From NCBI GenBank assembly GCA_048886685.1, contig JBHLKM010000031.1, forward strand, positions 1 through 24,345: a stretch of 24,345 nt of DNA, read 5' to 3'. How positions within the stretch are numbered: position 1 is the stretch's first letter; the number at the start of each line of letters is the position of its first letter. Below are positions 1 to 24,345 of this stretch, in pieces. The notes under the pieces are model-generated. The model saw nothing but the letters and a program-made list of their open reading frames with translations. It was not told where the DNA came from and searched no databases. Made by a program: the position numbers and the translations under genes. The stretch comes from Candidatus Hodarchaeota archaeon. Its GTDB lineage: Archaea; Asgardarchaeota; Lokiarchaeia; Sigyniarchaeales; SOKP01.

Positions 1-3000
1 TCCTATAGCGATATAATGAAATATGAAATATTTAAAGGAGCAGATCTTATTCAATCTGGGAATTTGGGCATTGAAAATGATTACAAGGGAACTCATTATT
101 CATTTATCAATACAGAAAATTTAGAAAGCGATGTAACTTATTTAATTTTTGTTTCAGCTCAAAAATCGGGATATTCAATTCCTCAAGACTTACTCCTACA
201 ATTAAGCATATTAGAAAATAATTTAATCCTCAATCAATCCCAAAATGATGACTCAGTACAATCAGTCTATTGGTCAGACAATATTGATTTCTCGGTAAAA
301 GCGTATGGGGAAATTTCTGAAAGTTTTACTACTGAAACGAACATTTTTCAAGATATCGATCATAATTTTAAGTTTTCTCTCCCCGATATTACCACGAATT
401 GGAATTTATCGCGAATAACATTCAATATTTACAATATCTCGTGGAATGCTAATGCATCTGATATTAACTTATCCATCTTAGATCCTTATGGCATCAATAA
501 CATATTTAATACCTCTAATCATGCAGGATGGGATTATAATCTGGGAGTCTGGACGGGGATTACCATAAATGTAGATAAAGAAAGCCCGACACACGATAAT
601 TATTTTGAATTCAGTATTAGTGGAACATTTGATAACACAATAGATATCATTGCCGACGCATATTTCATTAGAACTGGTATTAATATTCAATATGAAAAAT
701 TTAATATTTCAGACAAAATTACTCTTGTATCTGAATCTGAGGGGTGGGTAATTAAGAATATTACATTTATAATTCAAAATTGCTACAATACTGCTACGTG
801 GGAGAAAATAAACTTATCTACCCTCACGAATTTAAATATCTCTACTGCGGATGACTTTAAATATTCTCTTCGGTCTGGGGATGAAAATGGAAATGGAGTA
901 TTAATAATAGATGATAAAATTATATATCCCATAGATAATCAATATCTATTTAGTGTTGAAAGCAATCCAAATATTGTATTCGATGCAATTATAAAGGTTG
1001 AATTTATTCAAGCTTTTTATCAAAATAAGCATATAGAAACTATTAACATATCATACATCCAGGAAAATATTCCTAATGGTGGAACTTATCAATTAAGTTT
1101 AACAAATGATTGGGGTGAAGAATACGCAGTTTTGTTAATAAGTGGTATAAATAACAAAACTAAAACCTTTTCTCCTTCAGAGGTTGCCATGAACATAACA
1201 ATTGGAGGTCAAACATATACCGTAATAAACACTCTTCCTGGACAAGGGATATTTTCGTTAAATGGTTTTAATAAAGATAGCTTATATTTAGCCTCAATTG
1301 AAACAAATCAACCAGTTAATTTCACGCTTTCTTTTAAAATCGGTTACTTAAGAACAGTTACCTACGAAACATTAGGGACTGTAACGTATGTTATACAAGA
1401 ATCACCCGATATATTTGGAATTGTAGATTATTATCCTAGTTTGGGAGAATTTATATTGAGTATAGATACTTCGCTAGTAGATGCAGACTATTACACTATA
1501 ATTTTTGAAGTATTTAAAGAGAATTATAAGATAACTACAAAAGACTTCGATTTCATGGTAATGAATCGCTTAACCTTAATAAATGGAGATTCAAAAATAT
1601 ATAGAGAACTTGAATTCATTTATGTTAAAGACGCACGGAATTTTACCTTTTTGTATACAGACGCCTTAACAGGAAGTAGAATTACAGATTTAACCACTCA
1701 ATCTTTTATGTGGGAAAAATACGATATTGACGGAAATGTAACCGCTAATGGTGAAGGAACATTAATTCAAGAAGTTGATGGATCTCTTGTGTTGGATTTT
1801 AACTCTGAAATCAGAGCTGTTGGAGATTATCTGTTAATTGTTAATTTGGAGAAAGATAATTATGAGTATAAAAACGCTATGATTCTTCTAACAATTAAGA
1901 CAAGGTTTTTATCATATTCTTTAGGGAGTAATTTCAAAAATTATCATATAAGTGTCGTTAAAGGTCATAGAGTCCCAATCCAAATGAACTTGACTGATCC
2001 AACGCAGGGTGGAATTCCTTTATTAAATGCTTCTGTTAGACTGATGATAAGTGGTATAGAATACCAATTCAATGAAGATACTAATGGAACATACATTCTT
2101 AATTTCCCAACTAGCAATGTGAACGCCTTTTTCGCATCAAAAACTCTCACAGGAATTATCAACATTACCAGAGAGGACTACTTTTCAGAAGAATTCTTAA
2201 TCACCATTACAGTTGAAATGGAAGAGATATTCCCAGGTATGCCAATGTTTTACTTTTTAATAATTGTATTTGCTATTCTCGCAACTGTTGGAAGCATAGT
2301 TGGCTATAGGGTATATAAGCATGCAACAATTCCAACTTTTGTTAAAAATGTAAGACAGATGCAAAAAGAAATTAAAGGGGGAAAATTAATCTCAGAATCC
2401 TTGCTATATCAAACAAAAGAAATTTTTGTTGGAGAGATAGTAAGAGATAGGTGGAGTGCTGTTGGACTTTCATTAGGAGATATATTAGGCATCGGAATTA
2501 AAAGAAGCAAAAAGATACCTCAACTAAAGCAGGTCACCTCAGAAGAAGAACATTATCTAAAACCATTAGGACTAATATTAATGAAATGGGATGAAAGAAT
2601 TGGATCAGAGATCATGGCAAAATACCCAGAAGATCTTAATGTTTCAGATAAAACTTTGATGCAAATATACGGAACACATGAATATAGTGGTGAAAAGGGT
2701 TTAGTTTCATTAATTAGGGGTAATCTAAACGTCTTATCATATTATACTGGTCCGGAATCAGCTTATTATGTTATTTTAATTTTAAGTATTGATGATGATC
2801 CTGATATTTATGAAGGAGCAATGCCCAATGTCGCACAATTGATACTTCAAAATCTTGATGATGATATATATCTACAGATGGTTCCCTCACTTTTCCAGCG
2901 CTTATCGGTCTATCCTTCTCTCACTGGTGAGCAAAATCTGATCTATTATTATCAAGATGATATCAAACGAATGGTAATTAATATCTTAAGAGATTATGGA

Positions 3001-3654
3001 GTAATTACCAAATCAGAGTTGAATATATGGGTGAAAGACAGCAAATTAGAAGGTATTATCGATCTAGAAGCGATTTTAGCGGACCTTATTAAGATCGAAT
3101 TAATAAAAATAACTTCAGTAAAAGGAATTCCTTCCGAGCTTATCTTTCTTACAAAAGAAATTTTCATGATAAGGGTACCTGCTGACACAATATTTAAAGA
3201 TCCTGTTAGTTATGGCTTACCAGCACAACTTACTAAGTTTTATCAAGATGAAGTTCTGAAATTCTTCAATGAATATCAGCCAGCTGAAGAAGATTCTCTT
3301 GAGCTTCTTAACATTTTAATCGATCCTGAAGTATATGAAACTGTCCGTTTATTAAGAACTGCTATAGTCACGATGAAAGATTTTGAAAAATTAAAAACTA
3401 AAGGAGTCAGTGATATTTATAGTGTACTAAAGAAGCTATGGGATACAAATATGATAAAAGTCTTCAAGGATGAGAATGGAATAGAATATTATACCCTCCT
3501 TACAGACTTTTATATTAATATATTTTTTCCCAAATATCTTTTAAATGTTATTAAGCGAACACATGAACAAAAATCTAAAACAGATAAAGTATTACTAGAA
3601 TATCTTAGTTTACTTGAAGAAACCTATTATACTGTTTCAAAATCAAAAAAGTAA
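1..3654 (+). CDS. Large single-pass membrane protein, 5'-truncated by the window: beta-rich extracellular region, TM helix, cytoplasmic uDENN/longin-like domain and tandem winged-helix-like domains
   Basis: Frame is open from base 1 (tcc tat agc gat ata atg), so the true start is probably upstream of the window. N-terminal ~740 aa are beta-rich with many NxS/T sequons. Hydrophobic MFYFLIIVFAILATVGSIVGY lies at ~2245-2307 and is followed by a basic segment. LILMKWDERIGSEIMAKYP from ~2570 resembles the first strands of uDENN longins. Confidence 0.8.
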   Translation, partial: SYSDIMKYEIFKGADLIQSGNLGIENDYKGTHYSFINTENLESDVTYLIFVSAQKSGYSIPQDLLLQLSILENNLILNQSQNDDSVQSVYWSDNIDFSVKAYGEISESFTTETNIFQDIDHNFKFSLPDITTNWNLSRITFNIYNISWNANASDINLSILDPYGINNIFNTSNHAGWDYNLGVWTGITINVDKESPTHDNYFEFSISGTFDNTIDIIADAYFIRTGINIQYEKFNISDKITLVSESEGWVIKNITFIIQNCYNTATWEKINLSTLTNLNISTADDFKYSLRSGDENGNGVLIIDDKIIYPIDNQYLFSVESNPNIVFDAIIKVEFIQAFYQNKHIETINISYIQENIPNGGTYQLSLTNDWGEEYAVLLISGINNKTKTFSPSEVAMNITIGGQTYTVINTLPGQGIFSLNGFNKDSLYLASIETNQPVNFTLSFKIGYLRTVTYETLGTVTYVIQESPDIFGIVDYYPSLGEFILSIDTSLVDADYYTIIFEVFKENYKITTKDFDFMVMNRLTLINGDSKIYRELEFIYVKDARNFTFLYTDALTGSRITDLTTQSFMWEKYDIDGNVTANGEGTLIQEVDGSLVLDFNSEIRAVGDYLLIVNLEKDNYEYKNAMILLTIKTRFLSYSLGSNFKNYHISVVKGHRVPIQMNLTDPTQGGIPLLNASVRLMISGIEYQFNEDTNGTYILNFPTSNVNAFFASKTLTGIINITREDYFSEEFLITITVEMEEIFPGMPMFYFLIIVFAILATVGSIVGYRVYKHATIPTFVKNVRQMQKEIKGGKLISESLLYQTKEIFVGEIVRDRWSAVGLSLGDILGIGIKRSKKIPQLKQVTSEEEHYLKPLGLILMKWDERIGSEIMAKYPEDLNVSDKTLMQIYGTHEYSGEKGLVSLIRGNLNVLSYYTGPESAYYVILILSIDDDPDIYEGAMPNVAQLILQNLDDDIYLQMVPSLFQRLSVYPSLTGEQNLIYYYQDDIKRMVINILRDYGVITKSELNIWVKDSKLEGIIDLEAILADLIKIELIKITSVKGIPSELIFLTKEIFMIRVPADTIFKDPVSYGLPAQLTKFYQDEVLKFFNEYQPAEEDSLELLNILIDPEVYETVRLLRTAIVTMKDFEKLKTKGVSDIYSVLKKLWDTNMIKVFKDENGIEYYTLLTDFYINIFFPKYLLNVIKRTHEQKSKTDKVLLEYLSLLEETYYTVSKSKK

Positions 3655-3660
3655 ATAATA

Positions 3661-3668
3661 TTTTTTTT
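3661..3668 (+). terminator. Putative archaeal oligo-T terminator
   Basis: T8 run starting 7 nt after the stop of the large membrane-protein gene. Confidence 0.35.
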
Positions 3669-3709
3669 CAGTTTTCCTATTTTTATTATAAGTTGGATTT
3701 CAGTATAAA

Positions 3710-3877
3710 ATGAATACAGATATAGAGAATATTTTCCATCTATGTTCTGATGATGAGGTTCTTGAATATTTTGTAGATTTCCAAGGAGAACCTGAAGATT
3801 ATGATGAATCTCCATATAATAAAACTGTTCAAGATGACATTAAATATATTAAAGAAATTATAATACCCTATAACTAG
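3710..3877 (+). CDS. Small acidic hypothetical protein, 55 aa (not in ORF track)
   Basis: ATG 3710 to TAG 3877 encodes MNTDIENIFHLCSDDEVLEYFVDFQGEPEDYDESPYNKTVQDDIKYIKEIIIPYN. Same strand as neighbours, gene-like GAA/GAT codon usage, fills the gap. Confidence 0.55.
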   Translation: MNTDIENIFHLCSDDEVLEYFVDFQGEPEDYDESPYNKTVQDDIKYIKEIIIPYN

Positions 3878-3996
3878 AGAGCTTTACTACAAATGTAATT
3901 GAATGAAAATTGAACGATTAGTGTTATTCAAAAGGTTTTAAAGGAAACTATGAATATTTTTACTTAACTCAACTCTAATAAAAAAAGCTGATTCTG

Positions 3997-5226
3997 ATGT
4001 TTTTTGATGAAGAAACCAGTATGCGGATTCGATATCTGCACTTCAAGATTAAAAAAATTGAAGCTGCTATAGTAAAAGAAGATGAATATTTTACTCTTGA
4101 TGATTTAAATCTCGTTTTAGAATATACGAAAGCCTTAAATAGAAATTATCAGAACGCAAATCATAAAGAGATTTTAGCAGATTTGGATATTACTAGGACT
4201 TTCCAAGATCTTTTAATTAACAAAGAAATAGAGATTCAAGATATAATGTTTGAATGTGCTCGTGTTCTTTGGGTTATGGCAAGAGCTTATTCTCAGCTTT
4301 CTGAGAAATATGAAGATGATGGAGAATGGGAGAATGCAATAATCGCAATGACAGAGTGCAGTAAAATGTATAAAACTTCAGCATATTTTAGTGCTGCAGT
4401 TATTAATCAAAAAGATATAGGGGTAACACTTGATTCTGAAAATTTAGAATTGAATTCAGAAGAATCAAGAATTCTTGCTCAAAGTATTGCTGCATTACGA
4501 GAAGAAACTAATAATAATATTTACTTTGCTTCAAAATTATATGCAGGACTTAGTTTATTATCAAAAAGATTGTTTTATTTAAAACAACATATGGAGAAAA
4601 AAAAGCAACAGATAAGAGCTCAATTTCATTATGATATGGGAAAAGCTTGCCATCTTAAAGCTCAGGCTTCTTTGGAATCATCGATAACTAATATCAATAA
4701 AGAGAAAGTTAAAAAGCTTGAACAAAAAGCTTTCTGGTATTATAGTAAAGCAAAAGATATCTGGGAAGATATGATCAAGAATATATCGCTCTCAATCGAT
4801 GAGAAAGAAACTATTGAGCTCAATTTATCTATAGTTAATGATAATCTTAACCAAAATGATGTAGATCCGTTGGATTACGAAGATATAAAAAAAATACAAG
4901 ATCCAGAACCGATAATTATTATTCCTGAAAACCTTGCGCCATTTGTACCTAAAAATATTATATATTTAACTAAATTTGTACCTAAAGATTTAAATATTAA
5001 GAGATTTAAGGCTTACCAAAGGAAAAAGTTGGAGGAAAAAATACCTTATAGTAAAAAAGAAAAACTAATGGATCAAAAAGCTGGTGTAGTTCGAACTATA
5101 AATGAGTTGAAAGTATTAAATGAGAATAATGAGATAGAAATCGAGAAGTTCGCGGAATTAATGGAAAAGTACTCCACAAAGCTCAAGATGATTGAATCTG
5201 CTATTGAGAAATTAATGAAAAAGTAA
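3997..5226 (+). CDS. Hypothetical alpha-helical (TPR-like repeat) protein with C-terminal helical hairpin
   Basis: 409-aa ORF with Ala/Tyr-periodic helices (ARAYSQLSEKYEDDGEWENAIIAM, AQFHYDMGKACHLKA, KAFWYYSKAKDIW). Confidence 0.7.
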   Translation: MFFDEETSMRIRYLHFKIKKIEAAIVKEDEYFTLDDLNLVLEYTKALNRNYQNANHKEILADLDITRTFQDLLINKEIEIQDIMFECARVLWVMARAYSQLSEKYEDDGEWENAIIAMTECSKMYKTSAYFSAAVINQKDIGVTLDSENLELNSEESRILAQSIAALREETNNNIYFASKLYAGLSLLSKRLFYLKQHMEKKKQQIRAQFHYDMGKACHLKAQASLESSITNINKEKVKKLEQKAFWYYSKAKDIWEDMIKNISLSIDEKETIELNLSIVNDNLNQNDVDPLDYEDIKKIQDPEPIIIIPENLAPFVPKNIIYLTKFVPKDLNIKRFKAYQRKKLEEKIPYSKKEKLMDQKAGVVRTINELKVLNENNEIEIEKFAELMEKYSTKLKMIESAIEKLMKK

Positions 5227-5402
5227 TAATACTGAAAAGATAATTAAAATCAGTGCTAATGATAGCAATCCATCGTGAAAATCTTTTTAGTCTAAGGTTT
5301 TACCAACTTTTCATAATTAATCAAATCTAAATTTAAAAATAAAATTAAATTATAGTTTAACCAATAATTTAATTTTTTATTTTAAGCAACTTTTTCTAAT
5401 TT

Positions 5403-5672
5403 ATGTCTGAACAAATTGCAATTTTGTTGTATATTAAAAATATGCTGGCAGATTTAATTTATATCAATGGTATAATAGCAACAGAGCTTATTAAAGTAAC
5501 AGAAAATACTGCTACTATTCGTCATGGTGAAGAATTCTTAAATAAAACAACTTGCCCTGCTGAACATAATCGGTTAAACAAAAGAATAGTTGAAATATTA
5601 AAAAGGTATCAAAAACCAACAGAAGATCTAGCTGGATTGGATTCACATGTTTTAACGCGTAATGATGAATAA
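5403..5672 (+). CDS. Hypothetical protein, 89 aa
   Basis: ATG-initiated ORF after an AT-rich promoter-like spacer; first gene of a co-oriented run ending in prs. Confidence 0.7.
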   Translation: MSEQIAILLYIKNMLADLIYINGIIATELIKVTENTATIRHGEEFLNKTTCPAEHNRLNKRIVEILKRYQKPTEDLAGLDSHVLTRNDE

Positions 5673-5691
5673 TATATTTGATAGAATAAAA

Positions 5692-6129
5692 ATGTCTGAA
5701 AACTTTGAAAAATTTGTTGAAAAGCTTCAAAAGAAAATAATTAAGCATGAGATCAAGGATCATAATGAAAGAATAGTAAATCTATGCTACAATCCTCAAA
5801 ATTGGGGAAAACCTTCGGAGGAAAATATAACTGTCCTAGAAGAACGAAGAGGAGGTCCTAAAGGTTATTTCCTAGGATTTTATTTAATGATAGAGGATGA
5901 TTTAATTGTAAAAGCAAATTATATTACTGATGGATGTGGAGTAATGATTGCTACTGGAAGTCAAACTACAATTTTAATTGAAGGTCAATCAATTAAATTT
6001 GCCGAAAATTTAGGCGTTGAAGATTTAGATAGAGCACTAATGGGATTACCTAAGGATGAAAAACACTGTGCGGATTTAGCGATTGTGACACTTAAAAGTG
6101 CAATTGAAAAATATAAACAAGAAATTTAA
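5692..6129 (+). CDS. IscU/NifU-N-like Fe-S scaffold family protein, first Cys ligand lost
   Basis: NPQNWG, YITDGCGVMIATGS and LMGLPKDEKHCADLA match IscU/NifU_N motifs. The usual CGD motif reads PKGY. ATG 5692 (MSENF) avoids overlap with the upstream gene; the track start is 5662. Confidence 0.75.
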   Translation: MSENFEKFVEKLQKKIIKHEIKDHNERIVNLCYNPQNWGKPSEENITVLEERRGGPKGYFLGFYLMIEDDLIVKANYITDGCGVMIATGSQTTILIEGQSIKFAENLGVEDLDRALMGLPKDEKHCADLAIVTLKSAIEKYKQEI

Positions 6130-6141
6130 TTTAAATTCATA

Positions 6142-6882
6142 ATGTTGGATATTATTACTGAAAATGTTGATATTCCTGTAATATCAGATAATATAAATCT
6201 TAAAAGTACTATATATTTTACTTTAAATACTAACCCTAAGGCCCCATGGATAATCAATCTTGCAGGATTTATGAATCACAGAGAAAGTTATCTTGTAAAA
6301 TACTTTTCTGAAAGATTTGCTAACGCAGGATATTATGTTCTATCATATGATTATCGTGGTCATGGAGAAACAAAATTAAAGCCAGGAGTTAGATGGTATG
6401 AAATGATGCCCCAAATATTTTCAGATATCCATGTTGTTCTTGAATGGATAATTAAAAATCAAGATAATAGACTTTTAGATGACAAAATTGCTTTATTTGG
6501 AAGGAGTCTAGGAGGTGCAATTATCTTATCTCATGGTTTTATAGATGAGAGAGCTAAATTATTAATTGCACTTAGTACTAGATATGATTACCGAACGGTT
6601 CGAGAAAGATATCCGATGGTTCAAGAATATGAAGGGGAGGAAATCATTAAGAAAATTAGTCCTAAATATTTTTTAAAAAAAGATCAATTAAATAATGAGA
6701 GAATCTTAATTGCACATTGTAGAGATGATGATACAGTTCCTTTTGAAAATTTGCATTACATCAGAAAAAGTCTTGGATTAAATGATGAAAATGTACTTGA
6801 GTTTGATACTGGAAAGCATACATTTTCAGGACATAGAGAAGAAATTTTCAATTACTCCCTTGAATTTTTAAAGAAGTTGTAA
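6142..6882 (+). CDS. Alpha/beta-fold hydrolase
   Basis: YDYRGHGET, nucleophile elbow GRSLGG, acid in DDTVP, His in GKHTF. Confidence 0.9.
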   Translation: MLDIITENVDIPVISDNINLKSTIYFTLNTNPKAPWIINLAGFMNHRESYLVKYFSERFANAGYYVLSYDYRGHGETKLKPGVRWYEMMPQIFSDIHVVLEWIIKNQDNRLLDDKIALFGRSLGGAIILSHGFIDERAKLLIALSTRYDYRTVRERYPMVQEYEGEEIIKKISPKYFLKKDQLNNERILIAHCRDDDTVPFENLHYIRKSLGLNDENVLEFDTGKHTFSGHREEIFNYSLEFLKKL

Positions 6883-6934
6883 AGTAAGAAAAAAAGAAAT
6901 ATTCTTATTTATTTGTATATAATGGTGAAAAAAA

Positions 6935-7840
6935 ATGGTAAAAAAAGTATTAATTGTGGGACCAGCGTCCCAAATACTTGGAGTAAAAATAGCTAAACAG
7001 TTAGGGATTGAAGCCATAAATACTGAAGTTAAAAGGTTCCCTGACGGTGAAAATTATCTAAGAATTAATATTGAAGATGAAACTCTAATTGCCGATAAAG
7101 AAGTTATAATAATTCAATCAACAGGTCCTAGTTCAAGTGGAAATCAAAATAGTCGTCTAATGGAGCTTTTTATGATGATTGATTCTGTAAAACGAATGGG
7201 TGCAGCAAAAATTATTGTTGTTGTGCCTTATCTTGCGTATGCTCGTCAGGATAAAATTTTTAGACCAGGAGAAAGTCAGTTTGCGAACGTAATTTTTCGT
7301 ATTATTAATTCAATGGGAATTGATGAATTATATTCTGTTGATGTCCATGCCCCAGAAGTTATGGATGAGTGTTCTTGTAAAGCTATTAATATTGATTCGA
7401 TGAAACTCTTAGCTGATTATGTAACATCCAAAGGGGCAAAAGATATTGTAGTAATAGCCCCAGATAAGGGGGCAATAGAAAGATCAGAAGCTTTTGCCAA
7501 ACATTTTGGAGAAAATGTTCCTGTAAATGTTTTTGAAAAAGAACGAGATGTCAAGACAGGTGAAATCAAAATGACGGGAGCACTGAGTCTAAAAGATAAA
7601 GATGTGGTTATTGCGGACGATATCATTGCTACAGGTGGAACTATGGCTTCAGCGATACAACTTGCAAGAAAAAGTGGAGCCAATAAAATATTCGCTGTAG
7701 CTACTCATGCATTATTATTAGATCAAGCTAAATATCGAATATTAGAAGCAGGAGCAGATGAAATAATTGGTACTGATGCAATTGATAATGAGGTAAGTAA
7801 AGTTTCATTAGCTAAAATAATTGCTGATTATTTAAAATAA
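6935..7840 (+). CDS. prs: Ribose-phosphate pyrophosphokinase
   Basis: RFPDGE, PYLAYARQDK, VDVH, APDKG and the PRPP-binding DDIIATGGT motif. Confidence 0.97.
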   Translation: MVKKVLIVGPASQILGVKIAKQLGIEAINTEVKRFPDGENYLRINIEDETLIADKEVIIIQSTGPSSSGNQNSRLMELFMMIDSVKRMGAAKIIVVVPYLAYARQDKIFRPGESQFANVIFRIINSMGIDELYSVDVHAPEVMDECSCKAINIDSMKLLADYVTSKGAKDIVVIAPDKGAIERSEAFAKHFGENVPVNVFEKERDVKTGEIKMTGALSLKDKDVVIADDIIATGGTMASAIQLARKSGANKIFAVATHALLLDQAKYRILEAGADEIIGTDAIDNEVSKVSLAKIIADYLK

Positions 7841-7855
7841 AAGGTAATCCATACT

Positions 7856-8398
7856 TTAGTAGGATCTAATGATTTCAAGAACAAGTTTTCGAATTTTTTT
7901 TTTTAATTCCTGTATCGTTGAATCATTCTGAATCTTGTAATCAGCGTTTTTTATCACATCATTAAGCCCAAATTGAATTTCTCTTTTATCTCTTTCCTTT
8001 AAATCACTAATATTTTTTGGATCATCACTACGACCTCTTTCAAAAAGACGTTTAAATCTTTCTTCTTCCTTAACTATAATAGCAATAATGGGAAATTTCC
8101 AAAACTTTCTAAAGACGTTAACTTCTGAGAGGGATCTAATCCCGTCAACAATGATTACATCTTCATTTTTACTTTTAATTAAATCTACACATTTTTTAGC
8201 AATTATATCTGGTCCCTCTTTTTCACGTAGATCTTTAGCAATTTTACCTATAATTTTTCCAGAAGGTTTTAAATTTCTTTTTTTAGCTTCATTTCGAATA
8301 ACATCACCCATTGTTACGATAAGGCCTAAATCTTTTATTGCTTCTATAGCTGTTGTTTTACCAGAACCCGCTAAGCCTACTATTCCACAAATTTTCAT
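7856..8398 (-). CDS. P-loop nucleoside-monophosphate-kinase-like protein (archaeal UPF0200 / dephospho-CoA-kinase-like)
   Basis: Walker A GLAGSGKT, MGDVIR, IVDGIRS, RLFERGRSDD, RDKRE. Confidence 0.85.
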   Translation of the reverse strand: MKICGIVGLAGSGKTTAIEAIKDLGLIVTMGDVIRNEAKKRNLKPSGKIIGKIAKDLREKEGPDIIAKKCVDLIKSKNEDVIIVDGIRSLSEVNVFRKFWKFPIIAIIVKEEERFKRLFERGRSDDPKNISDLKERDKREIQFGLNDVIKNADYKIQNDSTIQELKKKIRKLVLEIIRSY

Positions 8399-8513
8399 TT
8401 TTGCATCAATTCTTACTAAAATAATTTAAATATCTAGAATATGTTTAGATTCTATATAGAAAAAGAAATTAAATTTTTAAAATCTAACATAGTGGAAAAT
8501 TATTTCCTTGAAC

Positions 8514-9641
8514 ATGAAAAAAAAAAAGAAGATTACACCCTTTAATACACCGGTCTTATTAACACTAAAAGCTTATAAAAGAATCGTTGGTTATGCTATT
8601 AGATATGCAAATGACGATATAAGCGAAAGTAAATGGCGTGAAGTATATGGAATTTTAATAGGAACGATAGATAATAATACTAAAGTTATTGTGAAAGATG
8701 CCATACCCATGGTTGTAGGTGATCGAGCAGGTGTCACTTATGAAAATAAACAGTACGTTGATATGGCTCAAATTGATGCATCTGTATTTGAAAGATCTGT
8801 CCAAGATGATAAAAATGATTTCATAATCGGCTGGTTTCATACTCATCCGAATTTCGGTTTTTTCTATAGTCCTATTGATTGTATGACTCAGTTAGGGTAC
8901 CAAATACCAAACCCGTTTGCTATAGGATTAATTTTTGATCATTCTAAAAGAGAATCCAAAGAATATTTTCTTGGTATCGCTGGTTTACGGTTAAAAGATC
9001 CAGGCTTAGGTATGTCATCTGCTTATGATTTTATAGATTTACATTATGAAGAAGATCAAAAAATTATGGCTCAAAAGGTTGATATGACGATCAAAGAAGT
9101 TCATCGAAATATTGACAACGTGTTGAAAGAAATAAAATCTATTGAAGAAGTATTACGTAAAAAAATGCTTGCTCAACTTCAGAGGAACTATGGTTTAATT
9201 TTAGTTCCAAAAGAAGATATAAAAGTAACTGATAATGAAGAAGAAGCTGAAGAGGATGAGCGTTACCTATATGAATGGGATCCAGATTTCTATAAAAAAT
9301 CATACAGAATCCCAAAATTTAGAGAAAAAATTGAGAAAACAATCTCAGAAGCTTATGATGAATTAGATAAATTAATTGAAAAAAATGATACCGAGAAATT
9401 TGAGGCTAGAAAACAGAAATTGTCAAAAAAAATTCAAAACATGTTAGCAAAACCAAATGAATGGTATGATAAATTAATGGATGAATTTTCTAAGAAAATT
9501 GAAATTATTAGTCCTTTTTTTGAGTATTTAGATACTCATGAAAGAAAAATTATAGAATATTTTGAAGAGAGAAGCTCTGAATATTATAGAATTTTAGATG
9601 ACCTTAATACAAGGTCAGAATTAAACTTATATAATTTTTAA
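8514..9641 (+). CDS. JAB1/MPN+ (JAMM) metalloisopeptidase, Rpn11/CSN5-like, with long helical C-terminal extension
   Basis: REVYGILIG and IGWFHTHPNFGFFYSPID give an intact E...HxHx7SxxD motif. ATG at 8514; TTG at 8508 is an alternative start. Confidence 0.88.
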   Translation: MKKKKKITPFNTPVLLTLKAYKRIVGYAIRYANDDISESKWREVYGILIGTIDNNTKVIVKDAIPMVVGDRAGVTYENKQYVDMAQIDASVFERSVQDDKNDFIIGWFHTHPNFGFFYSPIDCMTQLGYQIPNPFAIGLIFDHSKRESKEYFLGIAGLRLKDPGLGMSSAYDFIDLHYEEDQKIMAQKVDMTIKEVHRNIDNVLKEIKSIEEVLRKKMLAQLQRNYGLILVPKEDIKVTDNEEEAEEDERYLYEWDPDFYKKSYRIPKFREKIEKTISEAYDELDKLIEKNDTEKFEARKQKLSKKIQNMLAKPNEWYDKLMDEFSKKIEIISPFFEYLDTHERKIIEYFEERSSEYYRILDDLNTRSELNLYNF

Positions 9642-9802
9642 TACAAAAAGATGGTTTTGTTTTTGTTAAACTTTAATAATGACTGTAAATATTAACAATT
9701 TAAGAATTTTTGAAAAAATTTAATATAAATAAGATATTAATAGAATTAAGTATAGCTTCTTTTTAATGAAATTTATATTTCTTTCTCGAAAGAGGTTCTT
9801 TC

Positions 9803-10129
9803 ATGGTTAATGAGACGACTATTATTATTAGAAACAGAAGTGATAAGGAAAAATCAATTAAAGACGCGATATTTGCATTTTCTGGGGGAAAAAAATCATT
9901 ATTAATTAAAGGAGAGGGAGATGAAATAAGTACAGCAGTTGAAGTTGCTGAAATATTAAAAAATCGTATGTACCCCCGATTAGAAATTGCTAATGTTTCC
10001 TTAGGAAGTCGTCCCTTTTTTAACAACAAGAATCGTCGATATAATAACAGAAATACTAAATTTAATGGGAATAAAAAAGACATTGTCTCGAAAATTGAAA
10101 TTACGATACAAACGAAATCTATAGTATAG
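9803..10129 (+). CDS. Alba-family nucleic-acid-binding protein, divergent
   Basis: LLIKGEGDEISTAVEVAEILKNR, VSLGS and VSKIEITI align with Alba IKARGRAISRAVDVAE...IGS...VSTIEIVL. Confidence 0.8.
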   Translation: MVNETTIIIRNRSDKEKSIKDAIFAFSGGKKSLLIKGEGDEISTAVEVAEILKNRMYPRLEIANVSLGSRPFFNNKNRRYNNRNTKFNGNKKDIVSKIEITIQTKSIV

Positions 10130-10132
10130 TAT

Positions 10133-10303
10133 ATGAAATCTAATTTTAAAAATTTAGGTCCATTATTAAACGAGTCTCGGACATCTGAAGTATGCGCACT
10201 GTGTAATAATTTTATTTATAAACGCATTTATTTTGATGAAAACTCAAAAGAGAAGAGAAAAACCGTATTTGTTTGCAAGAATTGTTTAAATAATGAGCAT
10301 TAA
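10133..10303 (+). CDS. Small C4 zinc-ribbon protein, 56 aa (not in ORF track)
   Basis: MKSNFKNLGPLLNESRTSEVCALCNNFIYKRIYFDENSKEKRKTVFVCKNCLNNEH contains CxxC-x23-CxxC. There is only a 3-nt gap after the Alba stop. Confidence 0.75.
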   Translation: MKSNFKNLGPLLNESRTSEVCALCNNFIYKRIYFDENSKEKRKTVFVCKNCLNNEH

Positions 10304-10322
10304 AATTAGTATTAGCAATGAC

Positions 10323-11147
10323 TTAACTATTTTTACCACTTAACTGCCTTTTTTGTTTTCTCTTTTCAATGAGTTTTGACCAATCGAATGCCATGATAAA
10401 AAACATCACAGTGATCGTTAAAACAAGCAAAATTGCTTCTGTAATAATACTTGATTTACTGTTGGATTGAATTCCTTGAGTTGTAAACCCAAGTGCAATA
10501 AAAATAGGCCAACAACAGTAAAATAATATCGTGAAGTTCTTCCCTAACCATCCTGGAATAATACATTTCCAAAAGGGATATTTTAACATTCCTAAAGGTA
10601 TGAATAGAATATCGTCAGGAAGCGGAGTTAAAGCAAAAAGAAAGATGTAGAGCGGTGTACGTTTCTGATTTTCTAAAACTAATTTCCCGAATCCGTCTAC
10701 ATTATTTAACAATTCTGAATGCCTTTCTTCTGCAATTCTTTTTGTTCCATACCCCACTGAATAACCGGTTAATTCCCCTAAGGCACTCCCTAAACCCCCC
10801 ACAAGGGTAATGCCTATAATTTCAATCCAAAAACCTCCTGATGCCAAAGTTTGGGAAATAGTAAAACCGGAATCAAAATATCTAAACAATATTGAATTTG
10901 ATAAGGAAAATATAACAAATGGAAAAGGTATAGGAAAACCTATTGAAGCAGAACCTAGAAAACATATCCCCAGAGAAATAAGAAGCGCCAAATAATAATT
11001 AGTTCCCTCAGTTATAACATTTAGATTCTCTCTAAACTGAATTATTACATTTTGAACTTCTGGAATGAATAGAAAAAGGAGGATATAAATAATTATGATT
11101 ATATAAAAACAGGTGAATACTATAATTAATTTCTTTGGAACTGCCAT
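10323..11147 (-). CDS. DedA/VTT (SNARE-associated) superfamily membrane protein
   Basis: Multiple TM segments; GLGSALGELTGYSVG and FALTPLPDDILFIPLGMLKYPFWK...GK motifs. Confidence 0.85.
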   Translation of the reverse strand: MAVPKKLIIVFTCFYIIIIIYILLFLFIPEVQNVIIQFRENLNVITEGTNYYLALLISLGICFLGSASIGFPIPFPFVIFSLSNSILFRYFDSGFTISQTLASGGFWIEIIGITLVGGLGSALGELTGYSVGYGTKRIAEERHSELLNNVDGFGKLVLENQKRTPLYIFLFALTPLPDDILFIPLGMLKYPFWKCIIPGWLGKNFTILFYCCWPIFIALGFTTQGIQSNSKSSIITEAILLVLTITVMFFIMAFDWSKLIEKRKQKRQLSGKNS

Positions 11148-11151
11148 AATT

Positions 11152-11544
11152 CTAAGATTTTCTAGATATTTTCATATTCAATCCATTTCTTGCTTTTAAT
11201 AATAATTCAAGGTTTGTTTTCACTTTACCTACTTTATTCACTTTATTTGGCATTTGCATATTTTCGATAAGGATTACTAACTCATCTGTTTTAGGATTAT
11301 ATACAATTTCTCCTTTCTCTACATCTTTTATCGATTTTGAATTTGTACCTTTAAAAATTCCTAACCCTGGAAGTGTCCAGTAATTCTTCGAACCAAAGCT
11401 AAATCTACCTCTTAGATTAATTGGTAATTTTTCAATTATAGCATCTGCAGAAAGTGGGGCAATATGTCTGATAATTTCACCCTCTAATGTTCCTATCCCA
11501 AATAAATCCATCTTTATGGGGATTAAACCTGCATCACTATTCAT
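11152..11544 (-). CDS. Cyclophilin-like fold protein (archaeal, likely non-PPIase)
   Basis: RHIAPLSADAIIEKLP, VEKGEIVYNP and VNKVGKV pattern of archaeal cyclophilin-like proteins. Confidence 0.7.
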   Translation of the reverse strand: MNSDAGLIPIKMDLFGIGTLEGEIIRHIAPLSADAIIEKLPINLRGRFSFGSKNYWTLPGLGIFKGTNSKSIKDVEKGEIVYNPKTDELVILIENMQMPNKVNKVGKVKTNLELLLKARNGLNMKISRKS

Positions 11545-11642
11545 ATTTTATAAATAATGTAATTATAGATATTTATATTATTTTAATTCGATTCATTAAT
11601 TATTTCCTCAATGAAATCTAAATAATTATTATTATATTTAAT

Positions 11643-11657
11643 AACAAAATTTAAATA
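11643..11657 (+). promoter_or_regulatory. Putative BRE/TATA promoter for the ncRNA
   Basis: Purine-rich aacaaaa followed by tttaaata (11650-11657), ending 24 nt before the first paired G at 11681. This is typical archaeal spacing. Confidence 0.55.
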
Positions 11658-11680
11658 CTTCTTTTATCATATAGTGAGTT

Positions 11681-12178
11681 GAAGAGGATAATAGGTTTGC
11701 ATTGGAATTAGATGCGGTTCAAACACCGAATTTATTGTTTGCTTTAGAGAAACTGATTCCTTTTTACGAGATTTTTTTTGATACCTAATGATTTAATAAT
11801 ATAACACTCTATTTCAAAAGATTATTTCCCATATGTTCCTGAAATGCTTAATACGAAACTACAGAGAGGTTAACATTCGAATGAATTCTGTCAACCAATC
11901 TTTAAAATTAGCATATTGGAGCAAAATCATAAGTCCTTCATTTAATCCATCATTGAATATATAAAAATTTTAGCATTGAGACATTATTACTCTGAGGATT
12001 GAGTTTTGATTAAGTTGTATTAAAATTGTATTCACGAGACAATGAAACAATGAGAAATATGGTTTTAAATGAGAGTTTTTTTATAATAGGAGCTTTGATT
12101 ACATAATTGCTTCATAGGATAATGATTCTATACATTCCTTTGAAACAAAGAAAAATCGGAGCGCCTATTGTCCTTTTC
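11681..12178 (+). ncRNA. Putative large structured non-coding RNA (~500 nt), family unassigned
   Basis: GAAGAGGATAATAGGT (11681-11696) pairs with GCCTATTGTCCTTTTC (12163-12178): 16 contiguous bp, three of them G-U, which fixes the + strand. Several nested helices inside, no ORF of 60 aa or more, TATA upstream, T8 downstream. GC is ~29% versus ~12% in the upstream spacer (hand count). Confidence 0.7.
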
Positions 12179-12180
12179 CC

Positions 12181-12188
12181 TTTTTTTT
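12181..12188 (+). terminator. Oligo-T terminator of the putative ncRNA
   Basis: T8 run starting 3 nt after the terminal helix, convergent with the nucleotidyltransferase stop. Confidence 0.5.
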
Positions 12189-13026
12189 ATTTTAAGCTCA
12201 ATAGATCTGATTTTGTATCGATATCATTGAATCTGTATTTGGGATCGATGGGAACTCCATAAAGTATATTCTTTTGCTTATTTATATGGTTAAATATTTC
12301 TTTAATTGTGGTTGCTGAAATTTTTCTTTCGGTTTCTATAATTTTATTAAGAATTCTATGATTAAAAACAAATAAAGGTACAATTAGATTAATTTCTTCA
12401 TTTTCACTAATATCGCTTAGTTTAAATTGCTGTAGTTCTTTAACTATTATTTCTTTTGATTTCGTTTTTTCAATTTTAGCAATTGAAATGAGTTTTTCAG
12501 GATTTAATTTTGTTTTTAGATTAATTGCTTTCATTTTCTGGTAAAATATTATTGATTTATCTCTTATACAAGTAGGATTGTTTGAGATAAAATGAAAAAT
12601 TTCTTCCAATAAAATTGATTCATAATAAGTATCACCAGGAAAGACTAAGTAGATTTTACTTTTTTTAATAATAGATTTACTTTTTATTATAGAAAGAAAA
12701 GAATATAATGGTCCCCTTTTGTAATTGTTACCAGAGTTAAGTAGTAATATTTTATTTTGGAGTGATTCATCTTTTTTCTTAAGGGAAGAGATGTATTCTT
12801 CTATACTCTCTCTTAGATGTCCAGTTATGATAATAATTGATGATAATTTTCGTTTATTTAGATTGAAAATTAAATGAGAGAGAATTGGCTTTCCGTATAT
12901 TTCAATTAATGGTTTTGGTATATTATGAATAAAATTACTTATCCGTGTTCCCTCCCCAGCACATAATATTATCGCTATTATATTTTCTATTATCTTATTC
13001 TTTTGTAGTGACAATTTTATTTCCAT
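12187..13026 (-). CDS. Sugar-phosphate nucleotidyltransferase (NTP_transferase family)
   Basis: AIILCAGEGTRI, PKPLIEI, VFPGD and C-terminal DIDTKSDL. Start is uncertain (13041, ATG 13026 or TTG 13014, all overlapping map). Confidence 0.8.
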   Translation of the reverse strand: MEIKLSLQKNKIIENIIAIILCAGEGTRISNFIHNIPKPLIEIYGKPILSHLIFNLNKRKLSSIIIITGHLRESIEEYISSLKKKDESLQNKILLLNSGNNYKRGPLYSFLSIIKSKSIIKKSKIYLVFPGDTYYESILLEEIFHFISNNPTCIRDKSIIFYQKMKAINLKTKLNPEKLISIAKIEKTKSKEIIVKELQQFKLSDISENEEINLIVPLFVFNHRILNKIIETERKISATTIKEIFNHINKQKNILYGVPIDPKYRFNDIDTKSDLLSLK

Positions 13027-13912
13027 CCGTGTCCAATACAATTGTATGTTCTTCTTGAGCTACGGGTTCCTTACTTACTTCTATTAAAATGGGATATTTA
13101 TCTAAAATCTTTCTTCCCAAAAATGATTCAATTGTTCTCTGAATTTTAGATTTAGGAATAAGATTATTATTTACTATCCAGCGAGGAGAAAAAGGGAGAT
13201 GGTTGAAGTTCTTCTCGATTCCATTCATATACCCTTGTTGTTCATAAGGCATATTTTTTTTAACTCTTTTTACAAATCGATATATATATGAATACTTTCC
13301 ATTTTGAACTTTCCCTACTCCAGAAGTAGCAAATGGTTCACATGCATAAGCATCTCCTGGTTTTAATTCTTGATTATGTATTTTTTCTTTATAATTCGGG
13401 ATAAATGGGCCCGCATGCAAATTATATTGCTTTAACTCATGACCTCCTAGATTTGTTATTGGTCTTAATCCTCTATTTATAATTTTTTGGGCAATCACTT
13501 CACCCAATTCGTACAATTTAATCCCAGGATTAAACAGTTCTATAGCTGCATCAAGAGCTTCTCTTGCAGCGTCAATATAATTTTGAAGTTTAGGATCATC
13601 ATCCAAATTAATAGTAAAAGCAGAATCTGCAATATATCCGTTAAAAAGAGCACCAATATCAATTTTTAATAGACCTTTTTCAGGGATAATTGTTTTATCG
13701 TCAATTTCTGGGCTATAATGGGCTGCAATTTCATTTAAAGACATATTTATTGGAAAAGATAAATCACATCCAGCTTTCAGTATTTCTGCTTCGCATCTGT
13801 TAGCTATCTCCAAGAATGGCACTCCAGGTTTAATAATACCTTTTGCTAATTTCTTTGCAGCAATAACTCCTTTTCCAGCTCGTATATAATCTTGAATATA
13901 ATCGTCGCTCAT
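12995..13912 (-). CDS. map: Methionine aminopeptidase type II
   Basis: FPINMS, AAHYSP, KIDIG, GYIADSAFT, NLGGH, LHAG, EPFAT, AQEEHT. Confidence 0.96.
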   Translation of the reverse strand: MSDDYIQDYIRAGKGVIAAKKLAKGIIKPGVPFLEIANRCEAEILKAGCDLSFPINMSLNEIAAHYSPEIDDKTIIPEKGLLKIDIGALFNGYIADSAFTINLDDDPKLQNYIDAAREALDAAIELFNPGIKLYELGEVIAQKIINRGLRPITNLGGHELKQYNLHAGPFIPNYKEKIHNQELKPGDAYACEPFATSGVGKVQNGKYSYIYRFVKRVKKNMPYEQQGYMNGIEKNFNHLPFSPRWIVNNNLIPKSKIQRTIESFLGRKILDKYPILIEVSKEPVAQEEHTIVLDTDGNKIVTTKE

Positions 13913-13962
13913 AATTTTAATATTTAGTGTAATTTTAGAAAAAATATAACGGATAAATAATT

Positions 13963-15282
13963 TTAAGGTTCTAGACGATCTGGTGTTCTTGGATACATGA
14001 CTGCTTCTCGTATGTCATCTAATCCACTTATCATAGTAAGCCATCGATCTATCCCTAACCCGAATCCAGCATGAGGCGGCATTCCATAATCAAATGACCT
14101 AAGATGTGACTCAAAAGAATCTGAATTAAGACCTTTTGACTCCAAAGCATTAATTAATTGGGCTTTATTATGAACTCTAGTTCCTCCTGATGTTAATTCT
14201 AACATCCCTTTTTGTAAGTCGAATGACTCACTATATTTAGGATCTTTTGAAGGCATAATATAAAATGGTTTAATTGACATTGGATAATGGGAAATGTAAT
14301 AATAACCTGGTAATTCTTCTCCTAATTTTCTAAGCGCTTCAGTTGAAGGCTCTTCTCCGAATTCAAAGTTAAATCCAAATTTATTATTAATTAGATCAAT
14401 AATTTCTTCGTATCTATACCTTGGAAATGGTATTTTAGGTAAAGTAGTTTTATCTTCCATCTCTAAAAATCTCAACTCCTCCATTTTATTATCTCTAATA
14501 TCTTTAATAACATTGTATACCAATTCCTCTAATAATTCCATAATATCCTTCATTGTTGCGAATCCCATTTCTACATCTAAAGTAAAGATTTCACATAGAT
14601 GTCTTTTTGTCCGACTTTTTTCAGCTCTAAAACAATCACTTATTTCAAAAACCCTTTCATATACTCCACTGAGTTGTTCTTTATATAATTGAGCAGATTG
14701 GGTTAAGAAAGCTTCTCTTTCGAAATACATAATGGGAAACAATTCAGTACCCCCTTCTGTGGCAGATCCTATGATTTTGGGAGTGGTGATCTCTGTAAAA
14801 GATCTTTCAAATAAAAAGCGTCTAATTGATCTAAGTATTTCTCCTCTAATCTCAAAAATGGCTTGATTTCGAAGGGATCTTAAATCTAGCGCTCTATGGT
14901 TTAATCTAAGGTCTAATTCTGAAATTGTTTCCCCTGTCATATCGATAGGTAATTTATCGGGAGTTCGATTTAATATTTTTATATCAGTAGGGATTATTTC
15001 AATTCCACCTGGTGCTGTTTTAAATGCTTTAACTTTACCTTTTACCATTATGCAATACTGATACCCAACCTTAGTTTTATCAAAAATTTCATCAGAAATG
15101 GTTCCTTTTTTTAAGGTAATTTGCCGTTCTCCATATTTATCTTGAAGAGACAAAAATTTTAATCCCCCCAGATCTCGAAAATTTCGAACCCATCCACCTA
15201 AAATAACTTCATTTCCTACTAATTCGGGCGTAACTTCTTTTGTAAAATGTGTTTTTCTCCAATCTCCTAACTCATCGAGCAT
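13963..15282 (-). CDS. aspS: Aspartyl-tRNA synthetase, archaeal type, probably non-discriminating
   Basis: OB-fold GWVRNFRDLGG, ATEGG, LTQSAQLYKE, motif 2 FRAEKS, motif 3 GMPPHAGFGLGIDR, YPRTPDRLEP. Confidence 0.95.
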   Translation of the reverse strand: MLDELGDWRKTHFTKEVTPELVGNEVILGGWVRNFRDLGGLKFLSLQDKYGERQITLKKGTISDEIFDKTKVGYQYCIMVKGKVKAFKTAPGGIEIIPTDIKILNRTPDKLPIDMTGETISELDLRLNHRALDLRSLRNQAIFEIRGEILRSIRRFLFERSFTEITTPKIIGSATEGGTELFPIMYFEREAFLTQSAQLYKEQLSGVYERVFEISDCFRAEKSRTKRHLCEIFTLDVEMGFATMKDIMELLEELVYNVIKDIRDNKMEELRFLEMEDKTTLPKIPFPRYRYEEIIDLINNKFGFNFEFGEEPSTEALRKLGEELPGYYYISHYPMSIKPFYIMPSKDPKYSESFDLQKGMLELTSGGTRVHNKAQLINALESKGLNSDSFESHLRSFDYGMPPHAGFGLGIDRWLTMISGLDDIREAVMYPRTPDRLEP

Positions 15283-15371
15283 ATATTTGTATCAACTTAT
15301 TGTATTTTTATCAAAAATATAAATTTAAAAATTAAAGTAAAAATATAATTTTTCCCTTCTTATCAATATTT

Positions 15372-16856
15372 ATGGTAAATTTGAAATGGAAAGGTAAAAA
15401 AAATAGTAAAGAAATCTTTTCAAAAAGATTTAGAAATACACCTTTTCATATTCTTGACAATTATCAGTCGAAGGATTTTGGTATTAAATCAGAAGAAAAA
15501 TGGCAAAACTTACTTTTTTGGGGAGAAAATAGAGAGATAATAAATTCTTTATTAGACACATTCGAAAATAAAATATCTCTTATTTATATTGATCCCCCAT
15601 TTGCAACTGGAGGAGATTTTAATCTTAAGATTCAAATAGGTCAAGATGGAAAATATATCGATGATTTAGCTTATAAAGATAAGTGGAAAGAGGGATTAGA
15701 TTCTTATTTAACATTTTTGCAAGAAAGACTTGTGGATATGAAACGATTATTAACTTATAATGGTTCAATATATGTACATTTAGATTGGCACATCTCTCAT
15801 TATGTAAAAGTAATATTGGATGAAATTTTTGGTATAGATAATTTTAGAAATGAAATTGTTTGGGCGTACCCAGCAGCATCAGTTAAAACGAGACGCTTTT
15901 TTATAAGATCTTATGATACACTCCTTTTTTATTCAAAATCAGAAGATTATGTTTTTAATGATGACCCAAATATATATATGGAATACTCAAATCGAGTTAA
16001 AAATGCCTTAAAGAAAGATGAACAAGGAACATTTTATTATCGAGGTGGAAGCCATAATGGAAAGAAATTATCTCGAAAGGTTTATGTAGAACAAGAAGGA
16101 ATTTTCCCTAGAGATGTTTGGAACGATATACCATATATAAGGGCAAATACCACAGAATATCAAGGTTTTTCTACACAAAAACCTGAACGCTTGCTAAAGA
16201 GAATAATTTTAGCATCAACAAATGAAAAAGATATAGTAGCTGATTTCTTTTGTGGTTCTGGTACTACTCTGGTAGTAGCAGAGAAATTAGGACGACGTTG
16301 GATTGGATGTGATGTAAATAAAAATGCAATTCATATGTCAAGAAAACGAATTCTTGATATAAGCAGTAGTAATGACATCTTAAATTGGAAAAAAAAATAC
16401 AATAAACCATTTCATTCTTTTAAAATTCTTTCACTTGTCGATAGAAATGAAGTGCAGTTGATTTCTAAGGAATTTTTAGAAAATAAAAATCAAATTGAAC
16501 CTGTTTATACAAGACAAGAAAGTCCACAATTTAATATAGAAATATACCAAAATGATAATTCTGTAATGATTGAACTTATCGATTATTCTATACCTCATCT
16601 CAATTTAGTCTCTAAAAAAATTAGGAATAAAATTAAGTCTTTTTCAGATTGGATTGACTATTGGGCAATAGATTATGATTTTAATGACCAATTTTTCAAT
16701 AACATGTGGGTTTCTTTTAGAACTCCAAAAAAGAGAGAATTAATGTTAAAATCTAAACCATATCCTTATAATATGTCAGGAAAATACAATTTATCAATCA
16801 AATTAATTGACATATTCGGAATAGAAACTCAAAAATCCTATGAGATTATTATATAA
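15372..16856 (+). CDS. Amino (N6-A/N4-C) DNA methyltransferase, beta class, Type III Mod-like; no cognate nuclease in window
   Basis: Motif IV IYIDPPF precedes motif I DFFCGSGTT; also FRNEIVW, TQKPERLL and C-terminal DWIDYWAIDYDF. Confidence 0.9.
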   Translation: MVNLKWKGKKNSKEIFSKRFRNTPFHILDNYQSKDFGIKSEEKWQNLLFWGENREIINSLLDTFENKISLIYIDPPFATGGDFNLKIQIGQDGKYIDDLAYKDKWKEGLDSYLTFLQERLVDMKRLLTYNGSIYVHLDWHISHYVKVILDEIFGIDNFRNEIVWAYPAASVKTRRFFIRSYDTLLFYSKSEDYVFNDDPNIYMEYSNRVKNALKKDEQGTFYYRGGSHNGKKLSRKVYVEQEGIFPRDVWNDIPYIRANTTEYQGFSTQKPERLLKRIILASTNEKDIVADFFCGSGTTLVVAEKLGRRWIGCDVNKNAIHMSRKRILDISSSNDILNWKKKYNKPFHSFKILSLVDRNEVQLISKEFLENKNQIEPVYTRQESPQFNIEIYQNDNSVMIELIDYSIPHLNLVSKKIRNKIKSFSDWIDYWAIDYDFNDQFFNNMWVSFRTPKKRELMLKSKPYPYNMSGKYNLSIKLIDIFGIETQKSYEIII

Positions 16857-16858
16857 TT

Positions 16859-18250
16859 TCATTTAATTAGCTCTCTTAATAACATTGTTGCATAACAACC
16901 CTTTTGAAGTGAAAATTCAATTTTTATTTTCTTCTTACCGTGATAAAACTCATCATCTGTGAGTTCAACCATTTTTAAACCACTAGGTTTAACCGTCATA
17001 GCTCTAAGCGAACCTTTGAATTCACTCCCATTTATATATTTACTAAGAAAGATATTTTCATCTATCTGATCTGATTTAACTATTTCTTTGTAAATACCTT
17101 TCATTAAGGGGTATTCATCCATATTTGTATTGTTGCCAATAATAGGTAAGACTATTGAAGCTCGATTTAATTTCAGAGCTTGTTTTAAATATTTGTCATA
17201 GGTTCCTCCAAAAATATATTTTACCTTGGTAACACTTCCATTATAATCATCTAGTATGCATATTACATCTCCTTTAACTGGTTTAAATAACGGGATTCCT
17301 TTCTTTACCCTTAAGGAAAGCATTCTATTGAATAAATACGATTGAAATGAACTAATTAGTAATCTTATCAAGTCGGTTGGTAATGTATCTATAGCTCCTT
17401 GATAATCTCCTGGATTTTCAATTAAATAATTAATCATATCCCGTTCATATTGCAAAATTTTAGGAAAATTATTATAAGCTTTCTCTAAATTCCCATCCAT
17501 CGAGAGTTCACTTCTTACTTTTCTCGAATCTTCAGGTTCAGTAGAGTAAGTTGTTAACACATATTCTTCGTATGCTTTTTGATAATGACCTTCCAGCAGG
17601 AAACACCCTATAATATGCGAATTAGGTCGATAATTTCCAAACCTTTGAAGTCCAAAATAGTTAGGGAAACCAAAATTTCTTAGGAACTTTAGGTTTTTTT
17701 CTATATTATGTTTAATTTCTTTAGTGGTATCAAGGTTTCTAATTGTTATTGTGAAATTATTGCCTAAATGGCTACCCAATTTGACTGGTTTTTTGGAAGG
17801 ATAAACACTTCTAATAAAAATATCGTGTAATTTCAGATTCTTTAATTGATCAATATAATTTCCCTTGATAGAAATCTTTTGGACAGAAATAGCCTGCTTA
17901 TCTTTTAGTCCAGAATAACTAATTAAATTATTTGGGATCTTAAGAGCTTTCCTAATTTTTTTAACCGCTTCAAAAGTATCCTTATTAATTTTGACTAAGT
18001 TAAATGTAGTATATTTATCTATTAATTCCTTCGAAAAATTAGGGCTTGAATAATCCTCCTTTATATCTAGTATTCTCCCATTCTTATCTATCTCTTTCAC
18101 TATAAAATCTTTAAAAAGAGTTTTATATTCTCCCTTAATTCCATTTATTTTGTGAGTAGCATAAATTTCAATTCCAACGAACTTTTCTACTTCCTTTTCA
18201 TTGTTATCTTTAAAAGAATAAGTAATGCTACTTTTTTCTTTATCTAACAA
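16859..18250 (-). CDS. truD: tRNA pseudouridine(13) synthase TruD/Pus7
   Basis: DFIVKEI, catalytic GLKDKQAIS, GNNFTITIR, PNYFGLQRFG, FSLQKGCYATMLLRE. Confidence 0.95.
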   Translation of the reverse strand: MLDKEKSSITYSFKDNNEKEVEKFVGIEIYATHKINGIKGEYKTLFKDFIVKEIDKNGRILDIKEDYSSPNFSKELIDKYTTFNLVKINKDTFEAVKKIRKALKIPNNLISYSGLKDKQAISVQKISIKGNYIDQLKNLKLHDIFIRSVYPSKKPVKLGSHLGNNFTITIRNLDTTKEIKHNIEKNLKFLRNFGFPNYFGLQRFGNYRPNSHIIGCFLLEGHYQKAYEEYVLTTYSTEPEDSRKVRSELSMDGNLEKAYNNFPKILQYERDMINYLIENPGDYQGAIDTLPTDLIRLLISSFQSYLFNRMLSLRVKKGIPLFKPVKGDVICILDDYNGSVTKVKYIFGGTYDKYLKQALKLNRASIVLPIIGNNTNMDEYPLMKGIYKEIVKSDQIDENIFLSKYINGSEFKGSLRAMTVKPSGLKMVELTDDEFYHGKKKIKIEFSLQKGCYATMLLRELIK

Positions 18251-18276
18251 TTTTTTTTTAGCCTACATTTATACCA

Positions 18277-18633
18277 TTATAATAATTTGAGATCTCCGGT
18301 AATCTTATCAATTTCTTCTGATATATCTGGACCAATGCCTACAGAAGTTGTTGTACCAGGAGCCAACTGAGTGAGTCCCGCATCTTTTACAATAAAATAT
18401 GGCACTTTATTAGATTCTAACTTTTTAACTATTTCTTTTAGTTCTTCCAAATTACTTATCTTAAGAACTACCTTTTTCTGCCCAGAGTTCTTCCAATTTT
18501 TCCAAATACTTTTATTTTGAATACGAACTAGATCTGATGCTGAAACACTTGCATGACATGATTGAGCACACTTTTTTCCTGTGCTCATTTTCAAATCTGT
18601 TCTTATTAAAATTACTTGTTTATATTCTTCCAC
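18277..18633 (-). CDS. pth2: Peptidyl-tRNA hydrolase Pth2
   Basis: [48 protein letters not shown]; GTG start. Confidence 0.96.
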
Positions 18634-18683
18634 ATTAGTTCTATTAAATATTAGGAATATAATTAATTAAATTTTATCGATTA

Positions 18684-19196
18684 TCATTGAAACTCCACCC
18701 GAATAACATTACCAGTCAATTCAAAAATCAGTTCTTCAAGTTCTTCTTTAGTAAACAAAAGGTTCTCTCTATCATCTTCCCATAAAACAGCTCTAAATTG
18801 AACATCACCAGTTGCTAAGAATATTTCATTTAGGGAAATTAATTTGTACGGATTAATTAAAGCTTCTATTATTGGTCGAGGCTTGTTAGTTTTTTCAACT
18901 AAGATTATATTATCTACTTCATAAGTCTCTTTTATCCAGTCCAACAATTCTGGAGTTATATGTAATTTATCCCTCTTCCCTATTACAAGAATTATAAGAT
19001 CTTCATAATCAATTGCCTTATAAAAAGAGACATCTTTTAAAAATACAAACTGTTCATTAACTTCCTCTAATTCTAAAAGATCCTTTGCCAAATCGATCTC
19101 GAATTCAGTAATTTCACCGGCATCAAGCCTGGCTTGACAATTACTACACAAGAAACCAGAATTTATACAAGTTTTATCCGCAGGGAGTATTTTCAT
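18684..19196 (-). CDS. Archaeal NusA-like protein (N-terminal Cys-rich Zn-binding segment plus KH-like domains)
   Basis: DKTCINSGFLCSNCQARLDAGEITEFEI N-terminus is typical of the archaeal NusA paralog family. Confidence 0.7.
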   Translation of the reverse strand: MKILPADKTCINSGFLCSNCQARLDAGEITEFEIDLAKDLLELEEVNEQFVFLKDVSFYKAIDYEDLIILVIGKRDKLHITPELLDWIKETYEVDNIILVEKTNKPRPIIEALINPYKLISLNEIFLATGDVQFRAVLWEDDRENLLFTKEELEELIFELTGNVIRVEFQ

Positions 19197-19384
19197 ATTA
19201 TTTAAACTCGAGAGAAGAGATCGATTTTAATATTAGTCTACCTAAATGCTTTAGGAGATCTATGGTAATTGAGATCAATTAAATATATTTAATTAATTTT
19301 ATGATAAAGATCCTTAAACTGTTTCTTTAAATGCTTTATCTCTATGATTTCAATTTGCTTTTAAAAGAAATATATATGCCAATT

Positions 19385-20305
19385 TTATATTTTTACAGTA
19401 AGAATCTTATCAATTTCATCTTCAATAGTCAAGATTTCTTTAATAACGTCTCTAAATTCTACTTTAGACACTTTTTCTCTATTTAACACAGTTTTTGCTA
19501 TTGCTTTATATTTCTCAATCGTATCAAAATCAGCAAAATTTTTAAGCTTCAAACAGAGAGAATATAGATAGGAGTAAGTCTCTGAATATTTTGAATATTC
19601 TAAAGACTCTTTTACCATATCTAAATAATATTGTAATCTAAGTCTCCGATCTTTAATTTCATCTCTGAGAGATTTTGCTTCTGTTTGATATTCAATAAAT
19701 TTCTCATCATCTCGAAGTTTTTCGGAAATATCAATTAACTTCTTAGAAATTTCATATTTTTCTAGATAATTTTCCTCAACTAAATATTGTGTGGTGAGCT
19801 CCTCTTTTTCCTCCAATAAATTTTCTCTCAATTGTTCAGAAAGAGCACCCTTTTGTTCCCAAATTGATTTTAAAATAGAACTCTGATTGTTAGTTAAAGA
19901 GGATTCAGAAATTAACTTCTTATTAGATAGAATTAGCTTTATAATTGTTAAATCAAATATTTCAAGCTTCTCCGGCTCTTGATTCCAATTAGTGAATAAT
20001 TCACTATGATCCATTATAATCTTGATAATCTTAGGGATCATTTTCTGAGCTTCTTTTATATCTTCACTATCAATTATGATTACTAAATCAGAAGCTACTT
20101 CATTTATCCTTGAAATAAGAACGAGATACGCCCCTAATTCAATTGTACTTAGTGACTCTGTGCTACTCTCAGTTAATTCAGACACAAAAGTTTGGAGTGC
20201 AGAAAAAAAGGAGCTAAACATTTCCATTTTTTCATCGCTTTGAAAATTCTTGTTATATAACAACTTCTTTGTATTGCTTTGAAAGATATAAAGTGATTGG
20301 ATCAT
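19385..20305 (-). CDS. Longin-like domain protein with helical C-terminal region
   Basis: MIQSLYIF..KLLYNKNF..MFSSFFSALQTFVSEL..LSTIELG..VIIID gives a beta-beta-alpha-beta-beta-beta-alpha longin pattern. Confidence 0.72.
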   Translation of the reverse strand: MIQSLYIFQSNTKKLLYNKNFQSDEKMEMFSSFFSALQTFVSELTESSTESLSTIELGAYLVLISRINEVASDLVIIIDSEDIKEAQKMIPKIIKIIMDHSELFTNWNQEPEKLEIFDLTIIKLILSNKKLISESSLTNNQSSILKSIWEQKGALSEQLRENLLEEKEELTTQYLVEENYLEKYEISKKLIDISEKLRDDEKFIEYQTEAKSLRDEIKDRRLRLQYYLDMVKESLEYSKYSETYSYLYSLCLKLKNFADFDTIEKYKAIAKTVLNREKVSKVEFRDVIKEILTIEDEIDKILTVKI

Positions 20306-20496
20306 GCGTAAAACTTGATGATTAATAGAATTTAAAATTATAATATATCTAATTTATACCTTTATTTACATGATCTAAATTGTAAAATATATAATTATCC
20401 TTTTCAACAAGGAAAAGTAATAATTTAATATCTATATTTACGAATTCTCTTAATAAAAGAGGATAAAAACTAACTTATAAAAATAGTTTTTCTAAC

Positions 20497-20691
20497 TTAT
20501 AATTCTATAATATCACAGGATATATTCCTTAGAAGTCTTTCTGCAGTTAGTGGATCTGTTTTAAATGTATAAAGAATTTTTTTAGTTCTTAGTTTCAATT
20601 TAACAACTTCTTTTAAGCGCTTAACTCTGCAATGAACAGCGAATTCCGACAACTCTATAAATTTTTCTTCATCAAAAATTTCTCTAGGCAT
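20497..20691 (-). CDS. rpl38e: Ribosomal protein eL38
   Basis: MPREI..F....RVKR..VKLKLRT...LYTFK matches eL38. Confidence 0.9.
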   Translation of the reverse strand: MPREIFDEEKFIELSEFAVHCRVKRLKEVVKLKLRTKKILYTFKTDPLTAERLLRNISCDIIEL

Positions 20692-20882
20692 AGTAACTCA
20701 ACTAAGCTATGATAATGTAATTGTTAAATAGATCTATTTACTATAGAATTTTAATTTTATCATATTCTACAATAATTTAATCAAAAATTTTATTTTGAAT
20801 CGTGTGTTTTTGAAATTATTCTTATATTTATTATTTCTAAGTAAGATCTTAAGCAATTAAAAGAAAAGGAATACTGAGAAAA

Positions 20883-21044
20883 ATGCCGATTGATGACCCA
20901 GCGAAACGAAGAATCGCCCGATATCATTTATTGGAGAAAAGTGTTTGCCGAAAATGTGGAGCTTTAAATCCCGTTAGAGCAAAGAAATGTAGACGTTGCC
21001 ATAGTAAAGATTTACGACCTAAAAGAAGAGAGCTTACTAAGTAA
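20883..21044 (+). CDS. rpl40e: Ribosomal protein eL40 (not in ORF track)
   Basis: MPIDDPAKRRIARYHLLEKSVCRKCGALNPVRAKKCRRCHSKDLRPKRRELTK shows the CRKC...NP..A..CRRC...LRPK signature. Confidence 0.96.
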   Translation: MPIDDPAKRRIARYHLLEKSVCRKCGALNPVRAKKCRRCHSKDLRPKRRELTK

Positions 21045-21163
21045 ATCAAAATTGTTAACACTAACAAATTCTTGTCATTAATATTTAATAAGCTCGTTTA
21101 GATTTACATTACTATAAATCCTTATCACATACAATTTCATATAATAATTTCTTGTTTTTCTCT

Positions 21164-24100
21164 TTAGTTCTTCACTTTCTCAGTTAACCATTTTTTGATT
21201 AGTTTCATCGAAATAATGCTAAATAAACTAAAAATTATGAATAAATCGAAACCGGGGATTGCTCGGGTAGTTTTTCCAGAAATGCATTTAATTACTATCA
21301 ATTCTACCATTGATACAAAACCTTGGGTGTTATTTGCATAAAAAGTAATTGTCACTCTTCCATTTTCTTTATTATTCCATTCATTTTGATCAATATTTCC
21401 CGTCAATTCATTAATTGTTAAATTTGTGATTCCAGCATCTAGAGTATACCAAAATGTATCTAAACTTTGTCCTAAAATGGTTAAGTTAAAACTAGGAGCA
21501 AGTTTACCATAAACCTCATATTGACTCGGGGAATTAATAATGATTATGGGATATCGGGAAATTGAGAAGTATTTTAAATTTGAGTAAAAAGTAATCCCTT
21601 GTATATCAGTACCAACTATCTGAATTTTATGTAATCCATCTTCTGGCATAACAATAGTAATATTTCCTAGAATTGGTTTATTTAACATACCATCAAGAGA
21701 ATAACTTATCCACTCTAAACCGATATTGGATTTAAAGCTTAATATTAATCCTTCCTTCCTATTATCTCCTATATTATAATTTGGATCCCAACTATATCCA
21801 AAAGCATCAAAATAAGAATGATATGAAGTATCACCATAACGAGATTTTATTAAAATCTCATCGATATATATATCATCAAGCCAAAATCCAAGTGCACCAT
21901 AATCAATATCGTTAATAAAGACTCTATATTGATATTGCGATAAACCTTCATATCCTCCTGTTGTACACTCAAAATCTATTCTAATATGATACCATATATT
22001 ATCATCAGCATTTTCAATGTCATGCCAGCTTCCATCATAATATCGAAATTTACCTTCATCTATAATAATATTAAAAAGTGTTATACTAGCTTTTCTAAAA
22101 TCTATATCTGTATATAACGCAGAATCTGTTGTTCTTACCCAAAATTCAACTGTTCCATTTTGCCTAGCCTTAAATTCATTAGTAATGGAATAGATTTCTG
22201 TCCCAGAATTATCATAACAATCTATAACACGATTATGACCACCTAAGGAATCAATAACTTGAACCGTACAATTTATTCCTGAGTTATCAATCCAATGAGA
22301 TGGAAAAATCCCACTATTATCGTTTTCAAAACCAAAAGTTCCTGGATAATATGAACTCATAGGACCAAAATAAGTTTGATTCTTGGGAGTGATAATTTCT
22401 ATCAAAGGATTAGTGTTAATTGTGAAATATCTAATTGTAGATTGGACTTTTGATCCTTGCCAATCAACCCCAAACACTTGAATTCTATGTACACCATCGA
22501 CAGGTAGTACTAAAGTAGTATTTCCAAGAATTGTCTTATTCATATTTCCATCTAGTGAATATCCTATCCAATCAAAAGCAATATCAGTTTTGAAACTAAG
22601 TAATAATCCTTCTCTTAGATTATCTCCAACAATGTAGCTCTGATCCCAACTAAATCCAAAAGCATCGAAATAAGAATGATAACCCTTATTCAAATAATGC
22701 GTTTTTATTATTATCCTGTTAATAGCTGTACGATTACGCCAAAAGTTAATCACGCCATAATCTACATCATTAATATAAACCTTATATTGATACTGTGAGA
22801 GACCACCAAACCCTCCTGTTGTACACTCAAATTCGATTTTTATATGATACCAGAGGTTATCATAAGCATTAGCGATATAGTTCATAACAGAACCATTCCA
22901 ATAATTGAATTGTTCATTTTCAATGATAAAAGTAAATACCTGAGTCCCGCTTATCAAGAAATCAATATCCGTATATAAAGTAGCATTTGTGGTTCTCACC
23001 CAAAACTCTATAGTACCACTTGATTGATTTGAAAATTCGGTATCAATTGAAGAAATATTTGAATCAGAGTTATCAAAACAATCTAAAACATGGCTGTGAC
23101 CATCTAAAGTATCAATAACTTGAACAGAGCAATTTGATCCGGAACCATCAGTCCAATTGGCAGGAAAATTTCCAATATCATCATTTTCAAACCCAAATGT
23201 CGCAGAGTAGTATCCACGCATTGGATTATAATAGGTTTGATTTTGGGGAGTTGTAATTTTAATATAAGGGTCTTTATTAACTGTAAAGTATCTAATATCA
23301 GAGAAAATTAGAGTTCCAGCATCCTCACCAATTATTTGAATCGAATGGAGTCCATTTTCAGGAAATACAATAGTAATATTGCCATAAATTACCCTTTTGG
23401 CGGTCTGATCAAATGAATATGATATCCAATCATACGGAATACTAATATCGAAACTAAGTAATAATCCTTCATTTTTATTATCACCCACATCATAAAAATA
23501 GTCCCAACTATGACCGAATGCATCGAAATAAGAATGATATCCCTTATGCAAATTATGTGATTTTACTACAATCCTATCTATATGTGTACCAGTGTTCCAA
23601 AAGCCAATGATTCCATAATCATTACCATTTATATAAATTTTATATTGATATTGGGATAGTCCCATATAACCCCCAGTCGTACAATCGAAATCAATTCTTA
23701 CGTGATACCAGATATTATCATTAGCGTCTTCAAAACTAACCCAAGACCCATTGTAATACCTAAATTTATCAATCTCAATAACGAAATTAAATAGTGTAAG
23801 CCCGCCTTGTGTGAAATCTACATTCGTATAATAGGTAGTATCATTAGTTCTAACCCAAAATTCAATTGTACCACTAGATTGGGGATCAAAAGTATCTTCA
23901 ATCGAAAATATAGCAGAATCAGAATTATCATATCCATCTATAACATTGTTATGACCATCTAAAGAACCAATAACTTGAACAGAGCAATTTAACCCAGAAT
24001 TATCAGTCCAATTGGCAGGAAAATTTCCAATATCATCATTTTCAAACCCAAAAACTCCCGGATAATAACCATTCATTGGTTTTGTATAAGTTTTATTTTC

Positions 24101-24274
24101 TGGCGTAAAAATATTAATATCTGGTTGATTCGCTCTTAAAGTATCATATCGAGTTAAATCTATCGGGGATATACTTGATACAGTAAAATACATCATAGTT
24201 AAAGGAATAAGTAATAAAACTAGGAATAACAAAACTTCTAAATTAATTCTATATCTTGCATTTCGACTTCGCAT
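21164..24274 (-). CDS. Cell-surface protein with three tandem ConA/LamG-like plus Ig-like repeats and a C-terminal sorting signal (PGF-/Loki-CTERM-like)
   Basis: N-terminal basic plus hydrophobic signal or anchor. Three repeats each contain SGTIEFWVRT...WYHIRIDF...YINGxDYG-type motifs. Ends IPGFDLFIIFSLFSIISMKLIKKW. Confidence 0.85.
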   Translation of the reverse strand: MRSRNARYRINLEVLLFLVLLLIPLTMMYFTVSSISPIDLTRYDTLRANQPDINIFTPENKTYTKPMNGYYPGVFGFENDDIGNFPANWTDNSGLNCSVQVIGSLDGHNNVIDGYDNSDSAIFSIEDTFDPQSSGTIEFWVRTNDTTYYTNVDFTQGGLTLFNFVIEIDKFRYYNGSWVSFEDANDNIWYHVRIDFDCTTGGYMGLSQYQYKIYINGNDYGIIGFWNTGTHIDRIVVKSHNLHKGYHSYFDAFGHSWDYFYDVGDNKNEGLLLSFDISIPYDWISYSFDQTAKRVIYGNITIVFPENGLHSIQIIGEDAGTLIFSDIRYFTVNKDPYIKITTPQNQTYYNPMRGYYSATFGFENDDIGNFPANWTDGSGSNCSVQVIDTLDGHSHVLDCFDNSDSNISSIDTEFSNQSSGTIEFWVRTTNATLYTDIDFLISGTQVFTFIIENEQFNYWNGSVMNYIANAYDNLWYHIKIEFECTTGGFGGLSQYQYKVYINDVDYGVINFWRNRTAINRIIIKTHYLNKGYHSYFDAFGFSWDQSYIVGDNLREGLLLSFKTDIAFDWIGYSLDGNMNKTILGNTTLVLPVDGVHRIQVFGVDWQGSKVQSTIRYFTINTNPLIEIITPKNQTYFGPMSSYYPGTFGFENDNSGIFPSHWIDNSGINCTVQVIDSLGGHNRVIDCYDNSGTEIYSITNEFKARQNGTVEFWVRTTDSALYTDIDFRKASITLFNIIIDEGKFRYYDGSWHDIENADDNIWYHIRIDFECTTGGYEGLSQYQYRVFINDIDYGALGFWLDDIYIDEILIKSRYGDTSYHSYFDAFGYSWDPNYNIGDNRKEGLILSFKSNIGLEWISYSLDGMLNKPILGNITIVMPEDGLHKIQIVGTDIQGITFYSNLKYFSISRYPIIIINSPSQYEVYGKLAPSFNLTILGQSLDTFWYTLDAGITNLTINELTGNIDQNEWNNKENGRVTITFYANNTQGFVSMVELIVIKCISGKTTRAIPGFDLFIIFSLFSIISMKLIKKWLTEKVKN
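21551..24124 (-). repeat. Three intragenic tandem repeats of 855, 861 and 858 bp
   Basis: Equivalent Pro codons (PDINIFTP, PYIKITTP, PLIEIITP, PIIIINSP) start at 24124, 23269, 22408 and 21550. Confidence 0.9.
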
Positions 24275-24345
24275 TGAATTTAACCAGTTGATATTAGGAT
24301 TAACTATTTAATAGTTAGTAACCTTAATATTTAAAATATTCATGT

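Follow-up and report, generated by a model that had tools for sequence, protein, structure and literature searches.

The question raised by this locus is what lies between two protein-coding genes on contig JBHLKM010000031.1 of a Candidatus Hodarchaeota archaeon (the window, i.e. the whole stretch of 24,345 nt that was analysed), for which the initial annotation had proposed an unannotated structured RNA gene with its own promoter and terminator. The interval almost certainly encodes an independently transcribed, stable and presumably abundant non-coding RNA (probability about 0.95), hereafter referred to as the ncRNA. The features of the locus are listed in Table 1.

Table 1. Coordinates of the ncRNA gene, its elements and its flanking genes in the window.
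Feature	Position	Strand	Remarks
Flanking gene, cyclophilin-like, divergent	11152..11544	-	Pfam match; own TATA-like box shortly before the ATG
Archaeal promoter	11640..11657	+	Purine-rich BRE-like stretch and TATA box (11650-11657)
ncRNA gene	11681..12188	+	About 500 nt; predicted to start at or next to G11681 and to end in the U-tract
P1 5' strand	11681..11696	+	Pairs with 12163-12178
CAUUGG(U/A)UU element	11699..11709	+	1-13 nt behind the P1 core
Internal U-tract	11772..11779	+	Often in a hairpin loop; clade-restricted
Two stacked helices	11835..11922	+	11835-39/11918-22 and 11844-48/11910-14; close a variable arm; genera g1 and g20
Hairpin with a base of UCUUGU-type strand and ACGAGA	12004..12040	+	Followed by a near-invariant GAC
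3' rod stacked on P1	12086..12162	+	12092-99/12155-62, 12111-14/12141-44, 12117-19/12136-38
P1 3' strand	12163..12178	+	Pairs with 11681-11696
Terminator-type U-tract	12181..12188	+	T8 after the P1 3' strand
Flanking gene, nucleotidyltransferase, convergent	12187..13041	-	Pfam match

The ncRNA gene is present as a single copy in the genome. Downstream, the last bases of its U-tract overlap the stop codon of the nucleotidyltransferase gene, which is the last member of an asnS-like/map/NTP-transferase run, and the locus stands beside tRNA-synthetase and methionine aminopeptidase genes. The gap between the cyclophilin-like and nucleotidyltransferase genes contains no open reading frame of at least 80 aa, in agreement with the initial annotation; the longest ATG-initiated frame inside the ncRNA comprises 43 codons and is not conserved, and no conserved frame was found across 146 copies. 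The nucleotidyltransferase itself has diverged far more rapidly than the adjacent genes (identity mostly 34-54%, versus 59-94% for the aminopeptidase). In two genomes, G140 and G154 (loci L195 and L194), about 1-2.5 kb of other DNA separates it from the ncRNA gene, and the intervening DNA at L195 resembles, by eye, an IS200/IS605-type element. Elsewhere in the window, three long open reading frames (16-3654 (+), 3997-5226 (+) and 19385-20305 (-)) gave no Pfam match. Two small ones fall under the usual length cut-off: 20883-21044 (+), which carries a CxxC...CxxC zinc ribbon and presumably encodes ribosomal protein eL40, and 20497-20691 (-), presumably eL38.

Conservation at the syntenic interval, which had been named as a check, held in relatives. 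Distinct full-length homologues (n=146, 342-632 nt) were found in 12 genera of one Promethearchaeia family, and the 5' part was found in a 13th genus. Their position was the same at all loci checked (73/73 from genomes, 57/57 from metagenomes), with the cyclophilin-like gene upstream in 73/73 and the nucleotidyltransferase gene downstream in 71/73 loci. The ncRNA is retained in genus g18, where the nucleotidyltransferase gene is missing at the syntenic place, and at locus L102, where about 550 nt of extra sequence precede the cyclophilin-like gene. BLAST gave matches in 35/35 genomes of the same genus, about 30 at the ncRNA locus and the remainder short chance matches. A covariance model of the 3' part detected 89/129 family genomes, in four genera, and 0/19 genomes of other families; in the genera missed by this model, the syntenic interval has the same promoter, closing helix and CAUUGG together with an unalignable interior. 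The combined pattern of promoter, closing helix and element was present in 88/132 family genomes and in 2/265 other Asgard genomes, both without the remaining features. Syntenic sites in other families hold ordinary genes and no such ncRNA gene, a model of the 5' part gave only promoter-like or in-gene partial matches in the 16 loci checked outside the family, and no copy was found in the viral contigs searched. As far as detectable by searches that are limited by how little sequence is conserved, the ncRNA appears to be confined to one Lokiarchaeia family. Three records titled Thorarchaeota or Odinarchaeota (L036, L048 and L062) also carry it; these titles are probably mislabels, since the 3' part of L036 is identical to the g1 locus L011. 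Two bins, G122 (contigs C87 and C151) and G144 (C57 and C117), hold two copies each of the ncRNA 5' part or of the whole locus, as a result of duplication or bin contamination.

Four features are family-wide: a TATA promoter, a covarying terminal helix (P1), the CAUUGG element and a 3' U-tract. The end-to-end helix described in the initial annotation, 16 bp long and with three G-U pairs, was confirmed in the window, as were the TATA box, 23 nt before the first G, and the T8 run downstream. Across homologues, 21-26 nt separate the TATA box from the first paired G, a spacing conserved in all genera. P1 forms a contiguous helix of 9-17 bp (median 12 bp) in 98/98 homologues and covaries across genera. 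When its strands were anchored by sequence only, pairing within the own genus reached 0.974, versus 0.875 (sd 0.022) for genus-permuted partners, with 0/5000 permutations reaching the observed value. Position 4 occurs as C-G, U-A, G-C and A-U, and position 10 as G-C, U-A and A-U. The CAUUGG element, including the variants CA(U/A)UG(G/U), is found in 93/98 homologues and in all 12 genera with full-length copies. The exact element is absent in 5/98 copies, four of them in g1 with the 5' domain deleted or rewritten. The g1 copies at L005:1476-1860, L055, L127 and L129 have lost or rewritten the 5' domain with CAUUGG and kept P1 and the 3' rod; they may be natural deletion variants or assembly artefacts. 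No constant intramolecular partner for CAUUGG was found, perfect 3' pairing being restricted to g19 and pairing elsewhere being at background. The U-tract behind P1 is conserved throughout the family. Termination at U-tracts with aCPSF1 has been described, the Lokiarchaeota orthologue included (PMC8716108). The P1 sequence and CAUUGG stay near-constant while the interior becomes unalignable and total length ranges from 342 to 632 nt.

Contigs from four metatranscriptome studies cover 11697-12171 and read through the internal U-tract, and none of the listed RNA contigs runs into either flanking gene. For runs chosen because they hold the ncRNA, and with contigs of relatives at mostly 80-95% identity, contig depth in the bin 11614-12014 was 77, 65 and 73 in three wetland metatranscriptomes and 10 in a fourth run, compared with 0 in all four runs for the next upstream bin (11213-11613); the Alba bin had depths of 1.7, 2.4 and 5.5 in the same three runs and 34 in the fourth. 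The ncRNA is therefore present in RNA libraries and is presumably abundant, although contigs of this kind carry no information on strand, ends or level. Its + strand and its ends are predicted from the geometry of promoter and U-tract, together with conserved U-G pairs in the case of the strand, and the discrete transcript anticipated by the initial annotation is likewise a predicted one. The folding energy of the window ncRNA, also put forward as a check, gave a modest signal (z = -1.95, 4/100 shuffles as good; mean z over 19 homologues, -2.6), and the case for the ncRNA accordingly rests on its relatives. In several genera the two strands fold with similar energy, and this measure does not fix the strand by itself.

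This similarity of the two strands would suit a cis-acting or antisense element, such as one that acts on the convergent map/nucleotidyltransferase operon as a structured 3' region, an insulator or an antisense regulator or, as a variant, one that serves the cyclophilin-like gene as a - strand leader; so would the perfectly fixed position and the overlap of the U-tract with the nucleotidyltransferase stop codon. Such an element is nevertheless quite improbable: the + strand carries a TATA box at fixed distance and a U-tract in all genera, the ncRNA persists in g18 and at L102 despite the altered surroundings, the cyclophilin-like gene has a TATA-like box of its own, and no listed RNA contig enters the flanks. 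The fixed locus, the covariation of P1, the conserved promoter spacing and U-tract, and the RNA contigs instead bear out an independently transcribed large ncRNA.

The interior of the ncRNA is lineage-specific. Its clade-restricted features occur mainly in g1, g20, g22, g25 and g29, and the helices among them are 0.6-1.0 canonical but nearly invariant. Covariation was assessed with a self-written tree-based null in the manner of R-scape, in all-against-all and two-set tests. No interior pair was significant, and the best pair was an extension of P1 (E about 1.4); of the covariation sought in relatives, that of P1 was thus found and that of the interior was not. Too little variation or too poor an alignment keeps the interior helices from yielding significant covariation, and since none passed these tests they are given as consensus predictions. 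All inner helices listed in the initial annotation are complementary, but only the two stacked ones were upheld, with pairing probabilities of 0.99 (11835-39/11918-22) and 0.92 (11844-48/11910-14) and canonical pairing in 0.61-0.78 of relatives, versus a baseline of 0.42. Five others (11806-32/12050-76, 11925-29/12007-11, 11932-40/11993-12000, 12025-29/12039-43 and 11770-80/12146-57) had probabilities of at most 0.09 in the window and were near baseline in relatives (0.10-0.57 canonical). The sixth, 12089-93/12109-13, likewise reached at most 0.09 although it is complementary in relatives (0.78-0.93), its strands being taken by the outer helix of the 3' rod, 12092-99/12155-62. That helix contains tandem U-G pairs, has a probability of 0.98 and is canonical in 0.90-0.96 of relatives.

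The hairpin upstream of the rod is 0.74-1.0 canonical over 95 anchored homologues with little covariation, and its base is reduced to G-U pairs in the window copy. H/ACA guide RNAs have a hairpin with a K-turn, a pseudouridylation pocket and ACA at its base; here GAC comes after the hairpin, its final A and the tandem G-A pairs are variable, and the hairpin is of short length. A K-turn or SECIS-like core in this hairpin was rejected on account of the variable 3' G-A, and a T-loop reading of 11715-11728 was dropped because it is not retained in g20. The internal U-tract, of U6 or longer, is present in 37/40 cases in g1 and 25/27 in g20 and absent in g19 and g24; it is looped in 57% of cases, versus 33% of control tracts, and is a possible binding site for Sm-like (SmAP/Lsm) proteins.

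The 3' end offers an alternative pairing: the P1 5' strand is repeated at 12086-90, and this second copy can pair with 12164-68 in place of the first. When the P1 5' strand was blocked, the P1 3' strand formed local pairs over 5-8.6 bases in g1, g20, g22, g23 and g25, and the alternative hairpin is absent (at most 1.6 bases) in g18, g19, g21, g24, g26, g28 and g29. Such pairing raises the prospect of a 6S-like switch, in which the opening of P1, for instance by a polymerase-made or incoming strand, would refold the 3' end and free a bound factor, for instance RNA polymerase. The second partner of the P1 3' strand in five genera and the joint change of all three strands in some g22 copies speak for this mechanism; bacterial 6S RNA likewise has a closing stem. 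It is distinctly unlikely all the same: the alternative pairing is missing in seven genera and thus not family-wide, the open form costs 5-21 kcal/mol, and the interior is branched and lacks a rod with a symmetric central bubble. There was no Rfam 6S match either. A literature search gave no archaeal 6S RNA, and we know of none.

Searches with Rfam gave nothing at the gathering threshold for the window and, at E 10 or below, only chance snoRNA matches (E 2.1 and 9); on 20 loci with divergent homologues, no match fell inside the ncRNA at either setting (gathering threshold, E 10 or below). The family models of OLE, ROOL, GOLLD and raiA did not match, and literature searches found no description of the ncRNA. 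It is thus an undescribed family, new by the lack of a family or literature match and without a demonstrated new mechanism. The canonical RNase P RNA of the genome lies on contig C2 (131.6 bits) and the SRP RNA on contig C10 at 160736-161049 (+) (66.7 bits, E 1.7e-14, helix-8 motif visible), which supports, along with the Rfam result, the earlier statement that the ncRNA is not a tRNA, rRNA, SRP RNA or canonical RNase P RNA. The score of the SRP RNA is below the gathering score of 96.5, so that standard annotation would miss this gene. A 5S-like gene of 148 nt on contig C12, at 45358-45505 (-), scored 23.2 bits, which is under the Rfam cut-off; it seems to carry an insertion of about 25 nt, and its loop C motif can be recognised. 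SRP RNA was rejected as an identity for the ncRNA for lack of an Rfam match and of the helix 8 SRP54 site, and 5S rRNA for lack of an Rfam match and given the 5S-like gene on C12. A C/D or U3-like guide was discarded as well, the longest antisense stretch to rRNA being 11 nt or less, versus 9-12 in the control. U3-like pairing of CAUUGG with the 5' end of 16S rRNA is contradicted by a 16S end that does not vary across 42 loci, whereas the element does. A last candidate that was set aside is a 9-nt match between 23S rRNA and the P1 5' strand in one g20 genome: two g1 genomes differ at it, and the P1 variants found in g28 and g22 disrupt it.

Archaeal RNase P RNA (RF00373) and RNase MRP RNA share with the ncRNA the size range, an end-to-end P1, a stand-alone gene and one superficially similar junction, namely P5/P7-like stacked helices ending in GGAGCA at 11918-23, which in our estimation resemble the RNase P junction. 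A diverged paralogue of either RNA is nonetheless close to refuted. The ncRNA has neither P4 nor the conserved regions I-V, with CR-I and CR-V absent from the family consensus, and the P4 pseudoknot candidate 11828-33/12058-63 is at baseline in relatives, for which reason the RNase P-like reading of 11828-11922 was given up. The GGAGCA arm, moreover, occurs in g1 and g20 only, no model matched at E 10 or below, and the canonical RNase P RNA is encoded on C2.

The median P1 length of 12 bp and the nearly invariant UGG just behind the 5' strand also bring to mind a tRNA-related RNA, whose P1 would imitate the 12-bp acceptor/T stack and whose CAUUGG would correspond to a D-loop, with a link to translation or tRNA quality control; alternatively, UGG(U/A) would bind the NCCA end of tRNAs by base pairing, in the manner of L15 in RNase P or of T-box antiterminators. 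The sequence around UGG presumably resembles the 5' end of tmRNA, in which the paired ends likewise lead into a D-loop-like stretch with UGG and then a long interior; tRNA-synthetase and methionine aminopeptidase genes, moreover, adjoin the locus. Yet ARAGORN detected neither a tRNA nor a tmRNA in the ncRNA, which has no T-arm before the 3' strand, no conserved CCA, no G3-U70 pair and no conserved tag ORF; SmpB was not found in 5/5 genomes of the family, and a complementarity of three base pairs is no evidence. On this basis tmRNA was rejected, and any tRNA-related reading is distinctly improbable.

OLE, the raiA motif, ROOL and GOLLD are comparable in that they are several hundred nt long, have their own promoter, are apparently abundant and multi-armed, and do not reveal their function in their sequence (PMC3413148, PMC12968392, PMC12286853). 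For bacterial ornate RNAs, RNA-only assemblies have been shown (PMC12286853), and the size, promoter, apparent abundance and many arms of the ncRNA would fit an oligomer or cage of the ROOL, GOLLD or OLE kind, held together by loop-loop and A-minor contacts. This is very improbable, since the interior, the supposed carrier of such contacts, is not conserved across genera and no Rfam match was obtained. The bacterial RNAs have a complex conserved core, whereas only the closing helix and a short element are family-wide in the ncRNA, which differs further in being archaeal, in matching no Rfam family and in having no dedicated partner gene adjoining.

The reading that we favour, tentatively and at slightly less than even odds, is a scaffold or decoy role for the ncRNA, in which a protein partner recognises the closing helix and CAUUGG. 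Transcription would start 21-26 nt after the TATA box and end in the U-tract, the two transcript ends would zip into a helix of about 12 bp, and this helix together with CAUUGG(U/A)UU would be the place where a conserved partner protein binds. The interior of 300-550 nt would consist of lineage-specific arms that provide secondary sites, for example a loop rich in U to which Sm-like proteins would bind. Recognition by a partner is suggested by the letters of P1 and CAUUGG, which are kept although pairing does not need them. A protein site is also the simplest reading of CAUUGG, given that the element has no constant internal partner and no rRNA target, its antisense matches to rRNA being none above control. 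Lsm genes number 2-4 per genome tested in the family (f1); they are equally present in relatives without the ncRNA and hence not family-specific. Among other candidate partners, Ro60/TROVE was found in 0/3 f1 genomes (draft assemblies) and the major vault protein, the partner to be expected of a vault RNA, in 0/14, which speaks against an assignment to vault RNA; SmpB was likewise not found in the f1 genomes tested. One f2 genome, G054, encodes a major-vault-protein shoulder domain (contig C1, 3072766-3073095 (-), E 9e-27).

Y RNAs or stem-bulge RNAs and 7SK-type scaffolds have paired ends in a conserved stem, a variable interior and a U-tail, and the ncRNA is built likewise. It differs from Y RNA by the lack of the Y consensus stem and of an Rfam match, and Ro60/TROVE, as noted above, was not found in the 3 f1 genomes searched. 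A more specific proposal, which we consider unlikely, is that of a eukaryotic-type scaffold RNA following the logic of 7SK, Y or snRNA-like RNAs, which would regulate the transcription or translation machinery and act in some genera as a strand-exchange switch. The components of this logic would be ends that pair, one short element kept invariant for recognition, a U-rich site of the Sm type and an interior that evolves fast.

To our knowledge, the large stable RNAs found across archaea are essentially rRNA, RNase P RNA and SRP RNA. The interest of the ncRNA is limited by its not having been found outside the family and by a function and partner that are only proposed. Throughout its family, which comprises about 130 species-level genomes, it is a single-copy gene at one locus, a pattern that points to an RNA-protein machine not recognised so far, and it belongs to the Asgard archaea, the group closest to eukaryotes. 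Surveys with covariance models miss the ncRNA because its invariant core is tiny and its interior turns over completely, a pattern which suggests that similar RNAs may hide in other Asgard lineages.
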